A DNA stretch of 43,374 nucleotides from a virus (Duplodnaviria > Caudoviricetes), in IMG/VR virus record IMGVR_UViG_3300037470_000442, positions 1-43,374 of that record; one strand, written 5' to 3'. Positions within the stretch are counted from its first letter, which is position 1, and each line of letters opens with the position of its first letter. Below, one piece after another: positions 1 to 43,374 of this stretch. The notes beneath the pieces were generated by a model that did not search any database, was not told the origin of the DNA, and was given only the letters and a program-made list of their open reading frames with translations. Position numbers and translations under genes: made by a program.

Positions 1-9
1 GCCATCTCG
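1..9. repeat. Left copy of 9-bp terminal repeat GCCATCTCG (candidate cos end)
   Basis: Identical to 43366-43374; the junction lies between the HNH gene and terS, as in cos phages. Confidence 0.65.
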
Positions 10-49
10 TTGTGTGTACGGGTTCCGTTTCTTCCAGGAGATTTCGCTC

Positions 50-478
50 ATGTCCGGTCCGACCCCTAAACCCGACCAGGAGCGTCGTAGGCGGAACCAG
101 CCGACGTTTGAGTGGGCCGACGTTCCGATCGAGTCTGCTTTGTCCGCTCCGGACCTTCCCGACTTCCGTATTTGGCAGCAGCAGACTTCTGATTGGTGGG
201 TGGCGTTGTGGAGCAAGGGTCAGGCTGTCATGTGGGAGCCTTCGGGGGAGTCGTTGTGGACGTTGGCGAGCTTGATGGACGATCTGTTTGCTGGCCGGGC
301 GGAGGCACATCGTGTGTCTGCGGAGATCCGTCAGCACGAGGATCGGCATGGGTTGAACCCGAAGGCGATGATCCAGCTTCGCTGGCGGTTCGGTGTGGAA
401 CCGGAGGCGGATGTTCCTGCGCGCAAGCAGAGGAATCGCAAGGCGTCCGTGTTGAAGGTCCTTGAGGGTGGCGCCTGA
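50..478 (+). CDS. terS: Terminase small subunit
   Basis: AGGAG RBS before ATG50; MSGPTPKP..RRRRN start and EIRQHEDRHGLNP..LRW motif of actinophage TerS; precedes terL. Confidence 0.8.
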   Translation: MSGPTPKPDQERRRRNQPTFEWADVPIESALSAPDLPDFRIWQQQTSDWWVALWSKGQAVMWEPSGESLWTLASLMDDLFAGRAEAHRVSAEIRQHEDRHGLNPKAMIQLRWRFGVEPEADVPARKQRNRKASVLKVLEGGA

Positions 479-2075
479 GCTGATCACGCTCGGCTGGCAG
501 GTTGCCGACTGGGTTGAGACGATTCTGAGACACGGTCCGGGAGACGTGCAGGGCGACCCGATCGAATTGGACGACGAGTTCGCCGCTGTCCTGGTCCGGG
601 CTTACGGGCTGAATGGTGATGGTCGCCGGCTTGTCCGTCGTTACATTCTCTCTCGGTCGAAGGGTCGGGCGAAATCTGAACTGGCGGGGATGGTCGTCTG
701 CGGGGAAGCGTTGGGTCCTGTCCGGTTTGACCATTGGGCGGTTGCGGGTGAAACCTCCTGGTGGGGTTACGAGTTCGAGAAGGGTGAGCCTGTCGGTCGT
801 CCTCCGACCTACCCATTCATCCGGTGTCTCGCCACTGAGGAAACCCAGTCGGGCAACACTTACGACAACGTCCATTTCATGCTGTCGGACGCGGTCGACG
901 CTGGCCGACTGGACAAGATCGACGTTGGGTTGACTCGCACGTTCCTTCCTGGCGGTGGGGAGATCCGACCGTCGACAGCGGCTAACTCGTCGAAGGACGG
1001 CGGGAAGGAGACCTTCGCGGTTTTCGACGAAACCCACCTGTATGTGCTTCCGGAGCTCAGGCAGATGCATGCGACGGTGCGAAGGAACCTGCGGAAACGT
1101 AAGGCGGCGCAACCGTGGTCTTTGGAGACGACGACCATGTACGAGGCGGGCGCTGATTCGGTCGCTGAGACAACTCACCGGGCGTTGACCGGGAAGAAAC
1201 CTCCCGTCGATGTCGTGTTCGACCATCGTGAGGGTCCTGACCCGGACAAGTTCGACTGGGACGACGACAAGGCTCTACTCGCTGCTCTCGAGACTGCTTA
1301 CGGTCCGGCCGCTGAGTGGATGGACCTTCCGGGGATTGTCGCGGAGATCCGCGATCCGGAAACGGAAAAGTCGGATGCGATCCGCTTTTTCCTAAACCGG
1401 CCGTCTTCCACTGACGCGGACTTCCTGTCGTTGCGGGAATGGGACAAGCTGGCCGATCCTGGCGCCAAGTTAGAACCGCGGGACGTGATCTGTGTCGGCT
1501 TCGACGGGTCGCATGGTGGTGACGCTACGGGCATGGTGGGTGTCCGCGCTTCGGACGGGTTGACGGTCGTGCTCGGCTTGTGGGAACGGACCGGGAAGAC
1601 GTGGGTTCTTCCTCGCAGCGAAGTGCACGAGACGGTCCGGCAAGTGTTCTCCGATTACCGGGTGGTCCGTTGGTATGGCGACCCGCGGTATTGGGAGACG
1701 GACCATGACACTTGGGCGGAGGCGTTCGGTTCGCCTCCAGTGATGGAGCTTCCCCAATCGCAACGCCGTCTGGCTGATGCCGCCTCGAGAGTGGTGACCG
1801 GCGTGAAGGCGACCCTCGCGAAGAAAGAGTTGGACGACCTGCCGGGCTTCAAACATGCCGGCGACCCGAACCTGCGTCGTCATGTGGGAAATGCGAGACG
1901 TGACCGGTTCGGTGGACGTGGCTCTCAGGACGGAAGGTGGAAGTTGGCTAAGAAAGCACCCGACCGTCATATCGACTTGGCAGTAGCCATGACTTTCGCC
2001 CATGAAGCTTTGGGCGACGCGATCAAGGCTGGCGAGATCACCACCGATGTTTTCCCGAACTTCGATTTCGTATGA
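468..2075 (+). CDS. terL: Terminase large subunit
   Basis: Walker A-like RSKGRAKS, Walker B AVFDETH, nuclease motifs VGFDGS and HIDLAVA. Confidence 0.95.
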   Translation: MAPELITLGWQVADWVETILRHGPGDVQGDPIELDDEFAAVLVRAYGLNGDGRRLVRRYILSRSKGRAKSELAGMVVCGEALGPVRFDHWAVAGETSWWGYEFEKGEPVGRPPTYPFIRCLATEETQSGNTYDNVHFMLSDAVDAGRLDKIDVGLTRTFLPGGGEIRPSTAANSSKDGGKETFAVFDETHLYVLPELRQMHATVRRNLRKRKAAQPWSLETTTMYEAGADSVAETTHRALTGKKPPVDVVFDHREGPDPDKFDWDDDKALLAALETAYGPAAEWMDLPGIVAEIRDPETEKSDAIRFFLNRPSSTDADFLSLREWDKLADPGAKLEPRDVICVGFDGSHGGDATGMVGVRASDGLTVVLGLWERTGKTWVLPRSEVHETVRQVFSDYRVVRWYGDPRYWETDHDTWAEAFGSPPVMELPQSQRRLADAASRVVTGVKATLAKKELDDLPGFKHAGDPNLRRHVGNARRDRFGGRGSQDGRWKLAKKAPDRHIDLAVAMTFAHEALGDAIKAGEITTDVFPNFDFV

Positions 2076-2239
2076 CTCCGGTTCAGGCTCGTCTTCTGGC
2101 AACTGGCGCAGTGTTGGTTGGTGTGGTGTTGGCGGCGGTGGCTGCTGTTTTCTACTTTGACTGGCGTGCCGGCCTGGTGGTCGGTTCGGTGTTTCTGATT
2201 GCCGGCGGGCTCACTTCGCTAAGGAGTACGGATGGTTGA
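2072..2239 (+). CDS. Small two-TM membrane protein (55 aa, not in ORF track)
   Basis: Hand translation MTPVQARLLATGAVLVGVVLAAVAAVFYFDWRAGLVVGSVFLIAGGLTSLRSTDG; overlaps terL stop and portal start. Confidence 0.7.
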   Translation: MTPVQARLLATGAVLVGVVLAAVAAVFYFDWRAGLVVGSVFLIAGGLTSLRSTDG

Positions 2240-3569
2240 TCTGCTCGCCGCTTTTGTGAAAGGTGAACGCCGCTCCGAGTTGAGTCTTGGTGATGTTGCC
2301 GGCTATTTCGGGTTCAATGGTGTGACCTACCCGTACGGGTTGAATCAGACTTTGTATGGGGATCGGGAGGAGATTCCGTCATCGTTCGACGGTTACGTGT
2401 CGGGGGCGTATAAGTCGAATGGGATCGTGTTCGCCTGCGAACTGGTCCGGATGATGGTGTTCTCTGAGGCGCGGCTGATGTACCGAAAGCTGGTTAACGG
2501 GCGGCCGGGCGAACTGCACCACACTTCGTCGTTGAACGTTCTTCACCGTCCCGGTCCGGGGCAGACGACCGGCGACCTGTTGACTCGGGCAATCTTGGAT
2601 GCGGATCTGGCGGGTAACCATTTCGCAGTCCGTTCCGGTAGCCGGGTGGTGAGGCTCCGTCCGGACTGGGTGTCGATCCTGCTCGGCTCTGACCGGTCGG
2701 ACATGGACGTTGTGGATGATCCTGAGGCTGAAGTGGTCGCCTACTTGTACCATCCGAAGGGGAACAAGTATTCCGATCCGATCTTCTACCTGCCTGAGAA
2801 TGTGGCGCATTGGGCTCCGGTTCCTGATCCGATAGCGAACTTTCGGGGCATGTCCTGGCTGACTCCGGTCGTCCGTGAAATCCAAGGCGACAAGCTCGCT
2901 TCGGCACATAAGAACAAGTTCTTCGAGAATGGTGCCACGCCGAACATGATCGTGAAGAACGACATTTCGGATGTGGACACGTTCAAAAAGTGGACTGCCC
3001 TATTCCGCCAACAGTATGAGGGTGTCGGCAACGCCTACCGGACCTTGTATCTGGGTGCTGGAGCGGATGCGACGGTGGTCGGGGCGGACATGCAGCAGCT
3101 CGACTTCAAGGTGGTGCAGGGCGCCGGGGAAACGAGGATTGCTGCTGCGTCTGGTGTCGGTGCGGTGATGGCCCAGTTCTCGGAGGGCATGGCCGGGTCT
3201 TCTTTGAACGCAGGGAACTATGCGGCCGCCCGTCGGAGGGTCGCGGACGCGCTGTTCCGTCCACTGTGGCGTTCGTTTTGCGGCAGTTATGAGCAGATCG
3301 TGACGGTTCCCCGCAATTCCGAACTGTGGTATGACGAACGGGACATTGCGTTCCTTCGGGAAGATGAGAAGGACGCAGCGGAGATTCAGAACACTCGAGC
3401 CCTGTCGATTCGATCTCTGCTGGATGCGGGATATGAGGCGGACTCTGTTGTGAAGGCGATCGAGAACGACGATTTCACTCTTTTGAAGCACACTGGACTG
3501 TTTTCCGTGCAATTGCAGCCGCCCGGCTCTGAACAGCCTGACCCTGAACCTGAGATTGATGACGACTGA
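2232..3569 (+). CDS. Portal protein (HK97 family)
   Basis: GN..A..R, LRPDWV, RGMSWL, FFENGATP motifs; synteny. Confidence 0.93.
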   Translation: MVDLLAAFVKGERRSELSLGDVAGYFGFNGVTYPYGLNQTLYGDREEIPSSFDGYVSGAYKSNGIVFACELVRMMVFSEARLMYRKLVNGRPGELHHTSSLNVLHRPGPGQTTGDLLTRAILDADLAGNHFAVRSGSRVVRLRPDWVSILLGSDRSDMDVVDDPEAEVVAYLYHPKGNKYSDPIFYLPENVAHWAPVPDPIANFRGMSWLTPVVREIQGDKLASAHKNKFFENGATPNMIVKNDISDVDTFKKWTALFRQQYEGVGNAYRTLYLGAGADATVVGADMQQLDFKVVQGAGETRIAAASGVGAVMAQFSEGMAGSSLNAGNYAAARRRVADALFRPLWRSFCGSYEQIVTVPRNSELWYDERDIAFLREDEKDAAEIQNTRALSIRSLLDAGYEADSVVKAIENDDFTLLKHTGLFSVQLQPPGSEQPDPEPEIDDD

Positions 3570-3579
3570 CGTCTGGTTT

Positions 3580-3647
3580 GAGGGTCCGCCGCCGGTTATC
3601 ACCGCTCTATCCCTCTCGGGCGACTCCTCTCGGAGTGACGAACCCTC
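3580..3647 (-). ncRNA. Four-way-junction structured RNA element
   Basis: Minus strand: 11-bp helix GAGGGUUCGUC/GGCGGACCCUC with G-U pairs enclosing ACUCC-GAGA-GGAGU, CCC-GAGA-GGG and CGGU-GAUA-ACCG hairpins. Confidence 0.5.
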
Positions 3648-3762
3648 TAGCCAAGAATCGTGGTGCTCTCCCAACCTGAGCTACCGGTGATCCCTCTGGC
3701 AGTCGACTGCCGTTGGGCCGGGGTGGATTTGAACCACCGACCTCCACGTACTTTCAGATTAA
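3647..3762 (-). ncRNA. YrlA-like Y RNA / circularly permuted tRNA mimic
   Basis: Minus strand order: CGUGG, AGGUC, T arm GGUGG-UUCAAAU-CCACC, loop-closed acceptor-like stem, UA, D arm GCUC-AGGUUGGGA-GAGC, A, CCACG. Confidence 0.7.
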
Positions 3763-3810
3763 CGCTTTCCCCGATCCTTTCCAACCCCCTTCCGTCAAAG
3801 GACACGCCTG

Positions 3811-4650
3811 ATGACTGACATTCGTGAACGTTTCGCTCAAGAGCTCGGCCCCGGCGGGCTGGAAGCCCGCGGTTACACGTCGACCGTGGAAGCCCGCGAT
3901 GCTGACTCCGCGCCGATGATCATTTCAGGGCTCGGCAGCCCCTACGACCAGTCGACCAGGATTGAGGGCTGGTCGGAAGATTGGGATGAGATTGTCGCTC
4001 CCGGAGCCTGGCGGAGTGCGATCACCCGTCCGGACGCCGACATTATTTCGACGTTCAACCATGACATTAACAATCTGATCGCCCGCACCCCCGACACTCT
4101 CGCTCTGACTGATCCGGAGAAGGGGCTGGTCTACGAGGCGACTGTCAACCCGGACGATCCGAACGCGCTCGGAATCCACGCGCGGGTAGCACGACGGGAC
4201 GTGACCGGCTCTTCTGTCTGGTTTCGGGTGGAGAAGGACCAGTGGGAGGAGCCTTCCGAGGATAACGACCTGGAAGTCCCGGTTCGGACGATCCTCCGAG
4301 CGGACCTGTTCGAAGTTGGCCCGGTCGTATTCCCTGCTTTCCCGCAGACAACGTCTGAGACGTCTGCCGCGGGATTCCGCCATCTCGGTTACCAGCGTTC
4401 AGCCCTCCACACGATGGACGGCGCCTTGCGGTCTGCCGGCATCACGCGGCACGCTTCTCTCGCCGCATCAGCATTCAGATTTCTCGCAGACCCCGAAAAG
4501 GAGATCCGGGACTGGTTCCTTAAGGTTCCCGACCTTCGCGACCGGGTCTGCGACCTTGAACGTGCCGCCGCTGCAGCCGAGTCTGCACAGCCGCACGTCG
4601 ACCTTGCCCGCAGTCTCGAACTGTACGGGCTGATACATCCCGCCAGCTAG
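3811..4650 (+). CDS. HK97-family prohead protease
   Basis: EIVAPGA, FNHD (His), GSSVWF (Ser), LFEVGPVVFPAF motifs. Confidence 0.92.
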   Translation: MTDIRERFAQELGPGGLEARGYTSTVEARDADSAPMIISGLGSPYDQSTRIEGWSEDWDEIVAPGAWRSAITRPDADIISTFNHDINNLIARTPDTLALTDPEKGLVYEATVNPDDPNALGIHARVARRDVTGSSVWFRVEKDQWEEPSEDNDLEVPVRTILRADLFEVGPVVFPAFPQTTSETSAAGFRHLGYQRSALHTMDGALRSAGITRHASLAASAFRFLADPEKEIRDWFLKVPDLRDRVCDLERAAAAAESAQPHVDLARSLELYGLIHPAS

Positions 4651-4711
4651 GTCTCTGGCATCCCCGCGCGACACCACGTCTGGTTTGTCGCGTCCATGAA
4701 AGGACTACCTA

Positions 4712-6166
4712 ATGGACCGTAAGGCCCTAGAAGAGCGGCTGGTCGCATTCGCGGCCGAAGCCGACGAACTGATTGAAGAGCAGCGGACTATCGCTGACCT
4801 CGACCCTGCTGAGCAGGACGAGGAGAAGTTCGCTGAGAACGAGGCTCGTCTCACCGCGATTGCGGAGGAGAAGTCGGAAGTTGCTCAGAAGTTGAAGAGG
4901 CTCGATCGGATCGAGAAGCTCGCCGAGCAGAAGAAGAACCTGGTTGACGGTGTCAACTTCAACGTGAACGTGAAGAAGGACCCGTTCGACTTGAACGATC
5001 TTCGTTGGAACACTCCCACCGGGGAGCTTCGTGGTCGTGCTCGCACCGCCATCGAGCAGGTTGAAGGGCACTTGTCCGACGAGCAGCGTGGAGCTGTCAC
5101 GGAGAAGCTGGAGAAGGTTGATGACTCTCGTGGGATCATCGCCAACCTGGTGCTCCGTACCGGCAACGAGGACTATCGGAAGGCGTTCCATAAGGCCATG
5201 TGCGGCCGGCAAGATCTGTGGACACACGACGAGCGTTCGTCTGTCGCAGCTCTGGACGAGTATCGCACGGCCATGGGGTTGACGACCACGACTGGTGGTT
5301 TCGCCGTGCCGTTCACTCTTGATGCGACTCTGATCCTGACGAACACGGGGACTGTGAACCCGATCCGTCAGATTGCCAGGAACGTGTCGATTGTGACAGA
5401 TGCTTGGAACGGCCTGTCGTCTGCTGGTGTGGACGCTGCATGGCTCGCAGAGAGCACTGAGGCTTCCGAGCACAGCGTGACGTTCGCCCAGCCGAACATT
5501 CCTGTGGAGAAGGCTGCCGCCTTCGTCCGTGGTTCGTTCGAAATCTTCCAGGATTATCAGAACATTGAGGCTGACCTTGCCATGGCGATCGCCGACGGTA
5601 AGGACCGTCTGGAGGGCACTGCTTTCATCAACGGTGCCGGTTCCGGTGAGCCCATCGGGGTTATCACCGCTCTTGACGGTGGTTCCTCGGAAGTGTCTCC
5701 GACCACTGCTGAAGTGTTCGCTGTTGCGGACATTTACAAGCTGCAGGCTGCCCTGCCGCCGAGGTGGCGTCCGGGTGCGTCGTGGGTTGCTGACCTGTCG
5801 ACCATCAACGCTATCCGTCAGTTCGCTACGGCCAACAACTATCACGGGTTCCTGACCGACCTGTCTGGGGATTCCCCGCAGGTCATGTTGGGTCGCAGGT
5901 TGTACGAGTCGTCCGACATGGACGCCTTCTCGGCCATTGACGCGTCGGAGACCGACGGCAACAACCACATTCTCCTGTTCGGCGACTTCCGACAGTATGT
6001 GATCGTGGATCGGATCGGCATGTCGATCGAGTACATCCCGAACCTGGTCGGAGGAAGTAACAACTTCCCGACCGGTGAGCGTGGATGGTTCGCACACTGG
6101 AGGGTCGGAGCAGACTCCGTCGTGGATGCTGCTTTCCGGGTTCTTACCGTGGCCACCGCTTCCTAG
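4712..6166 (+). CDS. Major capsid protein (HK97 fold, N-terminal delta domain)
   Basis: Coiled-coil N-terminus, GGFAVP, FINGAGSGEPIG, LFGDF..YVIVDR motifs. Confidence 0.95.
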   Translation: MDRKALEERLVAFAAEADELIEEQRTIADLDPAEQDEEKFAENEARLTAIAEEKSEVAQKLKRLDRIEKLAEQKKNLVDGVNFNVNVKKDPFDLNDLRWNTPTGELRGRARTAIEQVEGHLSDEQRGAVTEKLEKVDDSRGIIANLVLRTGNEDYRKAFHKAMCGRQDLWTHDERSSVAALDEYRTAMGLTTTTGGFAVPFTLDATLILTNTGTVNPIRQIARNVSIVTDAWNGLSSAGVDAAWLAESTEASEHSVTFAQPNIPVEKAAAFVRGSFEIFQDYQNIEADLAMAIADGKDRLEGTAFINGAGSGEPIGVITALDGGSSEVSPTTAEVFAVADIYKLQAALPPRWRPGASWVADLSTINAIRQFATANNYHGFLTDLSGDSPQVMLGRRLYESSDMDAFSAIDASETDGNNHILLFGDFRQYVIVDRIGMSIEYIPNLVGGSNNFPTGERGWFAHWRVGADSVVDAAFRVLTVATAS

Positions 6167-6168
6167 TA

Positions 6169-6213
6169 GAAGGGTTTGATCGGGTGGGGGTTTCGGCCCC
6201 CACCCGACCCTTC
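6169..6213 (+). terminator. Strong hairpin after capsid gene
   Basis: TCGGGTGGGGG-TTTCGG-CCCCCACCCGA, extended by GAAGGG/CCCTTC; no U tract. Confidence 0.6.
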
Positions 6214-6228
6214 GGAAAGAGATTTGAA

Positions 6229-6645
6229 ATGGGAAGACCCACACATGCTTTCTATCCGGCTCAGCCTGTCGCCGTGTTCGCTTCGGCTGCTCGTGACAAT
6301 ACGGGCGCAGAGTCGGGTATTTACGTGTCCGACACGTACGAGATCAACGCATCCCAATACCGCGGGGTTCTGATCCTGGCCAACGTGACTGTTGACGGTG
6401 CGGCTTCGACCGGGTTCGTGGTCGACGTTGATGACAAGCTGGAGGATGGCGAGTGGACCACTCGTCTCGCCTCGGCGACCATCAATGGGACCGGTACGAC
6501 GTTGATGCTTCTGCATCCGTCCGCGCCAACCGACCGTGCGAACCAGATTGAGAAAACTCCGCTCAACTACAAGTGGCGTGTGACGTGGACACATAGCGAC
6601 GAGAACGCTATGACCGGTTCCGTCCAAGCCTACTACCTGATTTAA
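6229..6645 (+). CDS. Putative capsid decoration/structural protein
   Basis: Beta-rich ORF directly after the MCP; GAAAGAG upstream of ATG. Confidence 0.55.
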   Translation: MGRPTHAFYPAQPVAVFASAARDNTGAESGIYVSDTYEINASQYRGVLILANVTVDGAASTGFVVDVDDKLEDGEWTTRLASATINGTGTTLMLLHPSAPTDRANQIEKTPLNYKWRVTWTHSDENAMTGSVQAYYLI

Positions 6646-6656
6646 GGAGATACACC

Positions 6657-6929
6657 ATGTCGAAGCCTGTGAAAGTGCTTCAAGCTCTCGAAACGTTCGC
6701 TGTGATCGGCTACCCGGAGTTCGTTCACGCCGGGGAAAGCTACCGGTCTGACGATCCTCGAGTAAAAGGCCGCGAACAATTGTTCGTGGATACTTATGAG
6801 CTGTTAGGCGTCGAGCAGGCTACGGCTTCTCCTGGTCGGAGACGGTCCGCGGTGAAACCGAAGGTTGAACCCAAGGTTGAGGTTGAGAGTGAGCCCGTCG
6901 AGACGGACGATCTCGACCTTATCGACTGA
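6657..6929 (+). CDS. Hypothetical protein (EQATASPG motif, acidic tail)
   Basis: AAGGAG RBS; position typical of small post-capsid proteins. Confidence 0.7.
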   Translation: MSKPVKVLQALETFAVIGYPEFVHAGESYRSDDPRVKGREQLFVDTYELLGVEQATASPGRRRSAVKPKVEPKVEVESEPVETDDLDLID

Positions 6930-6934
6930 GTCGA

Positions 6935-7345
6935 ATGCGGGTTTTGACCTGTGGAGTGTTCGACTGGCTCCATGAGGATCATCTGCGGCTGCTCCGCAAG
7001 TCTGCCGAATTCGGCATCGTCTACGTCGGGCTGCTGTCTGACGATCTTGCCGGGTCGGTGAAACGGCGTCCCGTCCGCTCTTGGGCGGAACGGAAGGCTG
7101 CGCTCATGGAGTTGCCGTGGGTGTTCGACGTGGTCGAAAAGCCTGTCCATGATATTCGTGGACTGGTGGAGCGGGTCAGGCCGGCCTACCTGGTGAAAGG
7201 GTCGGACTGGGTGCAGTCCGACTATTACAAGCTGAACGAGTTGACCTCCCAATTCATGGAGGCCCACAAGGTGACCTTCGTGTTAGTTCCGTCGCTGCGG
7301 CGGGTGTCAACGTCGGAGCTGATAGGGAGAGTCCGTGGTTCGTGA
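6935..7345 (+). CDS. Cytidylyl/adenylyltransferase-like protein (TagD/RfaE-type)
   Basis: GVFDWLHEDH (HxGH variant), VGLLSD, KRRPV, VKGSDW, VSTSELI. Confidence 0.85.
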   Translation: MRVLTCGVFDWLHEDHLRLLRKSAEFGIVYVGLLSDDLAGSVKRRPVRSWAERKAALMELPWVFDVVEKPVHDIRGLVERVRPAYLVKGSDWVQSDYYKLNELTSQFMEAHKVTFVLVPSLRRVSTSELIGRVRGS

Positions 7346-8033
7346 CGTCGTCTACTTTCTGAAAGAGTCGCCGCCTCGTCCGGAACTCCAGTTTTCTTTG
7401 AGGTCGCTGGCGATGATCGACCATGGGACTGTCTGGTTTGTCGGCGGGTGTCCTGATTGGGTGCGGAACGTGAATCATGTTCCGTTCCCGGACGGCGAAT
7501 TCAAATGGTGGACGTTGAACGACAAGTTCATGCTTCTTCCCGGTTTGGATGGCTTGTCCGACGAGTTTGTGCTCATGTCGGACGACTACTTTTTCCTTCG
7601 TCCTTGTGGTTCGTTTCCGAACTATGTGGACCGTGAACGGCTGTCCTATCGGATCAGACGATTGGGTGACGTGTCGAATCCGACGGGCCGTTCCGGTTGG
7701 CTGGCGGAAGCACGCGACGTGTGCCGCGCTCAGGGTGTTGCTGATCCGTTCATGTTCGACGTGCACACGCCGAGTCTTTACAACCGTCATCTGATTCCGC
7801 TCCACTTGTATCAGGGAACACCGTTGTCGTGGCGGTCGGTCTACGGGAATCTGATTGTCGATGATCCGGTGGAAATTCCGTTAGATCCGAAGTCGAATTC
7901 GTCGGCTCGGATTACGAAACTGGCCGAACTGGACATAGGACTCCTGTCGACCAGTGAACATTCTTTCACGGCGTCCGGCGCTGAACGGCTACTCGCAGGA
8001 TTGTTCCCCGAACCGTCACCGTTCGAGAGGTGA
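7335..8033 (+). CDS. Stealth-like sugar-phosphate transferase
   Basis: ELQFSLRSL and GLSDEFVLMSDDYFF resemble Stealth conserved region 2; HTP motif. Confidence 0.7.
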   Translation: MVRDVVYFLKESPPRPELQFSLRSLAMIDHGTVWFVGGCPDWVRNVNHVPFPDGEFKWWTLNDKFMLLPGLDGLSDEFVLMSDDYFFLRPCGSFPNYVDRERLSYRIRRLGDVSNPTGRSGWLAEARDVCRAQGVADPFMFDVHTPSLYNRHLIPLHLYQGTPLSWRSVYGNLIVDDPVEIPLDPKSNSSARITKLAELDIGLLSTSEHSFTASGAERLLAGLFPEPSPFER

Positions 8034-8039
8034 CCGTTC

Positions 8040-8411
8040 ATGATGCGGGACTGGCCTCGTCACAATGTTGAAACGTTTGAGGGTGGCGGCCTCCGCGTCG
8101 ACGTGTATACGAGAGACGATGATGCTGGTCGTGGGGTCTGCATGTCGGTGTATGCCGATCGGCGAGAGATCATGCGGTTCGACCTGTTCGACCATCCAGC
8201 TCACGAACATTGGAATGTTGGAGCTGCCAAACGGATCTTCTATCCGGAACAGTGGAGTTTCGACGAGAGGTTGGAGTGGGCGATGAACAGTCTTGTTCAC
8301 AACGTGCGGATTCCGCTGGGACGCGAAGTGGAGAAACCTCCGTTGGTGGGACTAGCTCGGAGTGTGGAAGCGGCGGTCCGTCGGAAGCAGGAGGAGCCGT
8401 GGACTGGCTGA
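8040..8411 (+). CDS. Hypothetical protein
   Basis: GAGGTG RBS; RFDLFDHPAHEHW motif. Confidence 0.65.
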   Translation: MMRDWPRHNVETFEGGGLRVDVYTRDDDAGRGVCMSVYADRREIMRFDLFDHPAHEHWNVGAAKRIFYPEQWSFDERLEWAMNSLVHNVRIPLGREVEKPPLVGLARSVEAAVRRKQEEPWTG

Positions 8412-8569
8412 TCAAACGGCTCCTCATGTTCACCGCCCGGGTCGCTGACTTGTACAACTGGAACCGGTTGGAATGGTGGGCGTACGACACGATCACGGCG
8501 CACGGCTGGGAAGGCATGGAGACCTTCATCACCCTGGAGTATGAGCCAGGAAGCCCCGACGATTCATAG
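8399..8569 (+). CDS. Hypothetical protein
   Basis: GGAGGAG RBS before GTG8399. Confidence 0.55.
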   Translation: MDWLIKRLLMFTARVADLYNWNRLEWWAYDTITAHGWEGMETFITLEYEPGSPDDS

Positions 8570-8649
8570 GTCGGGGAGTGGCCTGGTCGGGGCCACCCTC
8601 CCTGGGCACGACCGGCCCTCCCCCCCCCATTCTTTGAAAGGATTGACTG

Positions 8650-9024
8650 ATGGCCCAAGAGTTCACGGATGACGCCAAAGATCTGATGCTCGACGCGTTG
8701 GACGCCGGAGCGAACGCTATCTGGCTTTCCGCTCATACCGCTTCGCCGGGTTTGACGGGAGCGAACGAAGTGTCCGGCGGCTCTCCGGCTTACGCTCGGA
8801 TAGAGGCGACGTATGATGCTGCGTCTGGCGGGTCGAAAGCTCTCTCCTCGTCAGTGACCTTGGATATTCCTGCTTCTACTACGGTCGCGTTTGTTGGTGC
8901 GTGGACTGCGGAAACGGACGGCACGTTTCTCGGTCAGGTGGATACGACTGATGAAATGTTCGGCTCGCAGGGCACTCTTGAGATTACGACTGCGACCCTG
9001 GCCCTCGACCAGGACCCGGCCTGA
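8650..9024 (+). CDS. Virion fibre/appendage structural protein
   Basis: HTASPGLTGANEVSGGSPAYAR motif of a common actinophage structural family. Confidence 0.75.
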   Translation: MAQEFTDDAKDLMLDALDAGANAIWLSAHTASPGLTGANEVSGGSPAYARIEATYDAASGGSKALSSSVTLDIPASTTVAFVGAWTAETDGTFLGQVDTTDEMFGSQGTLEITTATLALDQDPA

Positions 9025-9758
9025 TGGTCGACACGGTCCGGTCTCTCTCCGCCCTTCAAACTCTGCTAGCGGATAACACAGCTGGTGACATTTCGGCTCA
9101 GGATCACCGCGACCAGTTGATCTCCGAGTATTCACTATTACCCGACGCGCCTGCAGCGCTCGACGCCGAGGACTATTACTGGGACGGCACCCAGGTAGCC
9201 GACTTCACAGAGATCACCACTTCGGGATCTCAGACGATCACCGAGGTCGTGGGGAAAGTGTCGGCTTTGTTCTCTGGTCAGTCGACGCAGGACGCCAACG
9301 GCCTGCTTCAAGCCCGGACGTTTTCGATAGGCGATTCGTTCGCGGTCCCGATCCGGCTGATGACTCTCGACGCTAACGCCCGATGGGTTGGCGTTTGTTT
9401 CACCGATGGGGTGATAGGCACTTCCAATCTTGTAATGGCCGCCTACCAGCTCCACCTGACAGGTCCGAACTTGAGGATGGGGATACGGCACGGGACGATC
9501 ACGGCGGTCAACGCAGCCACCTTGACAACTGTCGGGTTTCTGGGTTCGACGCTCCCCTGGTTGTGGGTGCGACTCACCTACCAGGCCGACAACGAGTGGG
9601 CTTTCGATGCCTCTCCTGATGGGATCACCTGGTCGCCGTTCGGGGTTGCCGACGTGTCCAAGACGATGACCCCCACGCATTGGGGTCTGGTCTGGTCGTC
9701 TGAGGCTGCGGCGGGAGACAGCATCGTCACTTTCGGGCCGCTACTGAAACTGGCCTGA
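9024..9758 (+). CDS. Putative fibre/receptor-binding protein
   Basis: LADNTAGDISAQD.RD N-terminus; beta-rich C-terminus with WVRLT and SPDGITW (lectin-like). Confidence 0.6.
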   Translation: MVDTVRSLSALQTLLADNTAGDISAQDHRDQLISEYSLLPDAPAALDAEDYYWDGTQVADFTEITTSGSQTITEVVGKVSALFSGQSTQDANGLLQARTFSIGDSFAVPIRLMTLDANARWVGVCFTDGVIGTSNLVMAAYQLHLTGPNLRMGIRHGTITAVNAATLTTVGFLGSTLPWLWVRLTYQADNEWAFDASPDGITWSPFGVADVSKTMTPTHWGLVWSSEAAAGDSIVTFGPLLKLA

Positions 9759-9759
9759 C

Positions 9760-10311
9760 ATGGCCGGCGCCTACTCCTCGGCCTTCTCGTCGGCCTTCGA
9801 CATTGACGCAGCCGAAGAACATCAGGTGGCCGCAACGTTCAACACTGGCGGCGGCTTCACCGCAGTCCTAGTCCCCACCCATCCGGTTGTAGGAGTCCTG
9901 AACGGCGGCGGAGGACTCACCGGTGCAGTCTCCGGAGGGCATGCGGCAAGCCCAACCTTCAACACTGGAGGCGGATTAACCGGCGCTCTCACAGGAGGCC
10001 ATACGGCGGCAGCCACGGTGAACACTGGTGGAGGACTATCCGCCACAGTCACAGCAGCCCATGTCTTAGCAGTTGTCTTGAACGCTGGTGGCAGTATCAC
10101 CATCCTCCAATCCGCCGCACACGCTACGACAGCAGTATTCAACAGTGGCGGCCGGATCATCATCGTCCTCGGCCAACTCCTGTTCATCGTCTACCAGGAG
10201 GGCGGGATCACGGTCACTGACCTGTCAGGGAAAACGGCTGTGACCGCTGAAAGTTCACGTCTGACCCTGTCCGCCCTGTCCGGATCATTGAAAGTCGGGA
10301 GTTCCAGTTGA
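9760..10311 (+). CDS. Gly/Ala/Thr repeat structural protein
   Basis: Six ~19-aa repeats centred on (F/L/V)N(T/G/A/S)GG(G/S/R). Confidence 0.65.
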   Translation: MAGAYSSAFSSAFDIDAAEEHQVAATFNTGGGFTAVLVPTHPVVGVLNGGGGLTGAVSGGHAASPTFNTGGGLTGALTGGHTAAATVNTGGGLSATVTAAHVLAVVLNAGGSITILQSAAHATTAVFNSGGRIIIVLGQLLFIVYQEGGITVTDLSGKTAVTAESSRLTLSALSGSLKVGSSS

Positions 10312-11237
10312 GCCAGCTTCTCGCCAATGCAGGCCCCTACTCGATCACGAAAACGTGGTATGTCGACGGGACCGCCACTGATGTCGGAACCGTCACGGTC
10401 GGATTCGTAGACGGAAACGGGACGGCCGTGGTCGCTGCGGGGACCGCCACAACGAACAATGAGGACGGAACCTACACGTATTCACTGGCCGACCAGACCA
10501 ATCCGAAACAGTTGAAAGCCACTTGGATACGTTCGGACACGTCCGCCGAACTGGTCGACCGGATCGAAGTCGTCGGGAACTGGCTGTTCACCGAAGCACA
10601 AGCCCGCAGTTTCGGAGCGAAAGCCGACGCAACGTCAGCGTTGAAACCCCTCGCGTCCGCCACCGAATACCCCGACGAGGTCATCTCCGACGAACGCTCT
10701 CGGATTGTCGACGACCTCGAATATTGGACGGGCCGGGCGTGGATACCTCGCTACGCCCGCATCGTATTCTCGGGTAACGGGACTACTCGCCTGCAACTCC
10801 GTAAGGGAATCTGCCGGACCTCCGACGGGTACATGCTGAACCGGTCGGGAAGACTCAACGATGTAGCGGTCGTCCTGTCCGCGTCGATCAGCGGCACCGC
10901 AGTCACCCTGTCCAACGTTGAAATCGACCCGATCTCCGAAACTCTGATCCTCAAAACGGGTGTGTGGACTCATGCGACCGCGGCCAACCCGTACAACATA
11001 ACCGTCGAATACGTGTACGGATCTCCGTTCCTGATCGACGGTGTCGACCGTATCGCCTTGAAAATTCTGGTCGACCGGCTGGTCCCTTCCGCGTTCCCGG
11101 ACCGGGCGATCAGGGTTGAAGGCGAATACGGGACCACTCAGCTAGTCCAACCGGGCGGACCAATGAAGAACGTCTCGAGAGTCCCAGACGTGAATGATTG
11201 GGTGTCTCGTCACGATCACAGGGTCCTGGTCGGATGA
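10308..11237 (+). CDS. Head-to-tail adaptor
   Basis: LEYWTGRAW and NITVEYVYG motifs; extra N-terminal beta domain; synteny. Confidence 0.7.
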   Translation: MSQLLANAGPYSITKTWYVDGTATDVGTVTVGFVDGNGTAVVAAGTATTNNEDGTYTYSLADQTNPKQLKATWIRSDTSAELVDRIEVVGNWLFTEAQARSFGAKADATSALKPLASATEYPDEVISDERSRIVDDLEYWTGRAWIPRYARIVFSGNGTTRLQLRKGICRTSDGYMLNRSGRLNDVAVVLSASISGTAVTLSNVEIDPISETLILKTGVWTHATAANPYNITVEYVYGSPFLIDGVDRIALKILVDRLVPSAFPDRAIRVEGEYGTTQLVQPGGPMKNVSRVPDVNDWVSRHDHRVLVG

Positions 11238-11683
11238 GCTCCAAGTTTCAGGATGTCCGCACGGCTCTCGTCTCCCTGATCAACGCTCGTCTCACAGCCC
11301 AGTCGATTACTGGGGTGATGGTCACGGATTTCCCTCCGTTGGGTGAAGTGTCGTTCGACGACCGGATCTACCTGGGACGGATACGTGTCGACCAGGAACC
11401 GTTAGGGATGGGCGGCGCTAACCGGCTGGTCGACGAGGACATGACAGTGGAACTGTTCGTGGTGGCGTCGAAACCGGGCGGCGACAACGACGATATGAAA
11501 GCCTGCGAGGAGCGAGCCGAAACGATTTTCTCGGCGGTGGAGAACGGACTGCGAGCGTCGTCGTCGGTGTCTTCCACGGTCATGTTCGCCGAAGTAGCAG
11601 CTTTCGAATCGGTCCCGTTCGCTTCTGATGGTCGGGTTGGTGTGGTCATCGAAGCGACCGTCACTGCCACTGCCAACGTTTAG
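11234..11683 (+). CDS. Tail terminator/completion protein
   Basis: Size, position before tail tube, ATGA coupling. Confidence 0.6.
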   Translation: MSSKFQDVRTALVSLINARLTAQSITGVMVTDFPPLGEVSFDDRIYLGRIRVDQEPLGMGGANRLVDEDMTVELFVVASKPGGDNDDMKACEERAETIFSAVENGLRASSSVSSTVMFAEVAAFESVPFASDGRVGVVIEATVTATANV

Positions 11684-11692
11684 GAGACTCCC

Positions 11693-11854
11693 GTGACTTT
11701 CGAAGAGAAGAAACCTCGTTACCGCGCCCTGGTAGGCGTCGACCTAAAAGACGGCGACACCGAATACCGGGTGGAGTCTGGCTTGCTGATACCTGTCCGG
11801 TTCAACGATCAGCTGCCTGAAACTTGGTTCGGTCGGAAAGTAGAGGAGGCATAA
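11693..11854 (+). CDS. Small hypothetical protein (53 aa, not in ORF track)
   Basis: AGGAG RBS; GTG start; MTFEEKKPRYRALVG...KVEEA. Confidence 0.6.
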   Translation: MTFEEKKPRYRALVGVDLKDGDTEYRVESGLLIPVRFNDQLPETWFGRKVEEA

Positions 11855-12568
11855 ATGGCCGTTCACGGTTCTAAAGGTTCGGTCCTTCTCGACGAGTTCG
11901 ACGTATCCCAGTATTTCACTCAGGCGTCAGTCGTGAAACAGGCGCAGACGGTGAACGTGACCACGTTCGGCAACGACGACAAACTCTATATCGCCGGACA
12001 AGGGTCAGGGTCGCTGTCGTTGAACGGGGTTTGGGACGGTGAAGCGGGAGCGGTCGACTCCACTCTCGAGGCAGCCCTCGGTACGGACTCGATCATCACT
12101 GTCGGTATCGGCGGGTCCGCCACGCTGGGAGGTCCGGCGATTCTCCTCCAAGCGTTGAACACCGGCTATCAGATCCGACCGACCGTCAACGATGCTGTCC
12201 GGATTACTGCCGGTGCAACGGCGAACGGTGGGGTGCGGGTTGCCGGCGTGTTCCTCCAACCGCTCGAAGCTGAGACGACCACGTTCAACGGAACATCCGT
12301 GGACAATGGTGCGTCGAGCGCCTTCGGTGGGGTCGGTCATGTTCATGTGACCGCCTTTTCGGGGAATACGGCCACGGTGAAAATTCAGGATTCGGCCAAC
12401 GATGCCGACTGGGCGGATCTGATCACCTTCACCGAGATCGCCGGGGTCGGCTCGGAACGATTGTCCGTGTCCGGCCAGATCGACCAATACCTTCGTTTTG
12501 CTGTGACGGCTGACGATTTTACCAGCATGACGATCTCTTGCAGTTTCGCTCGCAACAGGCGGGCCTAA
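11855..12568 (+). CDS. Tail tube-like protein with C-terminal extra domain
   Basis: MAVHGS, VTTFGNDDKLYIAG, LNGVWD motifs. Confidence 0.75.
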   Translation: MAVHGSKGSVLLDEFDVSQYFTQASVVKQAQTVNVTTFGNDDKLYIAGQGSGSLSLNGVWDGEAGAVDSTLEAALGTDSIITVGIGGSATLGGPAILLQALNTGYQIRPTVNDAVRITAGATANGGVRVAGVFLQPLEAETTTFNGTSVDNGASSAFGGVGHVHVTAFSGNTATVKIQDSANDADWADLITFTEIAGVGSERLSVSGQIDQYLRFAVTADDFTSMTISCSFARNRRA

Positions 12569-12592
12569 ACCCTCTATTGAAAGGAGCAGTCA

Positions 12593-12991
12593 ATGGCTGC
12601 TGTCCATGGTTCCAACGCGTACGTGTCGATCGACGCGGACGACGTTTCTGTCTATTTGGATTCGGCGACACTCGACAAGATGGTCGAAACCGCCGAGGTG
12701 ACCGCTTTCGGCGACGACGACAAAGAGTACATTCCCGGACTCCGCGACTCCACCATATCTGGTGGTGGACATTGGGATGCGACCGGCGACGGGTTCGTAG
12801 CCGACTGGGATGATGGTGCTGTTGTCGAAGTGATTGTCGGTCCTGCCGGATCGGCGTCCGGGATGGTCTCCTACACGTTCAACGCGATCCTCACCTCCTA
12901 CAACATTGACATGCCTGTCGGTGGCCGGGTCGGCTTTTCAATCTCGTTGCAGCGGTCCGGTGCGACATCTCGGAGCACGTTCAGCTCGTAA
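12593..12991 (+). CDS. Major tail (tube) protein
   Basis: AAAGGAG RBS; MAAVHGS, VTAFGDDDKEYIPGL, GGHWD motifs. Confidence 0.8.
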   Translation: MAAVHGSNAYVSIDADDVSVYLDSATLDKMVETAEVTAFGDDDKEYIPGLRDSTISGGGHWDATGDGFVADWDDGAVVEVIVGPAGSASGMVSYTFNAILTSYNIDMPVGGRVGFSISLQRSGATSRSTFSS

Positions 12992-13449
12992 TGGCTGAAA
13001 CTCAGGTTGTCATCAGGGGCCTTGACGAACTCCGCAGGGAGCTACGTCGTATAGACCCGCGACTGGCGAAAACCTTACAGGTCGCGAACAAGCGGGTGTC
13101 GGAACGGGTCGTATCTAAGGCCCGTCCCGCCATTCAAGGTCTTCGGTCGCCTGGCGGTTCTCGAGCTCAGTCGGGTTTGCGGGCTCGTGCTTCTCAGACG
13201 AAGGCGACGGTCGTCTTGTTGGGGTCTAATCCGACGATCCGTGCGAACGTGTTCGGCACTCTGTCTCATAAGGTGTTCGGCCGGAACGTGTCCGGGCATG
13301 GCCCGTTCCTTCCGTGGCTGGGCGACTCGTGGCAGCCGGAACAATTGTACGGGTTGGGGCCTGCGTTGACCGAAGTGGTCGACGGTTTCGCTCTTGACGA
13401 GTATGCGGATAGTTGGATGAACGCGTTGTCGGCTGCCTTTCCTGACTGA
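12991..13449 (+). CDS. HK97 gp10-like tail component
   Basis: VVIRGLDELRRELRR N-terminus; PFLP near C-terminus. Confidence 0.65.
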   Translation: MAETQVVIRGLDELRRELRRIDPRLAKTLQVANKRVSERVVSKARPAIQGLRSPGGSRAQSGLRARASQTKATVVLLGSNPTIRANVFGTLSHKVFGRNVSGHGPFLPWLGDSWQPEQLYGLGPALTEVVDGFALDEYADSWMNALSAAFPD

Positions 13450-13462
13450 AGGGAGTCTCGCT

Positions 13463-14062
13463 GTGATTTGTGAGCCTCCAATCAAGAGGGGTCTACGTCG
13501 CGGACAATCTGGTACAGGAACTCACGCAGGATGGTTGAGACATCGTAGGGCGGGCGAACCACCCTGCGATGCTTGTCGTCAAGCCGTGAATGCCTATAAC
13601 CGGGAGTGGGCGACCCGAAACCCCGGACGGAAGGCAATCTACAGCCGCGCTTGGTACGAGAAGGATCGCGACAACCACTCTCGGCGAGCTCGAGAGTGGA
13701 AGCGAGCCAATCCGGACAAGGTAGCCGAGCAGAATCGTCGTTGGCGGGTAGAGAACGCTGCTTGGGAAAGAGAGCGTGGTCGCATATGGCGCGCACAGAA
13801 CCCAGACAAGGTTGCAGAGGCAGCACGTCGACGGCGAGCCAGACAACGAGTCGCACTTCAAGTGCCCTTTAGCGCGGAGCAGTTACGTGCCCGGATGGCC
13901 TTCTGGGGCGACCGCTGTTGGATGTGTGCGGGCGATGCCGACACGGTGGACCACGTGATTCCGCTCTCTCTTGGCGGCCCCCACTGTCTGAGCAATCTGC
14001 GACCGGCGTGCCGTAGTTGCAATTCTTCTAAAGGCGCGAAGCCACTAGCGCAAGTCGGTTAG
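13463..14062 (+). CDS. HNH endonuclease, paralog 1 of 4
   Basis: CWMC..DHVIPLSLGG.H..SNLRPACRSCN..KG; N-terminal RH.RAGEPPC..C. Confidence 0.9.
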   Translation: MICEPPIKRGLRRGQSGTGTHAGWLRHRRAGEPPCDACRQAVNAYNREWATRNPGRKAIYSRAWYEKDRDNHSRRAREWKRANPDKVAEQNRRWRVENAAWERERGRIWRAQNPDKVAEAARRRRARQRVALQVPFSAEQLRARMAFWGDRCWMCAGDADTVDHVIPLSLGGPHCLSNLRPACRSCNSSKGAKPLAQVG

Positions 14063-14253
14063 CCGCCGCTTTTCCTGACTGACCTGGCCGCCTCTAAGAG
14101 TTCCTGATGCCGTTTCTCTCTGGTCTTTGACACTGACCAGACGGTGAACAGTAGGGCGACGGTGAGGATGACCAGTCCGACTGTCGGAGATACGAACAGG
14201 ACGAGGATTCCAATCACCCAGCTGATCCCGCCGATTGTTCTTACCAGTTCCAT
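14059..14253 (-). CDS. Small two-TM membrane protein (moron-like)
   Basis: Antisense ORF with hydrophobic helices and basic tail; own promoter. Confidence 0.7.
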   Translation of the reverse strand: MELVRTIGGISWVIGILVLFVSPTVGLVILTVALLFTVWSVSKTREKRHQELLEAARSVRKSGG

Positions 14254-14259
14254 TCCCCG

Positions 14260-14288
14260 GTTGTATCGGACGGCCGGGGTTCTGTCTA
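14260..14288 (-). promoter_or_regulatory. SigA-like promoter, leaderless
   Basis: TAGACA-17-TACAAC then 6 nt to ATG14253. Confidence 0.5.
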
Positions 14289-14303
14289 TAGGGGGTTCCA
14301 CTC

Positions 14304-14519
14304 ATGAGCGTGCCTGAAGGTATTTACGCGCGTATCCCTCTGGGTGAAGTCACTCTGGCGGAGGCGGTCAACGTGGTCGAAGACCCTTTCTTCTGGTATG
14401 ACACGATGCCGCCTGTCCTCTTCCACTTTTCCATTGCTGACTATTGGGGTTTGACGGTGGGAGACCATCGGCGTCTGGTCGACTTTCTGATCGGTCGAGG
14501 GCTGGTCGATGGCGACTGA
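14304..14519 (+). CDS. Hypothetical protein at tail assembly chaperone position
   Basis: 71-aa ORF before TMP; YWGLTV motif. Confidence 0.55.
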   Translation: MSVPEGIYARIPLGEVTLAEAVNVVEDPFFWYDTMPPVLFHFSIADYWGLTVGDHRRLVDFLIGRGLVDGD

Positions 14520-15207
14520 CGCGATCTGTGCACGCCCAGCTAAGACCGGCAGGAACGCCGGGCAGCCCGCTACCGGGACGCCAGGCGGATATGCGAGACA
14601 CTATCGCGCTGGTGAGCCAGCCTGCTCGGCGTGTCTTGCTGCGCACAATGCGCAGAGTCTGGCTTGGGTTGAGGCTAACCCCGAGAAGCGATCCGAAATC
14701 GAGCGTCGGTGGTATGAGAAGCACCGGGAGCAGGCGCTCACTTGTGCGTTGCGTTTTCGCGAGGCCAACCCGCATTATCAAAAGCAGTGGTACAAGGACA
14801 ACAGAGAACGGAAACAGGCCGTATCTCGAGAGTGGGTCCGAGCCAATCGGGATCAGGTTCTGGAGTACCAGCGCCAGTGGCGCAAGGACAACCCGGATTT
14901 GGTTGCCGAGACGTACAGGAGGTGGCGGCAGGGCAATCCTGAGAAGGTTGCCGAGTTTGCCCGTCGGAGACGTGCCCGAGTTCACGCGGCATCCATAGTC
15001 CCCTTCACCGCAGAGCAGCTCAACCAGCGGATGGCCTACTGGGGTTTCAAGTGTTGGATGTGCAGCGGGCCGTTCGAAGCTGTCGACCACGTGAAGCCTC
15101 TTGCGAAGGGCGGTCCGCACGTGCTTGCAAATCTGCGTCCGGCATGTAACCCCTGCAACCGGCGCAAGTCGGCCCGCTGGGACGGCGTGGAAGGTTTGGC
15201 CTCCTGA
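14509..15207 (+). CDS. HNH endonuclease, paralog 2 of 4
   Basis: CWMC..DHVKPLAKGGPH.LANLRPAC..CN. Confidence 0.9.
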   Translation: MATDAICARPAKTGRNAGQPATGTPGGYARHYRAGEPACSACLAAHNAQSLAWVEANPEKRSEIERRWYEKHREQALTCALRFREANPHYQKQWYKDNRERKQAVSREWVRANRDQVLEYQRQWRKDNPDLVAETYRRWRQGNPEKVAEFARRRRARVHAASIVPFTAEQLNQRMAYWGFKCWMCSGPFEAVDHVKPLAKGGPHVLANLRPACNPCNRRKSARWDGVEGLAS

Positions 15208-17057
15208 TGGCTACTTCTCGTAAGAGAAATTTGGAGATCGATGTCGTCGTAGACGACAAGCGGGCGAAAGCCGCATTGAAGGGTGTCGCTGACGAAACCG
15301 GGAAGACCGGTAAAGCGTTTTCGAAGATGGCGGGGGTGCTGGCCGGCGCGTTCGCCGCCACGAAGATTGTCGACTTCGCTAAGGATTCGATCGGGGCTTT
15401 CTCCGATCTGAACGAGTCGATGAACGCTGTCGAAGTGACGTTCGGCGACGCGTCAGACGAGGTGAAACAGCTCGGTAAAGATGCCGCTACGTCGGTCGGT
15501 CTTTCCAACGCCGAATTCAACACTCTGGCCGTGCAAATGTCAGCGTTCGCTCAGACCATCGCCGGGGATTCCGGTGATGTGGCCGGAACGATCGACATTC
15601 TGACGACACGGGTCGCTGACTTTGCGTCGGTGATGAACCTGGATGTGGCTGAGGCGGCACGCTTGTTCCAGTCTGGTCTTGCTGGTGAGACGGAACCGCT
15701 CCGCAAGTTCGGTCTCGACCTGTCCGCTGCTGCGGTTACAGCGAACGCTGTGGCGAAGGGGATCGGGGATTCATCCGGGAAGTTGACGGAGCAGGAGAAG
15801 GTCCTGTCCCGCTACGACCTGTTGATGGATTCCACGAACAAGACCGCAGGCGACTTCGTAAACACGTCTGACGAGCTGGCGAACAAGATGCGGATTGTCG
15901 CAGCAGAAACCGAGAATGCGAAAGCTCAGATCGGCGAGGCGTTCGCTCCGGTCATGGAAGCGGCCGTCCCGATTATCGGTGCGGCGGCGGAGAGCGCCGG
16001 AATACTGGCCACCATGTTCTTGCAGGCGACCGACCAGATCAGCAAAACGGAAGGACAGATCCGGATATTCGAAACGGCGACCGGTGAGACAGCTGACACT
16101 GGTGCGGCGCTGTTGACGCTCGTGAAAGATCTTGACGGAGACATGGCGGAACTGGTCCGGACGCTTCCGCTTGGGACCGACGAACTCCAGAAGCTCCGCG
16201 ACGCCGACGACGAGTTTCTCAAGTCTCTCGGGTTCACTCAGGACGAGATCAACGAGTTGAACCGGCTGCTCGAGGGGGAACTGGTCGCGGCTGCACAGTC
16301 GGCCCGAGACCGGGGTATCCATTCGGTGAAGAAGGCGACGGACGAGCTTGCTGGTGCGGCGGGGGATGCTGCGGGCGAACTGGACAATCTGGCTTCCGAA
16401 CTCCTGGAAATGGTCGACCCGGCGTTCAAGGCTGCGCGGGCTCAGGATGCTGCCCGTGATGCCCATGCGACGATGACGGCTGCGGTGGCTGAGTTCGGTC
16501 CGAAATCGTTGGAGGCCCGTCAGGCGATCGCCGACTACGCGCAGAAAGCGTTGGAGGCGAAAGCGGCGCAGGATCAATTGGCGGAGAACGGTCCGACCCT
16601 GGAGGCGTTGGAGGAGATCGCTGGAGAGTTGGGGTTGACTTCGGATCAGGCCGCCATCCTGGATTCGTGGCTGCGGGGTTTGTCGAATGTTCCACTGTTC
16701 ACTGCGAAGCAGATTGAGAACATTCGGAAGACGAAAGAGGAGATCGAAAAGTTCAATGCGGTTCGGTCTTCGGGCGGTGGCGGAGGGTCTGGCGGTTCAG
16801 CGCGTCCGGTGGATGAGCGTGCGAGTGGTGGTCCTGTCCGGTCGGGTGAAACGTACTTGGTCGGTGAGAAGGGTCCAGAACTTTTGCATATGGGTTCGTC
16901 GGGGCATGTCACTCCGAACGATAAGCTGATGGCTGACGGTGGGGGGGGTCTTACGGTCGTCATTCAAGGGTTCGTTGGTAGTCCAGCTCAAATAGCTCAG
17001 GAGCTCGACCGGCTTTTGACGAACCGGAAACGCCAGTCGGGACTGTCGTTCCTATGA
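15207..17057 (+). CDS. Tape measure protein
   Basis: Ala-rich helical; SGLAGETEPLRKFG; C-terminal RASGGPV..G..YLVGEKGPEL. Confidence 0.93.
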   Translation: MATSRKRNLEIDVVVDDKRAKAALKGVADETGKTGKAFSKMAGVLAGAFAATKIVDFAKDSIGAFSDLNESMNAVEVTFGDASDEVKQLGKDAATSVGLSNAEFNTLAVQMSAFAQTIAGDSGDVAGTIDILTTRVADFASVMNLDVAEAARLFQSGLAGETEPLRKFGLDLSAAAVTANAVAKGIGDSSGKLTEQEKVLSRYDLLMDSTNKTAGDFVNTSDELANKMRIVAAETENAKAQIGEAFAPVMEAAVPIIGAAAESAGILATMFLQATDQISKTEGQIRIFETATGETADTGAALLTLVKDLDGDMAELVRTLPLGTDELQKLRDADDEFLKSLGFTQDEINELNRLLEGELVAAAQSARDRGIHSVKKATDELAGAAGDAAGELDNLASELLEMVDPAFKAARAQDAARDAHATMTAAVAEFGPKSLEARQAIADYAQKALEAKAAQDQLAENGPTLEALEEIAGELGLTSDQAAILDSWLRGLSNVPLFTAKQIENIRKTKEEIEKFNAVRSSGGGGGSGGSARPVDERASGGPVRSGETYLVGEKGPELLHMGSSGHVTPNDKLMADGGGGLTVVIQGFVGSPAQIAQELDRLLTNRKRQSGLSFL

Positions 17058-18226
17058 CTTGGACTGCTGATGTGACTCTCACGGTCGAACTCGGATTCGG
17101 TTCGGGACCTCTCGCTGATAGCCCATCCTGGACGGACATCACCTCTGATGTTCGGGGCTTGTCTATCAGCCGAGGCCGGTCGTCGGTCCGGGCGACCTTC
17201 GATGCTGGTTCCTGCACTATCACAGTGTCGAATCTTGACGGCGAATACGACCCGGCGAACACGGCCGCAGCGAACTATCCGAACCTGAAACTCGGAACTC
17301 CCGTCCGGATTCAAGCCGTATACGATTCGACGACCTTCGACTTGTTCCGCGGGCATGTGTCGTCCTGGCCGCTCGACTATCCATCATCCGGCAAGGACGC
17401 TGTAGTCACTCTCGAAGCGTCCGAAAACCTGGCCCTCCTGAACACGACGTTTCTGTCCGAATCGTACACGGAGGAGTACACGGACGACCGGATCGCCGCG
17501 GTGCTCACTGATGCAGATTGGCCGGCCGCCGACCGTGACCTCGACGCGGGAACGTCTCCGGTTGCTGCTGTCGTGTATGAGGGGTCTGCTCTCGACCAGA
17601 TTCTCACTGCTATCGCAGCCGAGCAGGGGGTGTTCTTCATTGCTAAGGACGGTGACGCCACGTTCCTGAACCGGACTGCGTTTTCGACTGCCACGTCGCA
17701 GGCGACTTTCGATCCTGGCACCGACCTGGACTATTCGACGGTCCGTCTCGCATACGACACTGATCTTCTGATCAACCATGCGGTCGTGACCGCCGGCAAC
17801 GACGAGACGGGCGAAGCGTCCGACGCAACGTCGATTGCTGACCATGGAGAGTTTTCGCATGAGGAGACGATCGACCTGCTTCTCGGCGAAGCGTACGCGT
17901 TGAACGTGGCCGAATGGATTGTCGGGAGGAACAAGGACATGGCTGTACGGGTGGTCGGATTTTCGATCAGCCCGCAGGAAGATCCGACCTCGCTCTGGCC
18001 GGAAGTTCTAGACCGGGAACTGCTCGATCTGGTAACGGTGAAGGTTGCCACTCCTGGCGCTGGGGATGATCTGAACCAGTTGGTATCCGTGGAAAGCGTC
18101 CAACATGATGTCACTCCCGGCTTCTGGCAGACGACCTACTCGTGTCATCCGCTGTCGGCTTTGGAGCAGACCGACTTTTGGATTCTGGGCACGTCCGAAC
18201 TTGGAACGGAGACGATCCTCGCATGA
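17054..18226 (+). CDS. Minor tail protein (tail tip/hub)
   Basis: WTDITSDVR..SISRGR, AGSCTITVSN.DG motifs; follows TMP. Confidence 0.8.
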   Translation: MTWTADVTLTVELGFGSGPLADSPSWTDITSDVRGLSISRGRSSVRATFDAGSCTITVSNLDGEYDPANTAAANYPNLKLGTPVRIQAVYDSTTFDLFRGHVSSWPLDYPSSGKDAVVTLEASENLALLNTTFLSESYTEEYTDDRIAAVLTDADWPAADRDLDAGTSPVAAVVYEGSALDQILTAIAAEQGVFFIAKDGDATFLNRTAFSTATSQATFDPGTDLDYSTVRLAYDTDLLINHAVVTAGNDETGEASDATSIADHGEFSHEETIDLLLGEAYALNVAEWIVGRNKDMAVRVVGFSISPQEDPTSLWPEVLDRELLDLVTVKVATPGAGDDLNQLVSVESVQHDVTPGFWQTTYSCHPLSALEQTDFWILGTSELGTETILA

Positions 18227-18534
18227 GCTACGCCTTTGTAAATCATGGACGGTGGGTCGCCCACTGTGAAACGGACGGGTGCTCGGGCGCGGAACGAGTG
18301 TGGCCAGGTGGCCAGGTTCGAGAAAAGGACGGCCGAAAGTTCGGAGTGTCCCGCGGCGGGGTGCTTCATTGTGGGAATTGTGGGCAGACCTCACGGGTGG
18401 TGTTTCCTGATGACCGCTCTCGGATCACTCGGATTCTTAACCGGCGGCCTGTTCCAGAGACTCGCAATTGGATGCCGGGCGAACCGACCGCCCTGCTAGC
18501 AGAGGAGAACAAGGCGCATGGTCTGGACAACTGA
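18223..18534 (+). CDS. Cys-rich tail-associated protein
   Basis: VNHGRWVAHC, CGNC, RPVPETRNW.PGE motifs. Confidence 0.75.
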   Translation: MSYAFVNHGRWVAHCETDGCSGAERVWPGGQVREKDGRKFGVSRGGVLHCGNCGQTSRVVFPDDRSRITRILNRRPVPETRNWMPGEPTALLAEENKAHGLDN

Positions 18535-18595
18535 AGTGGTGACTGCCGCCGACCTGAACGTTTACCTGGCTTCGGCACTTGCGGAGGAGGAGTAA
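18518..18595 (+). pseudogene. 25-aa remnant resembling N-terminus of the downstream tail protein
   Basis: MVWTTEVVTAADLN vs MAWTAP..TWVTAEVVTAALLN at 19151. Confidence 0.6.
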
Positions 18596-19149
18596 TGGCG
18601 TGGACAGCTAGAGACATTGAGCTCGCCTGGGCTGCGGGGTTCTTCGACGGTGAAGGTTCGATCGGTGCCGTTCGCGACAACAAGAACGGCCGGCGGATTT
18701 CCATTCAGATGAGTGTCGCCCAGTCGGGTTCCGACGATGCGCCGCCCGCATCGCTCGAACGCTTCCATCGTGCTGTAGAAGTGGGGAAGATTTACAAGCG
18801 AGCCCCTGAAGACGGGCGCCTGGGAAGCAAGCCAATGTGGTATTGGCGCGCGTCGAACGTAGATGACACAAAGACGGCCATACGGCTGCTCCGGCCCTTC
18901 GTCATTGAAAAGCTGGATCAGATTGCTGAGGCTGCCGCGCTCCGATCTGAATGGGAAGGCTTGTACGCCGACCGCCAGTTGTTCTGCAAGCGCGGGCACG
19001 AGTTCACACCAGATAACACTTACACCTATGAAAACCGGAATTCTCGGCCGCGTCTTTGTCGAACGTGCAATGCCGAGAACACCCGGCGCTCCAGGCTTCG
19101 CCGCAGAAACCTGAGCCTCCTGACAGCGGCAGAAGGGCAGGGTGGTTGA
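18595..19149 (+). CDS. Single-motif LAGLIDADG endonuclease with C-terminal Zn-finger
   Basis: WAAGFFDGEGSI; CKRGHEFTPDNT..CRTC. Confidence 0.88.
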   Translation: MAWTARDIELAWAAGFFDGEGSIGAVRDNKNGRRISIQMSVAQSGSDDAPPASLERFHRAVEVGKIYKRAPEDGRLGSKPMWYWRASNVDDTKTAIRLLRPFVIEKLDQIAEAAALRSEWEGLYADRQLFCKRGHEFTPDNTYTYENRNSRPRLCRTCNAENTRRSRLRRRNLSLLTAAEGQGG

Positions 19150-19150
19150 T

Positions 19151-19800
19151 ATGGCGTGGACTGCGCCTCGATAGGTACCTGGGTAACAGCGGAGGTTGTC
19201 ACCGCAGCTCTGCTCAACGCTCACGTCCGGGACAACTTGTTGGAGACGTCGGCGGCTACTGCTACGACCGCGGGGGATCTGGTGTATGCGGACGCAGCGA
19301 ATTCGATGGGTTCCCGGTTGGGGATCGAATCGGGTGCGGGGTCGATCCTGGCTTCTACCGGATCGGCTCCCGTATGGCGCACAGTTGTTCAATCGGTCGG
19401 CGATGCTCTCTACACGGGAGTAGGCAACGGCACGACTCCTACTGTGTTCGCTGATCTGAGCGTGTCCGGTTGGGGGGCGGGCACCACTGTCGCTGCTTTG
19501 AATGTTGTCAGCGGGACGCGAGTCTTACTCCACTACGGGTCCAGGAATGTTCGTGGTGTGGGCGCCGGGATCACAGTGTCGCTTTCTTACAAGGTGACTG
19601 GTGACACGACTACCACAGCCGCGGTCAACTGGGGGACTGCTGACGAGTCGTCCAACGCCAACGACTTCCAGAGTGTCGGCCGTTCCCATGTCGCTACCGT
19701 GACGGCCGGAACAAATCATTTCACTCTCCAAGCGGCCAGCTCATCGACGAACGACGGGTCAACGCTTTCCTATCCGTACATCATCGCCATTCCGCTCTAA
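19151..19800 (+). CDS. Tail fibre/minor tail protein with frame break after codon 7
   Basis: ATG19151 reads MAWTAPR then TAG; the long frame (19156) continues TWVTAEVVTAALLNAHVRDNL. Confidence 0.65.
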
Positions 19801-19983
19801 CTGAAAAGACCCCCCACCCGAAAAAGGTGAGGGGTCTGGTAATCCGGATGGGGGTGGATTGGTCCGGTCAATGTTGTCTTGCGAATCGCGTTCGACAGGA
19901 GCGCCAGTTACCACCTCCTTCGGCACGTTCGGAGGGTCTTCGGCGCCTCCTAGTAGTGCGAGCAGTAAGAGCAGGATGATCAC
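19759..19983 (-). CDS. Possible small exported protein
   Basis: GTG overlaps RHH stop; hydrophobic N-terminus; but runs through the terminator into the tail gene. Confidence 0.3.
   Translation of the reverse strand: MIILLLLLALLGGAEDPPNVPKEVVTGAPVERDSQDNIDRTNPPPSGLPDPSPFSGGGSFQLERNGDDVRIGKR
19804..19837 (-). terminator. Intrinsic terminator, possibly bidirectional
   Basis: AGACCCC..GGGGTCT hairpin with an A run on the left (U tract on minus strand). Confidence 0.55.
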
Positions 19984-20114
19984 TGTTGCTCCTTGTCCTT
20001 CGCTTCTTGAATCAGTCGAACCAGATAGTCCTGCAACGACATTCCGGCTTCCGCGGCTCGTACTTTGAGCCACCGGTGCAGGTCGTTGGGGAGTGTCTGC
20101 CTGATCTGTCCCAT
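19980..20114 (-). CDS. Ribbon-helix-helix (Arc/FitA-like) regulator
   Basis: LPNDLHRWLKVRAAEAGMSLQDYL. Confidence 0.8.
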   Translation of the reverse strand: MGQIRQTLPNDLHRWLKVRAAEAGMSLQDYLVRLIQEAKDKEQQ

Positions 20115-20120
20115 ACGCAC

Positions 20121-20149
20121 ATTCTTGCGCAACGTGCGCGTCCTGTCAA
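20121..20149 (-). promoter_or_regulatory. SigA-like promoter, leaderless
   Basis: TTGACA-17-AAGAAT, 6 nt to ATG20114. Confidence 0.65.
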
Positions 20150-20251
20150 TAGGTAAGGTGAGGTCGCGGGGAAGCTTGGATTGACGCTTCTGCGTTGACC
20201 CTCCTTTAGGGCTTCCCCGCATCGAACCTCACACGCATCGGAGGTTCACCC

Positions 20252-20929
20252 ATGTTCCGTTATTCAGACCAGGGCTGGCGTGTCGCGCATGCGATCCGAA
20301 CGTTCGGCGATCAGATCATGGAACTCCGCGGCCATACCAACTCGTATCCGGTTGACGGCACCCTCGGAGATCTAGCCCATTCGAACCGGGTGTCAGACCA
20401 CAATCCTGATGAGAACGGGATTGTCAGGGCGCTCGACTTCTACGAACACAAACCCGGCTTCGTAGACGAAGTGTTCGAAACCATGCGCCTCGCCCGCGAT
20501 TCTCGGTTGAAGTATGCGATCCACGATAAGCGCATGTTCGCCTCCTATTCGACGGTTGCTCGCGCGGCGTGGGAGTGGGGTCCGTACTCGGGTGCGAACG
20601 GTCATGTCACTCACGGCCACCTTTCCGTCCTACCCACTGGCGACAACGACAGCAGACCGTTCACGGTCACGAACAAGGAGAATCTGATGAGCGTATCAAC
20701 CTGGGCGCAAGCCTCATGGGATTGGGTGAAAGGCGAGGGGATCTACTCCGATTCGACCGTTCCGAAGGCTGAGCCCACTAACGAACAGCTCGCCGTGTTC
20801 CTCAAACGGTACGACAACAGTGTCCAAAAACGGTTCGCCGCGGTGAAGAAGCAGATTGCTGCGGTGGCTGCGGTGGGTGGTGCTGCCACTGCGACGGTGA
20901 TAGCCGAGATTGTCAACCGGTTGAGCTGA
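20252..20929 (+). CDS. Endolysin (Zn peptidase, M15/LAS-like)
   Basis: SDHNP..ALDF and HVTHGHLSV Zn-ligand pattern; GGAGG RBS; follows tail genes. Confidence 0.75.
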   Translation: MFRYSDQGWRVAHAIRTFGDQIMELRGHTNSYPVDGTLGDLAHSNRVSDHNPDENGIVRALDFYEHKPGFVDEVFETMRLARDSRLKYAIHDKRMFASYSTVARAAWEWGPYSGANGHVTHGHLSVLPTGDNDSRPFTVTNKENLMSVSTWAQASWDWVKGEGIYSDSTVPKAEPTNEQLAVFLKRYDNSVQKRFAAVKKQIAAVAAVGGAATATVIAEIVNRLS

Positions 20930-21099
20930 TGACCACTCCAAGCTGTTCTGTCTGCTCGTGCTCGGACTATGAGACTCAGCGTCGCCGTCACAACTATGAG
21001 ACGTGCCGGAACATGATTCCCCATCCGATGATCCCACTCCGGGACACTGACAAATGGTTCTGCCCGGACCATGACCCTTACCTGTTGGTGTCCCGATGA
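20929..21099 (+). CDS. Small Cys-rich protein (56 aa, not in ORF track)
   Basis: CSVC..C..FCPDH; coupled to both neighbours. Confidence 0.5.
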   Translation: MTTPSCSVCSCSDYETQRRRHNYETCRNMIPHPMIPLRDTDKWFCPDHDPYLLVSR

Positions 21100-21266
21100 C
21101 TGACAATCTCCGGGAGATCGTAGACCTCCACCATAAGGATGTTACCGACCGGTTGAAACGGATCGAAACGAAACTCGACGCCGGCCACTCCCATCCTGAC
21201 AAGGCGTCGTGGGTAGCCCTCGTTCCCATCCTGGTCACGATTCTTGTTGCTATCGGCATCTCATAA
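21096..21266 (+). CDS. XhlA-like membrane lysis accessory (56 aa, not in ORF track)
   Basis: Coiled coil RLKRIETKLD plus C-terminal TM helix. Confidence 0.55.
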   Translation: MTDNLREIVDLHHKDVTDRLKRIETKLDAGHSHPDKASWVALVPILVTILVAIGIS

Positions 21267-21296
21267 ACCATCGAACCCTTAAGCGGGAGGAGACGT

Positions 21297-21530
21297 ATGG
21301 AACTCGACACACTGTTCGTCCGGCATCCGGGCGGAGCTAACTCATGGTATGACCTGGCATCTCCGGAAGTGCAAGCGTTCATGGACGCTGTCGCCGACCG
21401 TGCCGTGGAAATAGGGAGAGATCCGGTCTGGTCGGCCGTGTTCAAACGGTTGGAAGCGGATGATGCGGCGCCGGGTTCGGTGGAGACGGTACGGGCGACT
21501 CTCCGCAAGCTGATCAAGGCGCGCTCCTAG
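21297..21530 (+). CDS. Hypothetical protein
   Basis: GGAGGAG RBS. Confidence 0.65.
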   Translation: MELDTLFVRHPGGANSWYDLASPEVQAFMDAVADRAVEIGRDPVWSAVFKRLEADDAAPGSVETVRATLRKLIKARS

Positions 21531-22309
21531 TGGATGACCTGTTCCCCCGACCCCTCCGTCTCCTCTTCTTTGACATTGAGACGGCTCCTCTCCTCGGCTA
21601 CTTCTGGCAGTTGAAACAGGACTACATCAATCCGGAGATGGTCGAACAGGAATGGTGGATGATCTGCTGGGCGGCGAAATGGTCCGACAGCACATCTGTT
21701 ATTTCGCGGGTGGTCAGTTCGAAGGAGGCGAAAGGCCAGGACGACAAGCGGATTGTCGAACAGCTCGCCGACCTGATCCGGAAGGCGGACATTGTCGTCG
21801 CGCATAATGGGAACGCGTTCGACATGAAAATGTTGAACACTCGTCTCGTCTTCCACGGTCTCGAACCGTTAGGTCAAACTCAGACGATCGACACGCTCAC
21901 CGTCGCGAGGGGGACGTTCCGGTTCACGTCGAACAAGCTCGACTATCTCGCAAGATTCCTCGGGTTCGCTGGGAAACATTCCACGTCGTTCGGATTGTGG
22001 CGTGACTGCTACCACGGGTCCAAGCCTGCACTTGAGCAGATGGTCGCTTATAACCGGAATGACGTTGTGATTCTCGAGCAGGTGTTCCACGCGTTGAAAC
22101 CTCATGCGAAGAACCTTCCTCGCCTGGTCGACGCCGCCGAGTATTTGCAGGATGTGTGTCCGTCGTGCGGCTCCCCCGAACGAGTGAAGGACGGGTATTA
22201 CAGGACGAAGGCGAACACGTTCCCCCGTTTCAGGTGTGGCGGTTGCGGTCGTCGGTATCGGAGTCGTATGAGTATCGGCACTACGAAGACTGCGGGCGTC
22301 GCCCTCTGA
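21530..22309 (+). CDS. DEDD 3'-5' exonuclease (RNase H-like) with Zn ribbon
   Basis: FDIET, AHNGNAFD, YNRNDV; CPSC..CGGC. Confidence 0.85.
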   Translation: MDDLFPRPLRLLFFDIETAPLLGYFWQLKQDYINPEMVEQEWWMICWAAKWSDSTSVISRVVSSKEAKGQDDKRIVEQLADLIRKADIVVAHNGNAFDMKMLNTRLVFHGLEPLGQTQTIDTLTVARGTFRFTSNKLDYLARFLGFAGKHSTSFGLWRDCYHGSKPALEQMVAYNRNDVVILEQVFHALKPHAKNLPRLVDAAEYLQDVCPSCGSPERVKDGYYRTKANTFPRFRCGGCGRRYRSRMSIGTTKTAGVAL

Positions 22310-22384
22310 TTCTTGACACAAGTGTAAAGGTTCATGTCTCCGAGTGTTAAGAAACGATTTGAGTCTTGCCCGACGGGGCGAGGG

Positions 22385-22475
22385 GAGCAGGGCACCGCGC
22401 TAGTTCAAGGCCATGGCAGAGCGCCAGCCGATAAAGGTTGGAGATCCCGGTCAGGCCGGGGCGCGGTCCCTGCTC
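22385..22475 (+). ncRNA. Atypical tRNA-like cloverleaf with extended acceptor stem
   Basis: ACCGCGC/GCGCGGT acceptor, TA, GTTC/GAGC D stem, CCAGCC/GGTTGG stem with GATAAA loop, CCCGG-TCAGG-CCGGG. Confidence 0.55.
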
Positions 22476-22487
22476 TCATTTCATCGC

Positions 22488-22526
22488 CAGGTGGGCTAGG
22501 CATTCAGCCCGCCCACCTGTTTTCTT
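22488..22526 (+). terminator. Intrinsic terminator
   Basis: CAGGTGGGC/GCCCACCTG stem followed by TTTTCTT. Confidence 0.7.
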
Positions 22527-22766
22527 CCCCGGCTTCTGTTGGGGATTGTGACCTCTGACGCTAGACGGCCTGCCGGTTGATCGCGGTGGGCATGGGGTAC
22601 GCAGCTAATGCCTTCGTCGGGCTGGGCTGCGTACTGGGGACTGAGGGAAGCGTCAGCCTTCGAGTCCCATTCTTCCCGACCCGGACGGTTTCCCGCTCCT
22701 GTCCGGCTTCGGGATCTCGGATGGCGGGTGGTCTTCCTTCGTGGCCGCCCGCCATCCCCTCCATAA

Positions 22767-22875
22767 GCGGACAAATCTGTCCACTTATCCAAGCTTGGCG
22801 GACAAATCTGTCCACTTATCCAAGCTTGGCGGACAAATCTGTCCACTTATCCAAGCTTGGCGGACAAATCTGTCC
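22767..22875. repeat. Perfect 31-bp tandem repeat, 3.5 copies
   Basis: GCGGACAAATCTGTCCACTTATCCAAGCTTG at 22767, 22798, 22829, partial at 22860. Confidence 0.95.
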
Positions 22876-22935
22876 CACCGTTGTCCAGATTGCGTTACGC
22901 GAAGTTGACACTTGTGTGTATTGCGCGCTAGTTGC

Positions 22936-23148
22936 ATGAAGGGAGCATTTCTCGTGAAGTTGTGCGAACGGGACATCACCGCCGAGCCGGTGGTGATTGC
23001 TGTCATTTCGACGTGGGAGGCGGTGTCTCTCCTGTCGGGACGGCTTCCCACCGTGACTTCAAGGGTCTTGCTGTTGCCGCGTCCTGTACGGGGTCTCCTG
23101 GTCGCTGGTGTCACTCTCTGGATGCTCCGACACTTCGAGGTTCGCTGA
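22936..23148 (+). CDS. Hypothetical membrane protein
   Basis: Hydrophobic ORF coupled to next ORF; start uncertain. Confidence 0.45.
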   Translation: MKGAFLVKLCERDITAEPVVIAVISTWEAVSLLSGRLPTVTSRVLLLPRPVRGLLVAGVTLWMLRHFEVR

Positions 23149-23282
23149 TGGCACTCATACCCCGTCGAAAGGTTTTTCTGTTTCAAACCGGATGCGGTCT
23201 TCATCCCGGGTCGAGCGAGTGTGGCCCGTTTCGCTCTACGAGTGGCTGGGAGTGGCTGTGGTGGGAGTGGGGGTTTCGCTGA
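23148..23282 (+). CDS. Hypothetical Trp-rich peptide
   Basis: GAGG RBS, TGATG coupling. Confidence 0.4.
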   Translation: MALIPRRKVFLFQTGCGLHPGSSECGPFRSTSGWEWLWWEWGFR

Positions 23283-23336
23283 TACTTCGGAGTGCGGTAG
23301 AAAGGTATTGAGGGGTGTGTGAATGAGGTATGGGCG

Positions 23337-23546
23337 ATGAACGTCGACCTTTATCAAACTCCTGGCGGGGACTACCACTATCAGATCTATGAACCGGGGC
23401 AGAAGAACGCCCGCAAGGTTCCGACGGCCTGTGGTCTAGACCTCACCACGTTGCAGTCGGGCGCATGGTTCAACGTCGGCGACAGGCGCGGGCGGGTCCA
23501 TTACGACCGTGCGTGTGCTGTCTGTCGTGCGGCACTCGTGGTATGA
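23337..23546 (+). CDS. Hypothetical Zn-binding protein
   Basis: H..TACG..CAVC; GAGG RBS. Confidence 0.6.
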   Translation: MNVDLYQTPGGDYHYQIYEPGQKNARKVPTACGLDLTTLQSGAWFNVGDRRGRVHYDRACAVCRAALVV

Positions 23547-23752
23547 GACGGGACTCTCATCTGCACGGTGCTCCGATGTGTCGTATGCGGCTTCCTTCAA
23601 CTTTCTTGAAGGTTCGCGAGCAGACCACGTTCCTGTCGCGAGACCAGATCGTCGAAACCGTGTGGCTCGTGTTCGCAGATCAGATCAGTCGACTCCAAAC
23701 GGAGCCGGTAGAAGCCGTCGTTGACGGCATGTCAATCAAGGAGGATGAATGA
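23543..23752 (+). CDS. Hypothetical protein
   Basis: ATGA overlaps on both sides. Confidence 0.45.
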   Translation: MRRDSHLHGAPMCRMRLPSTFLKVREQTTFLSRDQIVETVWLVFADQISRLQTEPVEAVVDGMSIKEDE

Positions 23753-23985
23753 GAGATGCGATCATTGCCGGAGTGCGGACAGCCGTCCAAGCCGGAGTAG
23801 GCGCGGTCATTGCCTGGGCTGCGAACCTGGGCTTGGACATTGACGGGGTGGCTTTGGAGGCTTTCGCCTTTTCGGCGATTGTCGGCGTTGTCACGATCGT
23901 CTTGAACAAACTGCAGGACCGGTTTGCCTGGCTCGGGCCCATCTTGTCGTTGGGTTTCAAGTCGGCCACTCCGACCTACCTGTAA
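23749..23985 (+). CDS. Holin-like membrane protein
   Basis: VRTAVQ..VG, two TM helices, C-terminal PTY; AGGAGG RBS. Confidence 0.65.
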   Translation: MRDAIIAGVRTAVQAGVGAVIAWAANLGLDIDGVALEAFAFSAIVGVVTIVLNKLQDRFAWLGPILSLGFKSATPTYL

Positions 23986-23991
23986 CAAGCA

Positions 23992-24062
23992 TGCAGGGAG
24001 GTCTGGTGACCCGCTTGGCCTCATAAGCCGAGTCTCTCCGGGTTCGATTCCCGGCCCTGCAA
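23992..24062 (+). tRNA. tRNA with CAT anticodon (Met or Ile2), truncated D arm
   Basis: TGCAGGG/CCCTGCA acceptor, TTGGC-CTCATAA-GCCGA, CCGGG-TTCGATT-CCCGG; no U8, 4-nt D loop, no encoded CCA. Confidence 0.7.
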
Positions 24063-24070
24063 CTCAGGGT

Positions 24071-24145
24071 CCCGGCGTAGCTCAGCCTGGTAGAGCCCCG
24101 CAATTGTATGCGGGAGGTCGCGGGTTCAAATCCCTGCCGCCGGGA
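24071..24145 (+). tRNA. Atypical tRNA, anticodon undetermined (TGT or TTG)
   Basis: Canonical D arm TAGCTCAGCCTGGTAGAGC and T loop TTCAAAT; anticodon loop 6 or 8 nt; bulged T stem. Confidence 0.65.
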
Positions 24146-24156
24146 CCCTGGATTGA

Positions 24157-24188
24157 AACGCCTCTCTGCTTCACGGTGGAGAGGCGTT
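24157..24188. terminator. Hairpin between convergent units
   Basis: AACGCCTCT/AGAGGCGTT stem. Confidence 0.5.
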
Positions 24189-24328
24189 CACCTATTGGCC
24201 CTCCGGTAGTAGACGACAGCAACAACGAGAGCGGCCAGTCCAGGTATCCACGCCCACGGTCCCCATTCGAAGAATGCGAACGGGATTAGAGCCAGGACGT
24301 ACACGCCGACGGTCTTCAGGATTCTCAT
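24188..24328 (-). CDS. Small two-TM membrane protein (46 aa, not in ORF track)
   Basis: MRILKTVGVYVLALIPFAFFEWGPWAWIPGLAALVVAVVYYRRANR; ATGA overlap with integrase stop. Confidence 0.65.
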   Translation of the reverse strand: MRILKTVGVYVLALIPFAFFEWGPWAWIPGLAALVVAVVYYRRANR

Positions 24329-25137
24329 GCTGCCTTCCGGTAGTCGAGCGACCCTACCGCGGCGACGAGCCGACGTGTCGTCGCGCGGGTGTACCGGCTT
24401 GTGATCGCCGGGTCTGCATGACCGGCGAAGTATTGGGTGATCCGCAGGTCTCCGGTTTCGTCGTTCATCGTCGCCAGACAGGTGTGGCGTAGCTGGTGGG
24501 GGCTGATGTTCCCCACTCCCGCATCGACTGCGACTCGGCCTACCCAGGTTCGAACGGTTGCCGTATGCACTGATGGCCGGCCGGCCTTCCCCGGGAATAT
24601 GAACCCCGACCCTTCGTTCGCTTCGAGTTCACCGCGGAGAGTGTCGTGGACGGGGAGGTAGCGAGTTCGTGAGCCTTTGCCGAGGATCGTCACCCATTCC
24701 ATCTCTTTGTCGAAGCATTCCCAGGTGAGCGACGCCATCTCCTCTCGTCGTAGTGCGAGGTAGAGGCCGAGAAGGACGACAGTGCCGTGTGGCCACCAGC
24801 CTTGCGCTGTCTGTTCTAACTGGTGGGCCTGGTCGGGTTCGAGACCCCGATACTTGTAGGGTGGCGGTTTGGGTGGCCGTATCGCTTTGGCTGGATTGTC
24901 GACTCCGCACATCGCCCAATAGTGGATGAGCGCATGTTTCAACAGGGTGAGCGTTGAAGAGGTGTGGGGGAAGTGGCCTGCGAGCAGAGAGAGCTGTGAG
25001 GCGGTCATGTGCCTCAAATCCCAACCCTGCTCGCTGGCGATCCTTTCCGCCTGTTTCAGCTTTCCCCGGTAGACGCCGATGGTTGACGGATCTAATCCTT
25101 GAGCGAGCAGCCACTCTTCATAGCGAGTGGTGGTCAC
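24325..25137 (-). CDS. int: Tyrosine integrase/recombinase lacking an arm-binding domain
   Basis: Catalytic R (LRREE), K (KG), HQLRH, AGH, Y; only 270 aa. Confidence 0.92.
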   Translation of the reverse strand: MTTTRYEEWLLAQGLDPSTIGVYRGKLKQAERIASEQGWDLRHMTASQLSLLAGHFPHTSSTLTLLKHALIHYWAMCGVDNPAKAIRPPKPPPYKYRGLEPDQAHQLEQTAQGWWPHGTVVLLGLYLALRREEMASLTWECFDKEMEWVTILGKGSRTRYLPVHDTLRGELEANEGSGFIFPGKAGRPSVHTATVRTWVGRVAVDAGVGNISPHQLRHTCLATMNDETGDLRITQYFAGHADPAITSRYTRATTRRLVAAVGSLDYRKAA

Positions 25138-25149
25138 TGTTGGTAAAGG

Positions 25150-25428
25150 CTAGGCGGCGTAGGCGAGTTGTGGGACTGGTTGGGTCGGTAGACCTATACC
25201 ACTGAAACGGAACTTTTCGCGTGGCTCCTCGTCGATGATCCAGCCGATGATCTCGTCGATGGGGACTTCGAGATAGTCGGAGATGGTCGGCAGATGGCCG
25301 TAGCCGGGTTGCCTCCACCCTTTCAACCATGCCTCGGCGGTCCCGGTTGCTACTCCGAGGTCTCTGGCGAGTCCGCGTAGCGACTGGTCGCCTTGTCTGT
25401 CTCTTAATGCTGCTGCCAACTTGTCCAT
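25150..25428 (-). CDS. Immunity repressor (XRE HTH)
   Basis: SLRGLARDLGVATGTAEAWLKGWRQP HTH; GAAGGAG RBS; divergent from Cro. Confidence 0.85.
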   Translation of the reverse strand: MDKLAAALRDRQGDQSLRGLARDLGVATGTAEAWLKGWRQPGYGHLPTISDYLEVPIDEIIGWIIDEEPREKFRFSGIGLPTQPVPQLAYAA

Positions 25429-25471
25429 GATCCCTGCACTCCTTCGTGCTCGGCTACCCAACTTGTAGGTG

Positions 25472-25500
25472 ACACTACACACTGTCTAGACACTTGGCAA
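25472..25500 (-). promoter_or_regulatory. Repressor promoter
   Basis: TTGCCA-17-TAGTGT. Confidence 0.5.
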
Positions 25501-25532
25501 GTAGGGGTTTACCCCCATGCTGACATTGGTAC

Positions 25533-25561
25533 TTGACAACTTGGAAATGTGACACCATACT
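25533..25561 (+). promoter_or_regulatory. Early lytic promoter, leaderless
   Basis: TTGACA-17-CATACT, 7 nt to GTG25569. Confidence 0.7.
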
Positions 25562-25568
25562 GTCCAAT

Positions 25569-25736
25569 GTGCAAGACACTCACACACTGACACAGGAGCG
25601 GGAGACTGTTCTCAAACTCCACGAGTCGGGAATGACCGTTCGGCAGATAGCCCGCCGACTCGACCTGAGCACCCAGAGGATCTACCAGCAGCTCGAGAAG
25701 TTGCGCCGCGACGGACATCTCAAGGTCGCGTCGTGA
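25569..25736 (+). CDS. Cro-like HTH protein
   Basis: GMTVRQIARRLDLSTQRIYQ HTH. Confidence 0.8.
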   Translation: MQDTHTLTQERETVLKLHESGMTVRQIARRLDLSTQRIYQQLEKLRRDGHLKVAS

Positions 25737-25936
25737 ACTACTACGACGACCTCATCAAACACGTCGCTTTCCAGGCGAAGGTCGACGGCTGGCTCGCCAA
25801 CCATCCAACCTGCGAAGCGTGCAGCAGTCGATCAGAGCGAGTGGTGGTCGTCGAGTTCGTGGAGAACGGACTTGAGAAGATCCGACTCGGAACTTTTTGC
25901 CGGAAGCACGATGGCGAGTCCAAGGCCGCGTCGTGA
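25733..25936 (+). CDS. Hypothetical Zn-finger protein
   Basis: CEAC..FCRKH; GTGA coupling. Confidence 0.6.
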   Translation: MNYYDDLIKHVAFQAKVDGWLANHPTCEACSSRSERVVVVEFVENGLEKIRLGTFCRKHDGESKAAS

Positions 25937-26136
25937 GGTCGTGGATTCACGCTCGGGGCTCCACCCGGTATAAGACGACCCGTACCGGCCACTCATACGA
26001 TCTTGCCCTCTGGTGTGACTGCATCCAAGCCGAACTTGACCGTCACTGGCATCTTCTAGGCCAATACCGGTCGGAGCATGAAGCGTTCGCTCGAATGGAT
26101 TTCGATCAGGACGCTCGACGACTGGTCTGCCCGTGA
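25933..26136 (+). CDS. Hypothetical protein
   Basis: GTGA overlaps both sides. Confidence 0.55.
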   Translation: MRSWIHARGSTRYKTTRTGHSYDLALWCDCIQAELDRHWHLLGQYRSEHEAFARMDFDQDARRLVCP

Positions 26137-26246
26137 GAGGACACCCTGTGCTTCGGCTTGTCCTTGTCGGCTTGGTGTTTGTCGCTGCTGTTCTTTTGGG
26201 GCGTCTCATGGTCGCAGCGTTCCTGTTCTTTGGAGCGTTCTCGTGA
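26133..26246 (+). CDS. Small membrane peptide (37 aa, not in ORF track)
   Basis: MRGHPVLRLVLVGLVFVAAVLLGRLMVAAFLFFGAFS; GTGA overlaps both sides. Confidence 0.5.
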   Translation: MRGHPVLRLVLVGLVFVAAVLLGRLMVAAFLFFGAFS

Positions 26247-26545
26247 CTTCGCGTACTTGGGGTATCCGCGCGACTCCTGAGCTTCCTGGATTGTCGTGGC
26301 AGCCAGGAGACCGGAACAGCCATTACATGGAGCTGGTCTTTGCGACTGAACGCGAGGCGGTCAGGTTTCTTTTCGACTGGTGGGATGAGGACACAACACT
26401 GGTCCGACTTGAAATGACGGATGGTGCTGGCCGTGCCGAACCTGTCTCCCTGGTCCGTTCTTCCCCGGCGAGTCTCCCTACGTCCTTGCCGGGGAATTTC
26501 CCGTCTGCACTCGTGGACGCTCTAGACGCAGCGAGAGTCGCATGA
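26243..26545 (+). CDS. Hypothetical protein
   Basis: GGAG RBS, GTGA coupling. Confidence 0.55.
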   Translation: MTSRTWGIRATPELPGLSWQPGDRNSHYMELVFATEREAVRFLFDWWDEDTTLVRLEMTDGAGRAEPVSLVRSSPASLPTSLPGNFPSALVDALDAARVA

Positions 26546-26718
26546 CTGACTACCTGGACGGTATCCCTGTCATCACTGTGGACCGTGGTCCGTTCGCTGC
26601 TCTACGCGCCGCTGAGCAGGCCCGCATGGAACTCGGCCCGCACGTCGAAGTGATGGGCCAGGTCGGCTGGGACCCGATATCTGACACGGTCAGTTTCATC
26701 ATCGAGGAGGATGAATGA
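26542..26718 (+). CDS. Hypothetical protein (58 aa, not in ORF track)
   Basis: MTDYLDGIPV...FIIEEDE; ATGA overlaps both sides. Confidence 0.55.
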   Translation: MTDYLDGIPVITVDRGPFAALRAAEQARMELGPHVEVMGQVGWDPISDTVSFIIEEDE

Positions 26719-26945
26719 GCGAGAAACGACGGGTGCGGTTCACGACCGCCACAACCAAGAATCCGGACACCGGCCAGACCGAACTGCAAGTGCGTGCGGA
26801 AACGCATGAGGGTCAGCGGACTATCACGGCTCAGGGTGCCGACGAGCCGGGTGCACTCCGAGCGTTGAAGGCGAAGCTCGATGAACACCTGACCGGCGCC
26901 GAGTTCAAACGTCAGTATCCGAAGACCGTCGAGGTCGACTGGTGA
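26715..26945 (+). CDS. Hypothetical protein
   Basis: GAGGAGG RBS. Confidence 0.65.
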   Translation: MSEKRRVRFTTATTKNPDTGQTELQVRAETHEGQRTITAQGADEPGALRALKAKLDEHLTGAEFKRQYPKTVEVDW

Positions 26946-27145
26946 GCCTGTTTTCAATTTTCCGGGGACTGCTGCCCCACAGCGATGCGCCTCCGTTCAT
27001 CGCCCTGCCTATCCCAGAAGGCAACACGGTGGCCCTCGGAAACCGTTTGAACCCATACCACGTCTCGCAACTCGACTTGCGGTCGGAGGTTATCGATCTG
27101 ACATCCCGGCGGATGCTCGAAACCGGATGGCCTCCGAGTGCGTGA
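26942..27145 (+). CDS. Hypothetical protein
   Basis: GAGG RBS, GTGA coupling. Confidence 0.5.
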   Translation: MSLFSIFRGLLPHSDAPPFIALPIPEGNTVALGNRLNPYHVSQLDLRSEVIDLTSRRMLETGWPPSA

Positions 27146-27329
27146 CCTGTGCCCTACATGCGGGAACGTTCTGACGGTGGTTGACGCGAGGGACGGCTGG
27201 CTTGCCACCTGCGAACTCGGCCACATCATCGAATTGGACGACGAGTTGGATGTTCCTGTCCGACTGTTCGGCCTGCTGCTGGCTGTCTTGTACCTGCTCG
27301 CCGCCTACGTCGAAACCGGTCCCGTATGA
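27138..27329 (+). CDS. Small Zn-ribbon/TM protein
   Basis: CPTCG..CELGH plus hydrophobic tail. Confidence 0.55.
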   Translation: MRDLCPTCGNVLTVVDARDGWLATCELGHIIELDDELDVPVRLFGLLLAVLYLLAAYVETGPV

Positions 27330-27856
27330 ACCGAGAGGCATTGTGGGCTCTGATACGGAGGACCGCCGATACTCTCGAGTTCGGGGAGCAACCGGTCCTG
27401 GACCTTCCCTCCACCGTGGAAGAGTTGGACGAACTGCGTGCGTTTCTCGCTCCTATCGGCCAGGCCGTCCGTCTCATCGCCGCTCTGTCGTTGGAGGGCA
27501 TGCAACCGTCGTTGGGCTCGAGAGGTTTCGCCAAATTCGGTGAGCGTGTGTATCGGGCGGCTCCTGAGTCGAAGTGGAAACTCCGCGAGGAACGCGCATC
27601 CGAGTTTTGGGAGTGGGTCAACTCCGAAGACGCAGCACGGAGACTCTTTAACCCTAATTCGGCTCGGATTACCGGCCTTAGAGATTTGGGCGACCACTGG
27701 CACAACAGAGAGACGGGTGAGGTCGGTTTCGCAGCGTTCGAAGACTATTTCATGGACGTCGAAACCGGCGCCGTGAAAGTGTCTGAGATGCCTTTGTCGC
27801 GGGCGACCCAGGCTATCCAAAAGGCCGACGACGGGACGGTCGTGAAGCGTGACTGA
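27326..27856 (+). CDS. Hypothetical protein (recombination module)
   Basis: Coupled ORF preceding the Sak-like gene. Confidence 0.65.
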   Translation: MNREALWALIRRTADTLEFGEQPVLDLPSTVEELDELRAFLAPIGQAVRLIAALSLEGMQPSLGSRGFAKFGERVYRAAPESKWKLREERASEFWEWVNSEDAARRLFNPNSARITGLRDLGDHWHNRETGEVGFAAFEDYFMDVETGAVKVSEMPLSRATQAIQKADDGTVVKRD

Positions 27857-28313
27857 CCTTCGCTCTCTCGCAGAGCCCTTCCCTTCGAAGCTCGTGAAGG
27901 CTCCGCCTCAGGGCAAGTTCGGCTCGTACGTGTCTCATTCGACGGTCAACGAACGTGCCCTGTCGATCGTCGGACCGTTCTCCTTCGAAATTGTCGAGGT
28001 GATTCGTGGTCACGCTGACGAGGTCATCGTGAAGAAGGGGAAGTCGGGTGAGAGAGTGTTTCCGGCTCGGGAGGCGATTGTCGGCTGTCTCGCCCGTCTG
28101 ACCGTGACGATAGACGGCCGTGAGACCGTGATTACTGAGGCTGGCGACGTGGAGGGGGCGGCGGCGCAGGAGGACGGGGCGAACCTGAAAGAAGCCTCCG
28201 CAGACGCCTTCAAGAGATGTTTCATGAGGGTGGGTTTAGGTCTCCACCTGTGGTCTGGGCCGGACTATTTCCTTCCGGTCCAACTAGATAAGGCGGTGGA
28301 CGGTGACGTGTGA
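27849..28313 (+). CDS. Rad52/Sak-like single-strand annealing protein
   Basis: LAEPFP, YVSH..V.ER, KEASADAFKRC...GLGLHLW. Confidence 0.8.
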   Translation: MTDLRSLAEPFPSKLVKAPPQGKFGSYVSHSTVNERALSIVGPFSFEIVEVIRGHADEVIVKKGKSGERVFPAREAIVGCLARLTVTIDGRETVITEAGDVEGAAAQEDGANLKEASADAFKRCFMRVGLGLHLWSGPDYFLPVQLDKAVDGDV

Positions 28314-28881
28314 GGCGCCGATCACTAAGGGTCCCAAGAAGGGCCTTGCGGCTACGGGGACGCTGACTGGGCACAACAGGCACTATCGAGCTGGCGAACC
28401 GTCGTGTGGTCCCTGCATGGAAGCAATGGTGTCCTATCAGAGGGACTGGTATGGGTCGAACGCAGAGACCGTAAACGAGAGGGCACGTCTCTGGGAGAAG
28501 GCCAACCCGGAAAAGGTCTCCGAGAAGAACCGTCGCTGCTACGAAGACAATCGACGGAAGCGAGCCGAGGACTTCAAGCGATGGGCCGCAGCTAACCCCG
28601 GCTACAAGCGCAGGCAATACGCGGCCAACCCAGGAACCTACGCCGAAATAGGTCGACGTAGGCGCGCCCGTAAAGCGAGTGTCCTCACTGTCCCCTTCAC
28701 TGCGGCCCAGCTAGCCCAGCGTATGGCCTATTGGGGCGACCGTTGTTGGATGTGCTCTGGCCAGTACGACGAGGTCGACCACGTCATACCCATCGCCCTG
28801 GGTGGCCCCCACTGCCTGTCGAACCTCCGTCCGGCATGTCGCTCGTGCAACGCGTCCAAGGGTGCGAGGCGGGCGTCGTGA
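28303..28881 (+). CDS. HNH endonuclease, paralog 3 of 4
   Basis: CWMC..DHVIPIALGGPHCLSNLRPACRSCN.SKG. Confidence 0.9.
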   Translation: MTCEAPITKGPKKGLAATGTLTGHNRHYRAGEPSCGPCMEAMVSYQRDWYGSNAETVNERARLWEKANPEKVSEKNRRCYEDNRRKRAEDFKRWAAANPGYKRRQYAANPGTYAEIGRRRRARKASVLTVPFTAAQLAQRMAYWGDRCWMCSGQYDEVDHVIPIALGGPHCLSNLRPACRSCNASKGARRAS

Positions 28882-28967
28882 CGGGTTTGGGTCTGCACTT
28901 GTGGTCTCAGGGCGACTATTTCCTGGCGAAACAGTTGGACGCTGACGCGGCGAAGGACCACGCGTGA
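28878..28967 (+). pseudogene. Second copy of Sak-like C-terminus as a 29-codon mini-ORF
   Basis: GLGLHLWSQGDYFLAKQLD vs GLGLHLWSGPDYFLPVQLD. Confidence 0.8.
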
Positions 28968-29143
28968 AGTTCGCACGCAGCAAAGACGGCGCCGTCGTCC
29001 ACCAGGCAACTTGTCGGCACGCCCGTATCCCCTGGAACTGGGCTGACGACAAGCCGTCGTGGGCCGTCGTCGGCTTTGTGGAACGGGCTTCGTGGTTGCG
29101 CCTTTGCCGGGTCTGTTTCTCCGACCAGGAGACTCACGAATGA
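28964..29143 (+). CDS. Small Cys/His protein (59 aa, not in ORF track)
   Basis: VHQATC..CRVC; AAGGA RBS; coupled both sides. Confidence 0.55.
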   Translation: MKFARSKDGAVVHQATCRHARIPWNWADDKPSWAVVGFVERASWLRLCRVCFSDQETHE

Positions 29144-29526
29144 TTCTCTCGGAGGCTGCTGCCGAGGTTCGCCGCCTTTCCGGATTGCTGGATGCTGGTT
29201 TGGAGATTCTCCGTTCGTCCGCCGAAGACGTGGCACTAGCCGAGCAGGCTTACCGGAAGGCCAGAGCGCAAGCGTGGGTGGAGAACACGGAGGGGACTGC
29301 GGGGTTCCGTGAATCTCAAGTAGACGGTCAGACCGCGGGACTCCGGTATAAGCGGGACGTGGCGGAGGGCATGCGACGGGCCGCTCTCGAGAGTGTCCGT
29401 GCTCGTACTACTCAGATTTCGGCGGTTCAGAGCCTCTTAAACGCGCACCGTGCCGAAGCGAATTTCGTCCGGTCGGGTCCTGACTCGTATCAGGAGAACA
29501 GTCATGTTCGAAGGTTTGAAAGTTGA
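29140..29526 (+). CDS. Coiled-coil protein, possibly a recombination mediator
   Basis: AGGAG RBS; all-helical; function is inference. Confidence 0.6.
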   Translation: MILSEAAAEVRRLSGLLDAGLEILRSSAEDVALAEQAYRKARAQAWVENTEGTAGFRESQVDGQTAGLRYKRDVAEGMRRAALESVRARTTQISAVQSLLNAHRAEANFVRSGPDSYQENSHVRRFES

Positions 29527-29891
29527 AGCGGACAACCTCGAAACGGACCTGTTCTATCGACACGTGCAGTGGTGTTCACAGCGCTTTCGGGTATTGCCGG
29601 CCGCACTATCGGCGTATGCGGAAGTACGGCGACCCTCTTGCGGGTACTCCCCCGCGGACTCGGAGACTTTCCCCCCGGATTCTCGACGTGTTGGAAACGG
29701 ATGGTGGATGGTTGACGGCTGAGGGGATAGCTCTGCAATTGGGGGATGGGATTGTCGCAGTTCAAGTGTCTGATGCTCTCTACGACAAGATTTACGACCG
29801 GGTGGAACGGCGGACTATAGGACTGGCTTCGGGTGCCGCGCGGGGTCCGTCCGGCTTCGAGGAGCGGGCCGAATGGCGAGTGAAACCGTGA
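29523..29891 (+). CDS. Zn-finger + winged-helix-like protein, paralog A
   Basis: CSIDTC..GYC..HY; ILDVLETDGGWLT. Confidence 0.65.
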   Translation: MKRTTSKRTCSIDTCSGVHSAFGYCRPHYRRMRKYGDPLAGTPPRTRRLSPRILDVLETDGGWLTAEGIALQLGDGIVAVQVSDALYDKIYDRVERRTIGLASGAARGPSGFEERAEWRVKP

Positions 29892-30244
29892 CCTGCACTC
29901 ACTCTGACCGTCCGGCCGTGGGTCGAGGATTGTGCGGGTCTTGCTACGGCCGGTGGAGGCGCGGCACGACGCCTGCGCCCGTTGGTCGTCGGTTGAACAG
30001 GAACGGCAACCCAGCGCTGATCTTCGATGTATTGGAAACGGATGGCGGATGGCTGACCATTGAAGGAATCGCTCTTGCTCTCCCGTCGATGAAACGCGTG
30101 ACCTTGGAACGGGCATTGTTTCGGCTTCGCGACCGGGGCCTGGTCGTGTCTCGTCGGATGCTTCTGACCACGACGGAATCTCGGTGGGCGAGTATCACAA
30201 CACGGGATGGGGAAGTGTTCCGGACTGAATGGCGGGTCTTCTGA
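29888..30244 (+). CDS. Zn-finger + winged-helix-like protein, paralog B
   Basis: GRGLCGSCY; IFDVLETDGGWLT; ALFRLRDRGLV. Confidence 0.65.
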   Translation: MTCTHSDRPAVGRGLCGSCYGRWRRGTTPAPVGRRLNRNGNPALIFDVLETDGGWLTIEGIALALPSMKRVTLERALFRLRDRGLVVSRRMLLTTTESRWASITTRDGEVFRTEWRVF

Positions 30245-30477
30245 TGTGGCGGGCTCAGGCGGCTTGTCTTGATGTGGACCCTCGCATCTTCCACGACAAG
30301 ACCACGGTGGCCGAAGCGATCGCTGTGTGCAACACCTGCGATTGGTGGGTCGAATGCGCCTTCCTTCGGCAACAGGTCGAGTTTCAGGTGGGTGCTCCTG
30401 CCGTCGGGGTGTGGGGCGGGGTCTTGTGGCTTAAAGACGGCAGTTCGTTGAAGGCGAAAGCGGGCAGCGTCGTATGA
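30244..30477 (+). CDS. whiB: WhiB family transcription factor
   Basis: WR..AAC, C-x2-C-x5-C, GVWGG. Confidence 0.85.
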   Translation: MWRAQAACLDVDPRIFHDKTTVAEAIAVCNTCDWWVECAFLRQQVEFQVGAPAVGVWGGVLWLKDGSSLKAKAGSVV

Positions 30478-32522
30478 GCAAACTCCGCTTGCGTCCACCG
30501 CTGATCACCTTCGAAAGAGTGCGTCTGTCGGCGTTCATCATCGGCTACATCATCCTCGCCGAATCCACCGACCCCCGACCCTATTCGACAACAGCAATGG
30601 CACGGATCATGTACGGCCTGCTCGTCGTGGAAATCGCCCGCCAGTATTGGACATGGCGACTCGAAGTCTCCAAGGGTGCTGTCCTACGTCAAGCGGACTG
30701 GCGGTCCCGCGCCGACGAATGGAAAAGCCGGTTCTCGACGAACGCCCGCTTCCGTATCCGACGGACCCTCACCATTCTCGCCGGACTCTACTTGACGGGA
30801 CTGTTGCTCAATCAGTTCACCGACCGTTGTAACAGCGCAACTCAGTGTGTCATGCTCGCTCCGAGGATGGTCGTCGAACAGATCCCGACGATGCTCCAAG
30901 TCGCCCTCGTCATCGCATTGTCGCTGTTTCAAATGGCAGCCATGTTTTGGGCAATGGTCAAAGTTGGTTTCGTCAAATTCGTATATCCGGGGACGATCCT
31001 CGAATCGTTTGATGACGTGTGGGGTCAGGACGAGGCGAAGGCGAAGATGATGGAGCAGGTCGCCCTCCTCGAGAACGAGTCGACCTTGACGAAGAAGGGC
31101 GGCTATCTCCCGAAGGGTGTGCTCCTCCACGGTCCTCCAGGAACCGGAAAAACGCTCCTGGCGAAAGCCGTGGCGAACGCTTCGACCAAGCCTCTGATCC
31201 TGGTTCCTCCCGGTGCGTTCCAGGCGACGTTCGTGGGAATCAACATTCTGAAAGTGCATGTGCTGTTCCGGTCGATCCGGAAACTGGCAATGCGGTATCA
31301 GGGGGTCATAGTCTTCATCGACGAAATAGACTCTCTCGGGCATCGAGGCGGCGAGGTCAGCGGGATGTCCTCGTGGACGTCCTTCTTCCGTCGGGAACAG
31401 TACGAATTGATCCCTGAGCCTGTTGACGACGGGATCGCATCCTGCACCCGAGCGTCAGCACCAGCGACGGCGTCTCCCCATCCGATCATCGTGACGGGTG
31501 GCGGTCAGATGGGCACTCTCGAATCGTTCCTGTCCGGCATGGACGGCATGGCCGAACCCCGAGGTCTCCTGAACAAGGTCTTGTCGCTGCTCGGATTCAA
31601 GCCGCTTCCACCACCCGAATACCAGTACATGATCATCGGCGCAACAAACCGTCCGAAGGCTATCGACCCTGCGTTGAAGCGGGCTGGCCGGCTTGGACGA
31701 CTCATCTATGTCGGACGGCCAAATTTTGAAGGGAAGCGATGGACTTACAGGGGCTACCTGGCGAAAGTCTCCCACTCGCTCACCGACGCTGATATCGATT
31801 GGGCAGCTCGGAATCATTACAAGGGAACGGGAGCTGAGATCCGTGACATTGTCAACGAAGCGCTCCTGCGGAACATGCGTAATGGTGGGGATGGGACGCT
31901 CGGCCGGGAGGACTTGCAGGCGTCGATGATCGCCGTCAGGTTCGGCGAGTCGGATGGTCTCGCAGAATTGGAGGAGATCCGCCGGGACGTGGCCGTCCAC
32001 GAGGCTGGTCATGCGGTCGTCTTCCACCATCTCTGTCGGGATCGGATGGATATCTGGTTCGCGTCGATTGAGAAGCGTGGAGACACGGGGGGGATGGTGG
32101 CTCCGTCTCCGCATACGGACGACTGGCAGGAACGCCACCGAGAGATGATGGCGGACATTTGCGTGTCGCAGGGGTCGCGGGTCGCCGAACTGCTCATTCT
32201 TGGGGAGGCGTCGAACGGTCATGGTGGCGACGGTCCACATGCGACACAGGTAGCGGAGAAGGTCATCTACTGCGGTCACACGTTCACTGTTGACGACAAG
32301 GGGCGTCCGCAAGGGCAGCTCTCGTCGTATGGGTCGGAACGTGACCCCGAGGAGCTGCACAAACTGAGAGAACAAGTGCTAGCGGAGGCCTGGCAGGAGA
32401 CGTGGACGCTTCTCGAATCCCGCCAGGACCAGATCGAAGCGATTGCGAATCTGCTCGTCGAACACGGCACTTTGAGCGGCGATGTCATCCACCGGACTCT
32501 CGAAGGCATGGAGGCCGCATGA
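30474..32522 (+). CDS. FtsH-like membrane AAA+ metalloprotease
   Basis: N-terminal TM helices, GPPGTGKT, FVG pore loop, IDEID, ATNRP..IDPALKRAGR, HEAGH. Confidence 0.9.
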   Translation: MSKLRLRPPLITFERVRLSAFIIGYIILAESTDPRPYSTTAMARIMYGLLVVEIARQYWTWRLEVSKGAVLRQADWRSRADEWKSRFSTNARFRIRRTLTILAGLYLTGLLLNQFTDRCNSATQCVMLAPRMVVEQIPTMLQVALVIALSLFQMAAMFWAMVKVGFVKFVYPGTILESFDDVWGQDEAKAKMMEQVALLENESTLTKKGGYLPKGVLLHGPPGTGKTLLAKAVANASTKPLILVPPGAFQATFVGINILKVHVLFRSIRKLAMRYQGVIVFIDEIDSLGHRGGEVSGMSSWTSFFRREQYELIPEPVDDGIASCTRASAPATASPHPIIVTGGGQMGTLESFLSGMDGMAEPRGLLNKVLSLLGFKPLPPPEYQYMIIGATNRPKAIDPALKRAGRLGRLIYVGRPNFEGKRWTYRGYLAKVSHSLTDADIDWAARNHYKGTGAEIRDIVNEALLRNMRNGGDGTLGREDLQASMIAVRFGESDGLAELEEIRRDVAVHEAGHAVVFHHLCRDRMDIWFASIEKRGDTGGMVAPSPHTDDWQERHREMMADICVSQGSRVAELLILGEASNGHGGDGPHATQVAEKVIYCGHTFTVDDKGRPQGQLSSYGSERDPEELHKLREQVLAEAWQETWTLLESRQDQIEAIANLLVEHGTLSGDVIHRTLEGMEAA

Positions 32523-33010
32523 GAAAGCTTGGCCTCATAGCTCTGATAGCGATTGCTGGTGGAGCGTTCTACCTGATACGCGACCCCGGCCATGTGCCTC
32601 TTTTCGACGCGAACCTTCAAGTGTTAGCTGAGAGTGAGAGTGAAGGGTACTGCGCAGGGTTGACGTTCTGGTCGAACCGTGGGAAAGGGAACGCGGCGGA
32701 GGCGGCAGCATGCCGGGCTAGTTCTGATCGGAGTACTGAACCTGATCTGGTCCGGGTGCCAGCGTTTTTCTGTATGGCGGTCCGGGAGGCCGGGTTCGCT
32801 GGGACGGTCGACGAATGCTTGGGCATTCTGGACGGGCAGAAGCTCTGGCCGACCCGTGACGGGGATCTGACGTCCTCGTGGTCCCAGTCGGCTCCGTATC
32901 CGGGCGATCTGGCGTTTGTTGTTCCACCTTCGGATTCGAGGACGGGCACCCGTGAAGGATTCGACAGAGGCGACGAAGCACCAACCACTACGACAGGAGA
33001 CCAGGAATGA
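32519..33010 (+). CDS. Membrane-anchored Cys-containing protein
   Basis: N-terminal signal/TM; four Cys; ATGA coupling to FtsH-like gene. Confidence 0.65.
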   Translation: MRKLGLIALIAIAGGAFYLIRDPGHVPLFDANLQVLAESESEGYCAGLTFWSNRGKGNAAEAAACRASSDRSTEPDLVRVPAFFCMAVREAGFAGTVDECLGILDGQKLWPTRDGDLTSSWSQSAPYPGDLAFVVPPSDSRTGTREGFDRGDEAPTTTTGDQE

Positions 33011-33390
33011 GCGTCGAAACGAAGGACATTCTGTTCAAGGCAGCGGAGGACGTACAGCAAGGCATGTGGTGTAAGGGCAGTTGGTTCCACCTTGATGGGA
33101 TGCATTGGGCCAACCCCTTCACCCTGATTGAAGGGGGGGACAACGTAGAGCGAGCAACGGCGTCGGAGAGATGCGCCGAAGGTTCCATCGCTCTCGCCAC
33201 TCGTCTGCTGGGTGGGACAAACGCCGATTTCGAGAAGGCTCGCTACAAGGTCGAAACGCAAATCTCATGTGAAGGACACGCAGGTCGGGCCACTCTCGCC
33301 GAGCACAACGACTACTGCCTTGGCGACGACCCGTTCGAGGCGGGCCAGCAACTAGCGGAGCTCTTCCGCGCGACAGCGGAGGCGCTCTGA
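33007..33390 (+). CDS. Hypothetical protein (DUF6197-like)
   Basis: KAA..WCKG..CAEGSI..HND..LFRATA pattern. Confidence 0.65.
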   Translation: MSVETKDILFKAAEDVQQGMWCKGSWFHLDGMHWANPFTLIEGGDNVERATASERCAEGSIALATRLLGGTNADFEKARYKVETQISCEGHAGRATLAEHNDYCLGDDPFEAGQQLAELFRATAEAL

Positions 33391-34367
33391 TGCTCCAGTC
33401 CTACGGCTTTGAAATCCTCGTTCAGCCTGCTCTCTATGTCGCCGCACTGATCGGAGTGCTGGTGGTCTTGTTGAAAGGCTTCCACCGTGAACCCACCGAG
33501 ATTGACGGGGTGGCTCGGAAGGGACGCAGGGTGTTGGCGGAGGGTGCGAAACGGCGTGCACTCATCGGAGTAGCCGCGGCGGTGGTCATTCTCCCTGCAT
33601 TGGTTATTACCCCTCCCGGGCATAGGGCGGCGATTTACAGCGTGTCCGGGGGTGTCTCCCCCATCGAACGGGATGAAGGTTTGAGCCTGGTGATTCCGTG
33701 GGCGCAGTCAGCGAGAATGGTGAACGTCCGGACGCAAGTGTTCGAGGTCGAGGTCTACCCCCAAAGCTTGGATCTCCAGGAAGTGACCGTGCCTGTAGCG
33801 GTCAACCATCACGTCGACCCGAATCTCGCAGCCGAGCTCTACCAGGACGTCGGTCTGCAATACCAGCAGACGGTCATCGCGCCGGCTGTCTTACAGTTGG
33901 TCACGCAGTCGGTCGGCCAGTTCGCTGCGATCGACTTCGCTCAGAACCGTGCTGCACTCGCCGAAGCGGTCTTCCAGTCTCTCGCGGCTCGCCTGTCCGA
34001 ATACGGGATTGTTGTCGAATCGGTCAACGTGAAGGACGCAGTGTTCGCGCCCGCGTTCATCCAGGCAGTCGAGTCGAAGATTATAGCCGACCAAAAGGCT
34101 GCTGAAGCAGAACGGTTAATCCAGGTCGCCGCGGCGGAGGCCGAGGCCATTCGGAAGCGGGCCGCGGGTGACCGTGACGCCTCAATCCTGAAGGCAGAGG
34201 GAGAACGCAAAGCTATCGAGCAGATCTCTGCTGCGCTCGGGTTCTCCCCGACCCAATATCTGGATTGGGTGTCCCGGTCTCGCTGGGACGGCATCTTACC
34301 CAAGACCGTCGTTGGCGACTCTGCCTCGTCCCTGATCTTCGACGTTGGGCCAGGGACAGCGGAGTGA
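33390..34367 (+). CDS. SPFH/prohibitin (band 7) protein
   Basis: TM helices, PPGHRA, SLDLQEV, AVESK..A.Q.A coiled coil, WDG.LP. Confidence 0.9.
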   Translation: MLQSYGFEILVQPALYVAALIGVLVVLLKGFHREPTEIDGVARKGRRVLAEGAKRRALIGVAAAVVILPALVITPPGHRAAIYSVSGGVSPIERDEGLSLVIPWAQSARMVNVRTQVFEVEVYPQSLDLQEVTVPVAVNHHVDPNLAAELYQDVGLQYQQTVIAPAVLQLVTQSVGQFAAIDFAQNRAALAEAVFQSLAARLSEYGIVVESVNVKDAVFAPAFIQAVESKIIADQKAAEAERLIQVAAAEAEAIRKRAAGDRDASILKAEGERKAIEQISAALGFSPTQYLDWVSRSRWDGILPKTVVGDSASSLIFDVGPGTAE

Positions 34368-34966
34368 ACGCCTGTCAGGCACCCATACGGCAGGGACCAC
34401 GGACCGGACAACCGGCCACTGGTTCCAACGCCGGATACATGCGTCATCATCGGGCGGGCGAACCGGCCTGTTCGGAGTGTCTTGCCGCAGTCACAGCCGC
34501 GGCAAGCGAACGCTACCGGGCCAATCCCGAGACGAAACGGCAACAGTCGGCCAGGCGCTACCGGGCGAACCGAGAGAAGTTAATGGCACAGACCCGACGT
34601 TGGCAGGAGGCCAACCGAGACAAGGTCAACGCCATAGCTCGCAGGTGGAGGGAAGAGCATCCCGAGGAGACTGCTGCAGCCAATCGGCGATTCCGGCAAT
34701 CCCACCCCGAAGCCGTCAGGGAAGCGTCGCGCATTCGCCGCGCTCGAAAGGCTGCTGCTCTCACCATCTCATTCACTCCGGAGCAACTTGCCGACCGCAT
34801 GGCCGTTTGGGGCAACCAGTGTTGGATGTGTGGCGGTGCTTACGAGGAAATCGATCACGTCATTCCCATCGCGCTTGGTGGACCCCACTGCCTGTCGAAC
34901 CTGAGGCCCGCGTGCCGTTCATGTAACGCGTCGAAGGGCGCTCGTCCGTTGTCGGCGATCGCATGA
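34364..34966 (+). CDS. HNH endonuclease, paralog 4 of 4
   Basis: CWMC..DHVIPIALGGPHCLSNLRPACRSCN.SKG. Confidence 0.9.
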   Translation: MNACQAPIRQGPRTGQPATGSNAGYMRHHRAGEPACSECLAAVTAAASERYRANPETKRQQSARRYRANREKLMAQTRRWQEANRDKVNAIARRWREEHPEETAAANRRFRQSHPEAVREASRIRRARKAAALTISFTPEQLADRMAVWGNQCWMCGGAYEEIDHVIPIALGGPHCLSNLRPACRSCNASKGARPLSAIA

Positions 34967-35127
34967 TCCAGGTGAGAAAACGGATTGGTGGGAGGTGGCT
35001 GCCCCTGCGTAGTGGGGTGAAGCCTGTCCCTGTCCGCTGTTCTAACTGTCATGCGCGGGGGTCGGCGAATCCGAAGGTTCTTCCGAAGGGTAGGCGGATC
35101 GTGGACGGCTGCACGGAATGCCGATGA
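34963..35127 (+). CDS. Small Zn-finger protein (54 aa, not in ORF track)
   Basis: CSNC..CTEC; ATGA overlaps both sides. Confidence 0.5.
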   Translation: MIQVRKRIGGRWLPLRSGVKPVPVRCSNCHARGSANPKVLPKGRRIVDGCTECR

Positions 35128-35297
35128 CCTGTGTTGTCTGTGATAGGCGTGGACGGGTGGAGTCTATCCGCGGGTTCACCATGCACCTGGAGTGTGCTCC
35201 TAAAGCGTGGGTGAGAGAGGACCGTACTGTCACGGCGTTTTTGGTGAGGGTTCGTGCTGGCGGCTGGTGGACCTGGCCGGAAAAGAGGAAGCGTTGA
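35124..35297 (+). CDS. Small Zn-finger protein (57 aa, not in ORF track)
   Basis: CVVC..HLEC; coupled. Confidence 0.5.
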   Translation: MTCVVCDRRGRVESIRGFTMHLECAPKAWVREDRTVTAFLVRVRAGGWWTWPEKRKR

Positions 35298-35827
35298 TCG
35301 ATGAACGTCGTAGACGCTGGATTCCACTCTCCGTCGAATTCCCGTTCGACAAGACCGGCACCCGACTGCAAGAGGAGTTCGGTCCGGCAGGGCTCGGAGT
35401 GTGGGTCGCCATGTTGACCGCCGCGAAACGGGCTCATATTCAAGGCACCTTCTCGTACACGACCGAAGAGGAGGCGTGGGCGACTCTCGGCATTCACTCT
35501 CCCCCGTTCCCTTTCGCCGACTTCATCGCTGTCACCGGCCGTATCAAGAAGACTCGGAAACGGCGTCGTGGACGGATTACGGACGTGCAGATAACAGCGT
35601 GGGAAGAGTGGAATGACACGCTCAAGACACGACCAAGAGACCTTAAAGACACGAAAAGTGACGCAAAAGACACGCAAAAGACACGAAAAGTGACAGACAA
35701 AACCCCTGGTCAGAGTACTCGTTTAGTAACCATTGAGAGAGACAGTGACACTGAGAGTGAGAGAGAGATTGAGATTGACGAATCCAACCCGTTTTTCAAA
35801 TTCCTGAAAAAGAAGGGACTGGTCTGA
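35294..35827 (+). CDS. Putative replication initiator (lambda O-like organisation)
   Basis: RWIPLS N-terminus, I.AWEEWN motif, internal direct repeats, E/R/D linker. Confidence 0.6.
   Translation: MIDERRRRWIPLSVEFPFDKTGTRLQEEFGPAGLGVWVAMLTAAKRAHIQGTFSYTTEEEAWATLGIHSPPFPFADFIAVTGRIKKTRKRRRGRITDVQITAWEEWNDTLKTRPRDLKDTKSDAKDTQKTRKVTDKTPGQSTRLVTIERDSDTESEREIEIDESNPFFKFLKKKGLV
35615..35694. repeat. Iteron-like repeats (candidate ori)
   Basis: Five GACACG cores; AAAGACACGAAAAGTGAC exact at 35645 and 35677. Confidence 0.65.
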
Positions 35828-36099
35828 TGAGCGTTCCTGTAGATCCCGATGTCATCGAGCAGATTGTCGGAGTTGATCGTCACCCGTTTCTCCATTTCGG
35901 CCGTGCCGTGTCGGCCGAACGGATGGTCTACATTCTCCACAGTCAAGCATGCAAGGACTTTGAATCAGACCTGGCCGACTGTCCCTATTCTCTGGCTCTT
36001 GACCGCGGTATCGACGAGTCCGCTTGGGAGCAGGACCGGGCCGTTCCACTCCAGATAAACGCAGGCTGGTTGACGCCTCGGGAGGTTCCTCTTGTCTGA
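35827..36099 (+). CDS. Hypothetical protein
   Basis: IEQIVGVDRH, YILHSQAC, CPYSLALDRGI. Confidence 0.7.
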   Translation: MSVPVDPDVIEQIVGVDRHPFLHFGRAVSAERMVYILHSQACKDFESDLADCPYSLALDRGIDESAWEQDRAVPLQINAGWLTPREVPLV

Positions 36100-36634
36100 G
36101 CGTATTTCGGGTGTTGCTCCGGATGTTCTAGCGAAACAGCTCGCCAACGAACGAACCAGACGGGAACGTTTGGAAGCCGAAATCCTCGCGTTCAAAGCAC
36201 GGCTGATGGCCGGTGACCCTCCGGACCTTCTCGTCGATGTGGCTTCGGTGATTCTGGAAGCTCAGACGGCGATGCAGGCTCCAACGTCTGGTGGAGCTCT
36301 TGGGGAGCGGGTGTCGACGGGGAAGCCGACGTCCCGGTCGCCGGTGAGGGATGAACGTCCGGTGCGTGCTTTTAATCGTTTCAAATCTCGGGTGGATGGT
36401 GCGGTGAATGGTTGGACGGTGGAGAAGGAGAAGGATTTCGAACGTGACCGTCCCGACCCCGAATCGTTAGCCCGGGTGTGGTGTCTTAGGTCTTCATGTA
36501 GCCGTTATCAGGTTTCCCTGCCCAAGTTTCATAAGTCGAAGAAGCTGGGTTGGGTTGAACTGTCTCGGATTTGTGTGGGGACTCTGGTGGGGTCGGAGGA
36601 AGTGTGCGGCAGGCAGATGGCGGACCGATCGTGA
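36092..36634 (+). CDS. Hypothetical protein
   Basis: GGAGG RBS; coiled coil plus Cys-rich end. Confidence 0.65.
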   Translation: MSERISGVAPDVLAKQLANERTRRERLEAEILAFKARLMAGDPPDLLVDVASVILEAQTAMQAPTSGGALGERVSTGKPTSRSPVRDERPVRAFNRFKSRVDGAVNGWTVEKEKDFERDRPDPESLARVWCLRSSCSRYQVSLPKFHKSKKLGWVELSRICVGTLVGSEEVCGRQMADRS

Positions 36635-36978
36635 GCAAGAGAATCATCGTTTCCGGCTCGCGCGACTGGGACAACCAGGACCCGGTGCTCGCCTATCTCG
36701 AATCACTCCCAGAAGGGTCCACAGTGATCGAGGGTGGCGCGCCAGGACTCGACCGTCTGGTCCGCAACGACATTCTCCGATTCGGACTCCCCCTGCACGT
36801 GGTGACGTATTGGGCGAATTGGAACTGGTTGGGGAAGGCAGCGGGAGGCGACCGGAATCAGCGAATGGTCGACGACGGCGCCGACGAAGCGGCCGTGTTC
36901 CCGTTGCCACAGAGCCGGGGCACGCACGACCTCGCTCGTCGTGCTGAGTCTGCCGATATCCGGGTGGTCCGACCATGA
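36631..36978 (+). CDS. SLOG-family (YspA/DUF2493-like) protein
   Basis: IIVSGSRDW, EGGAPGLD, GKAAG..RNQRM, SRGT. Confidence 0.85.
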   Translation: MSKRIIVSGSRDWDNQDPVLAYLESLPEGSTVIEGGAPGLDRLVRNDILRFGLPLHVVTYWANWNWLGKAAGGDRNQRMVDDGADEAAVFPLPQSRGTHDLARRAESADIRVVRP

Positions 36979-37202
36979 CGCAGCGTGACGTTAACCGGCG
37001 GTGTGTCGCCTGCGGCCGTCGACCCGATGAGGAGTGCTGTGTGGACTGTCATCGTGGCTTTACCTGGATTCAACCCATTTCGTTGTGTGTTGTGGATGAC
37101 TGTTCAAACCGCCACAAGGCCAGGGGCTACTGCGTCATGCACTACTCCCGGTGGAGACGGGGCCGACCCATCGACTCGCGGGAGGTTCTTGATGCCTCCT
37201 AG
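36975..37202 (+). CDS. Cys-rich protein
   Basis: CVVDDC..KARGYC..HY module. Confidence 0.6.
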   Translation: MTQRDVNRRCVACGRRPDEECCVDCHRGFTWIQPISLCVVDDCSNRHKARGYCVMHYSRWRRGRPIDSREVLDAS

Positions 37203-37560
37203 CACCCGTCCGAAGTCCCGTCCGAAGGCTGACTACATGAAACGAGCCGACAAACTCTTCTCAAAGTACGTCCGCGCTCGAGACGGCGCCTGCTTGAACT
37301 GCGGGTCGACCGAGTTCCTTCAGGCGGCGCACATCATTTCCAGGTCGTACAAATCGATCCGAGTGAACCCGGACAACTGTGTGGCCCTTTGCCGTTCTTG
37401 TCATGTCATGTTCACGCATAAGCCGCTCGAATGGGAGGCGTGGGTGGAGGCAAGGTTTCCGGGTCGATGGGACCGTCTCCGACGTCAAGCCTTGAAATAC
37501 GAGAAAGTGAATTGGAAGGCTGAGTTGGAGTCGTTGCGGACAGTCATGGAGAAGCAGTGA
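37192..37560 (+). CDS. NinG/Rap-like HNH nuclease
   Basis: ADKLFSKYVRARD, CLNCG, AHIISR, NCVALCRSCH. Confidence 0.8.
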   Translation: MPPSTRPKSRPKADYMKRADKLFSKYVRARDGACLNCGSTEFLQAAHIISRSYKSIRVNPDNCVALCRSCHVMFTHKPLEWEAWVEARFPGRWDRLRRQALKYEKVNWKAELESLRTVMEKQ

Positions 37561-37745
37561 GCGACAAAGTGAAGCTCTGCTCCTGCGGGTTTGACGCTCT
37601 CGAGCTGCAGGCGTGGTCTGTGGAGTGGCATGAGGCGCACAAGCCGTACCACCTCGAGGTGTTCCCCGGTGTCGCTGACGACCAGATCACGTTGGACAAC
37701 CTGGACTCGTTCATAGCTCGGGCTCGCAGAAAGGCTAGCGCATGA
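37557..37745 (+). CDS. Hypothetical protein
   Basis: GGAG RBS; coupled. Confidence 0.6.
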   Translation: MSDKVKLCSCGFDALELQAWSVEWHEAHKPYHLEVFPGVADDQITLDNLDSFIARARRKASA

Positions 37746-37849
37746 CCCGATCGAACAGTCTGAACCCGTGCGACCTGTGGTCGTGCTACCAGTTCGACGG
37801 CTGTCCCAAAGAGTGCATCTGTTCCTGTCATGCGAAGTCCACCAAATGA
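37742..37849 (+). CDS. Cys-rich peptide (35 aa, not in ORF track)
   Basis: CICSCH motif; ATGA overlaps both sides. Confidence 0.45.
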   Translation: MTRSNSLNPCDLWSCYQFDGCPKECICSCHAKSTK

Positions 37850-38094
37850 GCCGAATCGAATATGCTTTGAGATCCGTTGACTGGCACGATGACCCTTGGT
37901 GTCTCAACACCTGGCCCGGCGCCGAACATCCTCACTTTTGCCGTTACGAATACGGACATCAGGGACGCTGCCTTTGTGACGCTCCTGGTTGCCGGGCTTC
38001 GACGACGCGCCCGGCGCCGGTAGTCACGAAACCGAGGGTCTTGAATCCTGGTGAGCCTGCCTGTGAACTAGTAGAAGCAGTAGTCCTATGTTGA
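37846..38094 (+). CDS. Cys/His-rich hypothetical protein
   Basis: Coupled ORF. Confidence 0.55.
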   Translation: MSRIEYALRSVDWHDDPWCLNTWPGAEHPHFCRYEYGHQGRCLCDAPGCRASTTRPAPVVTKPRVLNPGEPACELVEAVVLC

Positions 38095-38119
38095 CAATGC
38101 GCGCAATGCGAACTAAGGT
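38091..38119 (+). promoter_or_regulatory. SigA-like promoter, probably leaderless
   Basis: TTGACA-17-TAAGGT, 7 nt to ATG38127. Confidence 0.65.
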
Positions 38120-38126
38120 TATGGGT

Positions 38127-38321
38127 ATGAGCAGCACGCCGTTGTGCCCTGAATGTGGTGGATTGGTGGAGGTCACGCTCAGCTTTGCAGTGATCTGCCG
38201 CCAGTACGGATCGGACCACCTGCGAGTGGAATGGCCCGAAGCAGATCAGTGGCTCATCGACAACGAACCTGGGAGCGGTCTGGCCCCCGTCGACGAGGCG
38301 TCTACCCCGACGATCCCCTGA
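38127..38321 (+). CDS. Small Zn-ribbon protein
   Basis: CPECGG..C..H. Confidence 0.55.
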   Translation: MSSTPLCPECGGLVEVTLSFAVICRQYGSDHLRVEWPEADQWLIDNEPGSGLAPVDEASTPTIP

Positions 38322-38473
38322 TGGCGATCATCCACTACGAACTCCCCGACAACCTTCACCGTGCTTTGAAGATTCGCGCAGCCCAGGAGAGCATCACGTT
38401 GAAGGCTCTGATCATCCGATATCTCGAGCTTGGCTTGTCGGGTGAACTAGTAGAGAGGGAGTTGACCGAATGA
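38321..38473 (+). CDS. Ribbon-helix-helix regulator
   Basis: ELPDNLHRALKIRAAQESITLKALI. Confidence 0.8.
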   Translation: MAIIHYELPDNLHRALKIRAAQESITLKALIIRYLELGLSGELVERELTE

Positions 38474-38811
38474 GCCTTGAAGTTGCTTACGGCGAAGTGC
38501 ATACCTGTTCCAGCCACGACCATGAGGCCTGCGAGACGCGACCTGCTTATCGTCCTCCCACCCGTGAGGACATTCTGACCGCAGTCAAAGAATTGGGAGG
38601 GTTAGAAGTCGACTTTCGTGCTCCGATCATGGTGCCGGGGAAACTACACGTTGAGGACATGTGGATGAGAGCAGGCCGTTATCTGATCGTCCCTCTCGAT
38701 ACAGGAGACACCGAACCGACACTCTGTCCTGTCTGCAAGGATGACCCGGGAGAGGTGCCTTGCCTGACGTGCATGGATACCGGGTTGGTCGATACAGGAG
38801 ACACCGAATGA
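38470..38811 (+). CDS. Hypothetical protein with duplicated DTGDTE end
   Basis: GGGAG RBS; internal 20-bp repeat. Confidence 0.6.
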   Translation: MSLEVAYGEVHTCSSHDHEACETRPAYRPPTREDILTAVKELGGLEVDFRAPIMVPGKLHVEDMWMRAGRYLIVPLDTGDTEPTLCPVCKDDPGEVPCLTCMDTGLVDTGDTE

Positions 38812-39014
38812 GCCCTTTGCATTCTCACCCTTGCGGGCTGTGTGGCAGGCACCCCGCCGAAGGGTTCGCTTCGATAGGTGACCACTGGTACTGCCACGCA
38901 GACAACGCTCCGTCTTGCTATGAGCAGATGCAGCATCTTCTCGCATCGGCCGACCGTTCGTGGGATGGGCTGACTGACGCCGAGGCCGCGGCCGAGGATG
39001 CGACATGGAAATGA
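38808..39014 (+). CDS. Small Cys-rich protein
   Basis: CGLCG..YCH..CY; AGGAG RBS. Confidence 0.6.
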   Translation: MSPLHSHPCGLCGRHPAEGFASIGDHWYCHADNAPSCYEQMQHLLASADRSWDGLTDAEAAAEDATWK

Positions 39015-39340
39015 CCTTGCCTGATACTCCGTTTGTCTGTGAGAACATCGACGTGATCTGGTGGTGCGAGGAACATAGATGCGCTGGCGACTCGGCAGCT
39101 ACGCCGTGTGAGTATTGGTTCGCCGACAGCCAAATAGCGTCCGAATGGGGCGTTGGGCCAGCCGACAACCCAAAGCCTTGTCGCATGGTGGAGCGTGGCC
39201 TGGTCGATTTGAGTGAGGTCATTCCCGCCGAAGTGGAAACCCAATCCGATTGTCAGGGTTGTATCGACGGGGAGGACAGACACAAGTGGCAGCCAGTCGG
39301 CTACGAGGAGCGTTTTATCACCGAATGGAGACCAGTGTGA
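39005..39340 (+). CDS. Hypothetical protein
   Basis: GAGGA RBS; ends ERFITEWRPV. Confidence 0.6.
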   Translation: MEMTLPDTPFVCENIDVIWWCEEHRCAGDSAATPCEYWFADSQIASEWGVGPADNPKPCRMVERGLVDLSEVIPAEVETQSDCQGCIDGEDRHKWQPVGYEERFITEWRPV

Positions 39341-39918
39341 GGATCAGCACAGAAGAACGGTTTCTGCGGAAAGTCGACAAGCAGGAGGACGGTTGTTGGG
39401 AGTGGGCTGCGTCGCGCAACCAGGATGGTTATGGGCTCTTCAACATGGAGGGCACCAGCAAGGCACACCGAGCCTCCTATCTTCTGTTCGTCGGGCCGAT
39501 CCCCGAAGGACTCACCATCGACCATCTCTGCCGCAACCGGGGCTGTGTCAACCCTGAGCATTTAGAGCCGGTCACGCTCAGAGAGAACGTCTTGCGCGGC
39601 CTCACCCTGGCTGCTGCCAACGCTGCCAAGTCACACTGTTACCGCGGCCACCCTCTCTACGGGGAGAACCTTCGTATCGACCAGCTCGGTAAACGCGTCT
39701 GCCGGGAGTGCCGCCGACTGATCCAATCTCCGTCTCGGGCCGACATGCCGCGTTGTGTCGTAGACGACTGCGGTAAACGAGCGCAAGCTCGCGGGCTCTG
39801 TAACGGTCACTATCACAAGCAACGTGCGGCTGGTAAATGGCAGCCTGTGGTATCTACTAATCAGTCCCATTCGGAGTCAGGTTTAGTAGTTGAGCCGGTG
39901 GTATCGGACAAGGAATGA
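39337..39918 (+). CDS. HNH endonuclease (HNH_3 type) with Zn modules
   Basis: CWEW, AHRASY, IDHLCRNRGCVNPEHLEPVT..EN, HCYRGH. Confidence 0.9.
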   Translation: MRISTEERFLRKVDKQEDGCWEWAASRNQDGYGLFNMEGTSKAHRASYLLFVGPIPEGLTIDHLCRNRGCVNPEHLEPVTLRENVLRGLTLAAANAAKSHCYRGHPLYGENLRIDQLGKRVCRECRRLIQSPSRADMPRCVVDDCGKRAQARGLCNGHYHKQRAAGKWQPVVSTNQSHSESGLVVEPVVSDKE

Positions 39919-40229
39919 CTAAGACTCTTGCGAAGTGGCTTCATGCCCGAGCGTGCGATTGGAAGATTCCCGGTCGTGCTGTGCTCCACAATGGTCTCTG
40001 GCACAAGTACGAGGGCGAGACGCCAGGCTGGGCTGAGTGCGGGACCTGGATTGCTCCAGCGTTCGTCCAGGCATGGTGCGGGAAGGGCGAGAAGCATGAC
40101 AACCCTTGGGACTCGGGTGGGTACAAGCGGGACTGGCTATGTCGTCGCTGCTTCGTCGAGGAAATCGTGATTATGGAAAACCTGCGGTCAATGTGGGTGG
40201 ATTTGGTATCGGACAAGGAGCACTCATGA
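39915..40229 (+). CDS. Hypothetical protein
   Basis: AAGGA RBS in repeat; ends VSDKEHS. Confidence 0.65.
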   Translation: MTKTLAKWLHARACDWKIPGRAVLHNGLWHKYEGETPGWAECGTWIAPAFVQAWCGKGEKHDNPWDSGGYKRDWLCRRCFVEEIVIMENLRSMWVDLVSDKEHS

Positions 40230-40618
40230 CGACGAAGCATCCGGTGTTCGCGGGCTGCAAAGGGGCCAACTGTCTCGATGGTCGTGAGGTGGTCGTCTGG
40301 GTAAATGCTGGCCTGTCTCATACGGGCGACGGCAGAGACAAGCGCATGCGAGTTGACGGGTGTATCGCCGATCTTGTGGGCGCCCTCTACCCGTTGGCAG
40401 CGTCGTCTTGTTGCGGTCATGGGCAGACGGAGGGTCGGATTCTTCTCTACGACGGTCGGGTGCTTCGGGTGTACCACGACAGATCGTCGGAGGGGGCGAT
40501 GCCAACAGGAGAGTGGGGCTACGACCGAAGCAAAGACCTGCCTGAGTACTACCCATCAGAGCATCCTGACGACTACGACGAACGAGTAGCCGCGTGGGTA
40601 TCGGACAAGGAGCAGTAA
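40226..40618 (+). CDS. Hypothetical protein
   Basis: VDGCIADLV.AL..SCCGHG motif; ends VSDKEQ. Confidence 0.7.
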   Translation: MTTKHPVFAGCKGANCLDGREVVVWVNAGLSHTGDGRDKRMRVDGCIADLVGALYPLAASSCCGHGQTEGRILLYDGRVLRVYHDRSSEGAMPTGEWGYDRSKDLPEYYPSEHPDDYDERVAAWVSDKEQ

Positions 40619-40890
40619 TGGGATATGCGAATTACTTGTACGACGGGAAACTGTGCGGATATGCCGTTCCCGATGAGTGCAACCAAGATGGCTGCGAGAC
40701 ACCAATCGACCGAGGGCTGGCCTATAGCTGCGGAAACGGTCCCGGTGAGGCCGACGACTACTGTGACGGCTATTTTTGCGGGGAGCACCTGTACTTCGTA
40801 GACCCAGAGGTTTCGGATTCTCGACAGTTGTGTGGGGCTTGTCTTGCCGATGCCGAGGTCTTGGTGGTATCGGACAAGGAGCAACAGTGA
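40618..40890 (+). CDS. Cys-rich hypothetical protein
   Basis: GYAV..C...GC...IDRGLAY.CG..C.GYFC..H; ends VSDKEQQ. Confidence 0.7.
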   Translation: MGYANYLYDGKLCGYAVPDECNQDGCETPIDRGLAYSCGNGPGEADDYCDGYFCGEHLYFVDPEVSDSRQLCGACLADAEVLVVSDKEQQ

Positions 40891-41114
40891 GCCTACGAGA
40901 AGGAGCTATCGACGTTCTAATGCCATTCGCTCCGGTGGAGATCAACGACCCCGAAGCCTGGATGGGGGAGGCTCTTGATTATCTCCTGGACTACCTGACC
41001 GCCAACGCCGACGAGTGGGAGGAGGCGTACGGCATCCCGTTCGAGGAGGGCCGAGTCCGGGCGATCGCCAAAGGTCTCATCGCTGCTCTCCGCATCCAGG
41101 AGAACCAACCATGA
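40887..41114 (+). CDS. Hypothetical protein
   Basis: RBS in repeat; ends IQENQP. Confidence 0.6.
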   Translation: MSLREGAIDVLMPFAPVEINDPEAWMGEALDYLLDYLTANADEWEEAYGIPFEEGRVRAIAKGLIAALRIQENQP

Positions 41115-41269
41115 GCGACATTCGATTCACAATCAACGTGTCCGACTATGAGAAGGACGGTCGTGCTGTTGCCGACTGGCGTGAGGACGACCGCTTCGAC
41201 GTTCTGACCGACCTCGCCATGCTGCTGTTTTCTGATGTGGACGTGAACACGGACGGGTTGATTTCGTGA
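41111..41269 (+). CDS. Hypothetical protein
   Basis: AGGAG RBS; coupled. Confidence 0.55.
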   Translation: MSDIRFTINVSDYEKDGRAVADWREDDRFDVLTDLAMLLFSDVDVNTDGLIS

Positions 41270-41631
41270 AACCAATCATGAGCGAAGCAAGACTGGAACT
41301 GGTCGAGACCAAGCAGGTTCGTCAGTTCGCCTTTGACATTGTGATGGGCGTGTTGGGTATGGACGAGTCCGACATGGACGACCAGGCTTACGCCTCAGAG
41401 CAGGTCGAAGGCTGGATGGAGCATTGGGGAAAGTCTCGCCAGGTCTTGTCCGTATCAGTCGAGGAGTTCTCAGTACCGTTGCTGAACATCGTCGGGAACG
41501 CAATTGCCGAGGAGTACGACAAGCACCCTGCCAGTACCCGACACTTGACTAGATCTTTCCGTAATCGACTAGCTCGTGCTGCTCTTAAGGCTGCTTTCAA
41601 CTTGGGCATACAGGAGAAGGCAGACACATGA
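41266..41631 (+). CDS. Hypothetical protein
   Basis: Ends IQEKADT. Confidence 0.6.
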   Translation: MKPIMSEARLELVETKQVRQFAFDIVMGVLGMDESDMDDQAYASEQVEGWMEHWGKSRQVLSVSVEEFSVPLLNIVGNAIAEEYDKHPASTRHLTRSFRNRLARAALKAAFNLGIQEKADT

Positions 41632-41879
41632 GCGAACGTAAGCCGATTCCCGTAGATGGTCTGCTCCTGTCGGAGGTTCTCGACCGGATACATGCTGACT
41701 GTGAGGGTGATCCTATGTGGTGCCTACCGGTGCAACTCGTTGAGGGCACACTGCGAGAACCAGTCGAAATGCCAGTGCTCGATGACGACGGCCAGCAGCA
41801 TTGGATGATGGTGGATCGTATTCCTGCCGGGTCGACCTTGTTCGGCTGTCCGGTCGTGGAGAAGGCAGACACCACGTGA
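41628..41879 (+). CDS. Hypothetical protein
   Basis: Ends VEKADTT. Confidence 0.6.
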   Translation: MSERKPIPVDGLLLSEVLDRIHADCEGDPMWCLPVQLVEGTLREPVEMPVLDDDGQQHWMMVDRIPAGSTLFGCPVVEKADTT

Positions 41880-42094
41880 AGGCCGGTCGGATTCAAGCCA
41901 AAGACATCACCGACGAACAGTTCCTCGACGCCATTCGTATCAGAGCCCATCCTTGGGGTGTTGCGTTCAGTTGGGATGAACGGAACGTCCAACTGGTCGG
42001 CCACAAGGTGGCTTTAGCTAAGGCTCGTTCGATGCACCGTCGCGGCCTGCTCGATGACTTGATGTTCTGTGGTTGTGGATGCCGGGGCGATTGA
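41876..42094 (+). CDS. Hypothetical protein
   Basis: QAKDITDEQFL..KV.LAK..RGLL..CGCRGD motif. Confidence 0.65.
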   Translation: MKAGRIQAKDITDEQFLDAIRIRAHPWGVAFSWDERNVQLVGHKVALAKARSMHRRGLLDDLMFCGCGCRGD

Positions 42095-42183
42095 AAACCA
42101 TCGACACCACCTGAATCCTGAACGGTCGTTCAATCCGTCCGTCATGACGCGATTTTGTCATATCCAACAGGCAGAATAAGCGT

Positions 42184-42921
42184 ATGTCACGATCGGATGA
42201 TCCGTGCGGCACGGTCGCACTCTGCTCTTGGAAAACGGCCACGCTGCTCACTAACGCCGGCCGTCCGACAACCCCCTTCGACCTGTGCATCGGTATCGGC
42301 GCATCGGGTGAACCTTGCGGTCGGAAAGCTGTCACCAGATTGGCAAAGAAGGACGAAGATCCCGACGATGTGTTCCCCGGTCAGCCGTTCTGCAATGCTC
42401 ACTTGAAACAGGTCCTGGACGCTGCATTCGAGATTCTCCGAACCCGAGGCTACGAACCGTCGTCTCTCATCCGGACGGCCAGGGACCTGCAGAGAGAAGT
42501 CGACGAGCTGCGCGTCAAAAACCGGACTCGGGAGAAACGCCAGTTCCGTCGTGACTGGGTGTACTTCTGCCAGATAGACGATGTTGTAAAGATCGGCCAT
42601 TCGGTAGACGTGGACAACCGGATACGATCGTTCGCCTCCTACGGGCATACTGTCCGTCTGCTCGCTATCGAAGCTGGAGGTCGAGCTCTCGAGGGTCGCT
42701 TGCATCGAAAGTTCGCCGAACACAGGTCAGCTAAGGGCTACTCGCGGGAACTGTTCAACATGACCCCCGAGATCATGGACTACGTCTACAACGGCCGTAC
42801 TTGCGCTAACTGCAAGGAGAAGGCGCTCCCCACTCGGACTGTCTGCGCTTTCCACGAGCCAGCCAGATACGACCCCGAAGACCTTGTGCAATTACACATG
42901 ACGGTCGAAGCGCCCAGCTAA
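42184..42921 (+). CDS. T5orf172/GIY-YIG-like domain protein
   Basis: VYF..VKIGHS..RI..LE..LHRKF..R..ELF. Confidence 0.8.
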   Translation: MSRSDDPCGTVALCSWKTATLLTNAGRPTTPFDLCIGIGASGEPCGRKAVTRLAKKDEDPDDVFPGQPFCNAHLKQVLDAAFEILRTRGYEPSSLIRTARDLQREVDELRVKNRTREKRQFRRDWVYFCQIDDVVKIGHSVDVDNRIRSFASYGHTVRLLAIEAGGRALEGRLHRKFAEHRSAKGYSRELFNMTPEIMDYVYNGRTCANCKEKALPTRTVCAFHEPARYDPEDLVQLHMTVEAPS

Positions 42922-43039
42922 CTACTCTTTTTCCCGGGTAATAGAACTATAGTGGGATCACTGTCTCAGACGTGCGTCCCGACCAGCACAATTTCCAGGG
43001 AGTCTCCGTGATCATCTCTTGGAACCAGGACGCCCACAG

Positions 43040-43327
43040 GTGAAGGCCAAACGTCCGTGTCTTGACTGCGGTACTCCCACCACGAGCAGCCGATGCCCCA
43101 CCCACACCCCCACTCGCCTTGAGGAACCACTCCAACAACGCATCCTCAAACAATGGCGTACAGAACACGGCAACCTCTGCGCCGGCATACCAGAACTAGA
43201 CCACGCACCCCACTACACCCTCCACCTGTCAGTAGACCACCTACTCCCCCAGTCCCTAGGCGGCACACTCGCAGACGGCTACCGAGTGGTATGTACTCAG
43301 ATCAACGCCACACGGGGGGCGGGGTGA
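43040..43327 (+). CDS. Packaging-associated HNH-like protein
   Basis: RPCLDCG..RCPTH, VDHLLP..GG..C..N; adjacent to cos/terS. Confidence 0.75.
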   Translation: MKAKRPCLDCGTPTTSSRCPTHTPTRLEEPLQQRILKQWRTEHGNLCAGIPELDHAPHYTLHLSVDHLLPQSLGGTLADGYRVVCTQINATRGAG

Positions 43328-43365
43328 ACACGGGACACCAATAGTCACCCCCACTGGCGCCCCTA

Positions 43366-43374
43366 GCCATCTCG
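43366..43374. repeat. Right copy of 9-bp terminal repeat
   Basis: GCCATCTCG identical to 1-9. Confidence 0.65.

Follow-up and report, generated by a model that had tools for sequence, protein, structure and literature searches.

The sak-like gene of an uncultured tailed phage was found to contain a 651 bp insert, which supplies a substitute 3′ end for the gene and carries an HNH endonuclease gene behind it; the original gene end has been displaced downstream, where it persists as a 29-codon reading frame. The cassette (substitute sak end plus HNH gene) is quite probably a splice-free homing element, which would cut cassette-free sak near the insertion point and be copied by repair.

Genome setting and layout of the locus

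The window, that is, the whole stretch of DNA that was analysed, comprises an entire linear virus record of 43,374 bp (completeness 58 %, CheckV). Terminase, portal, major head (capsid), tape-measure and integrase genes were recognised together with a WhiB gene, a gene content that points to a temperate tailed phage, and the host is probably an actinobacterium. The features of the locus are given below; L098 is an HNH-less metagenome contig, X1–X8 are related runs, and P0041 and P0002 are listed homologues of the sak product.

27849..28229, + strand: resident 5′ body of a Sak/Rad52-family single-strand annealing protein gene, codons 1–127 (PF04098, phrog_3290, fold, L098)
28200..28223, + strand: Ser>Ala (28200) and Trp>Phe (28221–28223), candidate cleavage-escape changes (119 listed homologues, L098, X5–X8)
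28230..28880, + strand: insert, 651 bp, wholly protein-coding; 28229–28879 fits equally (1 nt G ambiguity) (joints in X6 and X8, L098 alignment)
28230..28313, + strand: substitute sak 3′ end, 27 codons plus stop (36/60 nt to L098; rare residue set)
28303..28881, + strand: HNH endonuclease gene, 192 aa, with a stop codon that straddles the right junction (PF01844)
28878..28967, + strand: displaced original sak 3′ end, 29-codon ORF (L098, 56/60 nt; ends of P0041 and P0002)
28964..29143, + strand: downstream 59 aa gene, with an orthologue directly behind sak in HNH-less L098 (tblastn, 67 %; same GTGA overlap)

The complete sak-like ORF (27849–28313, + strand) has the C-terminal end ...RCFMRVGLGLHLWSGPDYFLPVQLDKAVDGDV. 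Its product matches Pfam family PF04098 (Rad52_Rad22; E 7.7e-5, 23.1 bits against a cut-off of 20.3) and phrog_3290, and its structural model (pLDDT 86.9) was matched by Foldseek to Mgm101 and RAD52 (E 3e-5 to 8e-4) and to the Sak protein of 80a (E 7.5e-3). By profile and by fold alike, the gene encodes a Sak/Rad52-family single-strand annealing protein; among cultured phages, a relative was found at 32 % only.

The HNH ORF (28303–28881, + strand) overlaps the sak ORF by 11 nt. It is followed by the 29-codon ORF (28878–28967, + strand), which starts with GTG, continues with TGLGLHLWSQGDYFLAKQLDADAAKDHA and, as the sequence-only reading of this DNA had described, overlaps both the HNH stop codon and the start of the next gene by GTGA. 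That reading had also reported the sak-like 3′ end in two copies around the HNH gene, and the repeat is real: positions 28232–28273 and 28883–28924 are 81 % identical over 42 nt at a spacing of 651, the repeat was recovered by self-blastn of the window (E 2.5e-4), and the 27 aa tail scored 78 against the rest of the window (100 shuffles: maximum 47, mean 37). Some of the differences between the copies are synonymous, as had been claimed, but not all of them: 15/19 aligned residues (G to D) are common to both, the exceptions being QG/GP and AK/PV, and there is no relation between the final residues. A 754 nt contig of run X1 covers 28164–28917 with 0 differences, and the layout is therefore not an assembly artefact, although X1 may be the source sample and so is not independent support for the assembly.

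The insertion point lies 28 codons before the sak end, and the insert consists of 27 new sak codons and a stop codon, followed by the HNH gene. Two codons form across the right junction: the stop of the HNH gene and the GTG that starts the stranded ORF. The insert length corresponds to 217 codons, the sak body and the downstream end being in the same frame; such in-frame landing has a prior of one in three. A search of 27700–29200 for a promoter and for a plus-strand terminator gave none.

Empty alleles and the original end of sak

Contig L098 is identical to the window at 49/51 nt over 28164–28214, shares ATG AGG up to 28229 and then switches to the sequence of the downstream copy. Past the insertion point it matches the downstream copy at 56/60 nt and the upstream copy at 36/60 nt, which is what the earlier reading had expected of an HNH-less relative, and it keeps the next two genes after sak. 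Insert-skipping joints were detected in contigs from 7/8 related runs (none in X5). A clean joint, 28228>28880, which skips 651 nt with one ambiguous base, was present in X6 (82 nt side) and X8 (74 nt side). The likeness threshold for a joint was 80 %, and little weight is given to joints with a side that measures 30 nt or less (one in X1, one in X3, X7). The allelic site is thus polymorphic for presence and absence of the cassette, empty alleles being given by L098 and by the joints.

Of 37 other sak loci, none has two tails or carries this HNH domain within 900 nt; 26 of the loci have at least 750 nt downstream, and several are near-duplicates, so that they represent fewer than 37 independent lineages. 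Duplication in HNH-less relatives, which the earlier reading had named as evidence that would speak against it, was thus seen at none of them. The loci, L011 included, were retrieved by DNA pattern; single-protein searches of viral contigs and alignment searches of metagenome and genome contigs gave none. Among 25 metagenome stretches, L092, L101, L104, L108 and L112 encode an unrelated protein and were dropped, and L019 and L021 duplicate L003 and L004. L093 and L111 match the N-terminal Cys/His module only, without the HNH domain.

The sak protein search gave 170 matches, 120 of which were listed; these include the window's own protein, and 119 listed homologues were therefore compared. The closest, P0002 (90 %) and P0041 (87 %), have ends nearly equal to the downstream-copy peptide, and 9 of the 10 listed homologues closest in the body have tails nearer to this copy. 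P0004 (83 % body identity) has a tail one residue nearer to the upstream copy. Over all 119, 69 tails are nearer to the downstream copy, 24 to the upstream copy and 26 are ties; judged from these tails, the signal for the downstream copy as the original end is clear only among close relatives. The L098 match, the insert-skipping joints and the absence of duplication from all 37 other sak loci identify the downstream copy as the original end of sak, now displaced. As had been proposed, the gene was interrupted by an element that carried a new 3′ end for it, and the original end was moved downstream.

The substitute tail

Over 60 nt the substitute tail matches the near relative L098 at 36 positions and the distant L003 at 44. 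Its residues V-4, G+5, P+11 and K+16 occur together in 1/119 listed homologues (P0049, 58 % body identity) and in L005; Lys+16 is the family consensus (79/119 listed homologues), whereas the resident lineage has Ala. Pro+6 and Val+12 are each found in 1/119 listed homologues. The tail likely came from a distant sak lineage and would be foreign rather than recoded in place, to judge by these residues; a search for a donor with sak followed by this HNH gene found none. Deliberate synonymous recoding of the tail was considered and rejected, the tail matching distant relatives at 34–44/60 nt, the same as their match to the old end. GC3 values (new tail 20/32, body 89/122, old end 22/28) come from a sample too small to use. 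The tail also holds an SD-like stretch for the HNH start (duplex −7.6 kcal/mol); such energies were obtained with a generic anti-SD sequence and carry little weight in DNA this rich in GC.

Substitutions upstream of the insert

At 7–30 nt before the insert, where the window otherwise hardly differs from L098, sak has two rare substitutions. The codon at 28200 encodes Ser in 119/119 listed homologues and Ala in the window, and the Phe encoded at 28221–28223 in the window occurs in 0/119. L098 has TCA and TGG at the two codons, and contigs of X5–X8 have T, the common base, at 28200. The most unusual changes of sak are thus located upstream of the insert, the new tail being no more recoded than a distant sak lineage, and because the two rarest changes sit there, resistance may lie partly outside the new tail. 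We infer that the recognition site would extend as much as 30 bp into the sequence before the insertion point, with Ala and Phe as escape changes; these substitutions could instead compensate structurally for the new tail.

The stranded end and translational coupling

The 5′ GTGA overlap of the stranded ORF is new and was formed at the junction; the 3′ overlap is ancestral and is also present in L098. The earlier claim that the displaced end maintains translational coupling is weakened by this inherited overlap and by next-gene overlaps at two HNH paralogues (see below). It is plausible that the displaced end maintains coupling by relaying ribosomes through its GTGA overlaps, but the relay is probably a tolerated by-product and not the reason for the existence of the ORF; the piece would be retained in any case, be it as debris of a recent event, as a homology arm or because the next gene starts within it. 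It does hold that start and a weak SD-like stretch. Over aligned codons it differs from L098 by five synonymous changes and one replacement, a count that does not separate selection after displacement from recent arrival. The sole amino acid difference from L098, Gly>Asp at 28957, is tied to a G>A change that gives AAGGA 6 nt before the start of the next gene, where contigs of X1–X4 have G; this single base is at most suggestive of a stronger independent ribosome site.

The HNH nuclease and its family

The HNH protein is composed of an N-terminal Cys/His module, helical Arg-rich repeats and a C-terminal CxxC-DH-N-CxxCN domain, and matches PF01844 (E 6e-10, 39.5 bits against a cut-off of 21.4). 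C148, C151, D159, H160, N174, C179, C182 and N183 (catalytic and Zn residues) are invariant in a 28-row alignment (A2), which argues for an HNH endonuclease with intact motif and Zn ligands. Its structural model has an extended helical part and, at the C-terminus, a small domain; the HNH matches that Foldseek returned for this model were all weak (E ≥ 0.5), with none at E ≤ 0.001. Four paralogues of this family occupy unrelated sites in this genome; the three additional ones are full-length and intergenic, with 40–52 % identity.

13463–14062: HNH paralogue
14509–15207: HNH paralogue
34364–34966: HNH paralogue

These three are without duplicated gene ends, and two of them overlap the next gene (ATGA at 34963; 1 nt at 15207). 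Further HNH-type genes lie at 18595–19149 and 36985–37560. The closest relatives with context, L194 (in G004, 57 %) and L195 (in G002, 50 %), are flanked by the tape-measure gene and the tail gene that follows it, and the sak gene of G002 is without HNH. The unrelated sites of the paralogues and the position of the relatives behind the tape-measure gene show that the family is mobile. Among cultured phages, relatives are under 40 % (best 15 of 103 rows).

A duplication screen of 151 HNH loci, 128 of them with enough flank, gave a genuine translated duplication here and in one other event (L156/L169). L146, L139, L116 and L153 also scored above the control maximum of 68, but their matches are low-complexity and off-frame, and they were set aside by eye. 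With one other event in 128 loci and paralogues without duplication, duplication is an occasional outcome and not a hallmark of the family. At L156 (705–2214) and L169 (1803–3285) a distant HNH relative separates an orphan 5′ piece (ca. 35 codons) from a second, complete copy whose start has diverged, a mirror-image, 5′-end version of the sak layout; from reading by eye, we take the split gene to be a glycosyltransferase gene.

The cassette was found in this genome and run X1 only and in no second genome (0/37 sak loci), in a search for other backgrounds with thin sampling and short contigs. None of the X2–X8 contigs spans the HNH body, and missing cover there does not show absence.

Other features of the window

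Two adjacent genes (29523–29891 and 29873–30244) have in common a 57 nt repeat (79 %), which encodes a DVLETDGGWLT.EGIAL domain, and differ in their N-termini. A perfect 47 nt direct repeat (22767–22813 and 22829–22875) with a shorter internal repeat is possibly an origin or regulatory site. A 682 aa membrane AAA protein (30474–32522; PHROG ATPase match) and a 325 aa protein (33390–34367; PHROG "lipoprotein" match) are also found in relative G002; reading by eye, we presume the former to be FtsH-like and the latter SPFH-like. An 18–24 nt motif, GGTATCGGACAAGGAGCA, stands ahead of several small genes (39897–40890), part of it occurring once inverted near 19990 (19980–19998), and looks like a phage regulatory or ribosome-binding motif.

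Relation to known systems

WHO elements, which are found at FBA1 in Torulaspora and Lachancea yeasts, replace the 3′ end of their target, leave the old end downstream and cut in an allele-specific manner, according to the available part of the report (PMC7282813, Coughlan et al. 2020). As there, and likewise without splicing, the nuclease gene described here is flanked by a full-length chimeric gene and by the displaced old 3′ end. The WHO element encodes an intein-like LAGLIDADG protein with a zinc finger, is nuclear, leaves fragments of ca. 400 bp, homes in meiosis and forms tandem clusters, as far as that part describes it; the sak cassette differs in its HNH nuclease, phage setting, 87 bp fragment, single copy and tight gene overlaps, and in that cutting is predicted here and was shown for WHO. 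With an HNH nuclease at sak in place of LAGLIDADG and zinc finger at FBA1, the cassette would work like a WHO element and is not itself one.

The mORF (mobile ORF) hybrids known from fungal mitochondria (Allomyces atp6; Glomus atp6, atp9, cox2 and nad3) likewise combine a foreign C-terminus with an endonuclease ORF, the native C-terminus being left downstream; in the portion of the source at hand, native ends are 91–98 % and inserted ends 64–81 % identical to relatives (PMC3630166). The corresponding values for sak are 93 % (native) and 60 % (inserted) to L098. As given there, the mORF endonucleases are organellar LAGLIDADG or GIY-YIG proteins, whereas the sak cassette has an HNH nuclease in a prokaryotic virus, a tailed phage, with translational overlaps; on this comparison it would work like the hybrids and is not a member of their group.

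Free-standing phage homing endonucleases (T4 Seg, Skunavirus HNHEs, ICP1 HEGs) insert apart from their target gene, and in the available sections of two sources the recipient's resistance is assumed to come from its acquisition of the donor allele (PMC12724721, PMC10448857). The sak HNH gene resembles them in standing free beside a conserved gene with variable presence among relatives; it differs in its position within the target gene and in the duplicate gene end left behind, a feature that those sections do not describe. A phage case of this layout was not found in the open-access literature, supplements excepted.

Proposed mechanism and alternatives

An HNH gene just behind sak in a distant phage would have been captured with its sak tail, the left side by homologous crossover in a conserved sak motif, the right side by a non-homologous join at the stop codon of the HNH gene. 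In co-infections, sak alleles that lack the cassette would then be nicked or cut by the HNH protein, with the 5′ sak body on one side and the stranded end on the other acting as homology arms for repair, as in the WHO model. Immunity would result from the split site, the foreign tail and the two upstream substitutions at otherwise fixed sak codons. The cassette likely spreads by cutting sak copies without the cassette, as WHO elements do. Rad52-like phage recombinases join short diverged sequences, which was shown for Red-beta, RecT and Erf and not for Sak in the available part of the source (PMC3945230); on that ground Sak, the product of the target gene, could itself be the agent of capture and homing.

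Relaxed recombination, perhaps by Sak, might also have pasted in a foreign sak tail with the HNH gene as a one-off mosaic accident, the nuclease being a passenger with its target at another site, or with no target, and the duplication a scar. Such an origin agrees with the presence of the cassette in a single genome, with the three HNH paralogues without duplication and with the joining of diverged sequences by Rad52-like recombinases (Red-beta, RecT and Erf, not Sak, in the same available text; PMC3945230). It leaves unexplained, however, the two substitutions found in 0/119 listed homologues 7–30 nt from the insert, in sequence with 49/51 matches, and the exact coincidence of the right boundary with the stop codon of the HNH gene; the intact HNH motif also speaks against it, and an accident is considered unlikely. 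The failure to find a donor, and the rarity of Pro+6 and Val+12 (1/119 listed homologues each), would suit an origin in which the sak end was duplicated locally in tandem, the HNH gene landed between the copies and the upstream copy diverged in place under cleavage pressure. This course is given very little credit: the new tail has Lys+16 (79/119 listed) against the resident Ala, has its four diagnostic residues in common with P0049 and L005, and is nearer to the distant L003 (44/60) than to the near L098 (36/60); since the body is still 49/51 like L098, there was too little time for in-place divergence of the tail.

The least credible account, a splicing or recoding element (group I intron, intein or ribosomal hop) that rejoins the sak body to the in-frame downstream end, draws on an insert length divisible by three, but this frame follows from the 11 nt and 4 nt overlaps and had a one-in-three prior. 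The insert is wholly protein-coding, with no room for a ribozyme; an Rfam search of it gave no match at E ≤ 1, and the HNH gene is out of frame with sak and so is not an intein, whereby intron and intein are excluded. No stop codon adjoins the take-off codon, and sak is already complete with its new tail.

Significance

The cassette illustrates how a tightly packed phage gene can be invaded by a selfish nuclease with neither intron nor intein: the nuclease brings along a spare gene end. The principle is already established in yeast and in fungal mitochondria, so the surprise is moderate and the value lies in the extension to phages and to HNH enzymes. The locus is unusually testable, with an empty site defined to within one base, natural empty alleles and two candidate codons. 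It is possible, though doubtful, that it represents a phage class of splice-free homing, the counterpart of WHO, in which an HNH cassette sits in a recombinase that can copy it, an escape change is forced at a fixed sak position (119/119 listed homologues) and a translated spacer relicensed by GTGA keeps the operon coupled. The target gene becomes a chimera of two lineages, and the process may drive change at conserved residues.
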